A stretch of 50,988 nucleotides of DNA, from sequence record ON185587.1; one strand, 5' to 3'. Below, piece by piece: positions 1 through 50,988 of this stretch. Source of the stretch: Escherichia phage EC167. Numbering within the stretch: position 1 is the stretch's first letter; every line of letters begins with the position of its first letter. Below the pieces are notes generated by a model, which was not told the DNA's origin, did no database searches, and was given only the letters and a program-made list of their open reading frames with translations. Position numbers and translations under genes: made by a program.

Positions 1-528
1 ATGGCTAAAAACGTTGAGCCTGCTGTAAAGGCATTAAATTTCAAAGAGTTATATAATAAAACCTATGGCGATATTGTTACGCTAAACAACCGCCACAAGT
101 ACACGCCGGAACAGGTTTTTGATATGGCGATCCGCTATTTCACTTGGGCCGAAGAGAATCACATTCAGGCGGCTGAAACTGCTTCCTTTCAGGGTGACGT
201 GTACGAGAGCAGAGTTTACAAGCCTCGCGTTTTCACGGTTAACGGATTCAGCTTGTATCTCGGCGTGACTGAGGCCGCCGTAAGCAAATGGCGTAAAGAG
301 CCTGGATTCTGCGATGTGATGGAGTTTGTTGATAAAGTAATTTACGAGCAAAAATTCCAGCTTGCGGCAAATAACATGATTAATGCTGGATTTATCGGTA
401 AAGAGATCGGAGTAGAGAAGCCAGCAACAGTGAGCGTCGAAGCGAGCGCGGCAGCTAATGCAAGCATTGACGCAGTAACTGTCGATGAGGTGAAAGAGGC
501 TGTTATTGATATTCTGGAGCAACTTTAA
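1..528 (+). CDS. terS: terminase small subunit
   Basis: 175 aa ORF directly upstream of and overlapping (ATGA) the large terminase; helix-turn-helix-like segment (GFSLYLGVTEAAVSKWRK); RBS and promoter for it lie at the window end (circular genome). Confidence 0.7.
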   Translation: MAKNVEPAVKALNFKELYNKTYGDIVTLNNRHKYTPEQVFDMAIRYFTWAEENHIQAAETASFQGDVYESRVYKPRVFTVNGFSLYLGVTEAAVSKWRKEPGFCDVMEFVDKVIYEQKFQLAANNMINAGFIGKEIGVEKPATVSVEASAAANASIDAVTVDEVKEAVIDILEQL

Positions 529-2096
529 TGATCATATGGGAAGATTTGACGGCGGCGCAAAAGCGAGCCATTAAAGAAATCAGCGAGCATTCATTCGAAA
601 AGATGATCAGAATCTGGTTCCAATTGTTGCAGGGGCAAAAATTCCAGAGCAACTGGCATTTTAGCTTATTGTGCAGTGAGGTAGAGAAGATCATCAATGG
701 AGAGTCGCAGAATGTGATTTTCAACATTACGCCAGGTAGCGGTAAGACTGAGATTTTCTCGATCCACATGTCACCATACGCGTCATTGAAAAGCCGGAAG
801 GTGAGAAACCTTAACCTTTCGTTTAGTGATGGCCTTGTCCAGCAAAACAGCAACCGGATAAAGGAGATTATTGGTTCTCCTGAGTGGCAAGAGCTATGGC
901 CTGGAAAACTGGCAAAGGCGAGCGCTAAAGATCTGATAGTCACCGAAGGCGGAAAGGTTAAATTGCAAGTTAACTCACGTTCTATTGGCGGACAGGTAAC
1001 AGGTTTGCGTGGCGGCTATATGGACGATGGTTTTACTGGTATGCTTGTTCTTGACGATCCAGACAAGCCGGATGACATGCTTTCTAAGGTCAAGCGTGAG
1101 GCTATCCACATGCGGTTAAAAAACACGGTGCGATCGCGTCGAATGAAAGACACCACGCCGATTGTTATGGTGCAACAGCGACTACACGTTAATGATTCCA
1201 CCTGGTTTATGCTTAATGGCGGGATGGGTGGTATTGAGTTTAAAGTTGTGAGTATTCCGGCGCTGGTTACGAAAGAATACCGCGAAACGCTTCCTGATTG
1301 GTTGAAGCCTGAATTTGATCGTGATGTTCTGTCAAGTAAGCCAGTGATGATAGATGGCGTCGCTCATTATTCATTTTGGCCTGCGAAGGAAAGCGCGGAG
1401 GAGTTGCTTGCATTGCGCAATGCAGATCCTTACACGTTCGCCAGCCAATACCAACAGCAACCCATCGCGCTTGGCGGGAACGTGTTTAAAACAGAGTGGT
1501 TCCAGTATTACGGCAGCGGCGAAAAGTGCGCACTACCAAAACCGGATCGCTTTGAATACACATTTATTACTGGAGATACCGCGCAGAAGGCCGGAGAGCT
1601 TAACGACTATTCGGTTTTTTGTTATTGGGGGATGTATAAGAATCGCGTTTACTTCATTGATGGCATTCGCGGAAAGTGGGAAGCGCCTGATCTTGAATTA
1701 AATTTTATTGCCTTCGTTAACCAGTGTTGGAAGCGCAATAAAGAGTGTGGCAGCTTGCGACGTATCCACATTGAGGATAAGGCCAGCGGCACGGGCTTGA
1801 TTCAGGGGGCCAAAAAGAAGATACCGATTGATATAAATCCCGTTCAGCGAAGCAACGACAAGGTAACGCGAGCAATGGACGCCGCTCCAGTAATGAGGGC
1901 CGGACGTGTGGCACTGCCAGAAAATCACCCAATGCTGCCTGAGATACTGGCAGAGGTTGCAGCATTCACTTTTGATGATTCTCATCCCCATGATGATATT
2001 GTCGATAATATAGTTGATGCTGTTAACGTCGAAATGAACTTGGCAGATGATCCGGTGGCAAGGATGAAAAAGCTGGCAGGTCTACGCAATAAATAG
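528..2096 (+). CDS. terL: terminase large subunit (ATPase + nuclease)
   Basis: 522 aa; P-loop-like TPGSGKTE, Walker B-like LVLDDPD, acidic C-terminal nuclease-like region; position before portal. Confidence 0.85.
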   Translation: MIIWEDLTAAQKRAIKEISEHSFEKMIRIWFQLLQGQKFQSNWHFSLLCSEVEKIINGESQNVIFNITPGSGKTEIFSIHMSPYASLKSRKVRNLNLSFSDGLVQQNSNRIKEIIGSPEWQELWPGKLAKASAKDLIVTEGGKVKLQVNSRSIGGQVTGLRGGYMDDGFTGMLVLDDPDKPDDMLSKVKREAIHMRLKNTVRSRRMKDTTPIVMVQQRLHVNDSTWFMLNGGMGGIEFKVVSIPALVTKEYRETLPDWLKPEFDRDVLSSKPVMIDGVAHYSFWPAKESAEELLALRNADPYTFASQYQQQPIALGGNVFKTEWFQYYGSGEKCALPKPDRFEYTFITGDTAQKAGELNDYSVFCYWGMYKNRVYFIDGIRGKWEAPDLELNFIAFVNQCWKRNKECGSLRRIHIEDKASGTGLIQGAKKKIPIDINPVQRSNDKVTRAMDAAPVMRAGRVALPENHPMLPEILAEVAAFTFDDSHPHDDIVDNIVDAVNVEMNLADDPVARMKKLAGLRNK

Positions 2097-2112
2097 CACT
2101 AATTGCTAAAAA
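2092..2112 (+). promoter_or_regulatory. conserved intergenic motif, variant (AATAGCACTAATTGCTAAAAA), followed by TATATAAT
   Basis: Member of the 18-copy motif family; TAG stop of terL lies inside the motif. Confidence 0.4.
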
Positions 2113-2124
2113 GTTATATAATCA

Positions 2125-2150
2125 AGGCTGGATTTTTCCAGCCTTTTTTA
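2125..2150 (+). terminator. hairpin + U-tract immediately upstream of portal RBS
   Basis: AGGCTGGA-TTTT-TCCAGCCT followed by TTTTTTATT. Confidence 0.55.
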
Positions 2151-2166
2151 TTATGGAGATTTGACG

Positions 2167-3459
2167 ATGAGTGAAAAAACAAGGCTAGTTAAGGCCGATG
2201 GATACAACGAGATTTTCAAGGGTAGCAATGGCAATGGGCGTGTGGAGTTGCCTTTCTTTATGCAAGGGTTCGAATACACCACGCACGCTGATTTTTACAT
2301 TCGCGACGGCCTAGCAAAACGAATTATCGACGTTGTTCCAGAAGAAATGGTGACACCTGGATTTAATATTGATGGCGTGGAAGATGAGGAGAGTTTTAGA
2401 TCTTTGTGGGATGAGAAGCGACTAAACGATAAAATCATTGATGCGCTTTGCTGGTCGCGTCTTTTTGGTGGCGCTGCAATCGTGGCAATCGTTCAGGATG
2501 GCAGGGCATTAAAGTCACCTGTAGCGCCTGGTGCAATCCTTGAAGATGTTCGCGTTTACGATCGCTTTCAGGTTCGCGTAGAAAAGCGCGAAACTAATCC
2601 ACGTAAGGTGCGATATGGTGAGCCATTAATTTACACCATTTCACCTGGTGCGGACTTGCCAGAATATCAGGTTCACTATTCGCGAGTCTGTATTATCGAC
2701 GGTGAGCGGCTACCAAATCAGCGACGTCAGTCAAATGATGGTTGGGGTGAGTCAATCCTGAATAAGCGATTGGTTGAGGCTATTTGTGATTACAACTACT
2801 GCGAAAACTTAGCAACTCAATTGTTGCGACGTAAGCAACAGGCAGTATGGAAAGCTAAAGGACTTGCCGATCTTTGTGATGATGATGATGGTGTTAACGC
2901 CGCACGTTTGCGCCTTGCTCAAGTTGATGATGAGGGTGGCGTAGGCCGCGCGATCGGCATTGATGCGGAAGATGAGGAATATGATGTTTTAAATTCTGAT
3001 ATTTCCGGCGTCGATTCATTCCTGGAAAAGAAGATGGATCGCATTGTATCTCTTTCCGGCATCCATGAAATCATCCTCAAAAACAAGAACGTTGGCGGTG
3101 TTAGCGCGAGCCAAAACACGGCGCTTGAAACCTTCTACAAGCTGATCGATCGAAAGCGAAAGGAAGAATACAAACCAATCCTTGAATTTCTGATCCCGTT
3201 CCTGATTCAAGAGGAAGAATGGAGTATTCACTTTGCGCCGTTAAGCGTTCCCAGCGAAAAGGACCAGGCCGAGATCTTGAACAAGAATATTGATTCTTTG
3301 AGCAAGGCTATTGACGGTCAATTCATGGATACAGAGGAGGCGCGCGACACATTGCGAGCCATTGCGCCTAACGTTAAACTAAAGGACGGCAATAACATTA
3401 AATTACCTGAGCAGGACGTAGAGCTGGAGCCAGGAACAACCGAGGGTAGCAATCAATGA
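2167..3459 (+). CDS. portal protein
   Basis: ~430 aa ORF after terL with GGAG RBS; ORF-track start 2161 is a TTG, ATG at 2167 preferred; acidic C-terminus typical of portals. Confidence 0.75.
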   Translation: MSEKTRLVKADGYNEIFKGSNGNGRVELPFFMQGFEYTTHADFYIRDGLAKRIIDVVPEEMVTPGFNIDGVEDEESFRSLWDEKRLNDKIIDALCWSRLFGGAAIVAIVQDGRALKSPVAPGAILEDVRVYDRFQVRVEKRETNPRKVRYGEPLIYTISPGADLPEYQVHYSRVCIIDGERLPNQRRQSNDGWGESILNKRLVEAICDYNYCENLATQLLRRKQQAVWKAKGLADLCDDDDGVNAARLRLAQVDDEGGVGRAIGIDAEDEEYDVLNSDISGVDSFLEKKMDRIVSLSGIHEIILKNKNVGGVSASQNTALETFYKLIDRKRKEEYKPILEFLIPFLIQEEEWSIHFAPLSVPSEKDQAEILNKNIDSLSKAIDGQFMDTEEARDTLRAIAPNVKLKDGNNIKLPEQDVELEPGTTEGSNQ

Positions 3460-4211
3460 TAGTGAAAGGCGTCGTTAAACAATGGCGCTTTCCTGAAGCA
3501 AGCGAGCGGCAATTGCGCCGCTCAATTCAGGAGGCGATAAGGGATCTTGTTGTGCTGATGCGCAGCAAAACAAAGGAAATGAAATTTGACGCGGACACCG
3601 AAGAAATCAACGCCGCAGAGGATGAGATTAGTAGCTTCGCGTTAAAGCTAATAGCTGGCATCGCCGCATCACTTCCGGTTATCGGCCTTGCTGTTTATAA
3701 ATTCAACGCAAAGCAATTTATTAACGTAGCGAAATCAACGGGAGGCAAGTCAAATTCCGCCGTTATCATCCTTATGGCTATTGGGGCCAATGCGAATGAG
3801 AGTTGGTATAGGACGCTATACGGTCAATGGCATGACATGACGATCGCATCTCTTCAAAAACTATTTGTAAACATTGTGTCTGACTGGTCAACCAATATCA
3901 GATCGGCAAACTTTCGCGGAATGAGAGATAGTCAGGTTAATGAATTGGCTGGTAAGAGGTTCGCAGTTTATAGCTCTTGGGGTAAGACAAGGGCTGAAAA
4001 CATCATAGGCGCTTGGAATAGTAGACTCATGCGCCAGCGTCTTTATGATGCAAAAGTAGCTCATTATTTTTGGCATGGTATGCTTGATGACAGAGAGCGA
4101 TTACAGCATGTACAATGGGAAGGTAAGCGAATTGCGCTAGATTCTGAACATGATTTTCCTGGTGAGCCTTTCGGTTGTCGTTGTTGGGCTATACCAGATT
4201 GGAACAGTTAA
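3456..4211 (+). CDS. head morphogenesis protein (Mu F / SPP1 gp7-like)
   Basis: 251 aa; overlaps portal stop (ATGA); C-terminal H/G/R/C-rich region typical of F-like minor head proteins; position. Confidence 0.6.
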   Translation: MIVKGVVKQWRFPEASERQLRRSIQEAIRDLVVLMRSKTKEMKFDADTEEINAAEDEISSFALKLIAGIAASLPVIGLAVYKFNAKQFINVAKSTGGKSNSAVIILMAIGANANESWYRTLYGQWHDMTIASLQKLFVNIVSDWSTNIRSANFRGMRDSQVNELAGKRFAVYSSWGKTRAENIIGAWNSRLMRQRLYDAKVAHYFWHGMLDDRERLQHVQWEGKRIALDSEHDFPGEPFGCRCWAIPDWNS

Positions 4212-4221
4212 GAGGTATTAA

Positions 4222-5337
4222 ATGAAAGCAAAACAAAGATTTGATAGCGCCAAAGTAAAGGCGCACTTTGATGATAACGGGTTTTTAGTTGATCGCCCTA
4301 TCGTGGCGCGAATTGGTTTACAAGTCTATCAGACCCCTTTCGGTGAGCGCAGAGAGTTTCGTCCTGCGTCCGAAGTATTCAAGGCCGACTCACTCGCCAC
4401 CTTCGCAGGGAAGCCAGTCACGGTTGGTCACGTTACGGTAACTCCAGAAAACGCCGAAAAGGTTGTGGTTGGTTCTTGTGCTGGTGCTGGTGTGCCGAAC
4501 GGGATCGGCGTAGAGGTTCCGTTAAGCATTTACTCAAAACGAGCAATCGAAAGCGCGAAGAAGCGAGACACGGCGGAGATTTCAGTTGGTTATACATCGG
4601 TTGATATTGATAAACCAGGTTGGGGCAATAATAAAACTGGTGAGTACGTTTTCGATGAGGATGTTAGCGAAGACTGGAAACCTGATTCTCCTGATTGGGT
4701 TAAGTTTGATGCAATCCAGACTGAAATCAAGGTAAACCACATCGCGTTAGTTTTCCGAGGTCGCGCGGGTATTGCAAAATTAAACCTTGATAGCCAGCAA
4801 GATTTTCCGTATAGTGACGACGTTATTAACAACAAAGAGGATCAAATCATGACTGTAAAAATTAAACTTGATGGCGCTGTAGAGTTTGACGTGCCGAAAG
4901 CAGTTGCGGATCACATTGAATCACTGAAAGCTGATGCCAAAGCACAGAAAGAAAAGGCGGACGGTCTGGAAGCTGAGCGAGATGCACTGCAAACCAAAGT
5001 AGATGGCATTCAGGATCAGATTGATGCCGCAGTCAAGAAAGCAAAAGGAGATGCCGCGCAACATGCTCAATTAGTAGCAGACGCTAAAGAGTTAGGAATC
5101 AAGTGCGACGGCCTGGATGCGAAAGCAATCAAGGTTGCATACATCAAAGAAGTTATGGGCAATGACGTTTCCGATAAAACTGATGCCTATATCGAAACAG
5201 CTTTCGACATCGCCAAAAACTCTGATAAAATGGCGGCACAGCGTAAGAGCATTAAAGGTGACTCTTTCGCTAATGAAAAACAGGATGACGCAGGTTCTAA
5301 GCTGAATCCCAACGCTCGTTTTGAGAAACTGAAATAA
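4222..5337 (+). CDS. scaffolding / prohead maturation protein (coiled-coil C-terminus)
   Basis: 371 aa; long Ala/Lys/Asp/Gln-rich coiled-coil C-terminal half; located between F-like protein and capsid genes. Confidence 0.5.
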   Translation: MKAKQRFDSAKVKAHFDDNGFLVDRPIVARIGLQVYQTPFGERREFRPASEVFKADSLATFAGKPVTVGHVTVTPENAEKVVVGSCAGAGVPNGIGVEVPLSIYSKRAIESAKKRDTAEISVGYTSVDIDKPGWGNNKTGEYVFDEDVSEDWKPDSPDWVKFDAIQTEIKVNHIALVFRGRAGIAKLNLDSQQDFPYSDDVINNKEDQIMTVKIKLDGAVEFDVPKAVADHIESLKADAKAQKEKADGLEAERDALQTKVDGIQDQIDAAVKKAKGDAAQHAQLVADAKELGIKCDGLDAKAIKVAYIKEVMGNDVSDKTDAYIETAFDIAKNSDKMAAQRKSIKGDSFANEKQDDAGSKLNPNARFEKLK

Positions 5338-5349
5338 GGAGTAATTAAA

Positions 5350-5829
5350 ATGGCTAAAATTGGAGCAAGTTATTTTGACACTATGGCGATCGCACTACCT
5401 GGCATGGTTGCTGACACTTCTAAATACAACATTGACGGCGCTTGCGTCGTTAGTGAAGGTGGAGAAATTCTTGTTGGTACTGCCGTGCAGGTTGTCGCAG
5501 TGCAAGCGGTTGAAGGTCATAAACTTATTAAGCGCATGGAAACAGGAAAATACCCTTACGGTGTGGCAATTCGTTCTCACTGGCAAACTGTTAACTCTCA
5601 AGGAAAGATGGTTTATGAAGAAGGAAGCGCAATCAACGTAATGACATCTGGCAGAGTTTGGATTCTTTCAAAGTCAAGCGCAGCACCAGTCTTCGGAACT
5701 GCCGTTAAACTTGATGTTGATGGTCATGAAAAATCAGACGGCACAATCACTACTAACTGGACCTACGCTGGCGGATTTGTCAAATATAAAGATATTAATC
5801 TTGTAGAAGTTCAGTTGCAGCAACTGTAA
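5350..5829 (+). CDS. capsid-associated / head decoration-like protein
   Basis: 159 aa; strong RBS AAGGAG; N-terminal domain shared with next gene (DTSKYNIDG..PYG.A.RS). Confidence 0.5.
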   Translation: MAKIGASYFDTMAIALPGMVADTSKYNIDGACVVSEGGEILVGTAVQVVAVQAVEGHKLIKRMETGKYPYGVAIRSHWQTVNSQGKMVYEEGSAINVMTSGRVWILSKSSAAPVFGTAVKLDVDGHEKSDGTITTNWTYAGGFVKYKDINLVEVQLQQL

Positions 5830-5844
5830 TTAGAGTTTAATATT

Positions 5845-5875
5845 GGGACCATCCTTTTGGATGGTCCTTTTTTTA
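5845..5875 (+). terminator. intrinsic terminator-like hairpin
   Basis: GGACCATCC-TTTT-GGATGGTCC followed by TTTTTTT. Confidence 0.6.
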
Positions 5876-5888
5876 TGGAGAAATTATT

Positions 5889-6902
5889 ATGGCTTATGAA
5901 AATTTAATGTTGCACGATGCATGTCCTGGCAATCTCTCTGATACTTCAACCTATAACATTGATGGCGATTGTGTTGCTCAAGGTGATATTGAGTTTGGAT
6001 CAGCGGTTCGGGTTGTCGGAATAGTTGATGGAATGAGGGTTGTGACGGCGCTTTCTGATGGTGAAACTCCTTACGGCATCGCTTTTCGTTCCCAATATGA
6101 GCACCTGAGCGGTAAAATTCTCGACGGAGAGGTGTGTAACGTCGTTTCTCACGGTCGGGTGTGGGCGCTTACTTCTCTTAGTGAAGCCCCGAAATCATTC
6201 TCAAAACTAAAAATCGGTGTTGGAGGAGTAGTAACTGGCGTAGATGATTATGTTGGCTGGACATTTGCTGGTGGCTTTGTTAAGCACGAAGACGGTCACA
6301 TTATTGAGGTTCAGGTGAAGCAAAATGCTCTAATCGTTCCACCCCCTCCGCCTCCTGTGGTGCTGGTAGAGTCTGCAACAATTAACACTGACAAGGAGAG
6401 TCCGCAGCCAAACAATGCTCCTGTAAAATGCAGTATCACAGTAGAGCCTGGCAACGCCACCGATAAAACTGGTGTTTGGTCTGTTGATGCTGTAAACATT
6501 GCGACTATTGATGCCGATACCGGTATTCTAACTCCTGTTGGTGGTGATGCATTCGGTAGTGTAAACGTAAATTGGACGGCTAACGATGCAAGCAAGACTA
6601 AGGCCACGATTGTTTATCAATTCGAAAAAGCTGTTGTTAGCGTCGCTAGTGCAACCGTAAGCCTTGAGAAAAATTCTGCAATTGTTGGTGAAACCGTTCA
6701 GGCGAGCGTTGTCGTTGCTCCAGAAGATGCTACCAATAAATCCGGATCTTGGTCGTTGTCAAATGGTGATTTTGCATCCGCAGATCCTAGCACTGGACTG
6801 GTAACTACCAGTGCCGCTGGCGAAGTTGATGTTATCTGGACAGCTGCGGATGGTTCTGGCGTTAAAGGTCAGCAAAGACTAACAATTACCGATCCTGAAT
6901 AA
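5889..6902 (+). CDS. capsid decoration-like protein with C-terminal Ig-like (Big_2-type) domains
   Basis: 337 aa; N-terminal paralogue of the 5350 gene, poly-Pro linker (PPPPPPVV), then repeated Ig-like segments. Confidence 0.55.
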   Translation: MAYENLMLHDACPGNLSDTSTYNIDGDCVAQGDIEFGSAVRVVGIVDGMRVVTALSDGETPYGIAFRSQYEHLSGKILDGEVCNVVSHGRVWALTSLSEAPKSFSKLKIGVGGVVTGVDDYVGWTFAGGFVKHEDGHIIEVQVKQNALIVPPPPPPVVLVESATINTDKESPQPNNAPVKCSITVEPGNATDKTGVWSVDAVNIATIDADTGILTPVGGDAFGSVNVNWTANDASKTKATIVYQFEKAVVSVASATVSLEKNSAIVGETVQASVVVAPEDATNKSGSWSLSNGDFASADPSTGLVTTSAAGEVDVIWTAADGSGVKGQQRLTITDPE

Positions 6903-6919
6903 CATAAAAACGCTTTGAC

Positions 6920-6940
6920 GCTTTAACAAAAAGTGCTATC
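6920..6940 (-). promoter_or_regulatory. conserved intergenic motif, inverted relative to downstream capsid gene
   Basis: Plus strand reads GCTTTAACAAAAAGTGCTATC; also reads as TTGACG-16-TATCAT on the plus strand. Confidence 0.4.
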
Positions 6941-6944
6941 ATCT

Positions 6945-6970
6945 AGGCTGTTACATTTAACAGCCTTTTA
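6945..6970 (+). terminator. hairpin + short U-tract immediately upstream of major capsid RBS
   Basis: AGGCTGTT-ACATTT-AACAGCCT then TTT. Confidence 0.45.
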
Positions 6971-6983
6971 TGGAGGAAACAAA

Positions 6984-7955
6984 ATGGCTAAAAAATACGA
7001 TGAATTAGATGCTACTATTGTAGCAAATCATTTGCAGATTCAGGGTGTTAAGTCCGACGCTTCTGATATGGGTATTTGGACCGCTCAAGAGCTACACAAG
7101 ATCCGCTCTAACGCATACGAGAAAGAGTATCCGGCAGGTTCCGCGCTTCGCGTATTCCCTGTAACAAACGAGCTTTCTGATACTGACAAGACTTTCGAAT
7201 ATCAGACTTTTGATAAGGTTGGCTACGCGAAAATTATCGCCGACTACACCGATGATCTGCCTACTGTTGACGCGTTGATGACTTCTGAGTTTGGCAAAGT
7301 GTTCCGCTTGGGTAACGCTTACCTGATCTCCATTGATGAGATTAAAGCAGGTCAGCGAACTGGCAAGAGCCTGTCAACTCGCAAGGCTAACGCTGCGCAA
7401 AATGCGCATGATCAGTTGATTAACTTCCTGGTGTTCAAAGGTTCCAAGCCTCATAAGATCGTTTCCGTTTTCGATCATCCTAACCTTACGAAAATTGCAT
7501 CCAAAGGCTGGATGAGCAATGACGGCAATACCAAGTTCCCGCAGGTAGCAAGCGATGAACTGGAGGCCGCAATCGAAACGATCGAGGAAGTAACAAAAGG
7601 CCAGCACCGCGCGACTAACATCCTGATCCCGCCGTCCATGCGCAAAGTCCTGACGGTTAGAATGGAAAATACCACTGAAAGTTATCTGGAATACTTCCAG
7701 AAGCAAAACGGCGGTATCACTATCGACTCTATCGCAGAGCTTGAGGATATTGACGGCAAAGGTACGAAAGGTTGCTTGGTTTACGAAAAAGATCCAATGA
7801 ACATGAGCATTGAGATTCCAGAAGCGTTTAATATGCTTCCAGCGCAGCCAAAAGATCTTCATTTCAAGGTTCCTTGCACTTCCAAGTGTACTGGCCTTAC
7901 GATTTATCGTCCGTTTACGATGGTGCTCATTACCGGCTTGAAAAAAGCTGAGTAA
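6984..7955 (+). CDS. major capsid protein
   Basis: 323 aa; RBS GGAGGAAACAAA before ATG at 6984 (ORF-track start 6933 is upstream extension); flanked by terminators, consistent with a highly expressed structural gene. Confidence 0.65.
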   Translation: MAKKYDELDATIVANHLQIQGVKSDASDMGIWTAQELHKIRSNAYEKEYPAGSALRVFPVTNELSDTDKTFEYQTFDKVGYAKIIADYTDDLPTVDALMTSEFGKVFRLGNAYLISIDEIKAGQRTGKSLSTRKANAAQNAHDQLINFLVFKGSKPHKIVSVFDHPNLTKIASKGWMSNDGNTKFPQVASDELEAAIETIEEVTKGQHRATNILIPPSMRKVLTVRMENTTESYLEYFQKQNGGITIDSIAELEDIDGKGTKGCLVYEKDPMNMSIEIPEAFNMLPAQPKDLHFKVPCTSKCTGLTIYRPFTMVLITGLKKAE

Positions 7956-7964
7956 TTAGATAAC

Positions 7965-7995
7965 ATGGGGAGCCTTAATGGTTCCCCTTTTTTAT
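7965..7995 (+). terminator. intrinsic terminator after capsid gene
   Basis: GGGGAGCC-TTAAT-GGTTCCCC followed by TTTTTTATTT. Confidence 0.6.
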
Positions 7996-8011
7996 TTATG
8001 GAGTGCATAAA

Positions 8012-8278
8012 ATGAGCAAAAATTTAAAACTTAAAGTAACTGGCGTTTGCATGATTATTATGGACGGTAAGCGTTATCATCCTGGTGATGAAATTGAAAT
8101 TGAATCCGATCGCATTAATGACTCCGCAATTGAATACCTGATCGCTCGCGGTGATGTGGAAGTTAAAGACAATTCCGAAATTAACGAGCAAATCAAGGCG
8201 AAGGCGGAGAAGAAGCGCAAAAAAGATCCTACCGAGGGTAAGAGCCGCAAAGAGCTAGAGGACGGCGGCGAATATTAA
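8012..8278 (+). CDS. hypothetical small protein, head module
   Basis: 88 aa from ATG 8012 (GGAG RBS); Lys/Glu-rich C-terminus. Confidence 0.45.
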
Positions 8279-8324
8279 TAATTGGGGCGCTTATGCGCCC
8301 TTTGTCACATCTGGAGAAAACAAA

Positions 8325-8744
8325 ATGGTAGATGAATTTTACACAGACGCTGAAATCATGCAGCAAATCGTAAAGTTAGCGCCGCCAATGCAACAAGTTG
8401 ATCCCGATTTAATTGTTGCATGGATTGATCTTGCTAAAGAGTTTGTTTGCAAAAAGCGGTTTAAAAACTCATACCCGAAAGCGGTTGCGCTTTACACTCT
8501 TCACCTTATGACCTTAGACGGGGCAATGAAACAGGAAGGTGAAAGCGTAGAAAGCTATTCCCGCCGCGTCGCCTCGTTCACTCTGACTGGTGAGTTTAGT
8601 CAGACGTTTGATCGAATCTCTTCCGATACAAGAGGAAAGCAGATCCGTCAAACGCCGTGGGGCAAAATGTACGAAGTATTAAACCGTAAGCACGGTGGCG
8701 GCTTTGGCCTTGCAACTGGATTGCGCAGGAGATGTTGCCGATGA
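8325..8744 (+). CDS. head-tail connector / adaptor protein
   Basis: 139 aa, RBS, position after capsid gene. Confidence 0.45.
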
Positions 8745-9112
8745 ATTACAATGAGATTGCAAGAATGGCTACGGCTGGGATTAACTTTTTCAGCGACGCT
8801 AACGGTATGTTTAAGTGCATCACGCAGCAGGGCGGAGTTGAGATTATCGGAGGAGAGGAAGTTACCAAGCCGGAGATTTCAGTGATGATAAAGGGGCTTG
8901 TTAGATCTCCGAGGACTAGAGAGGTTGACGGTGAAACAATCCGAGTAACCGACAAGTTGGGGATATTCACCAATGAAACTGAGATCAAAAATGGTTATCA
9001 GATTGAAATTGATGGCCAACGTTATGTTGTCGTTGAAGCAAGACCAGTCAGGCAGACTAACATCACGGCAGCTTATCGTCCGATATTAAGGAGGATTGCT
9101 GTGCATGGCTAA
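8732..9112 (+). CDS. head-tail joining protein
   Basis: 126 aa, overlaps upstream gene, AGGAG RBS. Confidence 0.45.
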
Positions 9113-9548
9113 AAACTACACGATAAGGGAATTTCACGGCAACATTGATGCGTGGATAAACGCCGTTGATAGTGGACTAAAAGATTGCGTGGAATTGTTC
9201 GCCGAAAAAGTACACACAGATTTGGTTAAGCGTTCTCCGGTAGATACTGGTCGTTACCGTGGAAACTGGCAGGTAACAGCAAATAAGCCGCCATTGTATG
9301 CGCTTAATCAGTACGATAAGCACGGAGACAAAACGATCGCGGAAGGCAAGCGCGCCATATACGCGATTTTACGAGGTGGCGGCGCAGTAAGAGCCATTTA
9401 TTTTTCTAACATGCTTATTTATGCTAACGCGCTTGAGTACGGTCATTCAAAACAAGCGCCAGCGGGTGTGCTTGGGATTGTAGCGGTTAAGTTGAGATCT
9501 TATATGGCTGAAGCAATAAAAGAGTCGAGGGCTAAAAATGCACTATGA
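9105..9548 (+). CDS. tail completion / neck protein
   Basis: AAGGAGG RBS; start GTG 9101 or ATG 9105. Confidence 0.45.
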   Translation: MAKNYTIREFHGNIDAWINAVDSGLKDCVELFAEKVHTDLVKRSPVDTGRYRGNWQVTANKPPLYALNQYDKHGDKTIAEGKRAIYAILRGGGAVRAIYFSNMLIYANALEYGHSKQAPAGVLGIVAVKLRSYMAEAIKESRAKNAL

Positions 9549-9936
9549 ATTAATGCTATCGGCGCGCAAGGCGCTGGCGACTGAATACGAAAGCAGATTC
9601 ATGATCGCTTATGAAAACGTAGAGTTTACGCCACCTGGTGACGGTTCGCCGTGGTTGAAGTTTGACTATGCCGAAGTTGACACAGAATACTTGTCATTGG
9701 ATCGCAAATGCGTTTCTTATATCGGAATGATTCAGGTTGGTATTGTGTTTGCACCAGGTTACGGAACTGACAGGCCGCGTGTTCTCGCTAAAGAGATTGC
9801 GCAATTCTTTTACGATGGTAAAATGTTGGAGCACGGGTATATATATGAGGGTGCAAGAGTTCACAAACCGCTCAAGAGTGAAAGCGGCTGGATTCTCCCA
9901 ATAAGGTTTTATGTTAGAATTGAAACAAAGGAGTAA
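9538..9936 (+). CDS. tail terminator-like protein
   Basis: 132 aa, overlaps upstream gene; position before major tail gene. Confidence 0.4.
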   Translation: MHYELMLSARKALATEYESRFMIAYENVEFTPPGDGSPWLKFDYAEVDTEYLSLDRKCVSYIGMIQVGIVFAPGYGTDRPRVLAKEIAQFFYDGKMLEHGYIYEGARVHKPLKSESGWILPIRFYVRIETKE

Positions 9937-9941
9937 AAATT

Positions 9942-10604
9942 ATGCATTTACCAAATGGATCGCAAATTTTCGTTGAGAGCAATCGCGGAAGCGAAATCCA
10001 AGCAACAGCAGTGTCAAACGCCAAAGATCCTGTTTTCACTGTTGCATCTGGCGGCACTGCGTACAAGAAAGGTGATTATGTGATCATCACTGCGTCTTCT
10101 TGGGGTAAGCTGATTGATCGTGTTATGCGTGTAAAGGCTAACGGTGAAGAAACAAGCGTGACTCTTGAAGGTGTAGATACTACTGATCCGAACGTTTTCC
10201 CGACTGGCGGTACTGCATCTTTTGCCAAAATTGATGCATGGACTGAGATCCCTTGCGTTCAAGATTTGTCGCAGGACGGCGGCGAACAGCAATACTACAC
10301 TTATCAGTGTTTGGCAGACGATCAGGAACAGCAGTTACCTACCTATAAGAGCGCCGTTTCTCTTACCTACACTTTTGCGCACGAATACGATAACGCGATC
10401 TATCCGTTACTTCGTGCAGCAGATGAATCCGGCGCTGTAACGGCGCTTCGTATGTATGTACCAAAAGCAAAAGAGATGCGTTGCTGGGCTGGCGTCCTTT
10501 CGTTCAACGAGATCCCACAGACCACGGTTAACGAAATGGAGACTGTTTCCCTTTCTGTATCCCTGAAAGGTCGATTCACCTTCCTACCTTCTCAAGTAAC
10601 ATAA
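9942..10604 (+). CDS. major tail protein
   Basis: 220 aa, strong RBS AAAGGAG, followed by a strong terminator and then the chaperone/tape-measure genes. Confidence 0.6.
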   Translation: MHLPNGSQIFVESNRGSEIQATAVSNAKDPVFTVASGGTAYKKGDYVIITASSWGKLIDRVMRVKANGEETSVTLEGVDTTDPNVFPTGGTASFAKIDAWTEIPCVQDLSQDGGEQQYYTYQCLADDQEQQLPTYKSAVSLTYTFAHEYDNAIYPLLRAADESGAVTALRMYVPKAKEMRCWAGVLSFNEIPQTTVNEMETVSLSVSLKGRFTFLPSQVT

Positions 10605-10608
10605 TAAC

Positions 10609-10633
10609 AAGGGGCGTTGCGCCCCTTTTTTTG
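10609..10633 (+). terminator. intrinsic terminator after major tail gene
   Basis: GGGGCG-TTGC-GCCCC followed by TTTTTTTTG. Confidence 0.7.
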
Positions 10634-10670
10634 TTACTGTACAATCATGCTACACGATTCATAATCAATT

Positions 10671-10691
10671 CTTTTAACAAAAAGTGCTATC
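10671..10691 (-). promoter_or_regulatory. conserved intergenic motif, inverted, directly upstream of chaperone RBS
   Basis: Plus strand reads CTTTTAACAAAAAGTGCTATC then AAGGAG RBS. Confidence 0.4.
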
Positions 10692-10703
10692 AAGGAGAAA
10701 AAA

Positions 10704-11021
10704 ATGTCAAAAATGAAATTGACTCTTGGGCCGCTTCCTGACTTTAAATTACCAGTGAAATTTGCAATGCCTAACGGAGAAGATCAAACAATTGTATTTA
10801 CGGTTCGTCATCGCAAAACAAGTGAGATTCACGAGCGATACACTTCGGACAATCCAATGAGCGATGTTGAAATGATCACCTTCCTTGCTTCCGGTTGGAA
10901 TCTTGATGATGAATTTAACGAAGAAAATATTAAACAGCTTCTTGATTATTACCCAGCAACAGCAATTGGGTTAACTAGCGCATATATGAAAGCGCTTGCG
11001 GGGCAGCGAGTAAAAAACTAA
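10704..11021 (+). CDS. tail assembly chaperone (G-like)
   Basis: 105 aa ORF immediately upstream of tape measure; ends just after an A-AAA-AAC slippery heptamer. Confidence 0.7.
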   Translation: MSKMKLTLGPLPDFKLPVKFAMPNGEDQTIVFTVRHRKTSEIHERYTSDNPMSDVEMITFLASGWNLDDEFNEENIKQLLDYYPATAIGLTSAYMKALAGQRVKN

Positions 11022-11332
11022 AAAGGGCGGTTTACCTGTTTTATCAGAAACCGCCGACAGATGCAGAGCTTGAGGCCGTTGGCCTTACAAGGGCAGACTA
11101 TGAAGGAGAAGATCCGCCAGAGGTTATATTTGATGAAAGCATGATGCAATCATGGGATATATTTTGCGCAATGCAAACGCAATGGAGATGTTCAGGCGGT
11201 GGCGCTTACGGATTTGATTATAATGTCTTGCCTATGCTTTTTGAGATTTACAAGGTTGAGGATCGCGAGATGGCGCTAAACGACTTGCGAGTCATGGAAC
11301 AAAAAGCACTTGAAATGATGCATTCAAAATAA
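10704..11332 (+). CDS. tail assembly chaperone GT-like fusion via programmed -1 frameshift
   Basis: Slippery A_AAA_AAC about 11011-11017, 1-2 codons before the G stop; the -1 frame is open from there to the stop at 11332 and contains the ORF-track 11141-11332 ORF. Confidence 0.6.
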
Positions 11333-11355
11333 GCGCCTGCGGGCGCTTTTTTATT
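11332..11355 (+). terminator. hairpin + U-tract upstream of tape-measure RBS
   Basis: GCGCC-TGC-GGGCGC followed by TTTTTTATT. Confidence 0.5.
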
Positions 11356-11371
11356 ACCTGGAGGATTAACA

Positions 11372-14044
11372 ATGTCAGAACAATACGCAGGCTTGACGCT
11401 TGGGGTTGACGTTTCTCAACTCAACAATGCTGTAAAGTCTTTGCAGCAATTAAAGAAGGCAAACGACGACGCAAAGGGAAGCGTTGAGGGTTTTGTTGAT
11501 TCCGAGGTTGTTGCAAGGCAAAGAGCCAAACAATTGGCTGAGGAGTTGGCAAAGCAGAAACAAGAATTTAAAGCAATTCAGTCGGCAATAGATCCGACAG
11601 CAAGCAAAATGGATAAGTTGCGCCATGCTGCGACACAGCTTGATGCGCTTTGGAAAAAAGGCATTGTGCCGGATGATACATTCTTTGAGTTAGGATCAAT
11701 TCTTGAGACGCAGCAAAATAAACTAATCGCAACTAAGAAGGCGCTAACTGAAGAAGGCCGCGCGGCGATTGAGGAAGCAAAAAATAAGGCAAGAGCAGAG
11801 GCTGAGGCAAGAAAGTTTATTGCGGCATTGCAGGCGCAAGCTGACGCAGCGGAAAAAACAAAATCAGAGCTTGTCGAAATGAGAGCCGCACAACTTGGAG
11901 TTAGTGCAGAGGCCGCGCCATTTATTGCAAAAATGAAGGAGCAGGAAAAACAAGCCTCAAAACTTGGCGTTTCTATGGGGCAATATAAGCAAGCAATGGC
12001 GCAATTGCCAATGCAGATCACTGATGTTGTTACTTCTCTTGCTTCAGGTATGCCAGTATGGATGGTTGCAATCCAGCAGGGCGGGCAAATCAAGGACTCA
12101 TTCGGCGGTGTTGCTAATACGTTTAAAGTTCTAATGACATTTGTCACGCCTTTAAGTGTAGGAATGACGGCACTGACTGGTGCGCTTGGTTATGCTGCAT
12201 ATAATGCATACAAAGCAAATGCGCAACTGAAGGAGATCACAAAAACCGTTCAGGAGGCAACTGGTCTTTCTGGTGATTTTGCGGAGCGGATTGCAACTGG
12301 AATCCAGGCGCTATCTGACAAGACAGGTGAGAGCGCCGACAATCTGGCAAAGGCATACATAAGCACTAAGGATGGAGCAACCGAGGCCATACAAAAACTC
12401 GTCGATGTTGGATTTACCTATGACGAAGCAAAGGCAAAAGTAAACGAATACAAAAACGCATCAAGTTTTGTAAGTCTTAACAATGAAATTGCTGATCACA
12501 AAAACAAGGTTCTTGAGCTTGGCGATTCATGGTATGCGGTCTTAAAAGCAAAACGTGATTATGCTTCACCGTCAGGCGGGCTGTTGGGGAAAGAGCTTGG
12601 TTATGTGAATCCAATGCTGCAATTTGCGAAGAACACCTATGAGGATATAGGAAAGATCGTAAAAGATGCGAATAAGGATATGGCAGAACGAGCAGCACGC
12701 ATCGACAGAGAAAACCTTTCCTTAAACAGAGTGCGAGCGGCGCAAGAGGCTTTAAACAAAGCCATTGAAGATCAGAAAAATGTAGCAAGGACAGCAGACG
12801 AAGAGTTGAAAAAACGAGCGGCTGAGAACGTGGAGTTCAGGCGAAAAGAGCTTGAAGAGGCGAAGAAGGCGCAGCAGCAAAAGGAGAAAGTTGGTGGAGT
12901 TGTAAAAGCACCAACAGAGCAGCTTGATAAGGAGCTATATGTTCTCAAGGCGCAACTTGAAACTCTGAAAGAGCACCGAACTGTAAATGATGTTATTTCA
13001 CGCCAGAGGCAATCTTTGTGGAGCATTGAAAAGCAGATCCAGATCCTTGAGGAAGCGCAAAGCAAGCGCAAGCTGACAGGGGCGGAACAGGCGCTACTTA
13101 ACGAGCAAAAAGCTGTTCTTGCTATGGCAAAAGAAAATGCCGAGATAGGCGATCAGATTGTTTTGCAACAGAGAAAGAATAAGCAATATCGGGACGGGCT
13201 TAAATTCATTCAGCAAACATCAGATGCTATTGACGCTATGAACTTGCGACAGTCTGGAGCTACAGATCTGCAAATCCAGCGAGAGCTTGAGTTGAAGAAG
13301 TTGCGAACTGATTATGTTGCTGGCGGCGGTAGTATCGACGATGAAATTTATCAGCAGATGGAAGCAAAGCTGAAGGAGTATTACGCCACTGAGGATCAGC
13401 TTAGAAATAATTGGATTGCAGGAGCAAAAAACGCATGGGAGGTTTACGGACAAGATGCAATGGATATGTACGGCAACGTGCAAGATATTGCAAGCGAGGC
13501 GCTCAACGGCCTAACCAACCAAATGGCTACATTCCTTGCAACAGGTAAGGCAAACTTTAAGAGCTTTGCAACGTCAATCATCCAAATGATTATTCAGATG
13601 ATCACAAAGATGGTTATCTTTAATGCCATATCTGGTGCGATTGGCGGTGACACTTGGACGATTGGAAGTCTTCTTAAAAATGTTGGATTTGCAACTGGTG
13701 GATACACTGGCGACGGCGGGAAGTATGAGCCAGCAGGTGTTGTCCATAAAGGCGAGTTTGTCATGACGAAGGAGGCCACGAAGCGGATCGGGGTTGGAAA
13801 TCTTTACAAAATGATGCGCGGTTATGCAAATGGCGGCGTTGTTGGCGGCACTTCATACACTGGAGGAGGAGTTTCATCTGGAGCAACAAATCTTAATATT
13901 GGCGGGATCAGCGTTGATATTAACAACGGAAGCGATCCGAAAGGGTTGGAGACTGGCGTAAAAATGATTTTCACTGATATGATTAAGCGTTCCTGTACGC
14001 AGGGTGGGGAAGTTTACGAATTTGTTATGTCTAAGCGGGGGTGA
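11372..14044 (+). CDS. tail tape measure protein
   Basis: 890 aa, extensive coiled-coil N-terminal half, Gly-rich C-terminal segment, position after G/GT. Confidence 0.85.
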
Positions 14045-14100
14045 TAGTGAAACTTGAGCAATTCAAATGGTGCACGCAAACGCAAGGAGGCGGCGGCACT

Positions 14101-14397
14101 ATGACCACATCAAATAACGACAGGGAAATCTCATTTGGTAATGGTTACACGCAGGTTGCGTCAGGAGGGTTTAACACGGTACGCAGGGAGTTTTCCATTG
14201 TCTATGTTGGCAAGGATTACAGAGACGTTGTTGACTTCCTGGATGGACACAGGCTGAAGCCGTTTTTATGGTTTATGCCTGACGGTCAACCTGGTCTATT
14301 CAGGGTAAAATCTGGTAGCGTTGGATTAACTCCAATATCAGCAACCGTTCAGGAAGTGAAAGCAACATTTACTGAGCAATTTACATCAATGCAATAA
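14101..14397 (+). CDS. minor tail protein (lambda M-like)
   Basis: Strong RBS AAGGAGG before ATG at 14101 (ORF-track start 14041 is GTG extension); position after tape measure. Confidence 0.55.
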   Translation: MTTSNNDREISFGNGYTQVASGGFNTVRREFSIVYVGKDYRDVVDFLDGHRLKPFLWFMPDGQPGLFRVKSGSVGLTPISATVQEVKATFTEQFTSMQ

Positions 14398-14399
14398 TT

Positions 14400-14426
14400 C
14401 AAGCCGCCTTTGTGCGGCTTTTTTAT
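14400..14426 (+). terminator. intrinsic terminator-like hairpin
   Basis: AGCCGC-CTTTGT-GCGGCT followed by TTTTTTATT. Confidence 0.55.
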
Positions 14427-14458
14427 TGATGATACAATGCACGAAAGGAGGTGCAATT

Positions 14459-15220
14459 ATGGCTAATGAAACAACAGGTCGCGCGGATCTTGAAAATTGT
14501 CTGCAAAGCCTTTACCCTGGCGAGATTATCACGCTAATTGAAATTGACGGCACAAAGTTTGGCGCAAACATTTACCGCATACACAATGAGAACATCTCAT
14601 ACACTGCGGAAGAATTGTTGCAGGCGCGAGAAACTGGAGTTCTCCCGCCGAAAGAGATTACATTCCGTGGTGAGGTTTACGGCGCGCGCCCGTTCGGAAT
14701 ATCTGGAATCAACTTCACAAGCAACGGAAAGGCTGATAAGCCACAATTGATACTATCAAACCTTGACAGCCAGGTGAGCGCGATGATTCGCAACTTTAAC
14801 GGCATGATGCAAGCTAAGGTTACAATCTGGATCACGCCAGCGGAATTAATGGGTAAAGATGGCAGCATTAAAGACGGAGCTTCAAGAAAGCTGGTTTACT
14901 ACATTGAGCGCCCAAGCCATTACAATAGAATGATGGCGAAATTTGACCTGACATCGCCTTATGATATGGATGGAATAATGATTCCTCCGCGAATAACTCA
15001 AAGCGTTTGTTATTGGGCGCAGCGTGGATGGTATCGAAGCGGAAAAGGTTGCGGATACAATGGATCGCGAATGTTTGACAAAGACAACAATCCTGTAACC
15101 GATCCATCTCAAGACTTTTGCGCAGGAACTGTAACAGCGTGCAAACTTCGTTTTGGTGCAGATCAGCAGCTTGATTTTGGCGGTGCACCAGTAGCAAGCC
15201 TGTTAAGGAGAAATCAGTGA
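14459..15220 (+). CDS. minor tail protein (lambda L-like, Cys cluster)
   Basis: RBS AAGGAGG before ATG 14459; C-terminal four-Cys region (CYWAQ..GCGY..FCAG..TAC) as in lambda L. Confidence 0.6.
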   Translation: MANETTGRADLENCLQSLYPGEIITLIEIDGTKFGANIYRIHNENISYTAEELLQARETGVLPPKEITFRGEVYGARPFGISGINFTSNGKADKPQLILSNLDSQVSAMIRNFNGMMQAKVTIWITPAELMGKDGSIKDGASRKLVYYIERPSHYNRMMAKFDLTSPYDMDGIMIPPRITQSVCYWAQRGWYRSGKGCGYNGSRMFDKDNNPVTDPSQDFCAGTVTACKLRFGADQQLDFGGAPVASLLRRNQ

Positions 15221-15951
15221 TGATTAGTGCAAAAATAAAACTTGAAATAATGCAGCACGTAAAAGATGAATACCCGCGCGAGGCGTGCGGTGTTATCACT
15301 CAAAAATCACGCGTGCAAAAATACCACCGCATAACCAACGTGCATGATGATCCTGAAAATCATTTTGAGATGGACGCAATTGAATACGTTGAAGCGTGTG
15401 AAAGTGGCGAGCTTATTGCTGTTGTACATAGCCACACTGGAGACGGGGCAAGTACAATCCCAAGCGCCCATGACACATGCATGTGTGATGAAATGGGGGT
15501 TTCATGGGTTATTGTGTCATGGCCTGAAGGTGATATGAGAATCATTGAGCCTGAATCTCGTCCTCTGATTGGTCGCCCGTGGTCGCTTGGGGCGTATGAT
15601 TGCTGGGGGCTTATTATGGCATGGCACAAGCAACATGGTGTTATCCTGAATGATTTCAGGAAACCATATGAATGGTGGAAGCCTGAGCACGGTGAAAATC
15701 TTTACCAGGAAAATTATCTGAAAGAGGGTTTTGTTGAAACAGGAGAGCCGCCAAAACCTGGTGATATGGTTATCTTTCAGCTTTCCGCGCCAGTGTGGAA
15801 TCATGCAGGCATTTATCTTGGCAACAATCAGTTGCTTCATCATGCCTTTGGCAAGTTGTCAAGGGTTGATTTGTATTCTGGATGGTATCAGGAACATGCA
15901 AAAATTGTTTGTAGACATAAGGATCTGAAATATGACTTTGAAGGTAATTAA
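15220..15951 (+). CDS. tail assembly protein (lambda K-like; MPN/JAB + NlpC/P60)
   Basis: JAMM-like HSHTGDGASTIPSAHD motif and C-terminal Cys/His papain-like segment (YDCWGL...H); overlaps L-like stop. Confidence 0.7.
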   Translation: MISAKIKLEIMQHVKDEYPREACGVITQKSRVQKYHRITNVHDDPENHFEMDAIEYVEACESGELIAVVHSHTGDGASTIPSAHDTCMCDEMGVSWVIVSWPEGDMRIIEPESRPLIGRPWSLGAYDCWGLIMAWHKQHGVILNDFRKPYEWWKPEHGENLYQENYLKEGFVETGEPPKPGDMVIFQLSAPVWNHAGIYLGNNQLLHHAFGKLSRVDLYSGWYQEHAKIVCRHKDLKYDFEGN

Positions 15952-16528
15952 GTTATCTGGATCTTTAGGCAGAAGATTTGGAGTATTTCATAAGCTGGCT
16001 GTTGACTCATACCCTGAAGCAATCCGCGCACTATCTTCGCAGGTGGAAGGATTCAAGGACTACATGCAAAGCGAAGTAGGATCGCGAATGCGTTACGCTG
16101 TATTTGTTGATGGCAAGAACGTTGGACAGCACAATGAAAAAGCGTGGAAATGTGCAAAGGAAGTGAGGATTATTCCAATCCCAACAGGTTCAAAGTCTGG
16201 TGGGTTGTTTCAGGTTGTTCTTGGGGCGGTTATTATGGCGACTGCATTTTTTACTGGTGGAGCTTCACTTGCTTTGATGGGTGCCTTTGCATCGTCTGCT
16301 TTCATGATGGGTGGCGCTATGGTACTTGGCGGTGTAATGCAAATGATCTCACCGCAGCAAGGAGGATCAAGATTGTCATCCCAATCAGCAGAAAACAAGC
16401 CGTCTTATGCTTTCGGCGGCGCTGTCAACACAACGGCAGCAGGATACCCAATACCATTGCCATATGGTCAAAGGACCGTTGGCGGTGCTATCTGGTCGGC
16501 TGGAAGCTATGCAGAGGATAAGGCTTAA
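15932..16528 (+). CDS. tail assembly protein (lambda I-like)
   Basis: 198 aa, overlaps K-like gene, hydrophobic Gly/Ala-rich C-terminal half; position before J. Confidence 0.55.
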   Translation: MTLKVIKLSGSLGRRFGVFHKLAVDSYPEAIRALSSQVEGFKDYMQSEVGSRMRYAVFVDGKNVGQHNEKAWKCAKEVRIIPIPTGSKSGGLFQVVLGAVIMATAFFTGGASLALMGAFASSAFMMGGAMVLGGVMQMISPQQGGSRLSSQSAENKPSYAFGGAVNTTAAGYPIPLPYGQRTVGGAIWSAGSYAEDKA

Positions 16529-16534
16529 TATAAA

Positions 16535-16563
16535 AGAGTCGCGCGTTGCGCGGCTTTTTTTTT
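16535..16563 (+). terminator. intrinsic terminator-like hairpin before J
   Basis: GTCGCGCG-TTG-CGCGGC followed by T9; then GCCCGTATAAT promoter-like -10. Confidence 0.55.
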
Positions 16564-16608
16564 GCCCGTATAATTCAACAAATCAAATAGCACAAAAGGT
16601 GAAAAGGC

Positions 16609-19600
16609 ATGGCTGAAAATATGATAACTGGCAGTAAGGGGGGATCATCAAAACCTTATGTGCCGAAAGAGATGGAAGATAACCTGATCTCAATAAACAA
16701 AATCAAAATCCTTCTTGCCGTTTCCGATGGCGAGTGCGATCCAGATTTCACGCTTCGCGATCTGTATCTTGATGATGTTCCTGTAATTGCAGACGACGGA
16801 ACTGTTAACTACCAGGGTGTGAGCGCAGAGTTTCGCCCAGGTACACAGACTCAAGATTACATCCAGGGATTTACTGACACGTCAAGCGAAGTGACGCTGG
16901 CGCGTGACATTACTACGTCAAATCCTTATGTAATTTCTGTAACCAACAAAACATTATCTGCTATCAGAATAAAAATGCTAATGCCAACAGGCATTAAGCA
17001 AGAGGATAACGGCGATCTTGTCGGCGTTAAGGTTACTTATGCTGTTGATGTGGCTGTTGACGGAGACTCTTACAAAGAAGTATTGCGAGACACTATCGAA
17101 GGTAAAACTCGCTCCGGTTACGACAGAAGCAGAAGGATTGACCTTCCGGCATTTAATGATCGAGTATTACTTAGGGTTAGAAGGGTTACGGCAGACAGCA
17201 CATCTTCTCGTGTTACTGATCTTATTAAGCTACAAAGTTACGCTGAGGTTATTGATGCAAAATTCCGTTATCCTCTGACTGGTCTTGTATACGTTGAATT
17301 TGACAGTGAGTTGTTCCCTAACCAGATCCCTAACATTTCAATCAAGAAGAAATGGAAGTTAATTAATGTTCCGAGCAATTACGATCCGGTAATGCGAGAG
17401 TATCACGGTTCATGGGATGGTACTTTCAAGAAAGCGTGGTCGAACAATCCGGCGTGGGTTCTTTATGACATTATCACAAACCAGCGATACGGATTAGATC
17501 AGCGAGAACTTGGCGTGCAGGTTGACAAATGGAGTCTTTACGAAGCGGCGCAATACTGCGATCAGAAAGTGCCGGATGGAAAAGGCGGTACAGAGCCGCG
17601 TTATCTATGCGACGTTGTGATTCAAAGCCAGATTGAGGCTTATCAGCTTATTCGTGACATTTGCTCTATCTTCCGTGGAATGAGCTTTTGGAATGGAGAG
17701 AGCTTGTCAATAGTTATTGATAAACCACGCGATCCATCTTACATCTTCACAAATGATAACGTTGTTGATGGGGATTTTCAGTATACGACAGCAAGCGAAA
17801 AGAGCATGTACACACAGTGCAACGTGACGTTCGACGACGAGCAAAACATGTATCAGCAGGACGTCGAAGGCGTGTTTGATACTGAGGCAGCACTACGCTT
17901 TGGATACAATCCTACAAGCATAACAGCGATCGGATGTACGCGCAGGAGTGAGGCAAATCGGCGCGGTCGATGGATACTAAAAACCAACTTGCGCAGCACT
18001 ACTGTAAACTTTGCTACTGGCCTGGAAGGGATGATCCCATCAATAGGTGATGTGATTGCTGTTGCTGACAACTTTCACAGCAGCAACCTGAAGTTAAACC
18101 TATCAGGTCGCGTGATGGAGGTTTCCGGTTTGCAGGTGTTCGTTCCGTTTAAGATTGACGCGCGACCAGGTGATTTCATTATCATCAACAAGCCTGACGG
18201 AAAGCCAGTTAAGCGCACAATCTCAAAGGTAAGCGGTGACGGAAAAACCATTGAGTTAAACATTGGGTTTGGATTTGAAGTTAAACCGGACACGGTTTTT
18301 GCAATCGACCGCACTGATATTGCATTGCAGCAATACGTTGTAACGAGTATCGGCAAAGGTGATGATGATGATGATGATGATGAATTTACAACGGCTGTTG
18401 AATATGACCCGAACAAATACGACGAGATTGATTATGGAGTAAACATTGACGACAGGCCAACTTCAATTGTCCAGCCTGACACAATGGCAGCGCCTGAAAA
18501 TGTGCAAATATCCTCCTACTCGCGAATTGTCCAGGGTGCAAGCGTTGAAACAATGGTTGTGTCGTGGGATAAAGTACCTTACGCATCGCTGTATGAAATG
18601 CAGTGGCGAAAAGGTGATGGCAACTGGCTGTATACGCCGCAGACAGCTAACAAAGAGATAGAGGTAGAAGGAATTTATTCAGGGAACTATCAAGTAAGGG
18701 TTAGATCTGTTTCTGCAAGCGGTAACACCTCCCCGTGGTCAAAGATTGCAACCGCCACCCTGATAGGTAAAGTTGGCGAGCCAGGAGCGCCGATTAATCT
18801 TACAGCTTCTGATAATGAAGTTTTTGGCATTCGTGTCAAATGGGGTATGCCGGAAGGATCAGGCGATACGGCTTACATTGAGCTTCACCAATCTCCAGAC
18901 GGAACGGTTGAAAACTCAAGCCTGCTTACGCTGATTCCATATCCTCAATATGAGTATTGGCATAGCACGTTACCAGCGGGTCAAGTTGTATGGTATAGAA
19001 TCCGTAGCGTTGACAGGATCGGCAACGTTTCCGGCTGGACTGACTTTGTTCGCGGCATGGCGTCAGATGATGTTGAATCTGTTTTAGGCGACATTCTGGA
19101 CAAGATTTTTGATACCGAAGCGGGTCAAGAAATCAAAGAGAACGCCATAGACAGTGCAAACAAAATCAAAGACCAGGCGCAATCAATCATCCAGAACGCA
19201 TTGGCAAACGATGCTGATGTGAAGTGGACGCGAGTACAAAACGGAAAGCGTAAGGCTGAATATGGTCATGCACTGGAGCTTATTGCTACCGAAACGGAGG
19301 CGCGCGTAACTCAAATCGAAGAGTTAAGGGCGTCAATTGATAAAGATATAGTTTCAAGTATCAAAACCGTTCAGGAAGCGATTGCCAACGAATCAGAGAC
19401 GCGAGCTACTCAAGTTCAGCAGCTTGATTCTAAATTTACAAAGGAAATAGACGGCGTAAAACGAGATACGGCTGCAAGTATTGGCGAGGTAAGGCAAACC
19501 ATTGCCAATGAATCAGAAGCGCGCGCTCAGGCCGTTCAGCAGCTTGACGCTAAGTTCACGAAAGAGATAAACGACCTTGACGGAGTTATCAAAACAGAAG

Positions 19601-20187
19601 TCGAGGCTAACATCTCAGAAGTGAAACAGGCGATCGCCAATGAGACAGAGGCAAGGGTTCAGGCTGACCAGGCTTTAACAGCCAAATTTGGAGACGTTGA
19701 ATCTGCATTAGCTCAAAAACTTGATTCGTGGGCCAACGTTGATTCGGTTGGCGCTAAGTACGCTATGAAATTGGGCCTTACTTACAAGGGGCAGAAGTAC
19801 AGCGCAGGCATGATCATGCAGTTGTCGCAATCTTCTCAAGGCCTGATCTCGCAAATCTTGTTCGATGCTAACAGGTTCGCGATCATGACTAGCTCTACTG
19901 GCGGTACGTTTACATTGCCTTTCGTTGTTGAAAACAACCAAGTTTTCATTAACAGCTTGTTAGTGAAAAACGGGTCCATAACGAATGCCATGATTGGAAA
20001 TGTTATTCAGTCAAACAATTTTGTTCAAAATCAGCAAGGTTGGAGGCTTGATAAAAACGGAATATTTGAAAACTACGGATCAACTCCAGGAGAGGGAGCT
20101 ACTAAATTCACCAACGAAGGATTGAAGGTAAAAGATGCAAACGGAGTATTGAGGGTTGAAGTCGGAAGGATTACCGGAAGCTGGTAA
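16609..20187 (+). CDS. central tail fiber / host specificity protein (lambda J-like)
   Basis: 1192 aa; J-type conserved core (WSNNPAWVLYDIITNQRYGLD), FN3-like region, poly-Asp linker, C-terminal tandem ~40-aa coiled-coil repeats. Confidence 0.85.
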   Translation: MAENMITGSKGGSSKPYVPKEMEDNLISINKIKILLAVSDGECDPDFTLRDLYLDDVPVIADDGTVNYQGVSAEFRPGTQTQDYIQGFTDTSSEVTLARDITTSNPYVISVTNKTLSAIRIKMLMPTGIKQEDNGDLVGVKVTYAVDVAVDGDSYKEVLRDTIEGKTRSGYDRSRRIDLPAFNDRVLLRVRRVTADSTSSRVTDLIKLQSYAEVIDAKFRYPLTGLVYVEFDSELFPNQIPNISIKKKWKLINVPSNYDPVMREYHGSWDGTFKKAWSNNPAWVLYDIITNQRYGLDQRELGVQVDKWSLYEAAQYCDQKVPDGKGGTEPRYLCDVVIQSQIEAYQLIRDICSIFRGMSFWNGESLSIVIDKPRDPSYIFTNDNVVDGDFQYTTASEKSMYTQCNVTFDDEQNMYQQDVEGVFDTEAALRFGYNPTSITAIGCTRRSEANRRGRWILKTNLRSTTVNFATGLEGMIPSIGDVIAVADNFHSSNLKLNLSGRVMEVSGLQVFVPFKIDARPGDFIIINKPDGKPVKRTISKVSGDGKTIELNIGFGFEVKPDTVFAIDRTDIALQQYVVTSIGKGDDDDDDDEFTTAVEYDPNKYDEIDYGVNIDDRPTSIVQPDTMAAPENVQISSYSRIVQGASVETMVVSWDKVPYASLYEMQWRKGDGNWLYTPQTANKEIEVEGIYSGNYQVRVRSVSASGNTSPWSKIATATLIGKVGEPGAPINLTASDNEVFGIRVKWGMPEGSGDTAYIELHQSPDGTVENSSLLTLIPYPQYEYWHSTLPAGQVVWYRIRSVDRIGNVSGWTDFVRGMASDDVESVLGDILDKIFDTEAGQEIKENAIDSANKIKDQAQSIIQNALANDADVKWTRVQNGKRKAEYGHALELIATETEARVTQIEELRASIDKDIVSSIKTVQEAIANESETRATQVQQLDSKFTKEIDGVKRDTAASIGEVRQTIANESEARAQAVQQLDAKFTKEINDLDGVIKTEVEANISEVKQAIANETEARVQADQALTAKFGDVESALAQKLDSWANVDSVGAKYAMKLGLTYKGQKYSAGMIMQLSQSSQGLISQILFDANRFAIMTSSTGGTFTLPFVVENNQVFINSLLVKNGSITNAMIGNVIQSNNFVQNQQGWRLDKNGIFENYGSTPGEGATKFTNEGLKVKDANGVLRVEVGRITGSW
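18361..18381 (+). repeat. (GAT)7 trinucleotide repeat encoding poly-Asp linker in J
   Basis: Seven perfect GAT codons followed by GAA; read directly from sequence. Confidence 0.9.
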
Positions 20188-20217
20188 AAAAAAGGGGGCA
20201 TAGCCCCCTTTAATTTT
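20186..20217. terminator. bidirectional terminator between J and the minus-strand RBP cassette
   Basis: A8-GGGGGC-ATA-GCCCCC-TTTAATTTT; U-tract on both strands. Confidence 0.7.
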
Positions 20218-20830
20218 AATCATAGTGTGATGCATTTATAACCAAAACAGATGAGGCGGTGTAAATACCAACAGGTCCAGGGGTTTGTGCAACCTGCCTG
20301 GAAAAAGAGTAGATCCCGTTACCATACGCGGCAGCTTGAGACTCAAAAATCATAAATCCACCTAAAGCCGGATTAGGTACAGAGTTTAACGCTGTTAGTG
20401 ATGGCATTATTGCGCAAGGGTAGCCCAGGTTAACATCAAACGCGATCCCGCTCACACCAACTTGCTTTGCATCAAGCGGCCTCATTTTTCCATGATAAAC
20501 CATTTCACCATGAGCGTTATAAAACGCTATGCCGTGACTACCTGGAGGAGTCACAATGTTACTAAAAGCATAAACAATAACCTCCCCTTGATTATCAGAT
20601 CTATCAATTCTTATTGCGTGCCTTCCACCATTGTTAAATTGCGTAAATGATATGTATGATTTAGCAGTCAATCTAACAAAGAAAAAACATACCCTATCAA
20701 CAGGAATTGACGAAGTAAAAACGGTTCCGGTATTAGCAGATATTACTGCCCGATCAATTAGATTAACTGGAGTGAAATCTGGACTTAACCATAACGATCC
20801 GTCTGATTTTTTTATACTCATCCCGTACAT
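20216..20830 (-). CDS. putative receptor-binding protein (RBP-locus gene)
   Basis: ~204 aa ORF (start ATG at 20830; ORF-track 20842 is TTG) downstream of J on opposite strand, in a cassette ending with a Cor-like lipoprotein; function inferred from position. Confidence 0.4.
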   Translation of the reverse strand: MYGMSIKKSDGSLWLSPDFTPVNLIDRAVISANTGTVFTSSIPVDRVCFFFVRLTAKSYISFTQFNNGGRHAIRIDRSDNQGEVIVYAFSNIVTPPGSHGIAFYNAHGEMVYHGKMRPLDAKQVGVSGIAFDVNLGYPCAIMPSLTALNSVPNPALGGFMIFESQAAAYGNGIYSFSRQVAQTPGPVGIYTASSVLVINASHYD

Positions 20831-20832
20831 TA

Positions 20833-21111
20833 TCACCCCCAAAAAGTATATATATATCTTGAATCAGATCCAGAAAGCCCACTCCATGTAACGGTGTCGC
20901 CACTTACCCCTAAGTTTGGTGCTCCAGGGTCGCCACCACGCCAGGAATTCATGCTAACATATATTGCTTTCAATGATTTACCTGGCGGCCTGTTTTGGTA
21001 AGTCTTGCTACCTGATGGCTGAGTGAATTTATCAAGGAAGAAAACAGGCGTTAAAAGTCCTGTAACTTCCCTTCCTCGATCGTCATATATTGCATAACCA
21101 TATTGCGCCAT
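20833..21111 (-). CDS. hypothetical protein of RBP cassette
   Basis: 92 aa; start codon overlaps upstream stop (TAATG) indicating translational coupling. Confidence 0.4.
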   Translation of the reverse strand: MAQYGYAIYDDRGREVTGLLTPVFFLDKFTQPSGSKTYQNRPPGKSLKAIYVSMNSWRGGDPGAPNLGVSGDTVTWSGLSGSDSRYIYTFWG

Positions 21112-21380
21112 TAATTACACCTCAAATCAATAAATTTACTTTCATTTTGCCAACGGTTGATAAATTTAACTTCTTTATTGTTAACGCTCAACCTGTATTG
21201 CTTTTGGCTGAATCTGTTTTCGCGGACCGCATTAATTTTAACTTCATGGAATCCGTTAACAGGGAATGTTTTAACGTTAAATTTTGCCGTGCAATCGATC
21301 TCCTTGAAGTTGCCAGTAGGCGAAGAAGAACATCCGGTCAGAGCGGCTACGGTGGCGATAACTGCGATTAATTTTTTCAT
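21111..21380 (-). CDS. outer-membrane lipoprotein, Cor-like superinfection exclusion candidate
   Basis: Signal peptide MKKLIAVIATVAALTG-C with lipobox; ~89 aa; AAGGAG RBS; location next to tail fiber genes as for cor/llp genes. Confidence 0.55.
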   Translation of the reverse strand: MKKLIAVIATVAALTGCSSSPTGNFKEIDCTAKFNVKTFPVNGFHEVKINAVRENRFSQKQYRLSVNNKEVKFINRWQNESKFIDLRCN

Positions 21381-21386
21381 CTTCAA

Positions 21387-21881
21387 TACTCCTTAGTTGT
21401 TGTTGGCTGTAACTATACACGATCCGGCAAGCCGAGTTTAGCAAAAAGTGCTACTTGTTATTTTTTGTTTTCCAGCGTTATCGAATTTAAGACGGCGCAA
21501 ATTTAGCGCAAATTTTAGACAACATAAGAGCAATAAACAATCAATAAAATAGATACATACATATAAAATCAATAGTTTATTTATTTATGTATGTATATTT
21601 GTTTTTTCTTGTTATCTGTGTTTCTTGTGGTTTTGGTTGTTTGTGGTGATTTTTCTTTCTGAGTATCTGCATGTGCCATCATTCATGTGTATGTATATAA
21701 TCCTGCGTATCTGAGAGAACAAGGGAACAAGAAAAATAACACATGTTAATCATTAACTTACATGTCAGATTTGTTTTCTTGCCATCTGAGAACGTTTAGG
21801 AAACAGAAAAAACAAAACAACTATTGACTAAATCAACCAAATGGCTACAATGCACACACAAAGCAACAAGGAGCATCAAAG
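21387..21881. promoter_or_regulatory. AT-rich non-coding control region 1 (divergent promoters, inverted and tandem repeats)
   Basis: 495 bp without credible ORF; 13-bp inverted repeat TACATACATATAA/TTATGTATGTA, tandem GCGCAAATTT x2, IHF-like AATCAATAGTTTA, GGGAACAAGAAAAA box, TTGACT-17-TACAAT promoter for exo-erf-ssb. Confidence 0.6.
21436..21455 (-). promoter_or_regulatory. conserved intergenic motif variant upstream of Cor-like operon
   Basis: Minus strand reads AGTAGCACTTTTTGCTAAAC followed by GTATAGT. Confidence 0.45.
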
Positions 21882-22937
21882 ATGAGTGATTTTAACGCCT
21901 ACACTAGCGAAGAAATGAGCAATGAGCTTTATCATGATCCTAACGCGTGGACGGCTGAATACGTCAGCGGTTCCAGCCTGGCGGAGATTTACAGCACTTG
22001 CCCGGCGTACTGGAAGTACAAGCCTCGCCAGGAAACCAAAGCACTTGTTTTCGGTACGCAGTCGCATACCAATTTTGAAAGCAAGGAGTTATTCGAAAAA
22101 ACATATCGCCGCGCACCGTCGCAGGATGACTTTAAGGATCTGATAACAAGCCAAACTGCGTTGGCTTCAAAGCTGAAATCTTTTGGCCTGAAAGGCACGA
22201 CTGGTAAGCAGTATCCAGAATTGTTGGAAATGCTGTACAAGTGCGGTGAGGATCTCAATGTATGGTGGCTTATCGAAATGATGGCAGAATGCCAGGCAGC
22301 AGCGGACGGAGTGCAGTTAATCGACGCGAAAGACTATGATGCCTGTGTAGCGATGCGGCGCGTACTTGAGGCAATACCTGAGCATAATGCTTGCATGAAT
22401 AGCCCAACCGCGCAGCGTGAAATGTCAATATTCGGGATCATCAATGGCGTAAAAGTTAAAGTGCGTCTTGATCACGTTGACGTAAACAATGATGTAAAGG
22501 CCACAATCATTAACGGTTACGACGAAAAAGGCCGACCGATTTATGAAGAGGTCATCTATCCAGAAGCTGTGATTATCACTGACTATAAAACAACGGTTAG
22601 CGCAAATCCGGTTGACTTCCAGCGCCTGGCTTACAATCACGGCTATTATCTCAAAATGGCTTTGCAGCATGATTTATTCAAAAAGGCTTATCCAGACGAA
22701 GAAAGACCAGTAATTGTGAGATTGCTTGCTCAAGAGAAGAAAGAGCCTTACTTGCCGCTCGCATTCCGCATGAACATTGAGCAATTGAAGATTGGGCGTA
22801 TCCAGTACATGAGCGTGATCAATAAGTTCAATGTTTGCCAGAAGTTAGATGAATGGCCTTCGTATGCAAACGGACAACCAGAAATTGATCTTGATACTCC
22901 TGATTGGGTGCGCGCTCAATTCAGGCAGTATCTATAA
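21882..22937 (+). CDS. recombination exonuclease (PD-(D/E)XK family)
   Basis: 351 aa; D..D/E..K signature (DHVD...IITDYKT); immediately upstream of Erf-like annealing protein. Confidence 0.55.
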   Translation: MSDFNAYTSEEMSNELYHDPNAWTAEYVSGSSLAEIYSTCPAYWKYKPRQETKALVFGTQSHTNFESKELFEKTYRRAPSQDDFKDLITSQTALASKLKSFGLKGTTGKQYPELLEMLYKCGEDLNVWWLIEMMAECQAAADGVQLIDAKDYDACVAMRRVLEAIPEHNACMNSPTAQREMSIFGIINGVKVKVRLDHVDVNNDVKATIINGYDEKGRPIYEEVIYPEAVIITDYKTTVSANPVDFQRLAYNHGYYLKMALQHDLFKKAYPDEERPVIVRLLAQEKKEPYLPLAFRMNIEQLKIGRIQYMSVINKFNVCQKLDEWPSYANGQPEIDLDTPDWVRAQFRQYL

Positions 22938-22998
22938 CAAACTAAACAAATAGCTAAACTTTTATAATGGTTGGTGATATAATTCGCCAACCAGATAA

Positions 22999-23667
<669 letters not shown>

Positions 23668-23671
23668 TAAA

Positions 23672-23693
23672 CGGGGCGCTTGCGCCCCTTTTG
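23672..23693 (+). terminator. intrinsic terminator-like hairpin
   Basis: GGGGCGC-TT-GCGCCCC followed by TTTT. Confidence 0.5.
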
Positions 23694-23710
23694 TCATAGG
23701 AGAAAACAAA

Positions 23711-24163
23711 ATGCACGTTATTACAGGTGAGATCCGAAAAGAGCCAAAAGTAAAGCAAATGCCTAACGGCAGCACGCTATATGTTGTTGAGCTTTCCGAG
23801 CGATACAAAGACCGAGAGGGAAATTGGCAGTATACAAACTATGTGTTTTTCTTTAACGCGAAAACAGACGGCCTGAATGGTTGGTATGCTGAGGCTTTCC
23901 AGGTAGGCAAGGTTATTTCTGTTTCCTGCGATACATTGCGTGTTGAAACGCGAGAATACAACGGAAAGATTTACAGTACCGTACAGCCTGGCGGATTTGC
24001 AAACCTGCTATTTAGCCAGCGCGGAGAAAGCCAGCAACAATATCAGCAGCGAACGCAAGGAGGCTGGGGGCAACCACAACAGCAACAGCAACAAAATACT
24101 CAACAGCATCCTCAGCAAAGCAATCAGCCTCCGATTGACTTTGACGACGATATACCATTCTGA
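23711..24163 (+). CDS. ssb: single-stranded DNA-binding protein
   Basis: OB-fold-like N-terminus, Gln/Gly-rich linker, acidic C-terminal tail DFDDDIPF typical of SSB; start at ATG 23711 with AGGAG RBS. Confidence 0.8.
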   Translation: MHVITGEIRKEPKVKQMPNGSTLYVVELSERYKDREGNWQYTNYVFFFNAKTDGLNGWYAEAFQVGKVISVSCDTLRVETREYNGKIYSTVQPGGFANLLFSQRGESQQQYQQRTQGGWGQPQQQQQQNTQQHPQQSNQPPIDFDDDIPF

Positions 24164-24167
24164 TAAC

Positions 24168-24198
24168 AAAAAGCCCCGCATGTGCGGGGCATTTTTTT
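24168..24198. terminator. bidirectional terminator between ssb and tail fiber gene
   Basis: GCCCCGCA-TGT-GCGGGGC flanked by A5 and T7. Confidence 0.7.
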
Positions 24199-26914
24199 AG
24201 TTAAGAGTAGTAGGATTGTTGATTAGCTTTGACAGCAACTCTTTTAATTCTGCAACCTCCTTTTCAAGTTTTGATATTCTTTCTTTGTTATCAACATCAC
24301 GAGCGCGAAGCGCTTTTATTGCAGCCAAACCATCTAATAGCATTGGTGTTTGATCAAGATGCCACAAACCTCCAACATCCTTAACATATTCGCGGTCGAT
24401 CTGCTTAATTTGCTGTGATATAACCCCTCTTCTTGTTGCACCTCTAATTTCTTTAGTATGATGCTCATCTTTAAACTTGAATAGCTTAAACTCCATCCTC
24501 TCTATGTTTGATAGCGCGCATTCAACATCAAGATTTCCTAGCACATCCTTCATTCTTTCATCAGACACCGCCGACGTTGTTACTTGCGCCCATGCAGACC
24601 ACGAAGAAGCATTTGTCTGTATTCTTGTATAAATGCGGTTCGATGTGTCATAGAATCTTTGTTGGTTCCACCTACCACTGACGCCTTGTGATGCAGTTTT
24701 GCCGTAAGATAATCCTTGTGTTGTTTGTGTAAACAAAGAGCCATACACATCACCTGATAGTGGCGCATTTGAATAAATCCCGCCAACATTAAGCCATCCT
24801 TGCGGGACAACATTCATATCCCTTTCATCACCAGCGCCAACTATATTGGAGTTCCCATTTGGAGAAAGACCACCATCAAATGATACATACATCTTCAATG
24901 TTGAGTTTGGCTTAGGTATAGCAACTGTGTTTCTTCCAGATGTGTCACTTCCATTCGCAAAGAACACATTTAAAGCATTCGATGCGTCATTCTCAATGCA
25001 TATTATTTTACCTATAACAGCGTTGTCTACTTGAGTAGTTTTGCATGTTACAGCAGGCCAAGGGCTTTCTATTGTTACCCCAGCAAAAGTAGGTGAGTGA
25101 GTTGCGCTTAATCCTATGTTGTTTTTTATTCCTTCCGCATCACGCGCACCAGTGCCGCCATAAGAAATATCAATTGGACTTCCAGGCCTTATAGCTCCAC
25201 TTAATGATAAAGATCCATCATAACCAAATCCGAAAAACTTATGATTTGATCCACCACTTGGATCTCTTATCACAATCTCACCACCCGATGAAGCCGCGCG
25301 AAATTCAGCGTTTCTTAAAATACTACCATCACGAAAAGAAGACCTATAGGTAAAACCATTTACATCTATGCCCTCCGCAACAAACCCAAGATTTGACTTG
25401 ATTGTTTTAGTTGACTCAAAGCTGCCATTTAGCTTTAGAGAGCTAATCGTCATGTCTATAGTTCCGGCATAATTCATGGCTTGCTTTAAGTAAGGATTCC
25501 CATTTCCATCTCTAAAAAAATCATTGCAATAGAATCCATTTAAACCGTTTGAAAAATTCAATTGGTTTCCACATCCATACTCATCACCAATACCATCATC
25601 GGCATTCTCAATCCCCCACTTGTAAACGCACTTGTCTGAAGCATCAGGATTTTCCGACCAGTCAGAAGTAGGAACTGTTACGCTTGATCTTGGAGTCTTT
25701 CTCAAGTAAACAGGGAAGCCATCGCCTCTAACATAAATTGCATTGTGACCAAACTGCCCCTTAGATGATCCCCTAACGCAAAGTATCGCAACCTCATATG
25801 CAGAATATGCAAAAAAGTTAGCAAAGGCCACCTTGCCTTTATCAGACCACCCCCCACTCCTTACCCACAATCTAAGAGTATTGCAATTTGGATCTTCTGA
25901 TCCAAGTCTTGATGGCGTTGTCATTTCTACTTCTGTTAGAAAGTTGCCACTAAAATCTTCTGGTTGATGTATTATTATCGGATAATATTTTTTATCCTCC
26001 GCACCAGCGGGAGCCTCAAGAACTAAAACACGGTCCAAGCCGCTATCAGGAATCAGCAGATTTCTTTGCGCTTCTGGAATGGTTTTTCCTCCAGTTCCAC
26101 CTTGAGCTACGGATAACGCAACAATATTTCTAGATGTGTTATCCCACACACCCCAATCGCCATTATCCTTGACAAATAATTGTTTTGTTCCATCTCCGCT
26201 TTTCATGTTTGTTTCGCCATTAGATGACAATTGAACAAATCTATCTAATGATAAATTTTGCCTTGACTTTGCCTTGTCTTGTAAATCTGCCAAGTTTTGA
26301 GACTTAACAAGAAAGTTTCCAGGCTGAATGCTATCGGCATACTCCTTGGCTTTGTCTTCGCTTGCTTTTGCTGCATCCTGACTACCCTTAGCAGCTGTTG
26401 CAGAATTTGCCGACGCATCTTGACTGGCCTTTGCAGCATTCTTGAATTGCTCGGCGTCATTTCTTGCATTAACAGCATTTGTTTCGCTTGTTTTTGCAGC
26501 TTCCGCGCTTTGTTTTGCTGATTCAGCACCCTGTTTAACCTGATCTGCAAGCTGTTTCAGGCTATCAATATCAAAATCTTTGAAAAACTCTATTGCTTCC
26601 TCAATAACAGCCTCTTTGCTTTGATAGTAGCGAAGTGTTTCCGCTACGTCCTGCGCCAGCCCGTCAACCGTTAACGAGTCATGCAGCAAGATCAGGTAAT
26701 TTGTCTTCTGGACTACCGCTCCGCCAGTAGTAATTGCGTGAATGCTTGTATCGCTAATCACTTCTGTGATCACGGCAGCCTGCAAAGGTTGAGTAAGAAA
26801 GAAAATAGTTGCACCTGGGCGAATCAAGGTTAATTGCTCACGCCATTTTGTGTCGTAACCAGTTACATAACCTTGCGCGTCCATAGACGCTTGGCCTTGT
26901 CTGTAAATTGCCAT
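24197..26914 (-). CDS. side tail fiber with C-terminal intramolecular chaperone (peptidase S74-like) domain
   Basis: ~905 aa; Ala/Lys/Gln-rich N-terminal coiled region, Gly-rich beta-rich central part, C-terminal SDERMKDV...coiled-coil autoproteolytic chaperone signature; AGGAGG RBS before ATG at 26914. Confidence 0.7.
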
Positions 26915-26930
26915 TTGTAAAATCCTCCTA

Positions 26931-26951
26931 AATAGCACTTTTTGCTAATGA
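26931..26951 (+). promoter_or_regulatory. conserved intergenic motif, inverted relative to adjacent tail fiber gene
   Basis: AATAGCACTTTTTGCTAATGA 17 nt from tail fiber start codon, pointing toward terminator at 26981-27005. Confidence 0.4.
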
Positions 26952-26980
26952 CAATGCAGATAATAGCATTTTCAAATGCA

Positions 26981-27005
26981 AAAAAAAACCCCGCTTATGC
27001 GGGGT
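26981..27005 (-). terminator. terminator after primase gene
   Basis: Minus strand: CCCCGC-ATAA-GCGGGG followed by T9. Confidence 0.65.
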
Positions 27006-27020
27006 AATACTAGCGGAGTT

Positions 27021-27950
27021 TTATAGCAGTGATTCGGGCTTGTAGAGTTTTCTTTCTACGCCCTGTTTAAAATTATCGTTAACAGGCATCATTATGTCAA
27101 GACCTCTTTCCTCTGCCGCGATTATCACATCACGATCATCTTTCCGGCAGACTACGCGCATTCTTCTTTCTCCTTTATATCTATGCGCAACCATTTCAAG
27201 ATTTGAAGGAGTAAAGCAAGCCCACACTTCTTGACCAGTTGATAAATGAACATGCTGGGAATCAACCCAATCAAGGCACAAATAGATCGTCTTATCTGTG
27301 CTACCTGTTTTAACAACAGATCCGCGCGTGTAGTCGCGAGCTAAAAACCAATCCTTTCCATCCTCATCAATGAAAAGCACGTTACACATTTCATCATCCA
27401 GCCCGTCATCATGCACCAGGTGACAAGATAGCGCGTGAATGTATCGACCATCCTTGACGCCGCAATCATAATGACAATCTTCCGGCGGATATATCCCCTC
27501 ATAAACGCTTAAAGGTGTGCGATCGAATTTTAATGTTTTTGCCATCACTTTTTCGCAACATTCATGACTTGCCTGTTTCCCGAACGAGTAACCAGAAGAA
27601 CGCGAAGCGCGTTTGTTTGCTCTGATCCTGTAATCTTGTGGCACTTTTCCGAGGAAGCGGCCCAAAATGTTGATGGCCTCGCTGTAAGGTTCGCCAGTTA
27701 ATTTCATTAACCAACCGATCCCCGTGTCGTTGCCGCATACGTTGCAGATCGCGCCGCCGTCGCCATCTTCATTTAGCTTATCAGTCCATCTAAAACGATC
27801 CTTACCGCCGCAGTGTGGGCAAGGTTGATGCTTTTTGTTGAAAACATCGCTATGCAGTCCGCAAATGCTTTGTAGTGCTTCACGCCATAACCCATTCATA
27901 TATGGCAAAACATCTTCTTTCTGATAGGTCATAAAGTTTTCAGTATTCAT
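27021..27950 (-). CDS. DNA primase (zinc-ribbon + TOPRIM-like)
   Basis: CPHCGG..CNVCG zinc ribbon near N-terminus, acidic TOPRIM-like C-terminal half; start at ATG 27950 with GAGG RBS (ORF-track start 28028 crosses a terminator). Confidence 0.65.
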   Translation of the reverse strand: MNTENFMTYQKEDVLPYMNGLWREALQSICGLHSDVFNKKHQPCPHCGGKDRFRWTDKLNEDGDGGAICNVCGNDTGIGWLMKLTGEPYSEAINILGRFLGKVPQDYRIRANKRASRSSGYSFGKQASHECCEKVMAKTLKFDRTPLSVYEGIYPPEDCHYDCGVKDGRYIHALSCHLVHDDGLDDEMCNVLFIDEDGKDWFLARDYTRGSVVKTGSTDKTIYLCLDWVDSQHVHLSTGQEVWACFTPSNLEMVAHRYKGERRMRVVCRKDDRDVIIAAEERGLDIMMPVNDNFKQGVERKLYKPESLL

Positions 27951-27961
27951 GGCAAACCTCA

Positions 27962-27999
27962 ATAAAAAAGCCCAGCAAATATTATCATTTCGCTGGGCC
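27962..27999 (-). terminator. terminator between HTH gene and primase
   Basis: Minus strand: GCCCAGC-15 nt loop-GCTGGGC followed by TTTTTTATT. Confidence 0.5.
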
Positions 28000-28005
28000 T
28001 TATCA

Positions 28006-28482
28006 TTAGCTATTCGTGCTGTTATCACCTTTGTAGAATCGTCCTCCTGGTTCGTAGTCTGAATTTTTGACTACGCGCAACATTTCGTATTTGTCGCAAC
28101 GGGTAGTAAGAGGCTTGCCGTTAGAATCAAACCGCAGATCTGGACGACAAAATGATGCGCGGTATCCTTTGCACCCATTATATTTGTAGTCGTTATGCAC
28201 CTTTTGTGCTCCAGCGGCTGAAATCATGCCACGCTTTCGCCACTGGTTAACGACTTGCTGAGATACGCGTAGACGTCGAGCCATAGCAGGAACACCGCCG
28301 TAATACTCGATCAGAATGTCAAGGCGAGATTTCAGGCTTGCTTTTACCTCATCTCGCAGGATAAGAAATCCGGTTCGGTGTTTTCGTGGCTTTTTGTCTT
28401 TACCTCGTCGCGTTCCGTTGTTACCGTTAATAGTGCGCTTGTCGATCTCACCCGTAGACACTGCAATTCGTGCATCTTTCAT
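28006..28482 (-). CDS. DNA-binding protein with Cro/YdaS-like helix-turn-helix and C-terminal Cys-rich region
   Basis: 158 aa; basic N-terminus, GGVPAMARRLRVSQQVVNQWRKRG HTH-like segment, four Cys in C-terminal 50 aa. Confidence 0.45.
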   Translation of the reverse strand: MKDARIAVSTGEIDKRTINGNNGTRRGKDKKPRKHRTGFLILRDEVKASLKSRLDILIEYYGGVPAMARRLRVSQQVVNQWRKRGMISAAGAQKVHNDYKYNGCKGYRASFCRPDLRFDSNGKPLTTRCDKYEMLRVVKNSDYEPGGRFYKGDNSTNS

Positions 28483-28492
28483 CTAGTCACCT

Positions 28493-28513
28493 CATAGCAT
28501 TTTTTGTTAAAAC
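28493..28513 (+). promoter_or_regulatory. conserved intergenic motif upstream of helicase operon
   Basis: CATAGCATTTTTTGTTAAAAC, then AT-rich TATTATAT; lies in divergent region with HTH gene. Confidence 0.45.
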
Positions 28514-28569
28514 AGTTTATTGTAATGATTCTATTATATACTCCAAATGGCATTTTTTAAAGGTTTAAG

Positions 28570-30567
28570 ATGATTCCAAATATCGAAAAACAAATATCAG
28601 CGTTAGGCGAGGCAGTAATAAAAAGCATCCAAGAGCGATTCACTGTTGGCAATATAGTGCCTTATCCTTATCAGTGCGTTGCGTATGCCGAGATCGCAAA
28701 GCGCATGAAAAACTATGAGCATCCTTTCTTTGTTAAGGCTTCTGTGTCGGCTGGCAAAACTTTGATGTTTGCGATGGTTGCTGCGCAATGCCGCAAAATG
28801 GGATTGAAAATGATGGTCCTTGCTCGCCAGGCTGAAATTGTTGATCAGGATTCGGAAGAGATCAGCAATCTTGGCGTGCCAAACTCAATCTATTGCGCCG
28901 GACTGAAAACAAAAAGCGCATACTTTCCGATCGTAGTCGGTTCTGAGGGCACTGTAGTAAACGGATTGTTTAAGTCGTTAGGTGATTATGTTCCGCACGT
29001 TATCGGTATTGATGAATGTCACCAGGTGGATTGGGAGGATCTCGCCGACGCGATAGAAAATAATGAATCTTACCAGCAGATGACCACTAAGAAGGATTTG
29101 CCTGTACTGATTGGAGAAGAACAGAAATTTGATTCCAATGGCGATCCAATGTTCGGAACAGGGCGCACACAGTACACCGTAATAATCATGGAAATGATGC
29201 GCAGGTGTCGCGAGGCATACGGTCACGAATTGCGAATATTCGGTATGACTGGATCTGAATTTCGCGGCGTGGTTCCAATACTGGTTGAAGATAAGAACAA
29301 AAAGGGATTCTGGCGTGAGCAGGTGACTAACATAGACACAAACTACTTAATCAAATTCGGTTCGGTAGTGCCAACAAATTTCGGAGACGCAGGCGACCTT
29401 GGGTATGACCTTTCAGAGTTCGAAGCCAGTAGCGAGGATGGCGTTTCAGACTTTGACGCTAAAACATTGCGCAAGATGGAAGAAAAGATTCATCAAGACG
29501 CAACAATGACACAGAAAATCATGGATAAAGTCCATGAGATATGCAAAGACAGGAACGGAGTTTTAGTTACATGCGCAGGGGAAAGACACTGCAAGGAGGC
29601 CGCCGCCGCACTGCCGCAAGGCGTTGAATACAGGATCATAACTGGCAAAACTGGAGATAATCAGCGTAAAGAGTGGCTGAGGGAGGCATACGAGGGGAAA
29701 GTAAAATACATCTTCCAGGTACAGGCGCTTACCACTGGCGTTAACGTTCCGTTTTGGGATACTTCGGTAATACTGAGAAAGATAGGATCTCTAACATTGC
29801 TTATCCAGCTTTTGGGGCGCGGTATGCGACTGCTTAAGCAATGGCACATTGAGCAGGGATTCAAGAAAAAAGATCATCTTGTATTGGATTTTGCAGGTAC
29901 TATGGATGAGTTAGGTGATTTGTATTTCGATCCAATCCTTGAGCAAGCGCAATTTCAAAAGAGATTTACAAATGGGAAAGATCCTAAGACTTGCCCGATA
30001 TGTGGAACGCTAAACAGCTTTTACGCTCGCCGATGTATGCACGTAGACGATAACGGGAAACGATGCGAGCATTTTTGGACTTACAGAATTTGCGAGGACC
30101 AGGTAGATCCGAGAACAAAAAAGATAATCAAGCGCGGTTGCGGAACAAAAAACGACGTAGTGGCGAGAGTTTGCCGTTGTTGTGACATTTCTCTTGTCGA
30201 TCCTAACGAGAAGTTAAGCGGTAAGCACTACACCAAAAACGATTGGTGCAACGTTAAATCTTTCCGCGTTGATATGACGAAAAACCAGAAAGGAATTGTT
30301 TTTTGCTATGAGCTTGAGGCCAACGGCGACACGTTCAAGGCATACGAAAGATTTTTCCCTGAGTCAGAAAGCAACATTTGCCGGACGATATGGAGAAAAA
30401 TAGCATTGCAGCACATACCGGATCGCAAGATTGCTGGTATGGTGGCGAGCTATAGAAATGCGCGTAAAATAATGTCATACGCTCATCACATCATGCCTCC
30501 TGTACGCGTAACGCATCGCAAAAACGGCAAAGGTGAGGATAACATTGCAAAACGTGAGTTTGTTTAA
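28570..30567 (+). CDS. ATP-dependent DNA helicase (SF2, DEAH-like) with C-terminal zinc ribbons
   Basis: Walker A SVSAGKTL, DECH box (GIDECHQV), C-terminal CPICG...CEHFW and CGTKN...CRCC clusters. Confidence 0.7.
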   Translation: MIPNIEKQISALGEAVIKSIQERFTVGNIVPYPYQCVAYAEIAKRMKNYEHPFFVKASVSAGKTLMFAMVAAQCRKMGLKMMVLARQAEIVDQDSEEISNLGVPNSIYCAGLKTKSAYFPIVVGSEGTVVNGLFKSLGDYVPHVIGIDECHQVDWEDLADAIENNESYQQMTTKKDLPVLIGEEQKFDSNGDPMFGTGRTQYTVIIMEMMRRCREAYGHELRIFGMTGSEFRGVVPILVEDKNKKGFWREQVTNIDTNYLIKFGSVVPTNFGDAGDLGYDLSEFEASSEDGVSDFDAKTLRKMEEKIHQDATMTQKIMDKVHEICKDRNGVLVTCAGERHCKEAAAALPQGVEYRIITGKTGDNQRKEWLREAYEGKVKYIFQVQALTTGVNVPFWDTSVILRKIGSLTLLIQLLGRGMRLLKQWHIEQGFKKKDHLVLDFAGTMDELGDLYFDPILEQAQFQKRFTNGKDPKTCPICGTLNSFYARRCMHVDDNGKRCEHFWTYRICEDQVDPRTKKIIKRGCGTKNDVVARVCRCCDISLVDPNEKLSGKHYTKNDWCNVKSFRVDMTKNQKGIVFCYELEANGDTFKAYERFFPESESNICRTIWRKIALQHIPDRKIAGMVASYRNARKIMSYAHHIMPPVRVTHRKNGKGEDNIAKREFV

Positions 30568-30986
30568 TGGCTATAACTGATAAAGGCGATTATCTTGAGT
30601 TTTACGAAAGGGATCCAACCGACACGAGAAGGGAAGTTAATCACCAGATAGATAGTTTTCAGTGGTTGACTTATGCTCATCCTTATTTGCTGGCGTGGCA
30701 TACGGTAAACGAGAATGAGAAGTCTAAAGCAACGGCGATGATTGATCAGCAGTCCGGCTTGGTTAAGGGAGTAAGCGATTTCATCATCCTGATTGGTTTA
30801 AACGGAAAATACCCCTTTGCAGCGATTGAGATCAAACGAGTGAATAAATCAGGCAAGGGGAAAGCATCACCAGTCAGCGATGAACAAAAGGCTTTTTTGC
30901 GTCGAGTTCGCAGCTTAGGAGGATTCGCTGCGGTCGCCTACGGATTTAATCAGTTTAAGTTGGCTATTGAATACATGCTTAAATAG
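30567..30986 (+). CDS. VRR-NUC domain nuclease
   Basis: 139 aa; PD-(D/E)XK-like GVSDFIIL...AIEIK motif; overlaps helicase stop. Confidence 0.55.
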   Translation: MAITDKGDYLEFYERDPTDTRREVNHQIDSFQWLTYAHPYLLAWHTVNENEKSKATAMIDQQSGLVKGVSDFIILIGLNGKYPFAAIEIKRVNKSGKGKASPVSDEQKAFLRRVRSLGGFAAVAYGFNQFKLAIEYMLK

Positions 30987-31002
30987 CACTTTTTGTTAAA
31001 AC
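30982..31002 (+). promoter_or_regulatory. conserved intergenic motif + GC dyad + CATAAT upstream of dam
   Basis: AATAGCACTTTTTGTTAAAAC, dyad GGCGCGATGGATTGCGCC, CATAATT; TAG stop of upstream gene inside motif. Confidence 0.5.
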
Positions 31003-31065
31003 TGGCGCGATGGATTGCGCCATAATTCAATAATACGAGATAGCTTTTAATAGCGGAGAAATGAA

Positions 31066-31791
31066 ATGGCTAAAGATATTTTAGATAAAGACACCCATGA
31101 CGCATTAGTTAGCTTTGAGCAGTTGGAGAGAGAAACATTTATAGGGAATGCCCTTGCAACTGGAGGCCATTACCAGGCAGTAAAGCCAAATCAATATTAT
31201 AAGGTAAGCGGCAACCGATACGCTGGAAGCACCACGCCGGACGTTGTGCGAGATATGTGGAGCACGCCTCAAGAGATCGTGGAGTGGATGGAATCAGAAT
31301 TTGGTGAATACGATCTCGACGCGGCAGCAAGCCAGGAAAACGCAGTTTGCGAGAAGTTCTATAGCAAGGAGACAAACTGCTTAAAGCGTTGGTGGGGTAG
31401 CAACAAGCACGTATGGCTTAACCCGCCGTACAGCAACCCAACTCCATTTATCAAGAAAGCAATTGAGCAAATGGAGCACAACAACCAAATTGATGTTTTG
31501 TTGCCAGCCGACAACTCTACAGCATGGTTTTATGAGGCGCAGAAAAACGCGGCTGAAATCATCTGGATCACTGGCGAGGTTTACGAAGAGGGTGGAGTAG
31601 AATACTCCCGCACCGGAAGAATCGCCTTTGTGTCTGGATTGACTGGTGAGCCTGTGCAGGGCAACAACAAGGGAAGCGTGATTTTTGTCATGCGCAAACT
31701 TAAAGAAGGCGAGGAGCAGAAAACGCGATACGTTAAGATCAGCGATATTTGCCCTTCTGTAACAGAACGTCGCGCACGCAAACGGAGCTAA
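31066..31791 (+). CDS. dam: DNA N6-adenine methyltransferase (phage Dam type)
   Basis: 241 aa with NPPYS catalytic motif IV and conserved aromatic N-terminal region. Confidence 0.75.
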   Translation: MAKDILDKDTHDALVSFEQLERETFIGNALATGGHYQAVKPNQYYKVSGNRYAGSTTPDVVRDMWSTPQEIVEWMESEFGEYDLDAAASQENAVCEKFYSKETNCLKRWWGSNKHVWLNPPYSNPTPFIKKAIEQMEHNNQIDVLLPADNSTAWFYEAQKNAAEIIWITGEVYEEGGVEYSRTGRIAFVSGLTGEPVQGNNKGSVIFVMRKLKEGEEQKTRYVKISDICPSVTERRARKRS

Positions 31792-31795
31792 CACG

Positions 31796-32053
31796 ATGGA
31801 AAAAGAGAGAAGCGTTTATTTAAATGAAACTGGCGAGTGGTTGTTATTTCGCGCTATGGTGTGCGATGCACTTGATAAAAACCCTAACGTGAAAAAGATG
31901 ATTGATTGCGATCCGTGGGAATTTTCAAGCGCATTAGATATGAGCTTTGAGGAGACAAGAAAACTCCCGCTTGAAAAATGGCACGAACAAATCAGAAATG
32001 ACATGCAAGAGTTTGTCGATTCGTGGAATTTTCAGCACGGAATGATCCACTAA
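31796..32053 (+). CDS. hypothetical protein
   Basis: 85 aa ORF, ends with stop inside conserved motif. Confidence 0.4.
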   Translation: MEKERSVYLNETGEWLLFRAMVCDALDKNPNVKKMIDCDPWEFSSALDMSFEETRKLPLEKWHEQIRNDMQEFVDSWNFQHGMIH

Positions 32054-32072
32054 TAGCACTTTTTGTTAAAAC
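32052..32072 (+). promoter_or_regulatory. conserved intergenic motif + dyad GCCCGGCCTAGTGTCGGGC + CATAAT
   Basis: Canonical copy; near-identical dyad to the minus-strand copy at 35776. Confidence 0.5.
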
Positions 32073-32128
32073 GCCCGGCCTAGTGTCGGGCATAATTATT
32101 TCAACGAAGAAAACATGAGGAAATAAAA

Positions 32129-32308
32129 ATGGTGGTATTCGATAAACGCGCTTTTAATCTTGCTCAAGAAGCAGCAAAAGGTTCAGTGGATGGCGGTTCA
32201 AAGGAAGGATTCCAGTTTGATTGGGAGATCGCAATGTTTTTACTGAAAGTTGCATACGGTCACGCGCCAATTGAACAAGCGGAGGCATATTATAAGCATG
32301 AAGGTTGA
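32129..32308 (+). CDS. hypothetical small protein (~59 aa)
   Basis: Not in ORF track (below 61 aa); GAGG RBS and motif promoter upstream; coordinates approximate. Confidence 0.35.
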   Translation: MVVFDKRAFNLAQEAAKGSVDGGSKEGFQFDWEIAMFLLKVAYGHAPIEQAEAYYKHEG

Positions 32309-32540
32309 GCAAGGAAGAGATGCGGTATGGAATCACGCTAAAGAATGCGGTATTGCCGACGATATAAAGAAGATCGCGCAATACTTTGATATTGCAGATG
32401 TGAGCATAATTAGCGGCGATAAGATGACTTTCCTCAAGGAAAGGCCGCGAAAAATGGTAAGAGTTCCAGCAGTTCCAACAAAAATTGATTTCAAATCTGT
32501 AATCGACAGCAGCAGAGAGCAAAGGAAAAGATTTAAATGA
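32298..32540 (+). CDS. hypothetical protein
   Basis: 80 aa from ATG 32298 (GGAGG RBS); ORF-track start 32250 also possible. Confidence 0.35.
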   Translation: MKVEQGRDAVWNHAKECGIADDIKKIAQYFDIADVSIISGDKMTFLKERPRKMVRVPAVPTKIDFKSVIDSSREQRKRFK

Positions 32541-33022
32541 TAAATTGGAGTGATTATTTTGAATATAGAAATGGAATACTTTACTGGAAAGTAAGGAGAA
32601 ATGGGAGAAATGGAGGAGTCAAGCCTGGAGACGTTGCAGGGTGCAAAAATGAATATGGATATGTTTTAATAGGATTTAATGGAAAACTGCACTACAGACA
32701 TTCAATAGTTTGGGAAATGCACAACGGTAAGATTCCAGAAGGATTTGTCATAGATCATAAAAACCCCGTTTGTGATGGCGAGGAGGCTAATGACAATATC
32801 GACAACCTTAGAATAATACGTCATTCAGACAACCTTAGAAAAGGTTGCGGTAGAGTTAGAAAAAGCAATACAAGCGGAATAACTGGCGTTATGTATAATA
32901 AAAGAGATGATCTATGGGTAGCTTCAATATGCGTAAACTCAAATAGAATATCAAAATCATTCAAATCAATGGATGATGCTATAAATCAGAGGATGATTTG
33001 GGAATCAGAATACATAAAATGA
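32537..33022 (+). CDS. HNH homing endonuclease with AP2 DNA-binding domain
   Basis: HNH motif (HRHSIVWEMHNG..IDHKN..DNLR) and AP2-like SGITGV...W segment; AT-rich codon usage; paralogue of 38162 and 39622 genes. Confidence 0.7.
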   Translation: MINWSDYFEYRNGILYWKVRRNGRNGGVKPGDVAGCKNEYGYVLIGFNGKLHYRHSIVWEMHNGKIPEGFVIDHKNPVCDGEEANDNIDNLRIIRHSDNLRKGCGRVRKSNTSGITGVMYNKRDDLWVASICVNSNRISKSFKSMDDAINQRMIWESEYIK

Positions 33023-33116
33023 GGATAGTTATCATGTGGCGCTTGTTTGTTCTACCGTTACCCGTTATCATCGCTGTTACAGTTATGTACCATATAGTGA
33101 TGAGATAGGTAGCAGA

Positions 33117-34232
33117 ATGAAAAATGTAAAAATTACAGATGAGCAATTCAAGATCGAACGGGCGGCAGGTAAGACATATAAACAGATCGCTCAAGAGTAC
33201 GGAATGAATGTGAGAAGCGTCGAGCGTCGCGCGGCGCGTCTTGCAAAGCAAGGACAGTTATCGACCATCGGAGCGCCTGGTTTTGGTGTTCATGGTGAGT
33301 CAGTAATGACTGACAAAGAAGGAAATATAATCCTCAAGTGGACCAAAACCAGCAAGGATAAAGAGCAATTAGAGGCACTGATGCGCGCAGCTATGGAGGC
33401 GTTTAGCGAGGAAGTGCCGCGATTAGATCCAGTTCCATTGCAGGAGCGTAACTATAATGAAACGCTTTCATTGTATCCGATCTTTGACATGCACTTAGGC
33501 GCTATGGCCCATAAGCACGAATGCGGAGAAAATTGGGATACTGCTACGGCGGAGCGCGTTATGAATAACTTTATCGACTATGCTTTGATGTGCGCACCGG
33601 ACAGCGAAAAGGCTGTTATCCTGATTGGTGGCGATATGCTGCATAGCGACGGCCTGGAGGCTGTGACACCTGCAAGCGGTCACGTACTTGATCAAGATAG
33701 CCGATATGCAAAATTGGTTTACGTTGCAATCCGTGCAATGCGTCGCGCAATTAATAAAATGCTGTTAAAGCATAAACATGTTGAGGTCCAGATCGTAGAG
33801 GGCAATCACGACCAATCAGGAATGATTTGGCTACGCGCAGCGATGGCGGCAGCATATGAGAACGAGCCGCGCGTTTACGTTGATGTTTCTCCTCGCGTTG
33901 TTCACCACACGCAATACGGAAAAACTTTCCTTGCGTACCATCACGGGCACACAGTGCGTAAACCGGAGGCTTTGCTAATGATGTGCGCGTCAGATTGGCG
34001 GGAGGACTTCGGAAACTCAAAAACTATGTATGCGCACGTAGGGCACTGGCATCACCAGACCGTGACGGAAACGTCGCTTGGCATCGTTGAGGTGCATAGC
34101 ACCCTGGCGGCAAAAGACGCATACGCCGCGCGAGGTGGCTGGAGATCTCGACGCCGTGCAGCGGTTATCATTTACGACAAAGAGCATGGAGAAGTGGGGC
34201 GATTTGTTCACTATCCAGAAATGATGAATTGA
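33117..34232 (+). CDS. metallophosphoesterase (calcineurin-like) with N-terminal HTH-like segment
   Basis: DMHLG, GGDMLH, GNHD, HHGH, GHWHH metal-binding motifs; start 33117 preferred over ORF-track 33036. Confidence 0.55.
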   Translation: MKNVKITDEQFKIERAAGKTYKQIAQEYGMNVRSVERRAARLAKQGQLSTIGAPGFGVHGESVMTDKEGNIILKWTKTSKDKEQLEALMRAAMEAFSEEVPRLDPVPLQERNYNETLSLYPIFDMHLGAMAHKHECGENWDTATAERVMNNFIDYALMCAPDSEKAVILIGGDMLHSDGLEAVTPASGHVLDQDSRYAKLVYVAIRAMRRAINKMLLKHKHVEVQIVEGNHDQSGMIWLRAAMAAAYENEPRVYVDVSPRVVHHTQYGKTFLAYHHGHTVRKPEALLMMCASDWREDFGNSKTMYAHVGHWHHQTVTETSLGIVEVHSTLAAKDAYAARGGWRSRRRAAVIIYDKEHGEVGRFVHYPEMMN

Positions 34233-34277
34233 TGAATTTTTATTTAAATCAATGACAAATTAAATCAAAAACTTGCA

Positions 34278-34308
34278 AAGGGGCGGCGTTTGTCGCCTCT
34301 TTTTTTTG
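34278..34308 (+). terminator. intrinsic terminator before lysis cassette
   Basis: AGGGGCG-8 nt loop-CGCCTCT followed by T8. Confidence 0.65.
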
Positions 34309-34377
34309 TTTAATTTTTTACCATGTGCGTTTATCATGCGGTCAATATATTGACTTTAATTAATATGGAGAATAAAA

Positions 34378-34593
34378 ATGAAAGATTTTATTAACGCAGC
34401 TACCGCCGGATCTGGCGGTTCATCTATCGCAAGCGCCGCTACAGGGCAGTTAACCATTGCTATTGCCAGCTTTGTTTTAATGGCTGCATTCGGTGCATGG
34501 GGCGCTTACCTTCGCTGGCGTGATAGTAAAAAATTCCACGAGGCAATCGAAAAAGGTGATATTCAAAAAGCTATTGAGATCAGGGGCAAGTAA
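34378..34593 (+). CDS. holin (pinholin-like, two TMD)
   Basis: 71 aa; Gly/Ala/Ser-rich weakly hydrophobic TMD1 and hydrophobic TMD2, charged C-terminus; directly precedes SAR endolysin. Confidence 0.6.
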
Positions 34594-35084
34594 TGAGCAT
34601 AAAGAACAAGGTAGCGGCTGCGGCCTTTGGCGTTGCGGTTGCCTTGACTTCTCCACTTCTTGAAGAGATCGAAGGGGTAAGATACAAGCCATACAAAGAT
34701 ATTGCGGGAATATGGACGGTTTGCGCAGGAATCACCGGACCAGATGTTATCCTGGGGAAAACGTACACTAAAAAAGAGTGTGATGCTTTGTTGGCTAAAC
34801 ATATCCAGGTTGCTAAAAAAGAAGTTGACAAGCAGGTTAAGGTTGACATTCCTGATAGTATGCGTGCAGCAATGTACTCATTCACTTATAATGCAGGTGT
34901 GGGAGCTTTCAGAAATTCAACAATGCTGAAACTCATCAACCAGGGGAAATTAAACGAGGCTTGCGATCAGCTTTATCGTTGGACGTATTACCATAACCCC
35001 AAAACAGGAAAGCGCGAGAAGTCTAAAGGCTTACTTAACAGGCGCAAGGTCGAATACAAATATTGCACAATGGATCTGAAATGA
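34593..35084 (+). CDS. SAR endolysin (lysozyme, T4/P1 Lyz-type)
   Basis: N-terminal signal-anchor-release-like segment [13 protein letters not shown] followed by E-x8-D-x5-T catalytic arrangement. Confidence 0.7.
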
Positions 35085-35476
35085 TGAAGAAATTTTTACT
35101 TACACCAATCGCAATGGCGGTGATCTTGTCTGGATGTTCAAGCGTTACGCCACTGACCGGATTAATCGGCAGCAAGCCGGAAATCACAGCCCAGGCTGGC
35201 GCGGAGAACGTGAAGCAGACAGTTGGCATTACAGCAAAGCAGGACGTCAGCACAAAACAGGAAACCACAATAAAGGAATCTGCGGTTGACAAGGTGGACA
35301 CGTCCAGCAAGAAGGATTTCACAACATCAACCATTCAGGCCAATACCATCAAGGCAGACAAAATTCAGGTCGTGCAGGGTAATAACGGCAGATGGTACGA
35401 TCCAATAATCATATGCGTGGTTGTGTTAATTGTGCTGATTTTTCTTTACTGGAGAGAAAAGAAAAAGGAGGCTTAA
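35081..35476 (+). CDS. unimolecular spanin (T1 gp11 type)
   Basis: Lipoprotein signal with lipobox (VILSG-C) plus C-terminal transmembrane helix ([16 protein letters not shown]). Confidence 0.7.
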
Positions 35477-35492
35477 TGCCTCCTTTATTTTT
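35462..35492. terminator. bidirectional terminator between lysis cassette and minus-strand operon
   Basis: AGGAGGC-TTAAT-GCCTCCT flanked by A/T tracts on both sides. Confidence 0.65.
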
Positions 35493-35715
35493 ATGCGTCG
35501 GGCCACATATGAGTTTCGTTTGTTGGCTTGTTCGATTCGTCGTACTGCCTTACTTCAATGCTGCAAGTGTCGCCATACATTTCTGCAATCTTGCGCTCAT
35601 TTTCAACCGCAGATTGCTCACTCCATCCAAAATCCCTGTCGTAAATTGTCGGGATTTCAGCAGAAGATCCGTTGTCATGATTATATACGCGAACTACTAA
35701 AAACTTGCTGGACAT
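35491..35715 (-). CDS. hypothetical protein
   Basis: 74 aa; own motif-type promoter at 35776 and RBS. Confidence 0.45.
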   Translation of the reverse strand: MSSKFLVVRVYNHDNGSSAEIPTIYDRDFGWSEQSAVENERKIAEMYGDTCSIEVRQYDESNKPTNETHMWPDA

Positions 35716-35775
35716 AATTTTACCTTTTGGTTGTTTCGTTTCGATGAAACAAATATACCCGACACTAGGCCTGGC

Positions 35776-35796
35776 GTTTTAACAAAAAATGCTATT
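35776..35796 (-). promoter_or_regulatory. conserved intergenic motif (minus orientation)
   Basis: Minus strand: AATAGCATTTTTTGTTAAAAC + dyad + TATATT. Confidence 0.5.
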
Positions 35797-35912
35797 CCAT
35801 ACGCTTTACCGTAACCAGTAATACACCATCATCATTGCATAAAACATGTTCAGTGGTGCTAAAAGCGCGCATATCTGAATAAAGTAGCGTAAGTAAAGCA
35901 TGAATAAAATCC

Positions 35913-36308
35913 TCATGTGATATTGAATTTACGGCGCAGTGCTTCAAGATCTTGTCTATTAGCTTTTGCCTGGAACAACTCATCATCGCCCATCTCCCCT
36001 ATTCTAGCCATATCCCTGATCCAGACGTTGCGCATACCATCCAGGCTATACAATTCGAATCCGAAAGGCCGCTTTGACGATCCTTTGGACCAGTATTTTC
36101 CGCAGACCCCATCTATATAACCAGCCGTCATCATTCTTGCGCAAAATTCCTTAGATGCAAGGCTGGCGAACATTCTCGGCGTAAGTCCGGCGGCCCGTGC
36201 GAGCCGCTCACATTCTCTATGCTGATAGATAAATTTGGCTATGTGCTGCCTGTTAAACCAGTCGTATGACTCACACCATTTATACAGATCAAGCAAAAAC
36301 ATAATCAT
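35913..36308 (-). CDS. hypothetical protein translationally coupled to DUF3987-like NTPase
   Basis: 131 aa; start ATG overlaps upstream stop (ATGA). Confidence 0.45.
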   Translation of the reverse strand: MIMFLLDLYKWCESYDWFNRQHIAKFIYQHRECERLARAAGLTPRMFASLASKEFCARMMTAGYIDGVCGKYWSKGSSKRPFGFELYSLDGMRNVWIRDMARIGEMGDDELFQAKANRQDLEALRRKFNIT

Positions 36309-37885
36309 CCCAGCAGTATTGGATTGACAAAAATAACACCATTAATCACACAAACATAATTTCTTTCTTCCAGCATTGGCAGCAAGTGCCCTTCTATCCT
36401 CTTCATTACGCCAGCCTGACCAACGAAAGGTTTTACCTTTCTCGCTGATTCGTACAGGGCGCGAATATTCAGGATCCCTTTGTTCGCCTTGCCGTGCCTC
36501 GTGATCAATTCAATCAATTTACCCATTTCAGCATCATCACCAGCATAACCAGAAGCATTGGCGGCGCTAATGTATGTTTTGCTCAATTCCTGAAACATGA
36601 TCAACGCCTCTTGCATTGTTTCCACGTCGATCTCTTTCGACTTCTGCGGGTATCCGGCAGGATTAAACCAGTTGCGGATAACATGCAGGACGGAAGCAAG
36701 CCTGATCACCTGTTTATCCATTTTACCCAGCGCACCGCGTAACATTGTATGAGAATACTTTCCGCCGTCTGCAAGATGCGGTTCCATATCCTGGCGAGCA
36801 ATGTTGAGCACTCGCATAGCTGAACGGCTTATTTTCAGCGATATATTTGATTCGCTCATGATGTTATGCACCAATTGATAATATTGGGCCTTCAATTCAG
36901 GATCCACCGCCTCATAGGTAGAATCACCATTTTCATCAATGAATGAGCGACGGCCTAAGAATGATTCCTCACGGACCAACAAAAAGCGCTCACTCACACC
37001 GATACCGCGCGATCCAGCGTCCATGATTCCGCTTATCGTTTCATCCTGGGCTATAACGCTCATACATCCAAGTGCGCGAAAACTCATGTTATTGTCAGCA
37101 TTAGCGCGGGCAATTGATACGTGACCATTATCCCACGCCTTAAGCACTAGCTCACTGTTAGTCTTCCTTTCGCTATTGGCATAGGTCAAGCCTAACAGGC
37201 TGTTAATACTTGTTGCTTCGTCAGATATTACGGCAAAGTTACCTTGCTTGTTGTTGATTTTCGCCAAGCCTTCTGGAGTGGTATCTGAAACAGGGAAAGT
37301 TATATCACACATCTTTTCCAGCTTCTCCTCCAGATCCTCTTTTTCCTGGTATAGAGATTCCATATCAGCGCCTGATCTTTCGCTTTTCATCTCCTTTGCA
37401 AGACCTGCCAACTTTGCCTGTATTTTCTTTCTTTCCTTGCGGCGTTGCTCGTTGATCTTCTCAACTTCCGCAATCATCGGAGCAATAGCCATGCTGTTGA
37501 TCGCAGATTTACCAGTTGACGGCGGCTGGCTTGTAACGACGTAAAGCGCAGTCGGCTGATCGGTTCCGTGATAGTCAACTGTAAAGCGTCCAAGCATAGC
37601 GGCAGAAATGCAGCCGATAAAGTGCATGTAAGCCGATGATTCAGGGAATTGAACTGATCGCGAAATGCTGCGTGATAACTTGCCGACAACATCAATATCA
37701 TTACCAAGAGAAATTACGGGGTAGCGATCGTGACCGCTATTTACATCCTTTACGTCGCCCCAAAAGCTGGACGACTGGCGATAGCCGTTAGCCTGAATTG
37801 ATACGCGAACTGGCGAAAGGTTCTGGCTTTCAGCCATAGCGATTATTTGCTGTGGAGTTAATTTGTTCGTTTCTAATGAAAACAT
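36305..37885 (-). CDS. P-loop NTPase, DUF3987 / replicative-helicase-like
   Basis: 526 aa; deviant Walker A TSQPPSTGKSAI, Walker B FAVISDEAT; strong RBS AAGGAG; family assignment from memory of motif, not searched. Confidence 0.4.
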   Translation of the reverse strand: MFSLETNKLTPQQIIAMAESQNLSPVRVSIQANGYRQSSSFWGDVKDVNSGHDRYPVISLGNDIDVVGKLSRSISRSVQFPESSAYMHFIGCISAAMLGRFTVDYHGTDQPTALYVVTSQPPSTGKSAINSMAIAPMIAEVEKINEQRRKERKKIQAKLAGLAKEMKSERSGADMESLYQEKEDLEEKLEKMCDITFPVSDTTPEGLAKINNKQGNFAVISDEATSINSLLGLTYANSERKTNSELVLKAWDNGHVSIARANADNNMSFRALGCMSVIAQDETISGIMDAGSRGIGVSERFLLVREESFLGRRSFIDENGDSTYEAVDPELKAQYYQLVHNIMSESNISLKISRSAMRVLNIARQDMEPHLADGGKYSHTMLRGALGKMDKQVIRLASVLHVIRNWFNPAGYPQKSKEIDVETMQEALIMFQELSKTYISAANASGYAGDDAEMGKLIELITRHGKANKGILNIRALYESARKVKPFVGQAGVMKRIEGHLLPMLEERNYVCVINGVIFVNPILLG

Positions 37886-37937
37886 TCGTTAGCTTCTCCT
37901 TTGTGGGCCGTAAATTTTAACGGCCCAATACTACCCC

Positions 37938-37958
37938 GTTTTGTCAAAAAGTGCTATT
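37938..37958 (-). promoter_or_regulatory. conserved intergenic motif variant (TTGACA form)
   Basis: Minus strand: AATAGCACTTTTTGACAAAAC + dyad GGGCCG..CGGCCC. Confidence 0.5.
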
Positions 37959-38175
37959 TGATCCGCTCTATTGCAACCAGAAGTCGATCAGGCTGGCGGT
38001 CGCTGTAGCATTCTCCTGTAATCCCATCCTTAAACGTAAAGTAAAGCGCCTTATGATATGAAAAACCAATCAGCCAACCTACCGCAGTTTTTTTGATGGG
38101 CCTGACTATATCGCCAGGCTTGAAGGTTTTTGTTGCTGAATTAGTAACCTTATAGCGATATTCAGTCTTGATCAT
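37954..38175 (-). CDS. hypothetical protein
   Basis: 73 aa from ATG overlapping HNH stop (ATGATCAAGACTGA); stop TAG inside motif. Confidence 0.4.
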   Translation of the reverse strand: MIKTEYRYKVTNSATKTFKPGDIVRPIKKTAVGWLIGFSYHKALYFTFKDGITGECYSDRQPDRLLVAIERIK

Positions 38176-38683
38176 AAGGCTTCTCGCTTCCGTGGTTTTC
38201 GTGGAATCCGTACTTTTTCCAAATAGCATCTCTTGATGATACAGCGCTATCAATTGATGCATGATAACCACCAGAAATACACCTGCCATCAACAGTTACT
38301 TGTACGCACCATTTAGACACCCTCTTATTCAACATCACGCCAGTATAACCAGATTTATTTGTCGATCTCCTTGTGTGGTTTTGTGAGTTTTGTTTTCTTG
38401 TGACAAGCCGAAGGTTTTCGATTCTATTGTCATCTCTTATGTGATTCACGTGATCTATCTCCATTCCTTTTGGTATTGTTTTTCCATGCATCCACCAAAC
38501 AATCCAATGCGCCGGATACTCTCTGCCACCAATACCTATACGTCTATATCCGTTTTTAGTTATATAACCTGCCTCATCGCCAATTTTTGCCCGTCTTCCT
38601 GATGGGCTTTTCCATAATAGACGACCATTTTCATATATAAATAAATTTAGAAGTACTTGCCTTGAAATTCCGCTATTGCACAT
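38162..38683 (-). CDS. HNH homing endonuclease with AP2 domain
   Basis: HNH motif (HWIVWWMHG..IDHVNH..DNR..NLR) and AP2-like SGYTGV segment. Confidence 0.7.
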   Translation of the reverse strand: MCNSGISRQVLLNLFIYENGRLLWKSPSGRRAKIGDEAGYITKNGYRRIGIGGREYPAHWIVWWMHGKTIPKGMEIDHVNHIRDDNRIENLRLVTRKQNSQNHTRRSTNKSGYTGVMLNKRVSKWCVQVTVDGRCISGGYHASIDSAVSSRDAIWKKYGFHENHGSEKPYDQD

Positions 38684-38874
38684 TTAAATCCAACCTCGCA
38701 TCTTTCAAGAGTCCATTGCTCACCTTGAGCATCAACAACGTAACCAGCTACAGCGCCTAAAACCCTTCCCATAATTATCTCATAGCGTTTACCTTCCTTA
38801 AAATGCTGACCTGGCTTTACGCTGTTCATGTGGTGGTAAACTTTTGTGCATTTTATTGTTCTCTTCTTTGTCAT
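38647..38874 (-). CDS. small protein, paralogue family member A
   Basis: 75 aa; RBS AAGGAG; N-terminal K-C-x-x-x-Y...KPG motif shared with 40884 and 44932 genes. Confidence 0.5.
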   Translation of the reverse strand: MTKKRTIKCTKVYHHMNSVKPGQHFKEGKRYEIIMGRVLGAVAGYVVDAQGEQWTLERCEVGFKCAIAEFQGKYF

Positions 38875-38929
38875 CGTTTATTTCTCCTTTCGTTTCGGTG
38901 AAGTGATTATGCAAGGTTTTTACATCTGG

Positions 38930-38950
38930 CTTTTAACAAAAAGTGCTATT
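38930..38950 (-). promoter_or_regulatory. conserved intergenic motif (minus orientation)
   Basis: Minus strand: AATAGCACTTTTTGTTAAAAG ... GCATAAT. Confidence 0.5.
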
Positions 38951-39632
38951 TTGAGTTTGACTCAAAGACGGCGCGAGCAAAGCCGCGCGGAGTGAGTGAG
39001 CGTAGTTGCTTTGTTCTGGCAGACTTACCGCCTAAAAACTTCCAACCCCAAAAGAACATTACGCCCTCATCATTGGATAACGGCTTGCGTTCGGGTTCTG
39101 TAAATCCGTTGCCGCACCAGATAGCAGTCCTTTTTGTGTAGCCATCCTTTATCGGCATCTTGGGGTGAAAAGATCCATCGGATTCGTCCAGGTAGTTACC
39201 AAAATCTCGAGGATTGAAATAAAAATCAGGCTTTCGCCATAGCGTTGATAGTCGGCCTACAGGATTCTCAGCCATCCAGGGGACACCGAAATGATTCCCG
39301 ACAGTTTCAACCATGATTGCATTTTTGAGCGCAACCTGAATATCATCATCGCTTCGCACGTGCTTGATTCCTGATTGGGCAAACATGGTGCAGTCTGGAA
39401 ATCCAAATACAATATCTGGTTTTGGAATACCAATCTTACTGATTCTTTCAATGAAATTTTCATCAATCCACATATTTACATAATGCAGATTTTCATGTTT
39501 CATCTTGATGAAATATTCTCCGTGATTGCCTTCATCAGCGTTAAAGCAATAGCATTGATAGCCAGCCTTCGCATATTCAAGCAGCATGATTCCAGATCCA
39601 TCAAACATTGAGTAAGCAACTTTATTTCCCAT
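38946..39632 (-). CDS. minimal cytosine-C5 methyltransferase-like protein
   Basis: ~228 aa; motif I FDGSG, motif IV-like GFPDCTMF (canonical GFPCQ), ETV for ENV, C-terminal RSLTPRGFARAV resembling the LTPRE motif; almost no target-recognition domain; start at MGNK preferred. Confidence 0.45.
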   Translation of the reverse strand: MGNKVAYSMFDGSGIMLLEYAKAGYQCYCFNADEGNHGEYFIKMKHENLHYVNMWIDENFIERISKIGIPKPDIVFGFPDCTMFAQSGIKHVRSDDDIQVALKNAIMVETVGNHFGVPWMAENPVGRLSTLWRKPDFYFNPRDFGNYLDESDGSFHPKMPIKDGYTKRTAIWCGNGFTEPERKPLSNDEGVMFFWGWKFLGGKSARTKQLRSLTPRGFARAVFESNSK

Positions 39633-40149
39633 GATTTTTATGATACCCCAATTCATTCTCGGCTTTACGTTTTGCGGCAACAGCATCTCCAAAACTGGAA
39701 AAACAACCTATATAAATCCTACTTCCTCGCTTTCCGCCTCCAACCCTTACAACCCATTTGCCATGTTTATTTTTATGCACACATGGTATGCCACTTTTAT
39801 TGTTTTTCTGCTTTGATGTGTTTCGCATATTTCCTTTGTGATCTTTTAACTCAAAGTTTATTGCTCTGTTATCAGTCGTAATGTGATTTACGTGATCAAC
39901 CTCCTTTCCTTCAGGTATAGGCCCATAGTGCATTTCATAGCATATTCTATGAATTTTCAGGTTATAACGTTTTCCGTTTACAGTAAGTGCAGTTTCTAAA
40001 TATCTGCCACCACTACCCAAAGAGCCAACCTCATTACCAGCATTGCAAGCATTCCATTGTTTAGCTCTTGATTGGTGAATATCTTTTCTTTCTTTCCAGA
40101 ACAGCTTTCCAGTTTCTGGATTGTATGTAAAGTAATCATGCCAATTCAT
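39622..40149 (-). CDS. HNH homing endonuclease with AP2 domain
   Basis: HNH motif (HRICYEMHYG..VDHVNH..DNR..N) and AP2-like SGIPCV segment. Confidence 0.7.
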   Translation of the reverse strand: MNWHDYFTYNPETGKLFWKERKDIHQSRAKQWNACNAGNEVGSLGSGGRYLETALTVNGKRYNLKIHRICYEMHYGPIPEGKEVDHVNHITTDNRAINFELKDHKGNMRNTSKQKNNKSGIPCVHKNKHGKWVVRVGGGKRGSRIYIGCFSSFGDAVAAKRKAENELGYHKNHGK

Positions 40150-40157
40150 TCATTACC

Positions 40158-40382
40158 TCAAAACGGAAAACAGCGCGGACAACTAGGATCGAAATCGCAT
40201 CCACAATCATTAACAATCATATTTGGATCTGCAAATATTGCGCTTGATTCAAGATCCATATCCATATCACCTAAAGCCTCATCAAGAGTCTTAATTTTAT
40301 ATGCCACTTCAAGCGCCGCCTCTTTATTTAGTCCGGCATCTTCTGCCATTTGAAGGCGCTCAAAAAAACCGTCTTGACTCAT
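40158..40382 (-). CDS. hypothetical protein with C-terminal Cys cluster
   Basis: 74 aa; acidic; CGCDFDPSCPRC at C-terminus. Confidence 0.4.
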   Translation of the reverse strand: MSQDGFFERLQMAEDAGLNKEAALEVAYKIKTLDEALGDMDMDLESSAIFADPNMIVNDCGCDFDPSCPRCFPF

Positions 40383-40493
40383 CAGATCATCACCTTAAAC
40401 ATAATATAAATTAATGCCACACATGACGCCGCAAGAGTGACTACAAGCATAAAAACAACAACAGAAAGAGCAATATAAGTAATTTTATTCATC
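40383..40493 (-). CDS. putative 36-aa hydrophobic membrane peptide
   Basis: Not in ORF track; MNKITYIALSVVVFMLVVTLAASCVALIYIMFKVMI; stop overlaps next start; coordinates approximate. Confidence 0.25.
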
Positions 40494-40538
40494 GTTCATT
40501 CCTATATTTAAGGGCGCGCATTAGCGCCCATCAATTTA

Positions 40539-40775
40539 TTATGCAGCTTTCCAATTTTGAATATAGAATGAGTATTCATTCAGCATTTCTTTTAATCCAG
40601 CCTCGCTGAATTTACGCAACTTACCGCCAGGATGAATACCGACAGTGTAACCGCCCTTACCTTCTGTGATGGTTAACTGGTTGATTCCGCTAGATTTATC
40701 AAGTCGAACAATAACGCGGTGATGTGCCGTAACAGTCGCCATAATATTTTCAACTTTGATTGATTTTGCAGTCAT
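40539..40775 (-). CDS. hypothetical protein
   Basis: 78 aa from internal ATG with GAGGA RBS (ORF-track start 40847). Confidence 0.4.
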   Translation of the reverse strand: MTAKSIKVENIMATVTAHHRVIVRLDKSSGINQLTITEGKGGYTVGIHPGGKLRKFSEAGLKEMLNEYSFYIQNWKAA

Positions 40776-40883
40776 TCTATATTCCTCAGTTAAAGTAAGA
40801 GTGTCGTGGCGCTCTTTTTCCGTCGCCGCCGTAATGGTCATTTGCAACCGCCACCATCCAAGCGTTTTTGAAAATAAATAGCC

Positions 40884-41096
40884 TCATTTCTTATTTTTCA
40901 GCTTAAATTTATGACCTGGAACACCAGCGCCAATATACCCATCGTTGTATTCCATTAAATAAAGGTGAAGACCATTATCTGAAATTACATGAGGATCTTC
41001 TTTGAGATTTCCCATTAGTGGATATTCTTTTCCGCGCGTGAATCTCCATGTTGAGTTATAAGTTTCTACGCATTTAAGTTTTAATTGCTTTGCCAT
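40884..41096 (-). CDS. small protein, paralogue family member B
   Basis: 70 aa; shares N-terminal KLKCVETY...F.RG..Y pattern with 38647 and 44932 genes. Confidence 0.45.
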   Translation of the reverse strand: MAKQLKLKCVETYNSTWRFTRGKEYPLMGNLKEDPHVISDNGLHLYLMEYNDGYIGAGVPGHKFKLKNKK

Positions 41097-41377
41097 TATG
41101 CGATCCCAGTTACGTTAAAACTTACAGCCTTTGTTGCGCTAAATACATAAGAATCAACAGCGCCGCCAAATACACGAATTTTACACTGGCCGTACTGCGC
41201 ATTCATATTTCGCCAAACCGTTCTATTAGAGCAGAATGCGCTACCAGTCTTAATAAGCGTATCCATCTCTTTTCTTAGATCGCGATAGTCAAGCCAGAAT
41301 CTAAAGGCGCGCTGTTTAATTCGCGCCGCCTTGATTTTTTCTCTTGCGCTATTGAAATCATTCTTTTCGTATGCCAT
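41096..41377 (-). CDS. hypothetical protein
   Basis: 93 aa; GGAG RBS; overlaps downstream start. Confidence 0.4.
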   Translation of the reverse strand: MAYEKNDFNSAREKIKAARIKQRAFRFWLDYRDLRKEMDTLIKTGSAFCSNRTVWRNMNAQYGQCKIRVFGGAVDSYVFSATKAVSFNVTGIA

Positions 41378-41514
41378 TAAATGATCTCCATGTATGTTTC
41401 AAAGCCATTTAACTTGAACAGGCCGTTTTCACATTTGCGCACGTTCCAAGTTAGCCCTGGCGGCCCTGCAAAATGCCTCCGCCAGATCCAAATCATTTTC
41501 GGTAATCACCGCCA

Positions 41515-41787
41515 TTACTTCTTGATCTCCTCACTGATAAATTTCAGCACCTGACGCAAGAAAACCTCGTTGCTGATAGTCGCTGGCAATTCTTCTTTCA
41601 CTTCTTGCGGCAGATAGATATTGCCGTGCCAGGTCAAGCAATCGTAGTTGATACGATAAGAGCAAAGCAACTCGCAATCGTTATCTCCTTCCCAAATGCA
41701 GAGTTGCAGAACATCGCCAAAATCTTCAACAGTCAGATCCAGACCGTGACGCTTAGCGAAATTGAAAGTGGTTTTGCTGATGTTCAT
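41515..41787 (-). CDS. hypothetical protein, first gene of minus-strand early operon
   Basis: 90 aa; AGGAG RBS; motif-type promoter upstream. Confidence 0.45.
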   Translation of the reverse strand: MNISKTTFNFAKRHGLDLTVEDFGDVLQLCIWEGDNDCELLCSYRINYDCLTWHGNIYLPQEVKEELPATISNEVFLRQVLKFISEEIKK

Positions 41788-42458
41788 TGCTATCTCCTGA
41801 TCGGTTCGTTTTGATGTGTGTAATGTACCCGATCAGGTGGCCTGAGTTTTAACAAAAAGTGCTATTTGACGGTTAGCGCCAGGATTGCGATCGAAATAAT
41901 CATAAGTAATCATTCGTAATCAAATCACGTCAAAATGATGATTGCCTTTGCAAATTTGATGAGAAAAGCAATCACGTTTAATCATTGGTTGCAGGGGAGA
42001 TAGTGAAACCTTCCCCTCTCGCCTCACTTTTTTGCCTGGCTGTCAGTGGTTGTTATGTTCCGTTCCTGCGTGTTCTTTTGTTGACCTTCCGCAAAATACG
42101 ATAACAAAAAATAACAAACAATACCTATATAATACATTGAAAAATAAGGATTATTTATTTATATGTATCTATATATTCTCTTTTGTTATCTTGGTTATTG
42201 TGGTATTTGGTGGGGGTATATAGTTTTTGTGTATCTGTATGTGTGTATGGGTATGTAGGGGTATATATATCTATATGGCGCTTTCCGCGAGAAAACTTCG
42301 ATAACAAGCAATGATAACATTGATTTATAAGGAAAAATAACGCCTATATTGTTATTGTGCCACCATATAAAATTGATAAAACACGCGGGAACAAGAAAAA
42401 ACAGTTGACACATTAAATAGCATTATTGATAATGCCCACACCTAACAACCAGGAGGCA
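41788..42458. promoter_or_regulatory. AT-rich non-coding control region 2 (divergent promoters, iterons, dyads)
   Basis: 671 bp without credible ORF; TAATCAT repeats phased at 10 bp (41897, 41907, 41917) plus further copies; hairpin + U-tract at about 42003-42045; GT-rich repeats homologous to region 1; GGGAACAAGAAAAA box; TTGACA-17-GATAAT promoter for early genes. Confidence 0.6.
41846..41866 (-). promoter_or_regulatory. conserved intergenic motif (minus orientation)
   Basis: Minus strand: AATAGCACTTTTTGTTAAAAC upstream of 41787 gene. Confidence 0.5.
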
Positions 42459-42926
42459 GAAATGAGCGAGCAATCATTCACTGACACGCTGCGCCGTGCC
42501 GCTATTATGCTGGCTAATGGCGAGGAAGAGACGATCAAGATTCCTGACGCGTATTTGCAGGTCCACATGTTCGGCAAGAAGTCGGCAAGCAATCCGGCGG
42601 CCTACATTCGCCAGATCATGAGTCGAGTGCCAGAAGTCGCCGAGCGGGGGCGCGTATCCGTTACCCGTGACGTTTACGGGCCGGAAGATGAAAACTTCGG
42701 TAGCACTTTCTACGAGGTGCGGATTGTTGAAGGCCGTCGCAAGGTTTACAACAAAGAGGCACTGGAAAGGGCAGTGCGCCAGGCTAAGCGCAAGGTTGCA
42801 GAGGCGATCATTGATATGTCACCAAACCTGGCAAACTATGCGCCGGAAGAGTATGAAACGTTATCAAAGGCCGTCGCTGACTTTCACGCGATGATCAAAA
42901 AAACTTTCCTGGAGGATGAACAATGA
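42459..42926 (+). CDS. hypothetical early protein (first gene of plus-strand early operon)
   Basis: 155 aa from ATG 42459 (RBS CAGGAGG); immediately downstream of TTGACA-17-GATAAT promoter. Confidence 0.5.
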   Translation, partial: EMSEQSFTDTLRRAAIMLANGEEETIKIPDAYLQVHMFGKKSASNPAAYIRQIMSRVPEVAERGRVSVTRDVYGPEDENFGSTFYEVRIVEGRRKVYNKEALERAVRQAKRKVAEAIIDMSPNLANYAPEEYETLSKAVADFHAMIKKTFLEDEQ

Positions 42927-43194
42927 AAAGGCGTTAATCGGTGTTTTGGTGGCAATGGCATTCCTGACCGGGTGCAAAGAAGATGGCGCGCATGTTGGCA
43001 ATGTGCAGATGGCTAACCCTGGCGATGACTACAGCGTAAGGGAGCTATTCACCGCTGACGGTTGCACCGTTTACCGATTCTATGACGGTCGCACTGTTTA
43101 CTTCACCAACTGCAAGGGCGCTACTAGCTGGGAAGTGTCGAAAAGCAATGGCAAAGGCACGAAGACAGAACATATGACCGTCGAGGCAAAATAG
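42916..43194 (+). CDS. small lipoprotein
   Basis: 92 aa; signal peptide with lipobox (AFLTG-C); four Cys in mature part. Confidence 0.5.
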   Translation: MNNEKALIGVLVAMAFLTGCKEDGAHVGNVQMANPGDDYSVRELFTADGCTVYRFYDGRTVYFTNCKGATSWEVSKSNGKGTKTEHMTVEAK

Positions 43195-43210
43195 CACTTT
43201 TTGTTAAAAC
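43190..43210 (+). promoter_or_regulatory. conserved intergenic motif + dyad GCCAGGTGCAAAGCCTGGC + CATAAT
   Basis: Canonical copy; TAG stop of lipoprotein gene inside motif. Confidence 0.5.
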
Positions 43211-43266
43211 GCCAGGTGCAAAGCCTGGCATAATAGCCTCATCGAAACGAGATTGAGGAAACAAAA

Positions 43267-43452
43267 ATGGCACGTCGCATCACCAAAGACCTTAAAGTCC
43301 TGAACAAAGAAAACGTAGTTAAAATCCTGGTTATCTGGGGCTACAGCGAAGAAACAGCAAAGCAGAAGGTAGAGGTAGGTTATGATCTGGCTGTAAAAGC
43401 AATGCCAAACGACGACGCCAAAGGCATTGCAAACTATGTAGCGTTCTTTTAA
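43267..43452 (+). CDS. hypothetical protein
   Basis: 61 aa, GAGGAA RBS. Confidence 0.4.
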   Translation: MARRITKDLKVLNKENVVKILVIWGYSEETAKQKVEVGYDLAVKAMPNDDAKGIANYVAFF

Positions 43453-43467
43453 TTAGCAGGTGAATAA

Positions 43468-43653
43468 ATGAAAACGAAATTAGTCCATAAGTCAGAAATC
43501 AAGATCGGCGATACTGTGATTCACAACGGAGAGCTTAGAACGGTAGGCAAAGAGTCAATAAGCCACGATGAATTTATGGGGATCTTGTTGTTCGGTGACT
43601 CTTATCATCTTGGTTACAAGATGGTTGAGCTTGTGGAAGAGGTAAAATTCTAA
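43468..43653 (+). CDS. hypothetical protein
   Basis: 61 aa, RBS. Confidence 0.4.
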   Translation: MKTKLVHKSEIKIGDTVIHNGELRTVGKESISHDEFMGILLFGDSYHLGYKMVELVEEVKF

Positions 43654-43673
43654 ATAGCACTTTTTGTTAAAAC
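43653..43673 (+). promoter_or_regulatory. conserved intergenic motif + GCATAAT
   Basis: Canonical motif; no clear dyad in this copy. Confidence 0.5.
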
Positions 43674-43751
43674 TCGAAAGCGATAACCAGGCATAATAAA
43701 TCACATAGGGCGGCACGGCGTCGCCCACAAAACCAATCAGGAGAAAGCACC

Positions 43752-44633
43752 ATGTTAAAACTTACTGACATTAAATTCCCGATCACCTTCGAATCTCGCG
43801 GCGTTGGTCATTTCATGTTTACCGACGAGAAGACATGCACTAAGTTTAACGAATACGGAAGTCCAAACGCTTCAACAATGGAGATTGAACACTTCATTGA
43901 AGCGCACAATAAACAATACAACTCACTCAGAGACTACGGTTACGCAATGCCAGGCTACACCTGTTTCCACTACAAGCCATATAAAGGCCAGGTGTTGCCA
44001 GTGCGATCACCGGAACGCGCAGAGATTCCGATGGTCGAGATGAAAACATGCGACTATAAAAAGCTGTGGTGCTTAAGTCTGGACAATATCAAGTATCCGA
44101 TCGTATTCCGCGCGGATGGTAACTCAACGATTCGCTATACGTCACCAGACAACGGCGTTTATAGCGACGGTCAGAAATCAGAGCTTAAGGTTGATTTCTT
44201 TGTCAACGGTCACAATAGACACAATCCGCACAACGAAAAAGATAAAGTGTATTACGTGGAAGATATTACAAAACACTTGTTTGGCGACGCTCCAATTGGC
44301 GGCGGTAAGCCATATTTTGCGCAGGCGATAGATAACGCTGCCAGACGCATTGGTGAGCAGATTCACAGTCAAACAATCAAGGCGTCTGTTCTTGTTGCGC
44401 AAGATGTCGTAAGTAAGAGCGCCATTGAAGACATGCCAGTTGCCGCCACGTTAAAAGGCGTTCAGCTTGATGATGGTGTGTGGTTTGAAGTAACGGCTAC
44501 ACCAAAGACGATCGAGATTCATGATGACGTTGTTATTCTTCTGCTTCACTACGGCGGCTATAAAAACCGGACTGTTGCGGGTGAGATCAGCATCAAGCGC
44601 GGAACGATGGTTAAGTGGAAGGTGAAGATTTGA
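43752..44633 (+). CDS. hypothetical early protein with internal tandem domain duplication
   Basis: 293 aa; residues ~4-80 and ~110-190 share pattern (IKFPITFESRG / IKYPIVFRADG); RBS AGGAGAAAG. Confidence 0.45.
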   Translation: MLKLTDIKFPITFESRGVGHFMFTDEKTCTKFNEYGSPNASTMEIEHFIEAHNKQYNSLRDYGYAMPGYTCFHYKPYKGQVLPVRSPERAEIPMVEMKTCDYKKLWCLSLDNIKYPIVFRADGNSTIRYTSPDNGVYSDGQKSELKVDFFVNGHNRHNPHNEKDKVYYVEDITKHLFGDAPIGGGKPYFAQAIDNAARRIGEQIHSQTIKASVLVAQDVVSKSAIEDMPVAATLKGVQLDDGVWFEVTATPKTIEIHDDVVILLLHYGGYKNRTVAGEISIKRGTMVKWKVKI

Positions 44634-44857
44634 GTTTGCTCACTGCGGCGCACGTCGCCGCATGGATCGGATTGTTTGCCTACCTGTTTAGCTTTTATTG
44701 AGGTGAGAGATGGCTACCTGGATTTTGCTGATTCTTATGATTGATGGCGGCGTTGACCATATCGAAATGAATAGCCAGCAATCTTGCATTGAGGCACGAG
44801 AGCAGATCAAGAACAACAACAGGTTTTATGCGTACACTCACACGCTATGCATTAAGA

Positions 44858-44878
44858 AATAGCACTTTTTGTTAAAGC
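44858..44878 (+). promoter_or_regulatory. conserved intergenic motif + TATAAT inside dyad
   Basis: AATAGCACTTTTTGTTAAAGC then GGCCAGGTATAATGGCC. Confidence 0.5.
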
Positions 44879-44931
44879 TCAAATGTGGGGCCAGGTATAA
44901 TGGCCTCACTTTCAACGAAGGAGATAAAACG

Positions 44932-45150
44932 ATGTACATTAAAAAGAAGATGAAATGCGTTTCCGTTAACTATGCTTGCTCTGGCATGTTCAAGCCTGGC
45001 GAAATCTATACGGCGCAAAAACTGAAATCATCAACCGGATCTTTTTACGTGAGCAATAGTAAGGGTCATCGCATGTTCCTGAACGGCGGCGAAGGCACTA
45101 AGGTTATGGCACACGCTATGGTAATGGCGGAATTTGAGGAAGTGAAATAA
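44932..45150 (+). CDS. small protein, paralogue family member C
   Basis: 72 aa from ATG 44932 (AAGGAG RBS); N-terminal KKKMKCVSVNY...FKPGEIY and C-terminal AEF shared with member A. Confidence 0.5.
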   Translation: MYIKKKMKCVSVNYACSGMFKPGEIYTAQKLKSSTGSFYVSNSKGHRMFLNGGEGTKVMAHAMVMAEFEEVK

Positions 45151-45152
45151 TC

Positions 45153-45362
45153 ATGGACAAGAACAAAACAGCAAAATATAAATTCACCGACGACTACGGA
45201 GACACCATCGACGTTTATCAGCGTGGAAATAAGATCTTTATAGATGGCACTTTCGAATATGGCCGGATGCCAGACTTTCGGGGAATACTTTCGGCAGATA
45301 GCGCGCGACGCATGGCGAACGTGTTAAATAAACTGGCGGCAAAGATTGAGGCGATGCAATGA
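45153..45362 (+). CDS. hypothetical protein
   Basis: 69 aa. Confidence 0.4.
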   Translation: MDKNKTAKYKFTDDYGDTIDVYQRGNKIFIDGTFEYGRMPDFRGILSADSARRMANVLNKLAAKIEAMQ

Positions 45363-46084
45363 AAAAATACACTTTCGAACTGTGGGGCAAGAAGTACGAA
45401 TTAATGACCAGTAAGCCGATTGTTATCGTTGACATGGACGGCACGCTATCGGACGGATCGCATCGCTTGCACTTGCTGCCAACTGAAAACTTGCACCTTA
45501 CCGAAAGCTGGTCCAAGTTCAACAAGGCCGCCGCCAAAGATGCGCCGATTAGTAGCACGATTGCTGTTATTAACGGATTGTGGGTATCTGGATTTGCAAT
45601 CGTTATCCTGACCGGACGCAGCGACGAAGTTCGCCAGGAAACGAAACACTGGCTTAATGATAATGGAGTCAAGCACGACGCGTTAATCATGCGCCGCAAG
45701 GAAGATAACAGAAAAGACACGATCATCAAAGAGGAAGTCTTGCGAGCTATCGGACTGGAAAACATTGTGTGCGCTTTTGACGATTCGCCGAACGTGGTTA
45801 AGCACTTCCGCAGCTTGGGTATTACAACCTATCAGGTCACGGAATACGACAAGCCACACGCTCACATACAATCTCACGGCGTGGAATCAATCAAGATAAC
45901 GAAGCGCGCCCGATTCGTTGGCAGCAAAGATATCCTTGTCAATGCCAGCTTTACCAGAGGAATAGCCTATGACGTTGTTTCTTATCATGACAAGAGTTTA
46001 TGGTTCATGATGATTCTGGATGCGCCTGGTCATTCAATCATAGTGACGGCGATTTTGTTAATGCGTAATAGCACTTTTTGTTAA
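45359..46084 (+). CDS. HAD-superfamily phosphatase (nucleotidase / polynucleotide 3'-phosphatase-like)
   Basis: DxDGT motif I (IVIVDMDGTLSD), downstream T/S and K/D motifs of HAD fold; overlaps upstream stop. Confidence 0.55.
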   Translation: MKKYTFELWGKKYELMTSKPIVIVDMDGTLSDGSHRLHLLPTENLHLTESWSKFNKAAAKDAPISSTIAVINGLWVSGFAIVILTGRSDEVRQETKHWLNDNGVKHDALIMRRKEDNRKDTIIKEEVLRAIGLENIVCAFDDSPNVVKHFRSLGITTYQVTEYDKPHAHIQSHGVESIKITKRARFVGSKDILVNASFTRGIAYDVVSYHDKSLWFMMILDAPGHSIIVTAILLMRNSTFC

Positions 46085-46087
46085 AAC
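46067..46087 (+). promoter_or_regulatory. conserved intergenic motif + dyad enclosing TATAGT
   Basis: AATAGCACTTTTTGTTAAAAC; GGGCTTGCGGTATAGTAAGCCC; overlaps 3' end of phosphatase gene. Confidence 0.5.
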
Positions 46088-46142
46088 ATCTTAACGGGCT
46101 TGCGGTATAGTAAGCCCATCAGCAACAAACGAGGATTAAATC

Positions 46143-46406
46143 ATGGCTAACAAGATCGAATTTTTTAAAGCGGTAGATATTATCGACGGCGCGCATTGCT
46201 TCTTCGCTATCCATTCTATTGACGGCAAGGATATTGGGTACAACGTTATCCGTCGAGATGGAATATCAAAACTTAGTGACCTGGTAGGCCATATTGTGTC
46301 AATCGGGAAATGCGCATGGCCCGATTCGCCACGAGAGCCGCGCCGCCGCGACATGATTAATCCTGAATTGCTTTACACGCTGGTAGTAGAGGGAGAAAAT
46401 AAATGA
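46143..46406 (+). CDS. hypothetical protein
   Basis: 87 aa, RBS GAGGA. Confidence 0.4.
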   Translation: MANKIEFFKAVDIIDGAHCFFAIHSIDGKDIGYNVIRRDGISKLSDLVGHIVSIGKCAWPDSPREPRRRDMINPELLYTLVVEGENK

Positions 46407-46588
46407 TTTGGTTACTTGCTTTTTGGGTTGTTTTTCTTTACATTTCAGGCTTGTTTACGTTCCGCGCGTTGGTGAAATATTCTGACGCGACAGACAAAGA
46501 CGATAAAATCGTTCTCGCTTTCTGGTTTGTTTGGGTGTGGTTAGCAATTTACGAGATCATCAGAGACAAACAGAAATTTGAGTGGTGA
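46403..46588 (+). CDS. small membrane protein (two hydrophobic helices)
   Basis: 61 aa; Trp/Phe-rich hydrophobic segments. Confidence 0.4.
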   Translation: MIWLLAFWVVFLYISGLFTFRALVKYSDATDKDDKIVLAFWFVWVWLAIYEIIRDKQKFEW

Positions 46589-46788
46589 TTCTTGCTATGG
46601 CGCATTCATTCAGTGCGCCATGTTGAGAAAACCTAAAGGGGGAAATGATGCGTAACTTTGAAAAAATCATTACCAAAAAGAAGCGTCGCGGGTACGATGA
46701 GCATGTGGAGTTTGTGAACAAGCAACGCAAGAAGCGCCATAGACGCGAAATGCTGCATAATATCAACTCACACTATGGAGAAAAATAA

Positions 46789-46980
46789 ATGCAATTGCCA
46801 CCATTTGACAAAAAAAGCGAAGAGATTGCCAAAACTGCATGTCACCTTCGAGAGCTTGCCGACATGATAGAGCGCGGTCAGGTTATGATTGTCAATATGA
46901 CGATTAAAAGCGAGAATAGAAATTTCAAGGTTTTAAGCGAGACAACAGAAATTACTGTGTTGAAAGCAAGGGGAGAATAA
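46789..46980 (+). CDS. hypothetical protein
   Basis: 63 aa. Confidence 0.35.
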   Translation: MQLPPFDKKSEEIAKTACHLRELADMIERGQVMIVNMTIKSENRNFKVLSETTEITVLKARGE

Positions 46981-46982
46981 TC

Positions 46983-47573
46983 ATGAAACGAGACATTATT
47001 ATCCTTAATGGGCCGCCTGGCTGTGGAAAGGACACTATTGCAGCTTACCTAACGGGCCATCGTTACCCAGCGGTTAAGGCATCATTCAAGCAACCTATGT
47101 TCGACATTGCTTTTTCTATGCTTGGCCCGACTCGATACGATGAATTTATGGACCTGTACAACGACAGAGAGCAAAAAGAAAATCCTCAAGTTATCTTAGG
47201 CGGCAAGTCACCTCGACAATTCATGATCTGGATTAGCGAGGATGTAATGAAGCCAGTTTTTGGGGATCACTATTTCGGGCGTCGAATGGTTGAAGAGATT
47301 CACGATATGTACCGAGATTTGGCGGTTGTGATCAGTGATGGCGGATTCCCCGAAGAAATCAAGCCGATTGTTAATGCAGGGCATGAAGTGCATATTTGCC
47401 GATTGCATCGCGACGGCTTCACGTTTGCTGGCGATTCGCGAAACTATATTGACCTGAGCGGTTATCACTATCGAATCCATCACTATGATTTCCACTTGCA
47501 GGACGGCAAGCAGGAACTTGCTGTAAACGAGATCGTCAATACTGTCAAATGGAAACACACACAGATTAAATAG
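46983..47573 (+). CDS. P-loop nucleotide kinase (dNMP kinase-like)
   Basis: Walker A GPPGCGKDT at N-terminus; size ~196 aa; resembles phage deoxynucleoside monophosphate kinases by motif only. Confidence 0.5.
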   Translation: MKRDIIILNGPPGCGKDTIAAYLTGHRYPAVKASFKQPMFDIAFSMLGPTRYDEFMDLYNDREQKENPQVILGGKSPRQFMIWISEDVMKPVFGDHYFGRRMVEEIHDMYRDLAVVISDGGFPEEIKPIVNAGHEVHICRLHRDGFTFAGDSRNYIDLSGYHYRIHHYDFHLQDGKQELAVNEIVNTVKWKHTQIK

Positions 47574-47589
47574 CACGAATTGCTAAACG
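47569..47589 (+). promoter_or_regulatory. conserved intergenic motif variant + dyad GCGGGG..CCCCGC + TATAAT
   Basis: AATAGCACGAATTGCTAAACG; TAG stop of kinase gene inside motif. Confidence 0.5.
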
Positions 47590-47643
47590 CGGGGTTATCG
47601 GCCCCGCTATAATGCTCACATCAACAAGCAATAGGAAATCGCA

Positions 47644-48024
47644 ATGGTTAACATCAGAAAAATCCGCGTCGGCACTAAATTCTTAGTTACTTACGCAATT
47701 CCAGAGAGCGGAATGAAGAAGGGCCAGATTGTTAAGGTTGATAGCAAAAGGTTCGGAATCCCTGGTATCAATGGCTATCTAATCAATAGAGATCTTGGAT
47801 TCGACGGATTCGCTATCCGTGCGCTTGATGGTATTGTTGCCACTCTTAAACGAATCACTAATCATCGCGGCTGCCCAATCAAGACGATTAAAGCGCCAGT
47901 AAATTACGGCAAACTGGATAATCGTCGAATCCGCCGCCTGGCGCGTAACGCGTTAAAATTCCGTGGCGTAGGCGATGATTTCTACTATGGATACAAGAGG
48001 ATTGCGCGCAATGCTGGGAAATAA
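47644..48024 (+). CDS. hypothetical basic protein
   Basis: 126 aa, Arg/Lys-rich. Confidence 0.4.
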   Translation: MVNIRKIRVGTKFLVTYAIPESGMKKGQIVKVDSKRFGIPGINGYLINRDLGFDGFAIRALDGIVATLKRITNHRGCPIKTIKAPVNYGKLDNRRIRRLARNALKFRGVGDDFYYGYKRIARNAGK

Positions 48025-48123
48025 CAATAACGCAACGAATCCTAAGCCACCTTTTGATTTTCATTCCGCAATGATTGCGGTATTATCAATGCTACTTTTT
48101 CTTTATAGCACGAGGGCGCTACT

Positions 48124-48372
48124 ATGGTTTTTAGCGCATTGAAACGACTGTTTAAGCCGGAATACCGGATCGTATTTTGCCGCGACTGTTCTACTTATCA
48201 TGTGCAGCGACGCAGCTTAGGCGGCAATTGGCACTATGTTACAGACGACTTTTTCGGCATCATTGCCACTGAATTTAAGTATTACAGTGATGCTTATATG
48301 TACGTCAAGAAGCGCCACCGCTTACGCAAGTGTCGTTTTTCCGTACTGATTCACATTAATGATTGTTACTGA
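48124..48372 (+). CDS. hypothetical protein
   Basis: 82 aa; preceded by TTGATT-dyad-TATTAT promoter-like arrangement. Confidence 0.4.
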   Translation: MVFSALKRLFKPEYRIVFCRDCSTYHVQRRSLGGNWHYVTDDFFGIIATEFKYYSDAYMYVKKRHRLRKCRFSVLIHINDCY

Positions 48373-48379
48373 GGTGAAA

Positions 48380-48562
48380 ATGAAAACTGGTATTATTATT
48401 CTTTTCCTGATCCTTTTCGGTAGCCATTTAACAATTAACTATGAGGGCATTATGGCCTTTTGGGGCAACTTGATGGTTTTTGCCGCTGGTTCAATTACTG
48501 GCTACTCTGACGGAAAAAAGGACGGCGTTCGCAAGATGCTGATGGGGCTTAAACAAAAATAA
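48380..48562 (+). CDS. small membrane protein
   Basis: ~60 aa from ATG 48380 (GAGGTGA RBS); hydrophobic IIILFLILFG segment. Confidence 0.4.
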   Translation: MKTGIIILFLILFGSHLTINYEGIMAFWGNLMVFAAGSITGYSDGKKDGVRKMLMGLKQK

Positions 48563-48573
48563 GGGGATCTGAA

Positions 48574-48864
48574 ATGGCAAACAAAACTTACCGCAAACTA
48601 CTGGTTAGCGCTTTTGAAAACATCGCGCAGTGTAACAAGTGGAACGACTCTAAACACTCGCCAGTCACAATGAAGCGCGCCGGATTCAAAAATGCTCGTT
48701 CATGGGCGCGAGCTTTCGCAGCTTGCTATATGCCGGATGGTGGACTAGGAGCGATGAACGATTTTTTGATCAACATGATAGAGGAAGCTGCGCGAGATGA
48801 TCGACCGCTGACACAGCGAGATTTTGACGACTTCGCGCGCGATGAGCTTTACTATCTGAGCTAA
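48574..48864 (+). CDS. hypothetical protein
   Basis: 96 aa; stop just before conserved motif. Confidence 0.4.
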   Translation: MANKTYRKLLVSAFENIAQCNKWNDSKHSPVTMKRAGFKNARSWARAFAACYMPDGGLGAMNDFLINMIEEAARDDRPLTQRDFDDFARDELYYLS

Positions 48865-48883
48865 TAGCACTTTTTATTAAAAC
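48863..48883 (+). promoter_or_regulatory. conserved intergenic motif variant (TTATTA form) + dyad
   Basis: AATAGCACTTTTTATTAAAAC then GGGCATTTGATAAAGTGCCC. Confidence 0.45.
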
Positions 48884-48939
48884 TTCCGCAAGGGCATTTG
48901 ATAAAGTGCCCTTATTGAAGCGAAACAGAGGAAAGCGCA

Positions 48940-49161
48940 ATGAAAATCAAAATCACCAAAATCGACACCATCAACGGCGACGGATCAATCACTCTTGAGC
49001 AATGCGGTTTGGTTGTTGGTGATGTGCTGGAGGTTGACGGTCATTTCAGCGACGGATCTTATTGTGTTATTGCGCCGCGTAACAGCGAGTTTATCAAGGC
49101 TGGCGATAATATTAGTGTTAACCATGACGAATGCGAGGTAGTAGAAAATGATCACGATTAA
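48940..49161 (+). CDS. hypothetical protein
   Basis: 73 aa, acidic. Confidence 0.4.
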   Translation: MKIKITKIDTINGDGSITLEQCGLVVGDVLEVDGHFSDGSYCVIAPRNSEFIKAGDNISVNHDECEVVENDHD

Positions 49162-49411
49162 CCTGTCAGAGCAGCAAGCGCGCATTATGTTAGCGGCCTT
49201 TGGCTGGCGAGATGATGACGGCATCCAGGCAACGGTTAAAATTCCTGAGCCAGTGGCGCGTGAAGTTTTCAGCCAGCTAGAACACGCATTTGATCCTGCT
49301 GGGACTGAGCAAGCGGAAACTGCCGCATGGTTCGGAGAGAACGGATACAGAGATCAGCAAGTCGAAAACTGGAAGCGCATAAACGAGACTATGGAGGAAT
49401 CAGGTTTATGA
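49148..49411 (+). CDS. hypothetical protein
   Basis: 87 aa, overlaps neighbours. Confidence 0.4.
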   Translation: MITINLSEQQARIMLAAFGWRDDDGIQATVKIPEPVAREVFSQLEHAFDPAGTEQAETAAWFGENGYRDQQVENWKRINETMEESGL

Positions 49412-49722
49412 TTTACATTCACTACTACCAAATAGGAACTAACGAGAACAAAAAAGAGCATCGTTTCATCCACGATGATTTGGACAAGGCAAAGGCCCAG
49501 CAACAGGTTTTAGGCGGCGTCATTCAGGCTTTTGAGCCTGTAGAAGATATTGAGTACCGCGAGCATTTAAAAGATGTTGTTATTGATGAGATCTCTTGCT
49601 TGATTGATGATATGACAAATCACGGCCCTGGTTCCCCGTGGGAAGACGCAGGATCTGTAACGTGGGACAAGGCCAAAATTAAGACGCTAAACAACTTTCG
49701 AGAGATTCTCGACGGTTTTTAA
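49408..49722 (+). CDS. hypothetical protein
   Basis: 104 aa from ATG overlapping upstream stop (ATGA); ORF-track start 49327 is upstream extension. Confidence 0.4.
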   Translation: MIYIHYYQIGTNENKKEHRFIHDDLDKAKAQQQVLGGVIQAFEPVEDIEYREHLKDVVIDEISCLIDDMTNHGPGSPWEDAGSVTWDKAKIKTLNNFREILDGF

Positions 49723-49920
49723 TTAAAAACGCATAGCCGTTAGAGCACCTCAATCGCATTCTAACGAGCTATTTTTCTGGTAAGGCGATTTAATGGATGA
49801 GTACAAACAACCTTCTCAGTGGTGCAAAGAGAAGCAAGAAGAGGCACTGGAGCGAGGAGATGTGGAAGAAGCTATGAACTATTTCAAACTTGCGGAAGAA
49901 TGGAAGGGGAGAGGATACTG

Positions 49921-50151
49921 ATGTTCGGCATGAATGAGGCGCAATTCAACGCAGCTAAACGCCAGGCTAAAAAGTGCGGCGAGGCGATGAAAGCGGATGT
50001 GGAAAAGCGCGGGAAGTATGTTGATGAAGTAATGAAGGGCATCATTGCAGAACACTACCAGCCAATCGCGCCAATGTTGACGATCACTCAATTCATTTGG
50101 CTATGTGGTTACTTGCGTGGACGTTGGGGGAACGCTTTCGACAGGGAATGA
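49921..50151 (+). CDS. hypothetical protein
   Basis: 76 aa from internal ATG (MFGMNEAQ...); a 42-aa ORF 49793-49921 may precede it. Confidence 0.35.
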   Translation: MFGMNEAQFNAAKRQAKKCGEAMKADVEKRGKYVDEVMKGIIAEHYQPIAPMLTITQFIWLCGYLRGRWGNAFDRE

Positions 50152-50313
50152 TTGACAACTCTTTCCTGATTGGTTAGCATGGTGTCGTTTACATAAGAGC
50201 GGCTTAGTCCGAACGCGTGACGCGATAGTCACACAGCAACGGCGATATGCAGGAGGTTTTTGCAACGCAAGATAATCCGTAAGACGTATCGCCTTTTTTA
50301 ATGGAGATCCAAA

Positions 50314-50547
50314 ATGATTAAATACAAATTAACCGTTTCTTTCCGTGATACCGTTATTCATCCTTTCTACAATAGCTTTGTTAACAGCTTTACAGTAGAA
50401 GCGACAGAGGATCAGCTGGACGGTGACGAAACTTACATTTCTATTGGAAATGTTGCTTACCCGATTCACAACATTACCAGCATTAAGCGTGAGGTTGTCG
50501 CTGATGAATTACAAAGTGAAGATGACGATCCGGCGAATGGGGCGTAA
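50314..50547 (+). CDS. hypothetical acidic protein
   Basis: 77 aa, acidic C-terminus; RBS GGAG. Confidence 0.4.
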   Translation: MIKYKLTVSFRDTVIHPFYNSFVNSFTVEATEDQLDGDETYISIGNVAYPIHNITSIKREVVADELQSEDDDPANGA

Positions 50548-50685
50548 TTGCCAATCATGCAAACAGGAATATGAATGCGTAGTTGATGCTCTTGATGAAC
50601 TGGAAGCAGTAGCAAAAGCAAAAGAGCAATCGGGCGCTAATCCTGAAACACATCAATTTTCGATTAACCTTGTGAGGGCTTTACA

Positions 50686-50910
50686 ATGATCGCATTATCT
50701 TTCTGCATTGGTTTTATCATGGCTATCATTATCTTTTCCGTTGTCATGCACTTTGCTTATAAGTTCGTGATTAATAAAGGTTGGTACGCTTCTGCAATCT
50801 GGAGCGAAAAACAAAAGAAATGGCTTGTACGTGGTCAATACCTGATGATCGGCAGCAAGATCCTAAATTCCATTCGAGCCAAAGATGGGAAAGTAAAATA
50901 TACAGCTTAA
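50686..50910 (+). CDS. small membrane protein
   Basis: 74 aa; N-terminal hydrophobic helix (IGFIMAIIIFSVVM); followed by terminator. Confidence 0.4.
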   Translation: MIALSFCIGFIMAIIIFSVVMHFAYKFVINKGWYASAIWSEKQKKWLVRGQYLMIGSKILNSIRAKDGKVKYTA

Positions 50911-50914
50911 AAAT

Positions 50915-50940
50915 CACCCGCCGCACGGCGGGTTTTTTAT
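50915..50940 (+). terminator. intrinsic terminator at end of early region
   Basis: CCCGCCG-CAC-GGCGGG followed by TTTTTTATT. Confidence 0.7.
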
Positions 50941-50951
50941 TGCCCGTTGTT

Positions 50952-50960
50952 TGGTATAAT
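50952..50960 (+). promoter_or_regulatory. extended -10 promoter (TGgTATAAT) for terS operon across the circular junction
   Basis: TG at 50952-50953, TATAAT 50955-50960, RBS AAAGGAGG at window end, ATG at position 1. Confidence 0.5.
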
Positions 50961-50988
50961 CAGGCATCTAACCAAAGGAGGATTAACA

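What the first reader, a model, noticed from the sequence alone, without database searches (positions are those of the whole stretch)
38647..45150. Three-member paralogous family of ~70-aa proteins with conserved N-terminal K-C-x-x-x-Y...F-K-P-G motif
Genes 38647-38874 (-), 40884-41096 (-) and 44932-45150 (+) align as MTKKRTIKCTKVYHHMNSVKPGQHF / MAKQLKLKCVETYNSTWRFTRGKEY / MYIKKKMKCVSVNYACSGMFKPGEIY, and two share a C-terminal AEF segment. They are spread over both early operons, and two have their own motif-type promoter. Repeated diversified small early proteins are typical of host-takeover or anti-defence functions.
Basis: seen in the sequence. Interest (0 to 1): 0.55.

Follow-up and report, generated by a model that had tools for sequence, protein, structure and literature searches.

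The report
Diverged SH3-like mini-protein paralogues in a T1-like phage
Three small genes of this T1-like coliphage are distant copies of one roughly 65-residue SH3-like beta-barrel module, whose only studied structural relative is Gp54 of phage Bas11, a protein sensed by the bacterial immune protein CapRel; what the module does is still unknown.

Summary
The three ORFs exist exactly as given, in a Warwickvirus-like Drexlerviridae genome. They have good or coupled translation starts and are under purifying selection (dN/dS 0-0.24).

Raw pairwise similarity is marginal (BLASTP E about 0.04, none for A-B). Family profiles link all three: hhalign scores rank 3rd to 5th of 406 control pairs, and column shuffles give z = 6.5-9.3.

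- **Bridge between families:** the N-terminal domain of T1p07-like relatives of gene A matches B and C at 91-93% probability.
- **Pfam:** relatives score below threshold against DUF7244, a family in the SH3 clan.

In A, the counterpart of F-K-P-G is F25-K-E-G28, not V-K-P-G. The family also has more than three traces here: a fourth copy is fused to the polynucleotide kinase and broken by a 1-nt deletion. Separately, a 3' stub of the Gp54/Gp19 gene, a structural relative only, remains.

Function is untested. A dispensable, host-directed binding protein is the most likely reading.

The parts
38647..38874 (-). Gene A, 75 aa. It is a single module corresponding to the C-terminal domain of the two-module T1p07 / KP36 gp71 / SECphi27 Gp13 proteins (phrog_2684).
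40884..41096 (-). Gene B, 70 aa, a stand-alone module. It appears translationally coupled to the upstream gene 41096-41377 (TAATG overlap).
   Evidence: Orthologues at 81-100% identity plus 36-45% relatives, in 89 phage records in all. hhalign to A 46% and to C 40%, and to the T1p07 N-terminal domain 92.8%, E 4e-7. dN/dS 0.23. No structure model was made for B.
44932..45150 (+). Gene C, 72 aa, a stand-alone module (= SECphi27 Gp31, using the internal ATG).
45884..46068 (+). Fourth copy of the module, fused to the C-terminus of the polynucleotide kinase/phosphatase (gene 45359-46084). In this window a 1-nt deletion after 45996 breaks it, so the last 23 residues are read out of frame.
38932..38949 (-). 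Copy of the 18-nt repeated intergenic motif ATAGCACTTTTTGTTAAA upstream of gene A; a presumed promoter element.
   Evidence: 17 copies in the window, 0.13 expected.
44859..44876 (+). Copy of the same 18-nt motif upstream of gene C.
41377..41457 (-). 3' remnant (last 26 codons plus stop) of the Gp19(SECphi27)/Gp54(Bas11) gene. This gene is a structural relative of the module. Its 5' part and five downstream-numbered genes are deleted here.
   Evidence: phmmer with SECphi27 Gp19 gives E 7.8e-15 to residues 39-65. The translation ...GLTWNVRKCENGLFKLNGFETYMEII* is. blastn shows window 41459/41445 joining SECphi27 positions 8932 and 10733, so 1.8 kb is absent.

Best explanation
**Shown here.** A, B and C are real, conserved protein-coding genes. 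They are three diverged copies of one roughly 60-70-residue all-beta module.
- **Sequence signature:** basic N-terminus, then K-C-(V/T) in strand 1; a variable loop; an F-x-x-G-x-x-Y turn and strand 2; (Y/H)-V-x-(D/N)-x-x-G-x-x-h-x-L in strands 3-4; and a C-terminal aromatic/F-(E/K) strand.
- **Fold:** the module models as a small SH3-like barrel. Its closest solved structure by a wide margin is Gp54 of phage Bas11.
- **Spread:** the module has multiplied in Drexlerviridae. It occurs as stand-alone genes, as a tandem pair (T1p07-like proteins), as a C-terminal tail on the polynucleotide kinase, and as 4-6 repeats in proteins from phage-sized metagenomic contigs.
- **Known relatives:** it is a remote, below-threshold relative of Pfam DUF7244 in the SH3 clan.

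**Inferred, not shown.** Each copy is a dispensable cytoplasmic binding protein made from the promoter-rich small-gene arms of the genome. The conserved core keeps the barrel folded. The variable strand 1-2 loop and the face around the F-x-x-G turn would set partner specificity, so each paralogue would bind a different host (or phage) macromolecule.

Host-defence or other host proteins are the most likely partners. Such proteins could also become triggers for host sensors, as Gp54 is for CapRelSJ46.
For: **Coding and conservation.** Shine-Dalgarno sites or coupled starts. dN/dS 0-0.24. Intact orthologues in 89-823 phage records.

**Homology.**
- hhalign places the A/B/C triangle 3rd to 5th of 406 control pairs; column shuffles give z 6.5-9.3.
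- Each family's profile finds members of the other two among its top out-of-family hits in a 6966-sequence local database; B-type proteins are the first out-of-family hits of the A profile, and an A-type protein is the first of the B profile.
- phrog_10169 weakly matches all three.
- The N-terminal domain of two-module A relatives matches B at 92.8% and C at 91%, with shuffle z 13.7-15.6.
- A profile of the merged alignment, searched against 1.84 billion proteins, recovers all three families. It also finds repeat proteins made of the same module: P0065, P0069, P0071, P0072, P0081, P0087.

**Link to DUF7244.** B-like relatives score 12-21 bits against a 27-bit cutoff. A local T1p14-like family matches the N-terminal domain at 93% and C at 39%. 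BFVD hits include proteins labelled DUF7244.

**Dispensability and turnover.**
- B is absent from SECphi27.
- C carries an in-frame stop in L008.
- The kinase tail is frameshifted here.
- The Gp19 block is deleted here.
- Gp54 of Bas11 is non-essential, not toxic on its own, and binds a host protein directly through a face that includes G24/I25 of its F-K-K-G-I turn (PMC11578894).
Against: - No functional data exist for any A, B or C family member.
- Sequence profiles do not link A, B or C to the Gp54 family (hhalign 2% or less; no PDB sequence hit). That link rests on predicted structure only.
- Both models were built from the same merged A+B+C alignment, so they are not independent. B was never modelled.
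- A, B and C are basic (pI 9.4-9.5) whereas Gp54 is acidic (pI 5.2). One copy is fused to a nucleic-acid end-processing enzyme. Both facts fit a nucleic-acid ligand as well as a protein ligand.
- Individual hhalign probabilities among A, B and C are only 30-46%.
- 'Early' expression is assumed from position, not measured.
Confidence: 0.6

Rival explanations
1. The modules are small basic nucleic-acid-binding barrels, in the manner of Sso7d, KOW or Tudor-type SH3-like folds. They would bind DNA, RNA or tRNA rather than proteins. The kinase-fused copy would tether the polynucleotide kinase/phosphatase to its substrate.
Against: The closest structure, Gp54, is acidic and binds a protein (PMC11578894). 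No recognisable nucleic-acid-binding motif was found. The KOW/Sso7d-type matches score no better than generic SH3 matches.
Confidence: 0.2
2. They are auxiliary lysis or cell-wall-binding SH3 proteins, as proposed for the DUF7244 stand-alone SH3 protein next to the T1-like lysis cassette.
For: Remote profile similarity to DUF7244 / T1p14-like proteins. That role has been proposed for DUF7244 (PMC13164509).
Against: A, B and C are not near the lysis genes. The window has only about 145 nt between the exonuclease gene (33036-34232) and the holin gene (34378-34593). None has a signal peptide or a hydrophobic N-terminus (sequences). None reaches the DUF7244 threshold. The lysis role of DUF7244 is itself only a hypothesis based on gene position.
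Confidence: 0.05
3. The resemblance is chance or convergence: a lysine-rich N-terminus plus a common beta-turn motif in unrelated small proteins.
For: Single-sequence statistics are marginal. Within-window phmmer E-values are 0.75-5. Repeat proteins such as LGFP, WD40 and PQQ also give weak profile hits, which shows that the strand 3-4 pattern is compositionally common.
Against: The profile-profile triangle ranks 3rd to 5th of 406 pairs, with alignments 45-61 columns long. Shuffle z values are 6.5-15.6. The N-terminal bridging family scores 91-93%. The merged alignment yields confident models (pLDDT 83-85) with one and the same top PDB hit.
Confidence: 0.07
4. One or more of the ORFs is not a real gene.
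For: They are short ORFs annotated only as 'hypothetical'. B lacks a clear Shine-Dalgarno sequence.
Against: dN/dS is well below 1. ORFs stay intact down to 36-45% protein identity across genera. The Shine-Dalgarno sites of A and C are strong, and B overlaps the preceding stop codon.
Confidence: 0.03

Closest known systems
Gp54 of Escherichia phage Bas11 (PDB 9AXB; complex 9ERV; SECphi27 homologue Gp19; phrog_7421)
   Different: No detectable sequence-profile similarity. It is acidic rather than basic. It has V where A, B and C have the invariant Cys. In this window the Gp54/Gp19 gene survives only as a 3' stub. Close Gp54 homologues already fail to trigger CapRelSJ46, so A, B and C should not be assumed to be triggers.
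Pfam DUF7244 (PF23896, SH3 clan): the T1p14 / KanT1 stand-alone SH3 protein beside the Drexlerviridae lysis cassette
   Same: The same K-V-(K/R)-C-(T/I) ... F-x-V-G-x-x-Y ... I-x-D-G-x-G signature. Profile links run through the T1p07 N-terminal domain (93%) and to C (39%). B-like relatives give below-threshold Pfam hits.
   Different: A, B and C do not reach the Pfam threshold. They lie in the small-gene arms, not next to holin and endolysin. The window has no DUF7244 gene at the lysis cassette.
T1p07 / Klebsiella phage KP36 gp71 / SECphi27 Gp13 (phrog_2684)
   Same: A is an orthologue of the C-terminal domain, E 1.9e-22. It sits in the same position, between the cytosine methylase and the helicase-like gene.
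   Different: Those proteins are 118-146 aa with a second, N-terminal module of the B/C type. The window's A, like those of BEK12A and mar001J1, is the C-terminal module alone, and an HNH homing-endonuclease gene overlaps its 3' end.
Canonical SH3 domains (e.g. RecD SH3 in 5LD2, FeoA, eukaryotic SH3)
   Different: Similarity is much weaker than to Gp54. No SH3 sequence family is matched (the Pfam SH3_9 hit at E 0.14 is only for the unrelated neighbouring gene D). The Gp54 barrel has a sixth strand in place of the 3-10 helix (PMC11578894).

Membership tests
Pfam DUF7244 (PF23896) | Whole-protein score at or above the gathering cutoff of 27 bits | tested here: not met
   A, B and C give no DUF7244 hit even at E<=10. 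B-like relatives score 12.4-20.8 bits.
Pfam DUF7244 (PF23896) | Superfamily-level (clan-level) relatedness by profile-profile comparison | tested here: inconclusive
   A local T1p14-like family matches the T1p07 N-terminal domain at 93%, C at 39%, B at 5% and A at under 1%. The N-terminal domain in turn matches B at 92.8% and C at 91%. The link is transitive and was not tested against the Pfam HMM itself.
Pfam DUF7244 (PF23896) | Position between the DNA-repair exonuclease gene and the holin gene of the lysis cassette (PMC13164509) | tested here: not met
   A, B and C lie at 38.6, 40.9 and 44.9 kb. The exonuclease-holin gap at 34232-34378 holds no ORF.
Gp54(Bas11)/Gp19(SECphi27) family | Detectable sequence homology to Gp54 | tested here: not met
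   hhalign of the Gp54 family against A 2%, C 0.8%, B 0.1%. The PDB sequence searches do not return 9AXB.
Gp54(Bas11)/Gp19(SECphi27) family | Gp54-type small beta-barrel fold | tested here: met
Gp54(Bas11)/Gp19(SECphi27) family | Direct binding and activation of CapRelSJ46 | not testable with these tools
   This needs co-expression toxicity or binding assays. The paper shows that homologues differing at only 3 residues do not activate it (PMC11578894).
T1p07-like proteins (phrog_2684) | Significant match to the family profile | tested here: met
   A matches at E 1.9e-22, profile positions 56-126 of 127. B and C do not match.
T1p07-like proteins (phrog_2684) | Two-module architecture of about 120-146 aa | tested here: not met
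   A is 75 aa. Only about 70 nt separate it from the methylase gene.
Canonical SH3 domain | SH3-like barrel topology | tested here: met
Canonical SH3 domain | Proline-rich-peptide binding pocket residues (ALYDY / WW / SNY motifs) | not tested
   No residue-level structural alignment was available. No such motifs are visible in the sequences.

The most novel reading that the evidence does not exclude
The module is a fast-evolving counter-defence scaffold of T1-like phages. Each paralogue (A, B, C, the Gp54/Gp19 type and the kinase-fused copy) would neutralise or evade a different host immune protein. Host sensors such as CapRel would have learned to recognise the scaffold in turn. The kinase-fused copy might direct the 3'-phosphatase/kinase to tRNA ends damaged by tRNA-targeting toxins.
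Probability: 0.15. Interest if true: 0.75.

Novelty: new member of a known kind. Interest (0 to 1): 0.42.

Why it matters

The evidence here places it, at the level of fold, inside a larger and diversified set of SH3-like mini-proteins. That set includes DUF7244, both halves of T1p07, the A, B and C families, and a tail on the polynucleotide kinase. Two to five copies occur in each Tempevirinae locus examined.

This has three practical consequences:
- It gives a concrete list of candidates to test for counter-defence activity, or for being sensed by CapRel-like and other immune proteins.
- It gives a framework for annotating many 'hypothetical' Drexlerviridae genes.
- It suggests the module is a reusable binding scaffold.

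It does not reveal a new mechanism.

Tried and rejected
**Candidate extra members that were ruled out.**
- Gene D (37954-38175, 'KTFKPGDIV') looked like a fourth member by eye. It is unrelated by profile: hhalign under 1% to A, B and C.
- The in-frame 'LKLKCGARYNGLTFNEGDK' upstream of C is the translated promoter motif, not a degenerate copy.

**Searches with limited yield.**
- The word-indexed homology searches returned only close relatives: 18, 7 and 17 proteins. The viral-contig scan returned 7 near-identical loci. Diversity had to come from tblastn against phage genomes and from fetched loci.
- Pfam, NCBIfam and PDB sequence searches gave nothing for A, B or C. The 'Cake' designed-propeller hits, and the LGFP, WD40, PQQ and PA14 hits, come from summing many weak repeats and were dismissed.
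- The sigma-70 consensus scan found no convincing promoter at these genes, and fewer sites than in shuffled sequence. The repeated 18-nt motif is the better promoter candidate.
- The AFDB50 fold library was not available.

**Literature.** No function is reported for these families. The RAZR paper on SECphi27 concerns Gp77 (Erf-like) and is not relevant.
Full report
**Context.** The window is a complete genome of about 51 kb from a T1-like coliphage. The region around the finding is 90-96% identical to Drexlerviridae/Tempevirinae/Warwickvirus phages such as BEK12A, MikeNSara, tiwna and SECphi27. The finding lies in two divergent arms of small genes. The leftward arm runs from about 41.9 kb down to 36.3 kb. 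The rightward arm runs from about 42.4 kb onwards.

**The observation.** All three ORFs exist at the stated coordinates and translate to the quoted peptides. A and C have strong Shine-Dalgarno sequences. B starts at a TAATG overlap with the stop codon of the preceding gene.

Taken alone, the three window proteins are only marginally similar:
- BLASTP gives E=0.036 for A-C, E=0.044 for B-C (N-terminal 21 residues only), and nothing for A-B.
- Smith-Waterman against 2000 shuffles gives p=0.006, 0.039 and 0.077.
- In a six-frame phmmer search of the window, the three rank among each other's top seven hits, but at E=0.75-5.

**Profile-level test.** I fetched early regions of ten further Drexlerviridae from several genera, together with close relatives, and built a local six-frame database of 6966 segments.

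Iterated profiles of each family find members of the other two families among their top out-of-family hits. B-type proteins are the first out-of-family hits of the A profile (E 0.003). An A-type protein is the first out-of-family hit of the B profile (E 0.007). The C profile picks up A and B at E 0.05-0.09, just behind a T1p14-like protein at E 0.028.

As a control I built profiles for 29 small-protein families of this window and ran all 406 hhalign comparisons. A-B, B-C and A-C rank 3rd, 4th and 5th, with 61, 45 and 50 aligned columns. The two higher pairs are a shared lipoprotein signal peptide and one 25-column match. Permuting alignment columns 150 times never reached the observed scores; z = 6.7, 9.3 and 6.5.

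A merged alignment of the three families has invariant C9, F25, Y31 and L56 (A numbering) and near-invariant K8, G28, V46, G51 and G62.

In A, the counterpart of F-K-P-G / F-T-R-G is F25-K-E-G28. The 'LKLKCGARYNG' peptide in frame upstream of C is just the promoter motif read as protein. Gene D (37954-38175) carries 'FKPGD' but is unrelated by profile.

**More members and a bridging family.** Homologues of A in most Drexlerviridae (T1p07, KP36 gp71, SECphi27 Gp13; phrog_2684) are 118-146 aa. The window's A corresponds to their C-terminal half only.

The N-terminal half of those proteins ('MKLKCTSS...LYKGR...V.D..G.WF') matches the B profile at 92.8% (E 4e-7) and the C profile at 91% (E 1e-6, 56 columns). 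Shuffle z values are 15.6 and 13.7. T1p07-like proteins are therefore tandem pairs of the module, and they tie the A type to the B/C type.

A profile of the merged alignment, searched against 1.84 billion representative proteins, gave 50 hits at E<=1e-3. These include all three families. They also include proteins of 364-571 aa from phage-sized metagenomic contigs that consist of three to six tandem copies of the same module, for example 'KLKCTYVAKDGAIQMWYTKDKEYEVKHDDLVGFCIDDNDNDY'.

Several relatives carry a further copy as a C-terminal tail on the polynucleotide kinase/phosphatase. This tail matches B at 58% and A at 40% by hhalign, and the superfamily profile at E 2e-5. In the window that tail is present (45884-46068) but is broken by a single-base deletion after 45996.

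Copy number in the Tempevirinae loci examined is two to five.

**Are they genes?**
- dN/dS against relatives is 0-0.24 for C (seven pairs), 0.12 for A and 0.23 for B.
- ORFs stay intact down to 36-45% identity across genera.
- Turnover is high. B is missing from SECphi27. C has an in-frame stop in one Shigella phage contig. The kinase tail is frameshifted here.

**Fold.** AlphaFold2 with the merged alignment gave confident all-beta models: A with pLDDT 82.7 and five strands, C with pLDDT 85.3 and six strands.

9AXB was released in November 2024, and the models were made without templates.

A Foldseek search of predicted viral structures found mostly uncharacterised Drexlerviridae proteins, two of them labelled DUF7244.

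**What is known about the relatives.** Gp54 of Bas11 (66 aa) is a direct trigger of the fused toxin-antitoxin CapRelSJ46.
- It is not toxic on its own and is not essential.
- Loss-of-function mutations and deletions covering it and neighbouring genes let the phage largely escape.
- G24 and I25, within its F-K-K-G-I turn, lie in the interface with CapRelSJ46.
- Homologues differing at only three residues no longer trigger.
- Its function is unknown; they suggest it might inhibit another defence system (PMC11578894).

By sequence, the Gp54 family is not detectably related to A, B or C. In several phages, however, the Gp54-type gene sits directly beside a B-type gene. By motif, the Gp54 turn 'GIFKKGIEI' lines up with 'GMFKPGEIY' of C.

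In this window the Gp54/Gp19 gene is reduced to its last 26 codons (41377-41457). A 1.8-kb deletion relative to SECphi27 removed its 5' part and the five neighbouring genes.

The second known relative is Pfam DUF7244 (SH3 clan), the stand-alone SH3 protein between the exonuclease and the holin in many T1-like phages. It has been proposed, from gene position only, to assist lysis (PMC13164509).
- A, B and C give no DUF7244 hit.
- B-like relatives score 12-21 bits against a cutoff of 27.
- A local T1p14-like profile matches the T1p07 N-terminal domain at 93% and C at 39%.

**Mechanism.** What is shown is homology, the fold class, coding constraint, multiplicity and rapid turnover.

What is inferred is the role. 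The proteins would be small cytoplasmic binding proteins in which the conserved core maintains the barrel. The variable strand 1-2 loop and the surface around the F-x-x-G turn would determine the partner, with different partners for different paralogues.

Host proteins, including defence proteins, are the most likely partners. This follows from the Gp54 precedent, from dispensability, and from location in the promoter-dense small-gene arms. A and C each have a copy of the 18-nt motif that occurs 17 times in the genome.

The main rival is nucleic-acid binding. It is suggested by pI 9.4-9.5, against 5.2 for Gp54, and by the fusion to the polynucleotide kinase. A cell-wall or lysis role is unlikely, because there is no signal sequence and the genes are not at the lysis cassette. 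Chance resemblance and non-coding ORFs are effectively excluded.

**Verdict.** The functional guess remains untested.

The families are new, unannotated branches of a known kind: SH3-clan stand-alone phage mini-proteins, comprising DUF7244 and the Gp54 fold. The useful new point is that the CapRel trigger Gp54 is not a structural orphan. It is one branch of a multi-copy module family in these phages, which yields testable candidates. Interest is moderate.

Noticed in passing
window, 17 sites, e.g. 6922-6939(-), 30983-31000(+), 38932-38949(-), 41848-41865(-), 43191-43208(+), 44859-44876(+), 46068-46085(+): The 18-nt motif ATAGCACTTTTTGTTAAA occurs 17 times with up to 3 mismatches, 10 of them exact, against 0.13 expected by chance. 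The copies examined lie in gaps between genes, pointing towards the downstream gene, about 20 nt ahead of a TATAAT-like box. It is a likely phage-specific promoter or regulatory element that the plain sigma-70 scan does not detect.
   Followed up: partly
window 41377-41515 (-): Relative to SECphi27, 1.8 kb is missing (SECphi27 8933-10732: the 5' part of gp19, gp20-gp23 and most of gp24). This leaves a 26-codon 3' stub of the Gp19/Gp54 (CapRel-trigger family) gene, with about 15 nt of overlap at the junction. It resembles the deletions covering gene 54 that were seen in laboratory CapRel escape mutants of Bas11.
   Followed up: partly
window 45996/45997, within gene 45359-46084 (+): A single-base deletion relative to related phages shifts the reading frame of the last 23 codons of the polynucleotide kinase/phosphatase tail. 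It could be a genuine mutation or a sequencing error. The kinase/phosphatase domains upstream are unaffected.
   Followed up: partly
window 38162-38683 (-) and 39622-40149 (-): Two HNH homing-endonuclease-like genes flank the cytosine methylase gene (38946-39692). The first overlaps the 3' end of gene A by 37 nt. The short, single-module form of A was seen with an HNH gene at the same spot in BEK12A and apparently mar001J1. Salmonella phage SP-126 has the HNH gene there too, but with a longer A protein.
   Followed up: no
window 37954-38175 (-): Gene D (73 aa, = SECphi27 Gp12, phrog_12725) carries 'KTFKPGDIV' and gives a weak Pfam SH3_9 hit (E 0.14). It is not related to A, B or C by profile comparison. 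It may be another, independent small barrel protein.
   Followed up: partly
proteins P0065, P0069, P0071, P0072, P0081, P0087 (metagenomic contigs of 6-61 kb): These proteins of 364-571 aa consist of three to six tandem copies of the same module, with no Pfam annotation. They come from unnamed, mostly phage-sized contigs. The module therefore also exists as a repeat array.
   Followed up: partly
L017 (SECphi27) 9123-9530 (-), gene gp20: SECphi27 Gp20 (135 aa) has a B-type module at its N-terminus (B profile E 2.9e-9), fused to an unrelated C-terminal extension (phrog_6503). It lies next to the Gp54-type gene gp19. SECphi27 has no stand-alone B gene at the position B occupies in the window.
   Followed up: partly
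L008 9947-10219 (+) (IMG/VR contig matching Shigella phage 2019SD1): The C orthologue is interrupted by an in-frame TGA stop and splits into two ORF fragments. This is consistent with C being dispensable.
   Followed up: no

What the first reader, a model, noticed from the sequence alone, without database searches (positions are those of the whole stretch)
38946..39632. Minimal cytosine-C5-methyltransferase-like protein with altered catalytic motifs in the HNH-rich accessory region
The ~228-aa product carries motif I (FDGSG), a motif IV-like GFPDCTMF where canonical enzymes have GFPCQ, ETV in place of ENV, and a C-terminal RSLTPRGFARAV resembling the LTPRE motif, but essentially no target-recognition domain; it is far smaller than typical C5 methyltransferases. 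It sits between two HNH homing endonuclease genes. Together with the Dam methylase (31066-31791), a dNMP-kinase-like gene (46983-47573) and a HAD phosphatase (45359-46084), it raises the possibility of a non-standard cytosine modification or a nucleotide-level methylation pathway rather than an ordinary DNA methyltransferase.
Basis: partly seen in the sequence, partly recalled or inferred. Interest (0 to 1): 0.7.

Follow-up and report, generated by a model that had tools for sequence, protein, structure and literature searches.

The report
Compact phage Dcm-like cytosine methyltransferase
This gene encodes a member of a widespread family of unusually small phage DNA cytosine-C5 methyltransferases; a relative at the same position in a sister phage is reported to make 5-methylcytosine and to set off the bacterial retron Ec86 defence, so the gene is essentially ordinary and not part of an exotic base-modification pathway.

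Summary
The ORF is real: 38946-39632 on the minus strand, 228 aa. The window is a T1-like coliphage (Drexlerviridae, Warwickvirus), 98.5% identical to phage BEK12A over the 80% of this region that aligns.

Motifs I, IV, VI, VIII and IX are present in canonical order and spacing. The true equivalent is the invariant E122-N-P. The small size is confirmed: there is no separate target-recognition domain and no motif X. This holds across about 1,800 sequence clusters, so it is a family trait.

The orthologous gene of phage KarlJaspers (45% identical, same slot) is the one reported as the retron Ec86 trigger. The tested enzyme, from a 95.4%-identical strain, raised 5mC in msDNA.

The nearby "pathway" genes are an ordinary Dam, a PNKP-type end-healing phosphatase and a dNMP-kinase-like NTPase. 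No hypermodification genes or cmoA are present. The non-standard-modification idea is therefore not supported.

Still open: sequence specificity, the Pro-to-Asp change before the catalytic Cys, and how so small an enzyme reads DNA.

The parts
38946..39632 (-). Compact Dcm-like C5-cytosine DNA methyltransferase gene (228 aa, ATG start)
39591..39605 (-). Motif I, F10-D-G-S-G14 (AdoMet-binding loop after strand 1)
   Evidence: Aligned to SLFSGAG of M.HaeIII and to DLFAGIGG of E. coli Dcm by hhalign. Nearly invariant among close homologues.
39387..39401 (-). Motif IV, F78-P-D80-C81-T82 (catalytic Cys; Asp replaces the usual Pro)
   Evidence: C81 aligns with the catalytic Cys of M.HaeIII and with C82 of the K42/KarlJaspers enzyme. 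C81 is invariant. Position 80 is D in 89/120 close homologues but P in 87/111 diverse representatives.
39255..39269 (-). Motif VI, E122-N-P-V-G (the true ENV equivalent)
   Evidence: Invariant E-N-P. Aligned to ENV of Dcm by hhalign. Equals E128 of K42 Dcm. Lies at the end of predicted strand 119-124.
39117..39140 (-). Motif VIII-like Y165-T-K167-R168-T169-A-I-W172
   Evidence: Y165, K167, T169 and W172 are invariant. K167/R168 correspond to K175/K176, which were mutated in the K42 study.
39021..39110 (-). About 30-aa segment (aa 175-204) occupying the place of the target-recognition domain
   Evidence: VIII-to-IX spacing is 45 aa against 126 in Dcm. This segment differs between our allele (FFWGWKFLGGKS) and the K42/atuna allele (NPGWAKTGGKS).
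38964..39002 (-). Motif IX-like R211-S-L-T-P-R-G-F-A-R-A-V-F; the protein ends 5 aa later, with no separate motif X
   Evidence: Matches RKLHPRECARVMG of M.HhaI and RRLTPRECARLMG of Dcm. R211, S212, P215 and G217 are nearly invariant. The last 87 nt are conserved at DNA level even across alleles.
39622..40149 (-). Upstream HNH_3 homing endonuclease; its stop codon overlaps the methyltransferase ATG
   Evidence: PF13392 E 7.2e-14 and phrog_99. Overlap aatcATGggaaaTAA. Absent from atuna and mar001J1.
38162..38683 (-). Downstream HNH_3 homing endonuclease
   Evidence: PF13392 E 7.5e-18 and phrog_99 E 1.5e-61. Absent from PeterMerian and atuna.
39033..40149 (.). Swapped cassette (HNH plus the 5' ~600 nt of the methyltransferase gene) relative to phage mar001J1
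   Evidence: The flanks are 98.4% and 96.6% identical to mar001J1, but this block has no DNA homology. mar001J1 carries the K42/atuna-type allele instead.

Best explanation
The gene encodes an orphan, phage-borne, AdoMet-dependent DNA cytosine-C5 methyltransferase of a compact (about 215-245 aa) family. The family consists essentially of the catalytic Rossmann-type domain alone.

Inferred mechanism, by homology with M.HhaI and DNMT3:
- Cys81 attacks C6 of a flipped-out cytosine.
- Glu122 (E-N-P) protonates or holds N3/N4.
- Lys167/Arg168 contact the base or the backbone.
- The methyl group of AdoMet, bound by the F-D-G-S-G loop, is transferred to C5.

The roughly 30-aa segment between motifs VIII and IX and the C-terminal RSLTPRGFARAVF helix replace the usual target-recognition domain, the hinge and motif X.

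The likely benefit to the phage is protection of its DNA from cytosine-sensitive restriction. The cost is that this activity is what retron Ec86 (Eco1) senses, through methylation of its msDNA stem-loop.

Shown: fold, motif order, conservation and orthology. Reported by others for a 45%-identical orthologue: 5mC formation and retron triggering. Inferred: activity of this allele, its target sequence (CCWGG is only assumed) and the anti-restriction role.
For: - phrog_757 'DNA methyltransferase' E 1.4e-77 over aa 3-227.
- AF2 model pLDDT 90.1, pTM 0.89.
- Foldseek best hits are DNMT3A/3B methyltransferase domains, E about 1e-7.
- Motifs I, IV, VI, VIII and IX are in canonical order. Spacings are 68/44/44 aa against 82/49/50 in E. 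coli Dcm.
- hhalign puts motifs I, IV and VI in register with Dcm.
- The catalytic Cys and the E-N-P Glu are invariant in 120 close homologues and in 110 representatives at or below 50% mutual identity.
- dN/dS is 0.11 against PeterMerian.
- One relative (P0064) passes Pfam's PF00145 threshold.
- Orthology: KarlJaspers bas06_0055 (711 bp) lies in the same slot and is 45% identical over the full length, with C82/E128/K175/K176 matching our C81/E122/K167/R168.
- The study was done on phage K42, a strain 95.4% identical in genome to KarlJaspers. Its escaper mutations map to the 711-bp dcm. Expression is toxic only with Ec86. LC-MS shows raised 5mC in msDNA. The C82A/E128A/K175A/K176A mutant is inert (bioRxiv 10.1101/2023.08.16.553469).
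- Bacterial homologues sit in prophages without a restriction-enzyme partner.
- CCWGG (110 sites) and GATC (294) are not avoided in the genome, whereas EcoRI, EcoRV, PstI and EcoKI sites are strongly depleted.
Against: - This allele is only 45-47% identical to the tested one. It differs in the mini-TRD segment and has Asp instead of the near-universal Pro before the catalytic Cys.
- No Pfam, NCBIfam or PDB sequence hit reaches significance for this protein itself.
- No motif X (GNxV) is detectable, and the second Arg of motif VIII (QxRxR) has no obvious counterpart.
- CCWGG specificity was assumed, not measured, in the retron paper. The experiments were done in a dcm+ host.
- The BASEL authors found no simple link between these methyltransferase genes and restriction resistance.
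Confidence: 0.75

Rival explanations
1. One reading: the enzyme makes a non-standard cytosine adduct (for example carboxymethyl from Cx-SAM, as phage CmoX does), or acts at the nucleotide level in a pathway with Dam, the dNMP-kinase-like gene and the HAD phosphatase.
For: - The active site is non-canonical (P-D-C, no motif X).
- E. coli supplies Cx-SAM through its own CmoA, so a coliphage would not need cmoA (PMC12783734).
- An Arg (R220) lies in the C-terminal helix.
Against: - CmoX is defined by SPPC plus an Arg at the M.HhaI N304 position. Here the motif is FPDC, and R220 is variable across the family (R28, K19, Q12, L11, I11; A and E also occur).
- There is no cmoA or ligase in the window. 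No hypermodification genes are annotated in PeterMerian.
- The K42 orthologue, which has the same C-terminus, gave 5mC.
- The HAD gene is a PNKP end-healing phosphatase, and no such gene is annotated in PeterMerian, which has the same allele.
Confidence: 0.04
2. It is a catalytically weakened or dead methyltransferase-like protein that acts by binding DNA or AdoMet (a decoy, regulator or AdoMet sink) rather than by methylating.
For: - The Pro of the Pro-Cys dipeptide is replaced by Asp.
- There is no motif X and no target-recognition domain.
- Sequence matches to PF00145 fail for this protein.
- No restriction-resistance pattern correlates with the gene.
Against: - Cys81, Glu122, Lys167 and the AdoMet loop are strictly conserved across about 1,800 clusters. 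dN/dS is 0.11. This is not expected if catalysis were dispensable.
- The catalytic-residue mutant of the orthologue loses its phenotype and its 5mC signal.
Confidence: 0.08
3. It keeps C5-methyltransferase chemistry but its real substrate is not sequence-specific duplex DNA. The substrate could be single-stranded or hairpin DNA (replication intermediates, msDNA) or RNA/tRNA, as with DNMT2.
For: - There is no recognisable target-recognition domain.
- The only demonstrated substrate of the orthologue is a stem-loop in msDNA. The host's own Dcm evidently does not activate the retron at the same CCTGG.
Against: - The msDNA stem-loop is double-stranded at the proposed site, and mutating CCTGG abolished defence.
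- Nothing in the locus points to RNA targets.
Confidence: 0.1

Closest known systems
Dcm of Drexlerviridae phage KarlJaspers/K42 (bas06_0055; trigger of retron Ec86/Eco1; Wang et al., bioRxiv 10.1101/2023.08.16.553469, later titled 'DNA methylation activates retron Ec86 filaments for antiphage defense')
   Same: - Same genomic slot, between the 74-aa ORF and the helicase module.
- Same compact length and full-length alignment at 45% identity.
- Same catalytic residues (C82/E128/K175/K176 = C81/E122/K167/R168).
- Nearly identical C-terminal RSLTPRGFARAVFE-N-K tail.
   Different: - FPPCT there, FPDCT here.
- The ~30-aa segment replacing the recognition domain is different (NPGWAKTGGKS against FFWGWKFLGGKS).
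- Our allele comes with an upstream HNH gene as one swapped cassette.
- Our allele has not been tested for activity or retron triggering.
PeterMerian (Bas05) bas05_0050 'Dcm-like C5 cytosine methyltransferase' and the BEK12A QGH77059 'hypothetical protein'
   Same: Same allele: 96% and 99.6% aa identity, same neighbours.
   Different: Essentially none. PeterMerian lacks the downstream HNH. These are annotations only, with no experiments.
DNMT3A/DNMT3B catalytic domains (best structural matches)
   Same: - C5-MTase Rossmann fold with the smallest known recognition domain (the size comparison is from general knowledge).
- From memory of the DNMT3A sequence, a similar W-G-N turn after motif VIII.
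   Different: - 13-15% identity.
- DNMT3 has motif X, a ~50-aa recognition loop, regulatory domains and obligate oligomerisation.
- Whether the phage enzyme dimerises is unknown.
Canonical bacterial type II C5-methyltransferases (E. coli Dcm, M.HhaI, M.HaeIII; Pfam PF00145)
   Same: Order and spacing of motifs I, IV, VI, VIII and IX. Same catalytic Cys and Glu.
   Different: - No separate target-recognition domain (45 aa against 107-126 aa between motifs VIII and IX).
- No motif X.
- Asp instead of Pro before the Cys.
- K-R-T instead of R-x-R.
- Below the Pfam threshold.
CmoX DNA cytosine C5-carboxymethyltransferase of Synechococcus phage S-B43 (PDB 8YF3; PMC12783734)
   Different: - CmoX has SPPC, a full recognition domain, and Arg350 at the motif X Asn position. 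It is usually accompanied by a phage cmoA gene (4,257 cmoA found among the contigs of 5,615 CmoX candidates).
- None of these features is found here.

Membership tests
DNA cytosine-C5 methyltransferases (PF00145 / M.HhaI-Dcm-DNMT fold) | Class I Rossmann-type C5-MTase catalytic fold | tested here: met
DNA cytosine-C5 methyltransferases (PF00145 / M.HhaI-Dcm-DNMT fold) | Motif I FxGxG AdoMet loop | tested here: met
   F10-D-G-S-G14 aligns with M.HaeIII SLFSGAG and with Dcm FAGIGG.
DNA cytosine-C5 methyltransferases (PF00145 / M.HhaI-Dcm-DNMT fold) | Motif IV catalytic Cys | tested here: met
   C81 aligns with the catalytic Cys of M.HaeIII. It is invariant in 120 + 110 homologues.
DNA cytosine-C5 methyltransferases (PF00145 / M.HhaI-Dcm-DNMT fold) | Pro-Cys dipeptide in motif IV | tested here: not met
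   The sequence is P79-D80-C81. Position 80 is D in 89/120 close homologues but P in 87/111 diverse family representatives, so the Asp is a derived state of this sub-clade.
DNA cytosine-C5 methyltransferases (PF00145 / M.HhaI-Dcm-DNMT fold) | Motif VI ENV glutamate | tested here: met
E122-N-P is invariant and aligned to ENV of Dcm.
DNA cytosine-C5 methyltransferases (PF00145 / M.HhaI-Dcm-DNMT fold) | Motif VIII QxRxR | tested here: inconclusive
   Y-T-K167-R168-T169, with K167 and T169 invariant. A basic pair is present, but there is no clear counterpart of the second Arg.
DNA cytosine-C5 methyltransferases (PF00145 / M.HhaI-Dcm-DNMT fold) | Separate target-recognition domain between motifs VIII and IX | tested here: not met
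   45 aa from motif VIII to IX, against 126 in Dcm and about 107 in M.HhaI. The same holds in about 1,800 clusters of the family.
DNA cytosine-C5 methyltransferases (PF00145 / M.HhaI-Dcm-DNMT fold) | Motif IX (RxLTPRE) and motif X (GNxV) at the C-terminus | tested here: inconclusive
   Motif IX is met (R211-S-L-T-P-R-G-F-A-R). No GNxV is present and only 17 aa follow the start of IX. Whether the last helix (216-226, with the conserved N226) structurally replaces motif X could not be determined.
DNA cytosine-C5 methyltransferases (PF00145 / M.HhaI-Dcm-DNMT fold) | Pfam PF00145 gathering score | tested here: not met
   No hit at E<1 for this protein. Relative P0064 passes (27.3 against 22 bits), but only on profile positions 3-100.
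DNA cytosine-C5 methyltransferases (PF00145 / M.HhaI-Dcm-DNMT fold) | AdoMet-dependent formation of 5-methylcytosine in DNA | not testable with these tools
   Reported by LC-MS for the 45%-identical K42 orthologue only.
Compact phage Dcm-like family (PHROG 757; includes the retron Ec86 trigger) | Full-length profile match and family length of about 215-245 aa, ending just after RSLTPRGFARAVF..N | tested here: met
   phrog_757 E 1.4e-77, aa 3-227. 607 homologues and 1,493 phage records of the same length. Profile search: 1,802 clusters.
Compact phage Dcm-like family (PHROG 757; includes the retron Ec86 trigger) | Residues mutated in the K42 study (C82, E128, K175, K176) | tested here: met
   C81, E122, K167 and R168 in the pairwise alignments with atuna and KarlJaspers.
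Compact phage Dcm-like family (PHROG 757; includes the retron Ec86 trigger) | Same genomic position in Drexlerviridae (Tempevirinae) | tested here: met
   Flanking DNA is homologous to PeterMerian, mar001J1 and atuna. KarlJaspers has the same gene order by annotation.
Compact phage Dcm-like family (PHROG 757; includes the retron Ec86 trigger) | Activates retron Ec86 by msDNA methylation | not testable with these tools
   Shown only for the K42 allele.
CmoX DNA C5-carboxymethyltransferases | SPPC motif, plus Arg at the M.HhaI N304 (motif X) position binding the Cx-SAM carboxylate | tested here: not met
   The motif here is FPDC and there is no motif X. The only nearby Arg (R220) is variable in the family. 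Criteria are taken from PMC12783734.
CmoX DNA C5-carboxymethyltransferases | Phage-encoded cmoA (and often a cmoY ligase) in the genome | tested here: not met
   tblastn and phmmer of E. coli CmoA against the window found nothing. None is annotated in PeterMerian.

The most novel reading that the evidence does not exclude
The Asp-Cys (P-D-C) sub-clade to which this allele belongs could be a truly minimal C5-methyltransferase that reads DNA in a new way. It has no recognition domain and no motif X. It might read DNA through a DNMT3-like dimer, or by recognising DNA shape or hairpins. Its specificity (or even its transferred group) could differ from that of the K42-type allele it replaces by HNH-linked cassette exchange. 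Phages of one genus would then swap methylation specificities at a single locus.
Probability: 0.15. Interest if true: 0.55.

Novelty: new member of a known kind. Interest (0 to 1): 0.25.

Why it matters
The finding itself matters little. The gene is already annotated as a Dcm-like methyltransferase in near-identical phages, and its family has a published role as the retron Ec86 trigger.

It remains useful as an example of how small a working C5-methyltransferase can be: about 225 aa, no recognition domain, no motif X. It also shows that two alleles only 45% identical occupy the same locus in closely related T1-like phages. One of them travels with a homing endonuclease.

Three things would be worthwhile but incremental. 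The first is to determine the target sequence of both alleles. The second is to test whether the Asp-for-Pro allele still triggers retron Ec86. The third is to solve a structure with DNA.

Tried and rejected
- Pfam, NCBIfam and PDB sequence searches with the single protein, and with two family profiles, gave no significant hit. The best were M.HaeIII at E 0.027 and DNMT2 at E 0.73. Relatedness to PF00145 is visible only through the fold, through one relative (P0064), and weakly by hhalign (E 0.01).
- I considered that R220 in G-F-A-R-A-V-F might be the counterpart of M.HhaI N304 / CmoX R350, which would suggest Cx-SAM use. I rejected this as a family feature because position 220 is variable (R, K, Q, L, I, A, E). 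The segment also matches motif IX better than motif X.
- I could not establish residue-level structural equivalences, such as whether the last helix replaces motif X or which residue plays the R165 role. The tools return no coordinates or structural alignments.
It was repeated without that sequence.
- One literature search was badly posed and returned nothing relevant. A search for 'Dcm-like' plus phage found no further functional work.
- The promoter/terminator scan of 37800-42500 found fewer promoter-like sites than the shuffled controls, and none upstream of the gene on the minus strand.
- Counting CCWGG sites (not avoided) is compatible with CCWGG protection but cannot establish specificity.

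Full report
**What is in the sequence**

An ORF occupies exactly 38946-39632, but on the minus strand. It has an ATG at 39632 and encodes 228 aa. A longer reading from a TTG at 39692 lies inside the upstream gene. Homologues do not support it, since they begin at the MGNK-equivalent position.

The stop codon of the upstream HNH gene overlaps the ATG (aatcATGggaaaTAA). This suggests translational coupling.

The window is a T1-like coliphage (Drexlerviridae, Tempevirinae, Warwickvirus). The region 38000-41000 is 98.5% identical to Escherichia phage BEK12A over 80% of its length. It matches about 140 phage records.

- FDGSG (aa 10-14), GFPDCTMF (aa 77-84) and RSLTPRGFARAV (aa 211-222) are all present.
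- phmmer against PDB sequences aligns SMFDGSG with SLFSGAG and FGFPDCTMF with IGGPPCQSW of M.HaeIII, Cys on Cys. The E-value is only 0.027.
ETV (aa 109-111) sits in the long predicted helix 95-115. The strand that follows (119-124) ends in E122-N-P-V-G.
- E-N-P is invariant in 120 close homologues and in 110 representatives at or below 50% mutual identity. hhalign puts it on ENV of E. coli Dcm.
- Spacings between motifs I-IV, IV-VI and VI-VIII are 68/44/44 aa, against 82/49/50 in Dcm. From VIII to IX the spacing is 45 aa against 126. Only 17 aa follow the start of motif IX, against 72.

So the protein has no separate target-recognition domain and no room for a motif X (FGNSV in M.HhaI and Dcm).

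**Fold**

An AlphaFold2 model built on 50 homologues is confident (pLDDT 90.1, pTM 0.89). Foldseek's best PDB matches are DNMT3A/3B methyltransferase domains (E about 1e-7).

- DNMT3A
- CmoX
- M.MpeI
- M.HhaI
- ZMET2

Generic Rossmann enzymes come lower.

Sequence profiles are much weaker:

- Pfam, NCBIfam and PDB profile searches give nothing significant for this protein.
- One relative (P0064) passes the PF00145 threshold, on its N-terminal third only.

The PHROG match is unambiguous: phrog_757 "DNA methyltransferase", E 1.4e-77.

**The family**

- The word-indexed search found 607 homologues, all about 215-245 aa, from phages and prophages.
- tblastn found the gene in 1,493 phage records. 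These include Drexlerviridae, Dhillonvirus, rV5-like phages and other large phages of about 150 kb.
- A profile search of 1.84 billion representatives found 1,802 clusters (756 at E<=1e-10). Nearly all are 200-260 aa and end where the profile ends. Compactness is therefore a family trait, not a truncation.
- Invariant or nearly invariant positions are C81, T82, G88, E122, N123, P124, P141, Y165, K167, T169, W172, P180, R211, S212, P215 and G217.
- Position 80 is Pro in 87/111 diverse representatives but Asp in 89/120 close homologues. The P-D-C motif is a derived state of this sub-clade.
- dN/dS against the PeterMerian orthologue is 0.11.
- Bacterial copies lie in prophages with no restriction-enzyme neighbour.

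**What is already known**

The BASEL phage PeterMerian (Bas05) carries the same allele (96% aa). It is annotated "Dcm-like C5 cytosine methyltransferase".

The preprint [quoted passage not shown] (10.1101/2023.08.16.553469) is cited elsewhere as [quoted passage not shown]. It worked with phage K42, a strain 95.4% identical in genome to KarlJaspers. It reports the following:

- All Ec86 escapers of K42 disrupt a 711-bp dcm gene.
- Dcm expression is toxic only in the presence of Ec86.
- LC-MS shows increased 5mC in msDNA.
- A C82A/E128A/K175A/K176A mutant is inert.
- A CCTGG in the msDNA stem-loop is required.

I located the KarlJaspers gene (MZ501090, bas06_0055, 711 bp). It lies in the same slot and has exactly C82, E128 and K175/K176. 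It is 45% identical to our protein over its full length, matching our C81, E122 and K167/R168. It is 91% identical to the atuna allele.

The CCWGG specificity in that paper was assumed from E. coli Dcm, not measured, and the host was dcm+. The BASEL authors saw no simple link between these genes and restriction resistance.

**The supposed pathway**

- The Dam gene is an ordinary PF05869 Dam (E 1e-61).
- The "HAD phosphatase" is a PNKP-type polynucleotide 3'-phosphatase (PF25109; phrog_415 "polynucleotide kinase").
- The third gene matches phrog_139 "deoxynucleoside monophosphate kinase". It is annotated only as a P-loop NTPase in BASEL genomes.
- These genes lie 6-8 kb away on the other strand.
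- PeterMerian has the same methyltransferase allele but no polynucleotide kinase/phosphatase gene annotated. Its curated annotation lists no thymidylate-synthase-like, glycosyltransferase or TET genes.
- There is no cmoA homologue in the window.

I took the non-standard-chemistry idea seriously, because a natural phage C5-carboxymethyltransferase (CmoX) is now known. Its selectivity rests on an Arg replacing M.HhaI Asn304 (PMC12783734). Our family has no motif X. The only candidate Arg (R220) is variable across the family. The SPPC criterion is also not met.

**Locus dynamics**

Compared with phage mar001J1, the flanks 36000-39032 and 40150-41459 are 98.4% and 96.6% identical. The block 39033-40149 has no DNA homology. 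That block holds the upstream HNH gene plus the 5' ~600 nt of the methyltransferase gene. mar001J1 carries the K42/atuna-type allele there.

The junction lies in the conserved 3' end that encodes TKQLRSLTPRGFARAVF. The two flanking HNH genes are independently present or absent in relatives. A third paralogue lies at 32537-33022. This fits homing-endonuclease-associated cassette exchange, which is an inference.

**Verdict**

The interpretation as a possible novel modification pathway is not supported.

The best explanation (confidence 0.75) is an orphan, compact, AdoMet-dependent DNA C5-cytosine methyltransferase of a known phage family. It probably serves an anti-restriction role and doubles as the signal sensed by retron Ec86.

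Three questions remain open: the target sequence of this allele, the effect of Asp80, and how the enzyme reads DNA without a recognition domain or motif X.

Noticed in passing
window 39033-40149: This block (the upstream HNH gene plus the 5' ~600 nt of the methyltransferase gene) has no DNA homology to phage mar001J1, although both flanks are 96-98% identical. mar001J1 has the 45%-identical K42/atuna-type allele instead. The junction lies in the conserved 3' end of the gene. This looks like a homing-endonuclease-linked allele swap.
   Followed up: partly
window 32537-33022 (+), 38162-38683 (-), 39622-40149 (-): Three paralogous HNH_3 endonuclease genes (31-38% identical to each other). Each of the two flanking the methyltransferase gene is present or absent independently in close relatives: none flank dcm in atuna, one in PeterMerian, one in mar001J1.
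   Followed up: partly
whole window: Recognition sites of EcoRI (1 observed, 20.5 expected), EcoRV (1, 10.7), PstI (0, 13.1), EcoKI (0, 6.0) and EcoP1I (24, 50.6) are strongly depleted. GATC (294) and CCWGG (110) are not. This may explain the high restriction resistance reported for the near-identical BASEL phage PeterMerian better than its methyltransferases do.
   Followed up: partly
GenBank MG065638-MG065685 ('Campylobacter phage' records), matching window 38039-40383: About 39 records labelled Campylobacter jejuni phages carry T1-like coliphage sequence, 90-92% identical to this region. They are probably mislabelled or contaminant coliphages.
   Followed up: no
No polynucleotide kinase/phosphatase gene is annotated in PeterMerian, which carries the same methyltransferase allele.
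   Followed up: yes
window 39534-39548 (aa 29-33, CFNAD): The acidic residue expected at the end of strand 2 (motif II, ribose binding) is Asp in 106/111 diverse family representatives. It is Asn31 in this sub-clade, which has Asp33 two residues later instead.
   Followed up: no
BFVD entries A0A6J5SE15 and A0A6J5NPY6 (uncultured Caudovirales): The same compact methyltransferase fold (24-25% identity, TM 0.65-0.67) occurs as one domain of 1,100-1,400-aa helicase-like proteins.
   Followed up: no
window 38647-38874 (-) and 40158-40382 (-): Small conserved ORFs of unknown function (phrog_2684; phrog_9323) bracket the HNH-methyltransferase-HNH cluster. The 74-aa one is the conserved left neighbour of the methyltransferase gene in phages that lack the HNH insertion.
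   Followed up: no

What the first reader, a model, noticed from the sequence alone, without database searches (positions are those of the whole stretch)
41890..42045. Ten-bp-phased TAATCAT iterons and a hairpin-terminated mini-transcript candidate in hub 2
TAATCAT occurs at 41897, 41907 and 41917 (exactly one helical turn apart), with further direct and inverted AATCA(T/C) copies up to about 41985. Phased iterons are typical of origin-binding initiators or cooperative regulators. Immediately downstream a 22-codon ORF (MMIAFANLMRKAITFNHWLQGR) ends inside a hairpin (GGGGA...TCCCC) followed by a T6 tract at about 42003-42045, which could be a small RNA or leader peptide terminator.
Basis: seen in the sequence. 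Interest (0 to 1): 0.6.

Follow-up and report, generated by a model that had tools for sequence, protein, structure and literature searches.

The report
Probable phage DNA-packaging start site
A real, conserved cluster of short TAATCA repeats in a T1-like coliphage lies where the packaged DNA of related phages begins, so it is most likely part of the signal for starting genome packaging and not a small RNA gene or leader peptide.

Summary
The window is a complete T1-like coliphage genome (Drexlerviridae, Warwickvirus). The finding lies in the 675-bp gap between the leftward and rightward early operons.

The repeat cluster is real. It has 7 AATCA in 100 bp, the densest such window in the genome, and no simulated genome reached 7. 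The invariant core is TAATCA, not TAATCAT, and the copy at 41917 is TAATCAA.

The mini-transcript idea fails. I found no promoter, no ribosome-binding site, no Rfam hit and no canonical terminator. The fold is no better than shuffles. The T6 tail is TTTTCC in all five relatives that cover it.

Best reading (about 0.45): this is the packaging-initiation (pac) region. The genome ends of TLS (restriction-mapped), T1 and SU57 all fall at the homologous place, as do the record breaks of haarsle and XY3. That place is 80-165 bp beyond the leftward promoter-like element, near a semi-conserved G-rich box (41994-42010). TGATT/AATCA motifs are 4-8-fold enriched there in seven otherwise unalignable module types.

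The repeat block occurs in exactly the 60 phage records that carry this small terminase. Primase and helicase give a 60-record class of the same size, so that link is genus-level only.

Rivals are an upstream operator for the leftward promoter (0.25) and origin iterons (0.1). A better origin candidate lies 100-400 bp to the right.

The parts
41847..41867 (-). Copy of the Drexlerviridae 21-nt direct-repeat element (aaATAGCACtttTTGtTAAAA). It is the promoter-like element (reads as an extended -10, TGnTAAAA) for the leftward operon that starts at 41787. It anchors the module but is not part of the repeats.
   Evidence: Pattern search: 21 hits in the window against 3 expected, and this copy has 0 mismatches. 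The element is described for TLS in PMC11447400.
41897..41922 (+). Three TAATCA cores at 41897, 41907 and 41917, exactly 10 bp apart. This is the left cluster of the proposed terminase-recognition array. It lies about -57 to -82 from the inferred leftward transcription start.
   Evidence: Invariant in 7 type-A sequences.
41923..41928 (+). AATCAC, a weak fourth copy.
   Evidence: Present in the window but mutated in L005 and orkinos.
41931..41943 (-). IHF-like site AATCATCATTTTG (1 mismatch to WATCAANNNNTTR). It contains the inverted AATCAT copy and lies between the two repeat clusters.
   Evidence: Invariant in relatives. Three such 1-mismatch hits occur in the 675-bp gap, so this is a lead only.
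41939..41974 (.). Inverted repeat TGATTGCCTTT / AAAAGCAATCA around a 14-bp centre, in the spacer between the clusters.
   Evidence: the repeat finder I25, 91% complementary. The 41969 C-to-T change in relatives weakens it.
41968..41985 (+). Right cluster: (T/C)AATCAC at 41969 and TAATCAT at 41979, 11 bp apart and roughly in helical phase with the left cluster.
   Evidence: offsets 71 and 82 from the first copy.
41994..42010 (+). G-rich box GGGGAGATAGTGAAACC, with recognisable counterparts in several other module types. It marks the boundary between type-specific DNA on its left and more conserved DNA on its right. Record ends of haarsle and XY3 fall at it.
41935..42003 (+). 22-codon ORF (MMIAFANLMRKAITFNHWLQGR). 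It is judged not to be a gene.
42029..42034 (+). T6 run, judged not to be a terminator tail. It is 11 nt from the stem and reads TTTTCC in relatives.
42054..42055 (.). Mosaic breakpoint. All 60 related records share the DNA to the left; only 15 share the DNA to the right.
1..528 (+). Small terminase subunit (P22 gp3 family), the proposed trans-acting partner. It is encoded about 9 kb downstream, at the end of the rightward operon.
   Evidence: Pfam GP3_package E=3.8e-11. PDB 3P9A E=1.7e-15. Annotated as terS in relatives.

Best explanation
The TAATCA/AATCA array (41897-41985) and the adjacent G-rich box (41994-42010) form the packaging-initiation (pac) region of this headful-packaging T1-like phage. 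Inferred mechanism: late in infection the gp3-family small terminase ring binds the short repeats. There are three on one helical face at 41897-41917 and two more about five turns away, possibly with a host bending protein between them. This bends or wraps the DNA. The large terminase then makes the first cut nearby, at or just left of the G-box. Packaging runs rightward through the early genes towards terS and terL. Shown here: the repeats are real, unique in the genome and conserved. The same motif class is enriched at the same place in every module type examined. Experimentally derived genome ends of relatives fall there. Inferred, not shown: that TerS is the binder, and where the cut falls in this phage.
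For: (1) Position. The T1 record opens with its annotated 2.8-kb terminal repeat inside the homologous gap, 162 bp from the last leftward gene. The start of the TLS record is the restriction-mapped pac end: HindIII at 5876 and EcoRV at 2733 match the paper's 5,882-bp and about 2.7-kb pac fragments. It lies 195 bp from the last leftward gene. The SU57 end (PhageTerm plus an abrupt coverage step) lies 239 bp from it. The haarsle record starts exactly at its G-box. The XY3 record ends inside this window's G-box, at 42002. (2) Motif. In the 170 nt after the promoter-like element of seven unalignable module types, AATCA/TGATT occurs 28 times against 6.3 expected and is present in 7 of 7. TGATTG occurs 13 times against 1.6, and TAATCA 10 against 1.3. 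(3) The cluster is the densest in this genome. (4) All 60 phage records with this TerS (97.7% identity or more) carry this block at 94.6-98% identity, although 44 of them have different DNA from 42055 onward. (5) TerS differs between module types mainly in one short segment, aa 88-96, while the rest is conserved. (6) Clustered short repeats flanking the cut are how the SPP1 pac site is described (PMC9611059). From my memory, P1 pac is built the same way.
Against: There are no read-start or restriction data for this phage. The TLS and T1 ends are mapped only to about +/-50-100 bp, and TLS was then assigned by analogy with P22. The haarsle and XY3 breaks could be assembler accidents, 2 among roughly 100 records. 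The TerS-module concordance is not specific: primase and the DUF3987 helicase each give a 60-record class of 95% identity or more with a gap below, and most backbone genes split the same way. The exact 10-bp phasing is peculiar to this module type. The three phased copies occupy the promoter-proximal slot that in type B and T1 holds a different, palindromic motif (TTATTCC/GGAATAA). They could therefore be an operator, while pac proper lies nearer the G-box. In vitro sequence-specific TerS-pac binding has been hard to show, even for P22.
Confidence: 0.45

Rival explanations
1. The three phased TAATCA copies are an upstream operator, activator or UP-like (bent-DNA) array for the leftward early promoter-like element at 41847-41867. 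A phage or host protein would bind them cooperatively on one helical face to switch the leftward operon on or off.
For: The copies are centred at about -59.5, -69.5 and -79.5 from the inferred start near 41840. This is inferred from reading the repeat element as an extended -10. The stretch is 68-70% A+T. In type B and T1 the same slot holds a palindromic TTATTCC...GGAATAA arrangement that looks like an operator. The TLS authors also raised enhancer or UP roles for sequences around these elements.
Against: None of the other roughly 17 good copies of the promoter-like element has such a cluster. The next densest AATCA window has 5 and is not at an element. No type-specific regulator is encoded next to it: the left neighbours are 94-96% identical across types and the right neighbours vary within the type. 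The HTH regulator at 28006-28482 has nearly the same recognition helix in types A and B. No protein is shared by haarsle and T1 but absent from type A. This reading does not explain why genome ends map here.
Confidence: 0.25
2. The repeats are iterons of the replication origin, bound by a phage initiator (primase, DUF3987 helicase or another protein).
For: They are direct repeats at helical spacing in a non-coding hub where GC skew changes sign. The replication proteins split into a 60-record class of the same size as the module's. The origin of T1-like phages is unknown.
Against: The core is only 6-7 bp, with 2.6 tandem copies. The neighbour is a G-rich box, not an unwinding element. There is no DnaA box in the cluster. 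GC skew simply follows gene orientation. A much better candidate lies to the right: 7 ATAACA/TGTTAT copies (0.37 expected) in both orientations around a 76-84% A+T core, with 4 tandem TGTTAT in haarsle.
Confidence: 0.1
3. A short + strand transcript or leader peptide (22-codon ORF) ends at the GGGGA/TCCCC hairpin and T6 tract.
For: The ORF, the inverted repeat and a T6 run exist. T1 has a longer hairpin followed by T5 at the equivalent place.
Against: There is no sigma-70-like promoter upstream and no terminator by scan. The T run is 11 nt from the stem and reads TTTTCC in five relatives. Folding is not better than shuffles, with z from +0.39 to -1.56. The best Rfam hits are far below threshold. 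There is no Shine-Dalgarno sequence. Both substitutions in the ORF are nonsynonymous. The T1 authors annotated no terminator there.
Confidence: 0.03
4. The cluster has no sequence-specific function. It would be a small local duplication in an A+T-rich spacer, conserved only because the 60 relatives are so close.
For: The relatives are 95-98% identical here, about the same as neighbouring coding DNA, so conservation within the genus is weak evidence.
Against: The same motif class is enriched at the same position in seven unalignable module types from three subfamilies. The cluster is the genome-wide maximum.
Confidence: 0.07

Closest known systems
pac regions of coliphages T1 and TLS (Drexlerviridae), mapped by restriction analysis
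   Same: Same genomic slot: the gap between the last leftward and first rightward early genes, 160-240 bp from the leftward gene. Same flanking promoter-like element, the same TGATT/AATCA-rich DNA and a G-rich box nearby.
   Different: The sequence is not alignable to the left of the G-box. T1 has GATGTGATTGTTGC twice, 30 bp apart. TLS has GATTT runs plus TAGACCGATTGGTC twice. The published sequence assignments differ from mine: 'AGATTT' by P22 analogy for TLS, and ATATA repeats for T1 as cited second-hand. Neither names the TGATT/AATCA repeats.
Phage P1 pac site (hexamer TGATCA/G repeats in two clusters flanking the cut, IHF-assisted, Dam-controlled). Recalled from memory, not checked here.
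   Same: Two clusters of a short hexamer (3-4 plus 2 copies) are separated by about 45 bp, with an IHF-like site between them. The hexamer TGATTA/G differs from the P1 hexamer by one base.
   Different: The core carries no GATC, so there is no methylation switch in this module; the only GATC nearby is at 41889. The terminase is unrelated to PacA/PacB. The resemblance is architectural only.
Bacillus phage SPP1 pac (pacL-pacC-pacR)
   Same: Multiple TerS contact points flank the first cut, and the site is used about once per concatemer series (review PMC9611059).
   Different: The TerS family is different. Binding, bending and the cut position are all untested here.
Phage P22 pac (single 22-bp asymmetric site inside gene 3)
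   Same: The small terminase belongs to the same family (Pfam GP3_package; 3P9A E=1.7e-15).
   Different: The window has no P22-pac-like sequence. The best match has 7 of 22 mismatches and none lies in terS. The mapped ends of T1 and TLS lie about 8-9 kb upstream of terS, not within it.
Iteron-type replication origins (lambda ori, plasmid iterons)
   Same: Direct repeats at helical spacing.
   Different: The core is much shorter, there are few copies, no adjacent unwinding element and no DnaA boxes. See the membership test.

Membership tests
Headful pac site with clustered recognition repeats (SPP1 / P1 type) | The end of the first packaged genome maps at or next to the site | tested here: inconclusive
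   Met at the homologous place in relatives: TLS restriction map, T1 terminal-repeat annotation, SU57 coverage step. For this phage type there is only the XY3 record break at 42002. No read data are available.
Headful pac site with clustered recognition repeats (SPP1 / P1 type) | Short repeated motifs in clusters, unique in the genome | tested here: met
   7 AATCA per 100 bp, the genome maximum, with 0 of 200 and 0 of 5000 simulations reaching it. Left cluster of 3, right cluster of 2.
Headful pac site with clustered recognition repeats (SPP1 / P1 type) | Specificity co-varies with the small terminase | tested here: inconclusive
   The 60 records with the module are the same 60 records with this TerS. 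Four TerS types match four module types in IMG/VR. However, primase and helicase give a 60-record split of the same size, so this is genus-level only.
Headful pac site with clustered recognition repeats (SPP1 / P1 type) | Bound by TerS and cut by TerL; confers high-frequency transduction on a plasmid | not testable with these tools
   Needs EMSA or footprinting, end mapping and a transduction assay.
P22-type pac (22-bp site inside terS) | gp3-family small terminase | tested here: met
   Pfam PF16677, 43.5 bits against a cut-off of 29.4. 3P9A E=1.7e-15.
P22-type pac (22-bp site inside terS) | pac-like sequence within the terS gene | tested here: not met
   The best matches in the window have 7 or more of 22 mismatches, and none lies in 1-528.
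Iteron-type replication origin | Several direct repeats of about 17-22 bp | tested here: not met
   6-7-bp core in a 10-bp period, 2.6 copies, TRF score 38.
Iteron-type replication origin | Adjacent A+T-rich unwinding element and/or DnaA boxes | tested here: not met
   The cluster is followed by a G-rich box (48% A+T). The A+T-rich core (76-84%) starts about 100 bp from the last AATCA copy and has its own repeats. The only DnaA-like hit, with 1 mismatch, is at 41815.
Intrinsic (rho-independent) terminator | G+C-rich stem followed within 0-2 nt by a U run | tested here: not met
   The scan found none. There is an 11-nt gap. The U run is not conserved. Fold z is +0.39.
Described RNA families (Rfam 15) | Score at or above the family gathering threshold | tested here: not met
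   Best overlapping hits score 19.9 and 18.6 bits against thresholds of 50 and 35. They are eukaryotic snoRNA models with E above 3.
Translated small ORF / leader peptide | Ribosome-binding site and a coding-type substitution pattern | tested here: not met
   No Shine-Dalgarno sequence in the 20 nt before 41935. Both substitutions are second-position and nonsynonymous.

The most novel reading that the evidence does not exclude
T1-like phages share a so far undescribed pac architecture: clusters of TGATT(G/A) hexamers, in varying number, spacing and orientation, between the last leftward promoter-like element and a G-rich box where the first cut is made. A variable segment of a gp3-family small terminase would read them. 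This would give the T1 pac site its first sequence definition. T1 pac has been mapped since the 1980s but never defined in sequence. It would also show that P22-family small terminases can use a remote, multi-repeat, P1-like site rather than a single site inside their own gene. An extension is that terminase binding at -57 to -82 of the leftward early promoter also shuts that operon off late in infection.
Probability: 0.35. Interest if true: 0.55.

Novelty: new member of a known kind. Interest (0 to 1): 0.4.

Why it matters
T1-like phages are common laboratory and fermentation contaminants, therapy candidates and generalized transducers. It is already known that pac lies somewhere in this untranslated gap, but its sequence determinants are not. 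The published guesses (AGATTT for TLS, ATATA repeats for T1) rest on analogy. A defined pac signal would let genomes be opened consistently. It would help predict transduction and pseudo-pac use, and it would allow packaging-specific engineering such as phagemids or cross-genus packaging barriers. It would also separate pac from the neighbouring origin-like element in the same 675-bp hub. If the operator reading is right instead, the array is a handle on the unexplored early regulation of these phages.

Tried and rejected
1. Rfam in evalue mode gave only sub-threshold eukaryotic snoRNA or miRNA noise.
2. The promoter and terminator scan found nothing in the finding region. The only strong promoter is at 42405-42433.
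3. RNA folding of five sub-regions on both strands gave z from +0.39 to -1.56, not significant.
4. I first took the TerS-module co-variation as strong evidence: the 60 records match exactly, and TerS drops from 99% to 73% while TerL stays at 92-94% and the flanking protein at 93-97%. I then downgraded it. The whole backbone is 75-88% identical between the two genera, and primase and the DUF3987 helicase give the same 60-record class size. The apparent TerL discordance of 2019SD1 is unusable because that record is flagged UNVERIFIED_ASMBLY.
5. I looked for a P22-pac-like sequence and found none.
6. I tested whether phage lambda has a TGATT cluster between genes P and Q, where I recall T1 starting packaging on lambda DNA. 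There are only clusters of 3 there, and similar ones occur elsewhere, so the result is inconclusive.
7. I searched for a protein shared by haarsle and T1, which share the TTATTCC/GGAATAA motif, but absent from type A. None was found.
8. A loose G-box pattern scan of IMG/VR returned random hits. Exact G-box scans of IMG/VR and of metagenomes returned only the contigs already known plus two uninformative ones.
9. The MSK PhageTerm coordinate (36,862) could not be transferred to the record that is held.
10. The Rtp paper, which discusses T1 pac, is not in the library.
11. The P22 specificity mutations in gp3 could not be verified in the library, so I make no claim that the variable TerS segment matches them.

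Full report
**Context.** The window is a complete T1-like coliphage genome opened at the small-terminase start codon: TerS 1-528, TerL 528-2096. It is about 98% identical to Escherichia phage tiwna (Drexlerviridae, Tempevirinae, Warwickvirus) over the region searched. The finding lies in a 675-bp non-coding gap, 41788-42461. To its left is the last gene of a leftward operon (41515-41787). To its right is the first gene of the rightward operon (42462-42926, DUF7174), which runs on to terS.

The rightward operon has a near-consensus sigma-70 promoter at 42405-42433. The leftward gene is preceded, at 41847-41867 on the minus strand, by a perfect copy of the 21-nt direct repeat described for TLS (aaATAGCACnnnTTGnTAAAA). 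That repeat occurs 21 times in this genome against 3 expected. By inference it reads as an extended -10 promoter.

**Observation.**
- TAATCAT is at 41897 and 41907. The copy at 41917 is TAATCAA. A third exact TAATCAT is at 41979.
- AATCAC is at 41923 and 41970. An inverted AATCAT is at 41938-41943.

The cluster is not chance. It has 7 AATCA in 100 bp against a genome mean of 0.53. It is the unique genome maximum (next best 5). None of 200 Markov genomes and none of 5000 simulated intergenic regions reached it.

Six close relatives show that the constrained core is TAATCA.
- The three phased cores are invariant.
- The seventh base varies, and the T at 41903 is unique to this window.
- The 41923 copy is lost in two relatives.
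- Five of the six relatives have T at 41969, which makes a further TAATCA.

The offsets are then 0, 10, 20, 71 and 82 bp, all within about 2.5 bp of one helical face.

**The mini-transcript idea.** Nothing supports it.
- There is no promoter-like site upstream on the + strand and no terminator-like site.
- There is no Rfam hit near threshold.
- Folding energies are indistinguishable from shuffles.
- The T run begins 11 nt after the stem and is TTTTCC in all five relatives that cover it.
- There is no Shine-Dalgarno sequence before the ATG.
- The only two substitutions in the ORF are second-position and nonsynonymous.

**What the place is.** In T1-like phages the gap between the two early operons is where the packaged genome begins.
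- The T1 reference record opens with its annotated 2.8-kb terminal repeat 162 bp upstream of the last leftward gene.
- The TLS record opens 195 bp upstream of its last leftward gene. This start is experimental: the paper reports a submolar pac-HindIII fragment of about 5,882 bp and an EcoRV sub-fragment of about 2.7 kb, and the record has HindIII at 5876 and EcoRV at 2733.
- The SU57 end, chosen from PhageTerm plus an abrupt coverage step, is 239 bp upstream.
- Two records whose starts seem to be raw assembly breaks also open here. haarsle (Nextera library, CLC assembly) starts exactly at GAGGGGATAGAG. XY3 ends at window position 42002, inside GGGGAGATA|GTGAAACC.

In window coordinates these five ends project to roughly 41950-42030, which is inside the finding.

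**Comparative anatomy.** The DNA between the promoter-like element and the G-rich box comes in unalignable types. Type A is this window. Type B is the Hanrivervirus type. Two further types come from IMG/VR, and T1, TLS and SU57 each have their own. From the G-box rightward, types A and B align again.

An unbiased k-mer count over the 170 nt after the element in all seven types gave these top enrichments.

| Motif | Observed | Expected |
|---|---|---|
| AATCA/TGATT (present in 7 of 7 types) | 28 | 6.3 |
| GATTG | 19 | 4.1 |
| TTGCA | 21 | 4.8 |
| TGATTG | 13 | 1.6 |
| TAATCA | 10 | 1.3 |

The exact 10-bp phasing, however, is special to type A.

**Link to the terminase, and its limits.** The type A block (41850-42054) occurs in exactly 60 phage records at 94.6-98% identity. 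No more distant homologues were detected. Those are the very same 60 records whose TerS is 97.7% identical or more, and nothing falls between 80 and 95%. Forty-four of them have unrelated DNA from 42055 onward. In IMG/VR, four TerS types match four module types. TerS differs between types mainly in aa 88-96.

This is not specific evidence. Most backbone genes are 75-88% identical between the two genera. Primase and the DUF3987 helicase each give a 60-record class of the same size, with a gap below. Co-variation therefore cannot separate a pac site from an origin or an operator.

**Best explanation.** My best reading is the packaging-initiation region, with confidence about 0.45.
- The repeats would be terminase recognition elements arranged as two clusters about five turns apart, with an IHF-like site between them.
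- The first cut would fall near the G-box, and packaging would run rightward.

The architecture resembles SPP1 pac and, from memory, P1 pac, whose hexamer TGATCA/G differs from TGATTA/G by one base. It differs from P22, whose gp3-family terminase uses one 22-bp site inside its own gene. No such sequence exists here.

**Rivals.**
- **Upstream operator (0.25).** The three phased copies sit about -57 to -82 from the inferred leftward start. In type B and T1 that slot holds a palindromic TTATTCC/GGAATAA motif, so they may be an upstream operator, with pac proper nearer the G-box. Against this, no other copy of the promoter-like element has such an array, and I found no cognate type-specific regulator.
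- **Origin iterons (0.1).** These are unlikely. The core is short, no unwinding element is adjacent and the cluster holds no DnaA box. A far better candidate lies to the right: 7 ATAACA/TGTTAT copies around a 76-84% A+T core.
- **Small RNA or leader peptide (0.03)** and **no function (0.07).**

**Verdict.** The repeat observation is confirmed with a one-base correction. "Phased binding sites" is a fair description, but the likely partner is the packaging machinery and not an initiator. The mini-transcript is rejected. That pac lies in this gap is already known for T1 and TLS. New here are the naming of the TGATT/AATCA clusters plus the G-box as its sequence signature, and the family-wide enrichment. 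The finding is of moderate interest, and virion end mapping would test it directly.

Noticed in passing
window 42040-42400: The right half of the same gap holds a second, separate repeat system. There are 7 ATAACA/TGTTAT copies (0.37 expected) in both orientations around a 76-84% A+T core with ATATA runs. haarsle has four tandem CTGTTAT at 9-10 bp spacing. orkinos and L005 have the same left module, TerS, primase and helicase. In place of this right half they carry an alternative cassette with GTTCAC/GTTAC/GTGAACA motifs, and their first rightward gene (DUF7174, 42462-42926) is a different allele, 29% identical. This looks like an origin or an autoregulated early-promoter cassette whose repeats track the adjacent gene. 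From memory, GTTCAC resembles the phage P4 origin repeats; I could not verify this.
   Followed up: partly
window, 21 sites, e.g. 2093, 10672, 30983, 32053, 38931, 41847, 43191, 43654, 46068: The 21-nt Drexlerviridae direct repeat ATAGCACnnnTTGnTAAAA is present 21 times against 3 expected, mostly upstream of genes and in their orientation. It reads like an extended -10 promoter (TGnTAAAA). The HTH regulator at 28006-28482 has an almost invariant recognition helix across types and could be its binder.
   Followed up: partly
window 9096-16528: The tail-gene block is 97-99% identical at the protein level to Hanrivervirus haarsle, but only 74-91% identical to Warwickvirus orkinos. This indicates a recent exchange of the tail module between genera.
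   Followed up: no
window 262-288 (TerS aa 88-96): The small terminase is conserved except for a short segment that differs in every module type: VTEAAVSKW, LSASVLEKW, FSESVTLKW, WSKCALEKW; in T1 ASEAAIIKW; in TLS FSGTALAKW. It aligns with P22 gp3 residues 77-85 and is a candidate DNA-specificity determinant.
   Followed up: partly
window 42405-42433: The near-consensus sigma-70 promoter (TTGACA-17-GATAAT) of the rightward operon overlaps a degenerate copy of the direct-repeat element (AAATAGCATTATTGATAATG).
   Followed up: no
L019 56-121 (T1 record positions 56-121): T1 has a long imperfect hairpin (GGGGGATC...ACCAGGTTCGCCTGGT...ATCTCC) followed by T5 just right of its G-box. A second, leftward-facing copy of the direct-repeat element follows immediately. 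The T1 record annotates neither.
   Followed up: no
GenBank records MG0656xx ('Campylobacter phage A1xx') and MT360681 (2019SD1): About 20 records named Campylobacter phage are T1-like coliphage sequences, some only fragments. They are probably contaminants or mislabelled. 2019SD1 is flagged UNVERIFIED_ASMBLY and its divergent TerL is likely an artefact.
   Followed up: no
window 41931-41943 (-): A near-consensus IHF site, AATCATCATTTTG, lies between the two TAATCA clusters and is invariant in relatives. Two other 1-mismatch IHF-like sites are at 42130 and 42366.
   Followed up: no
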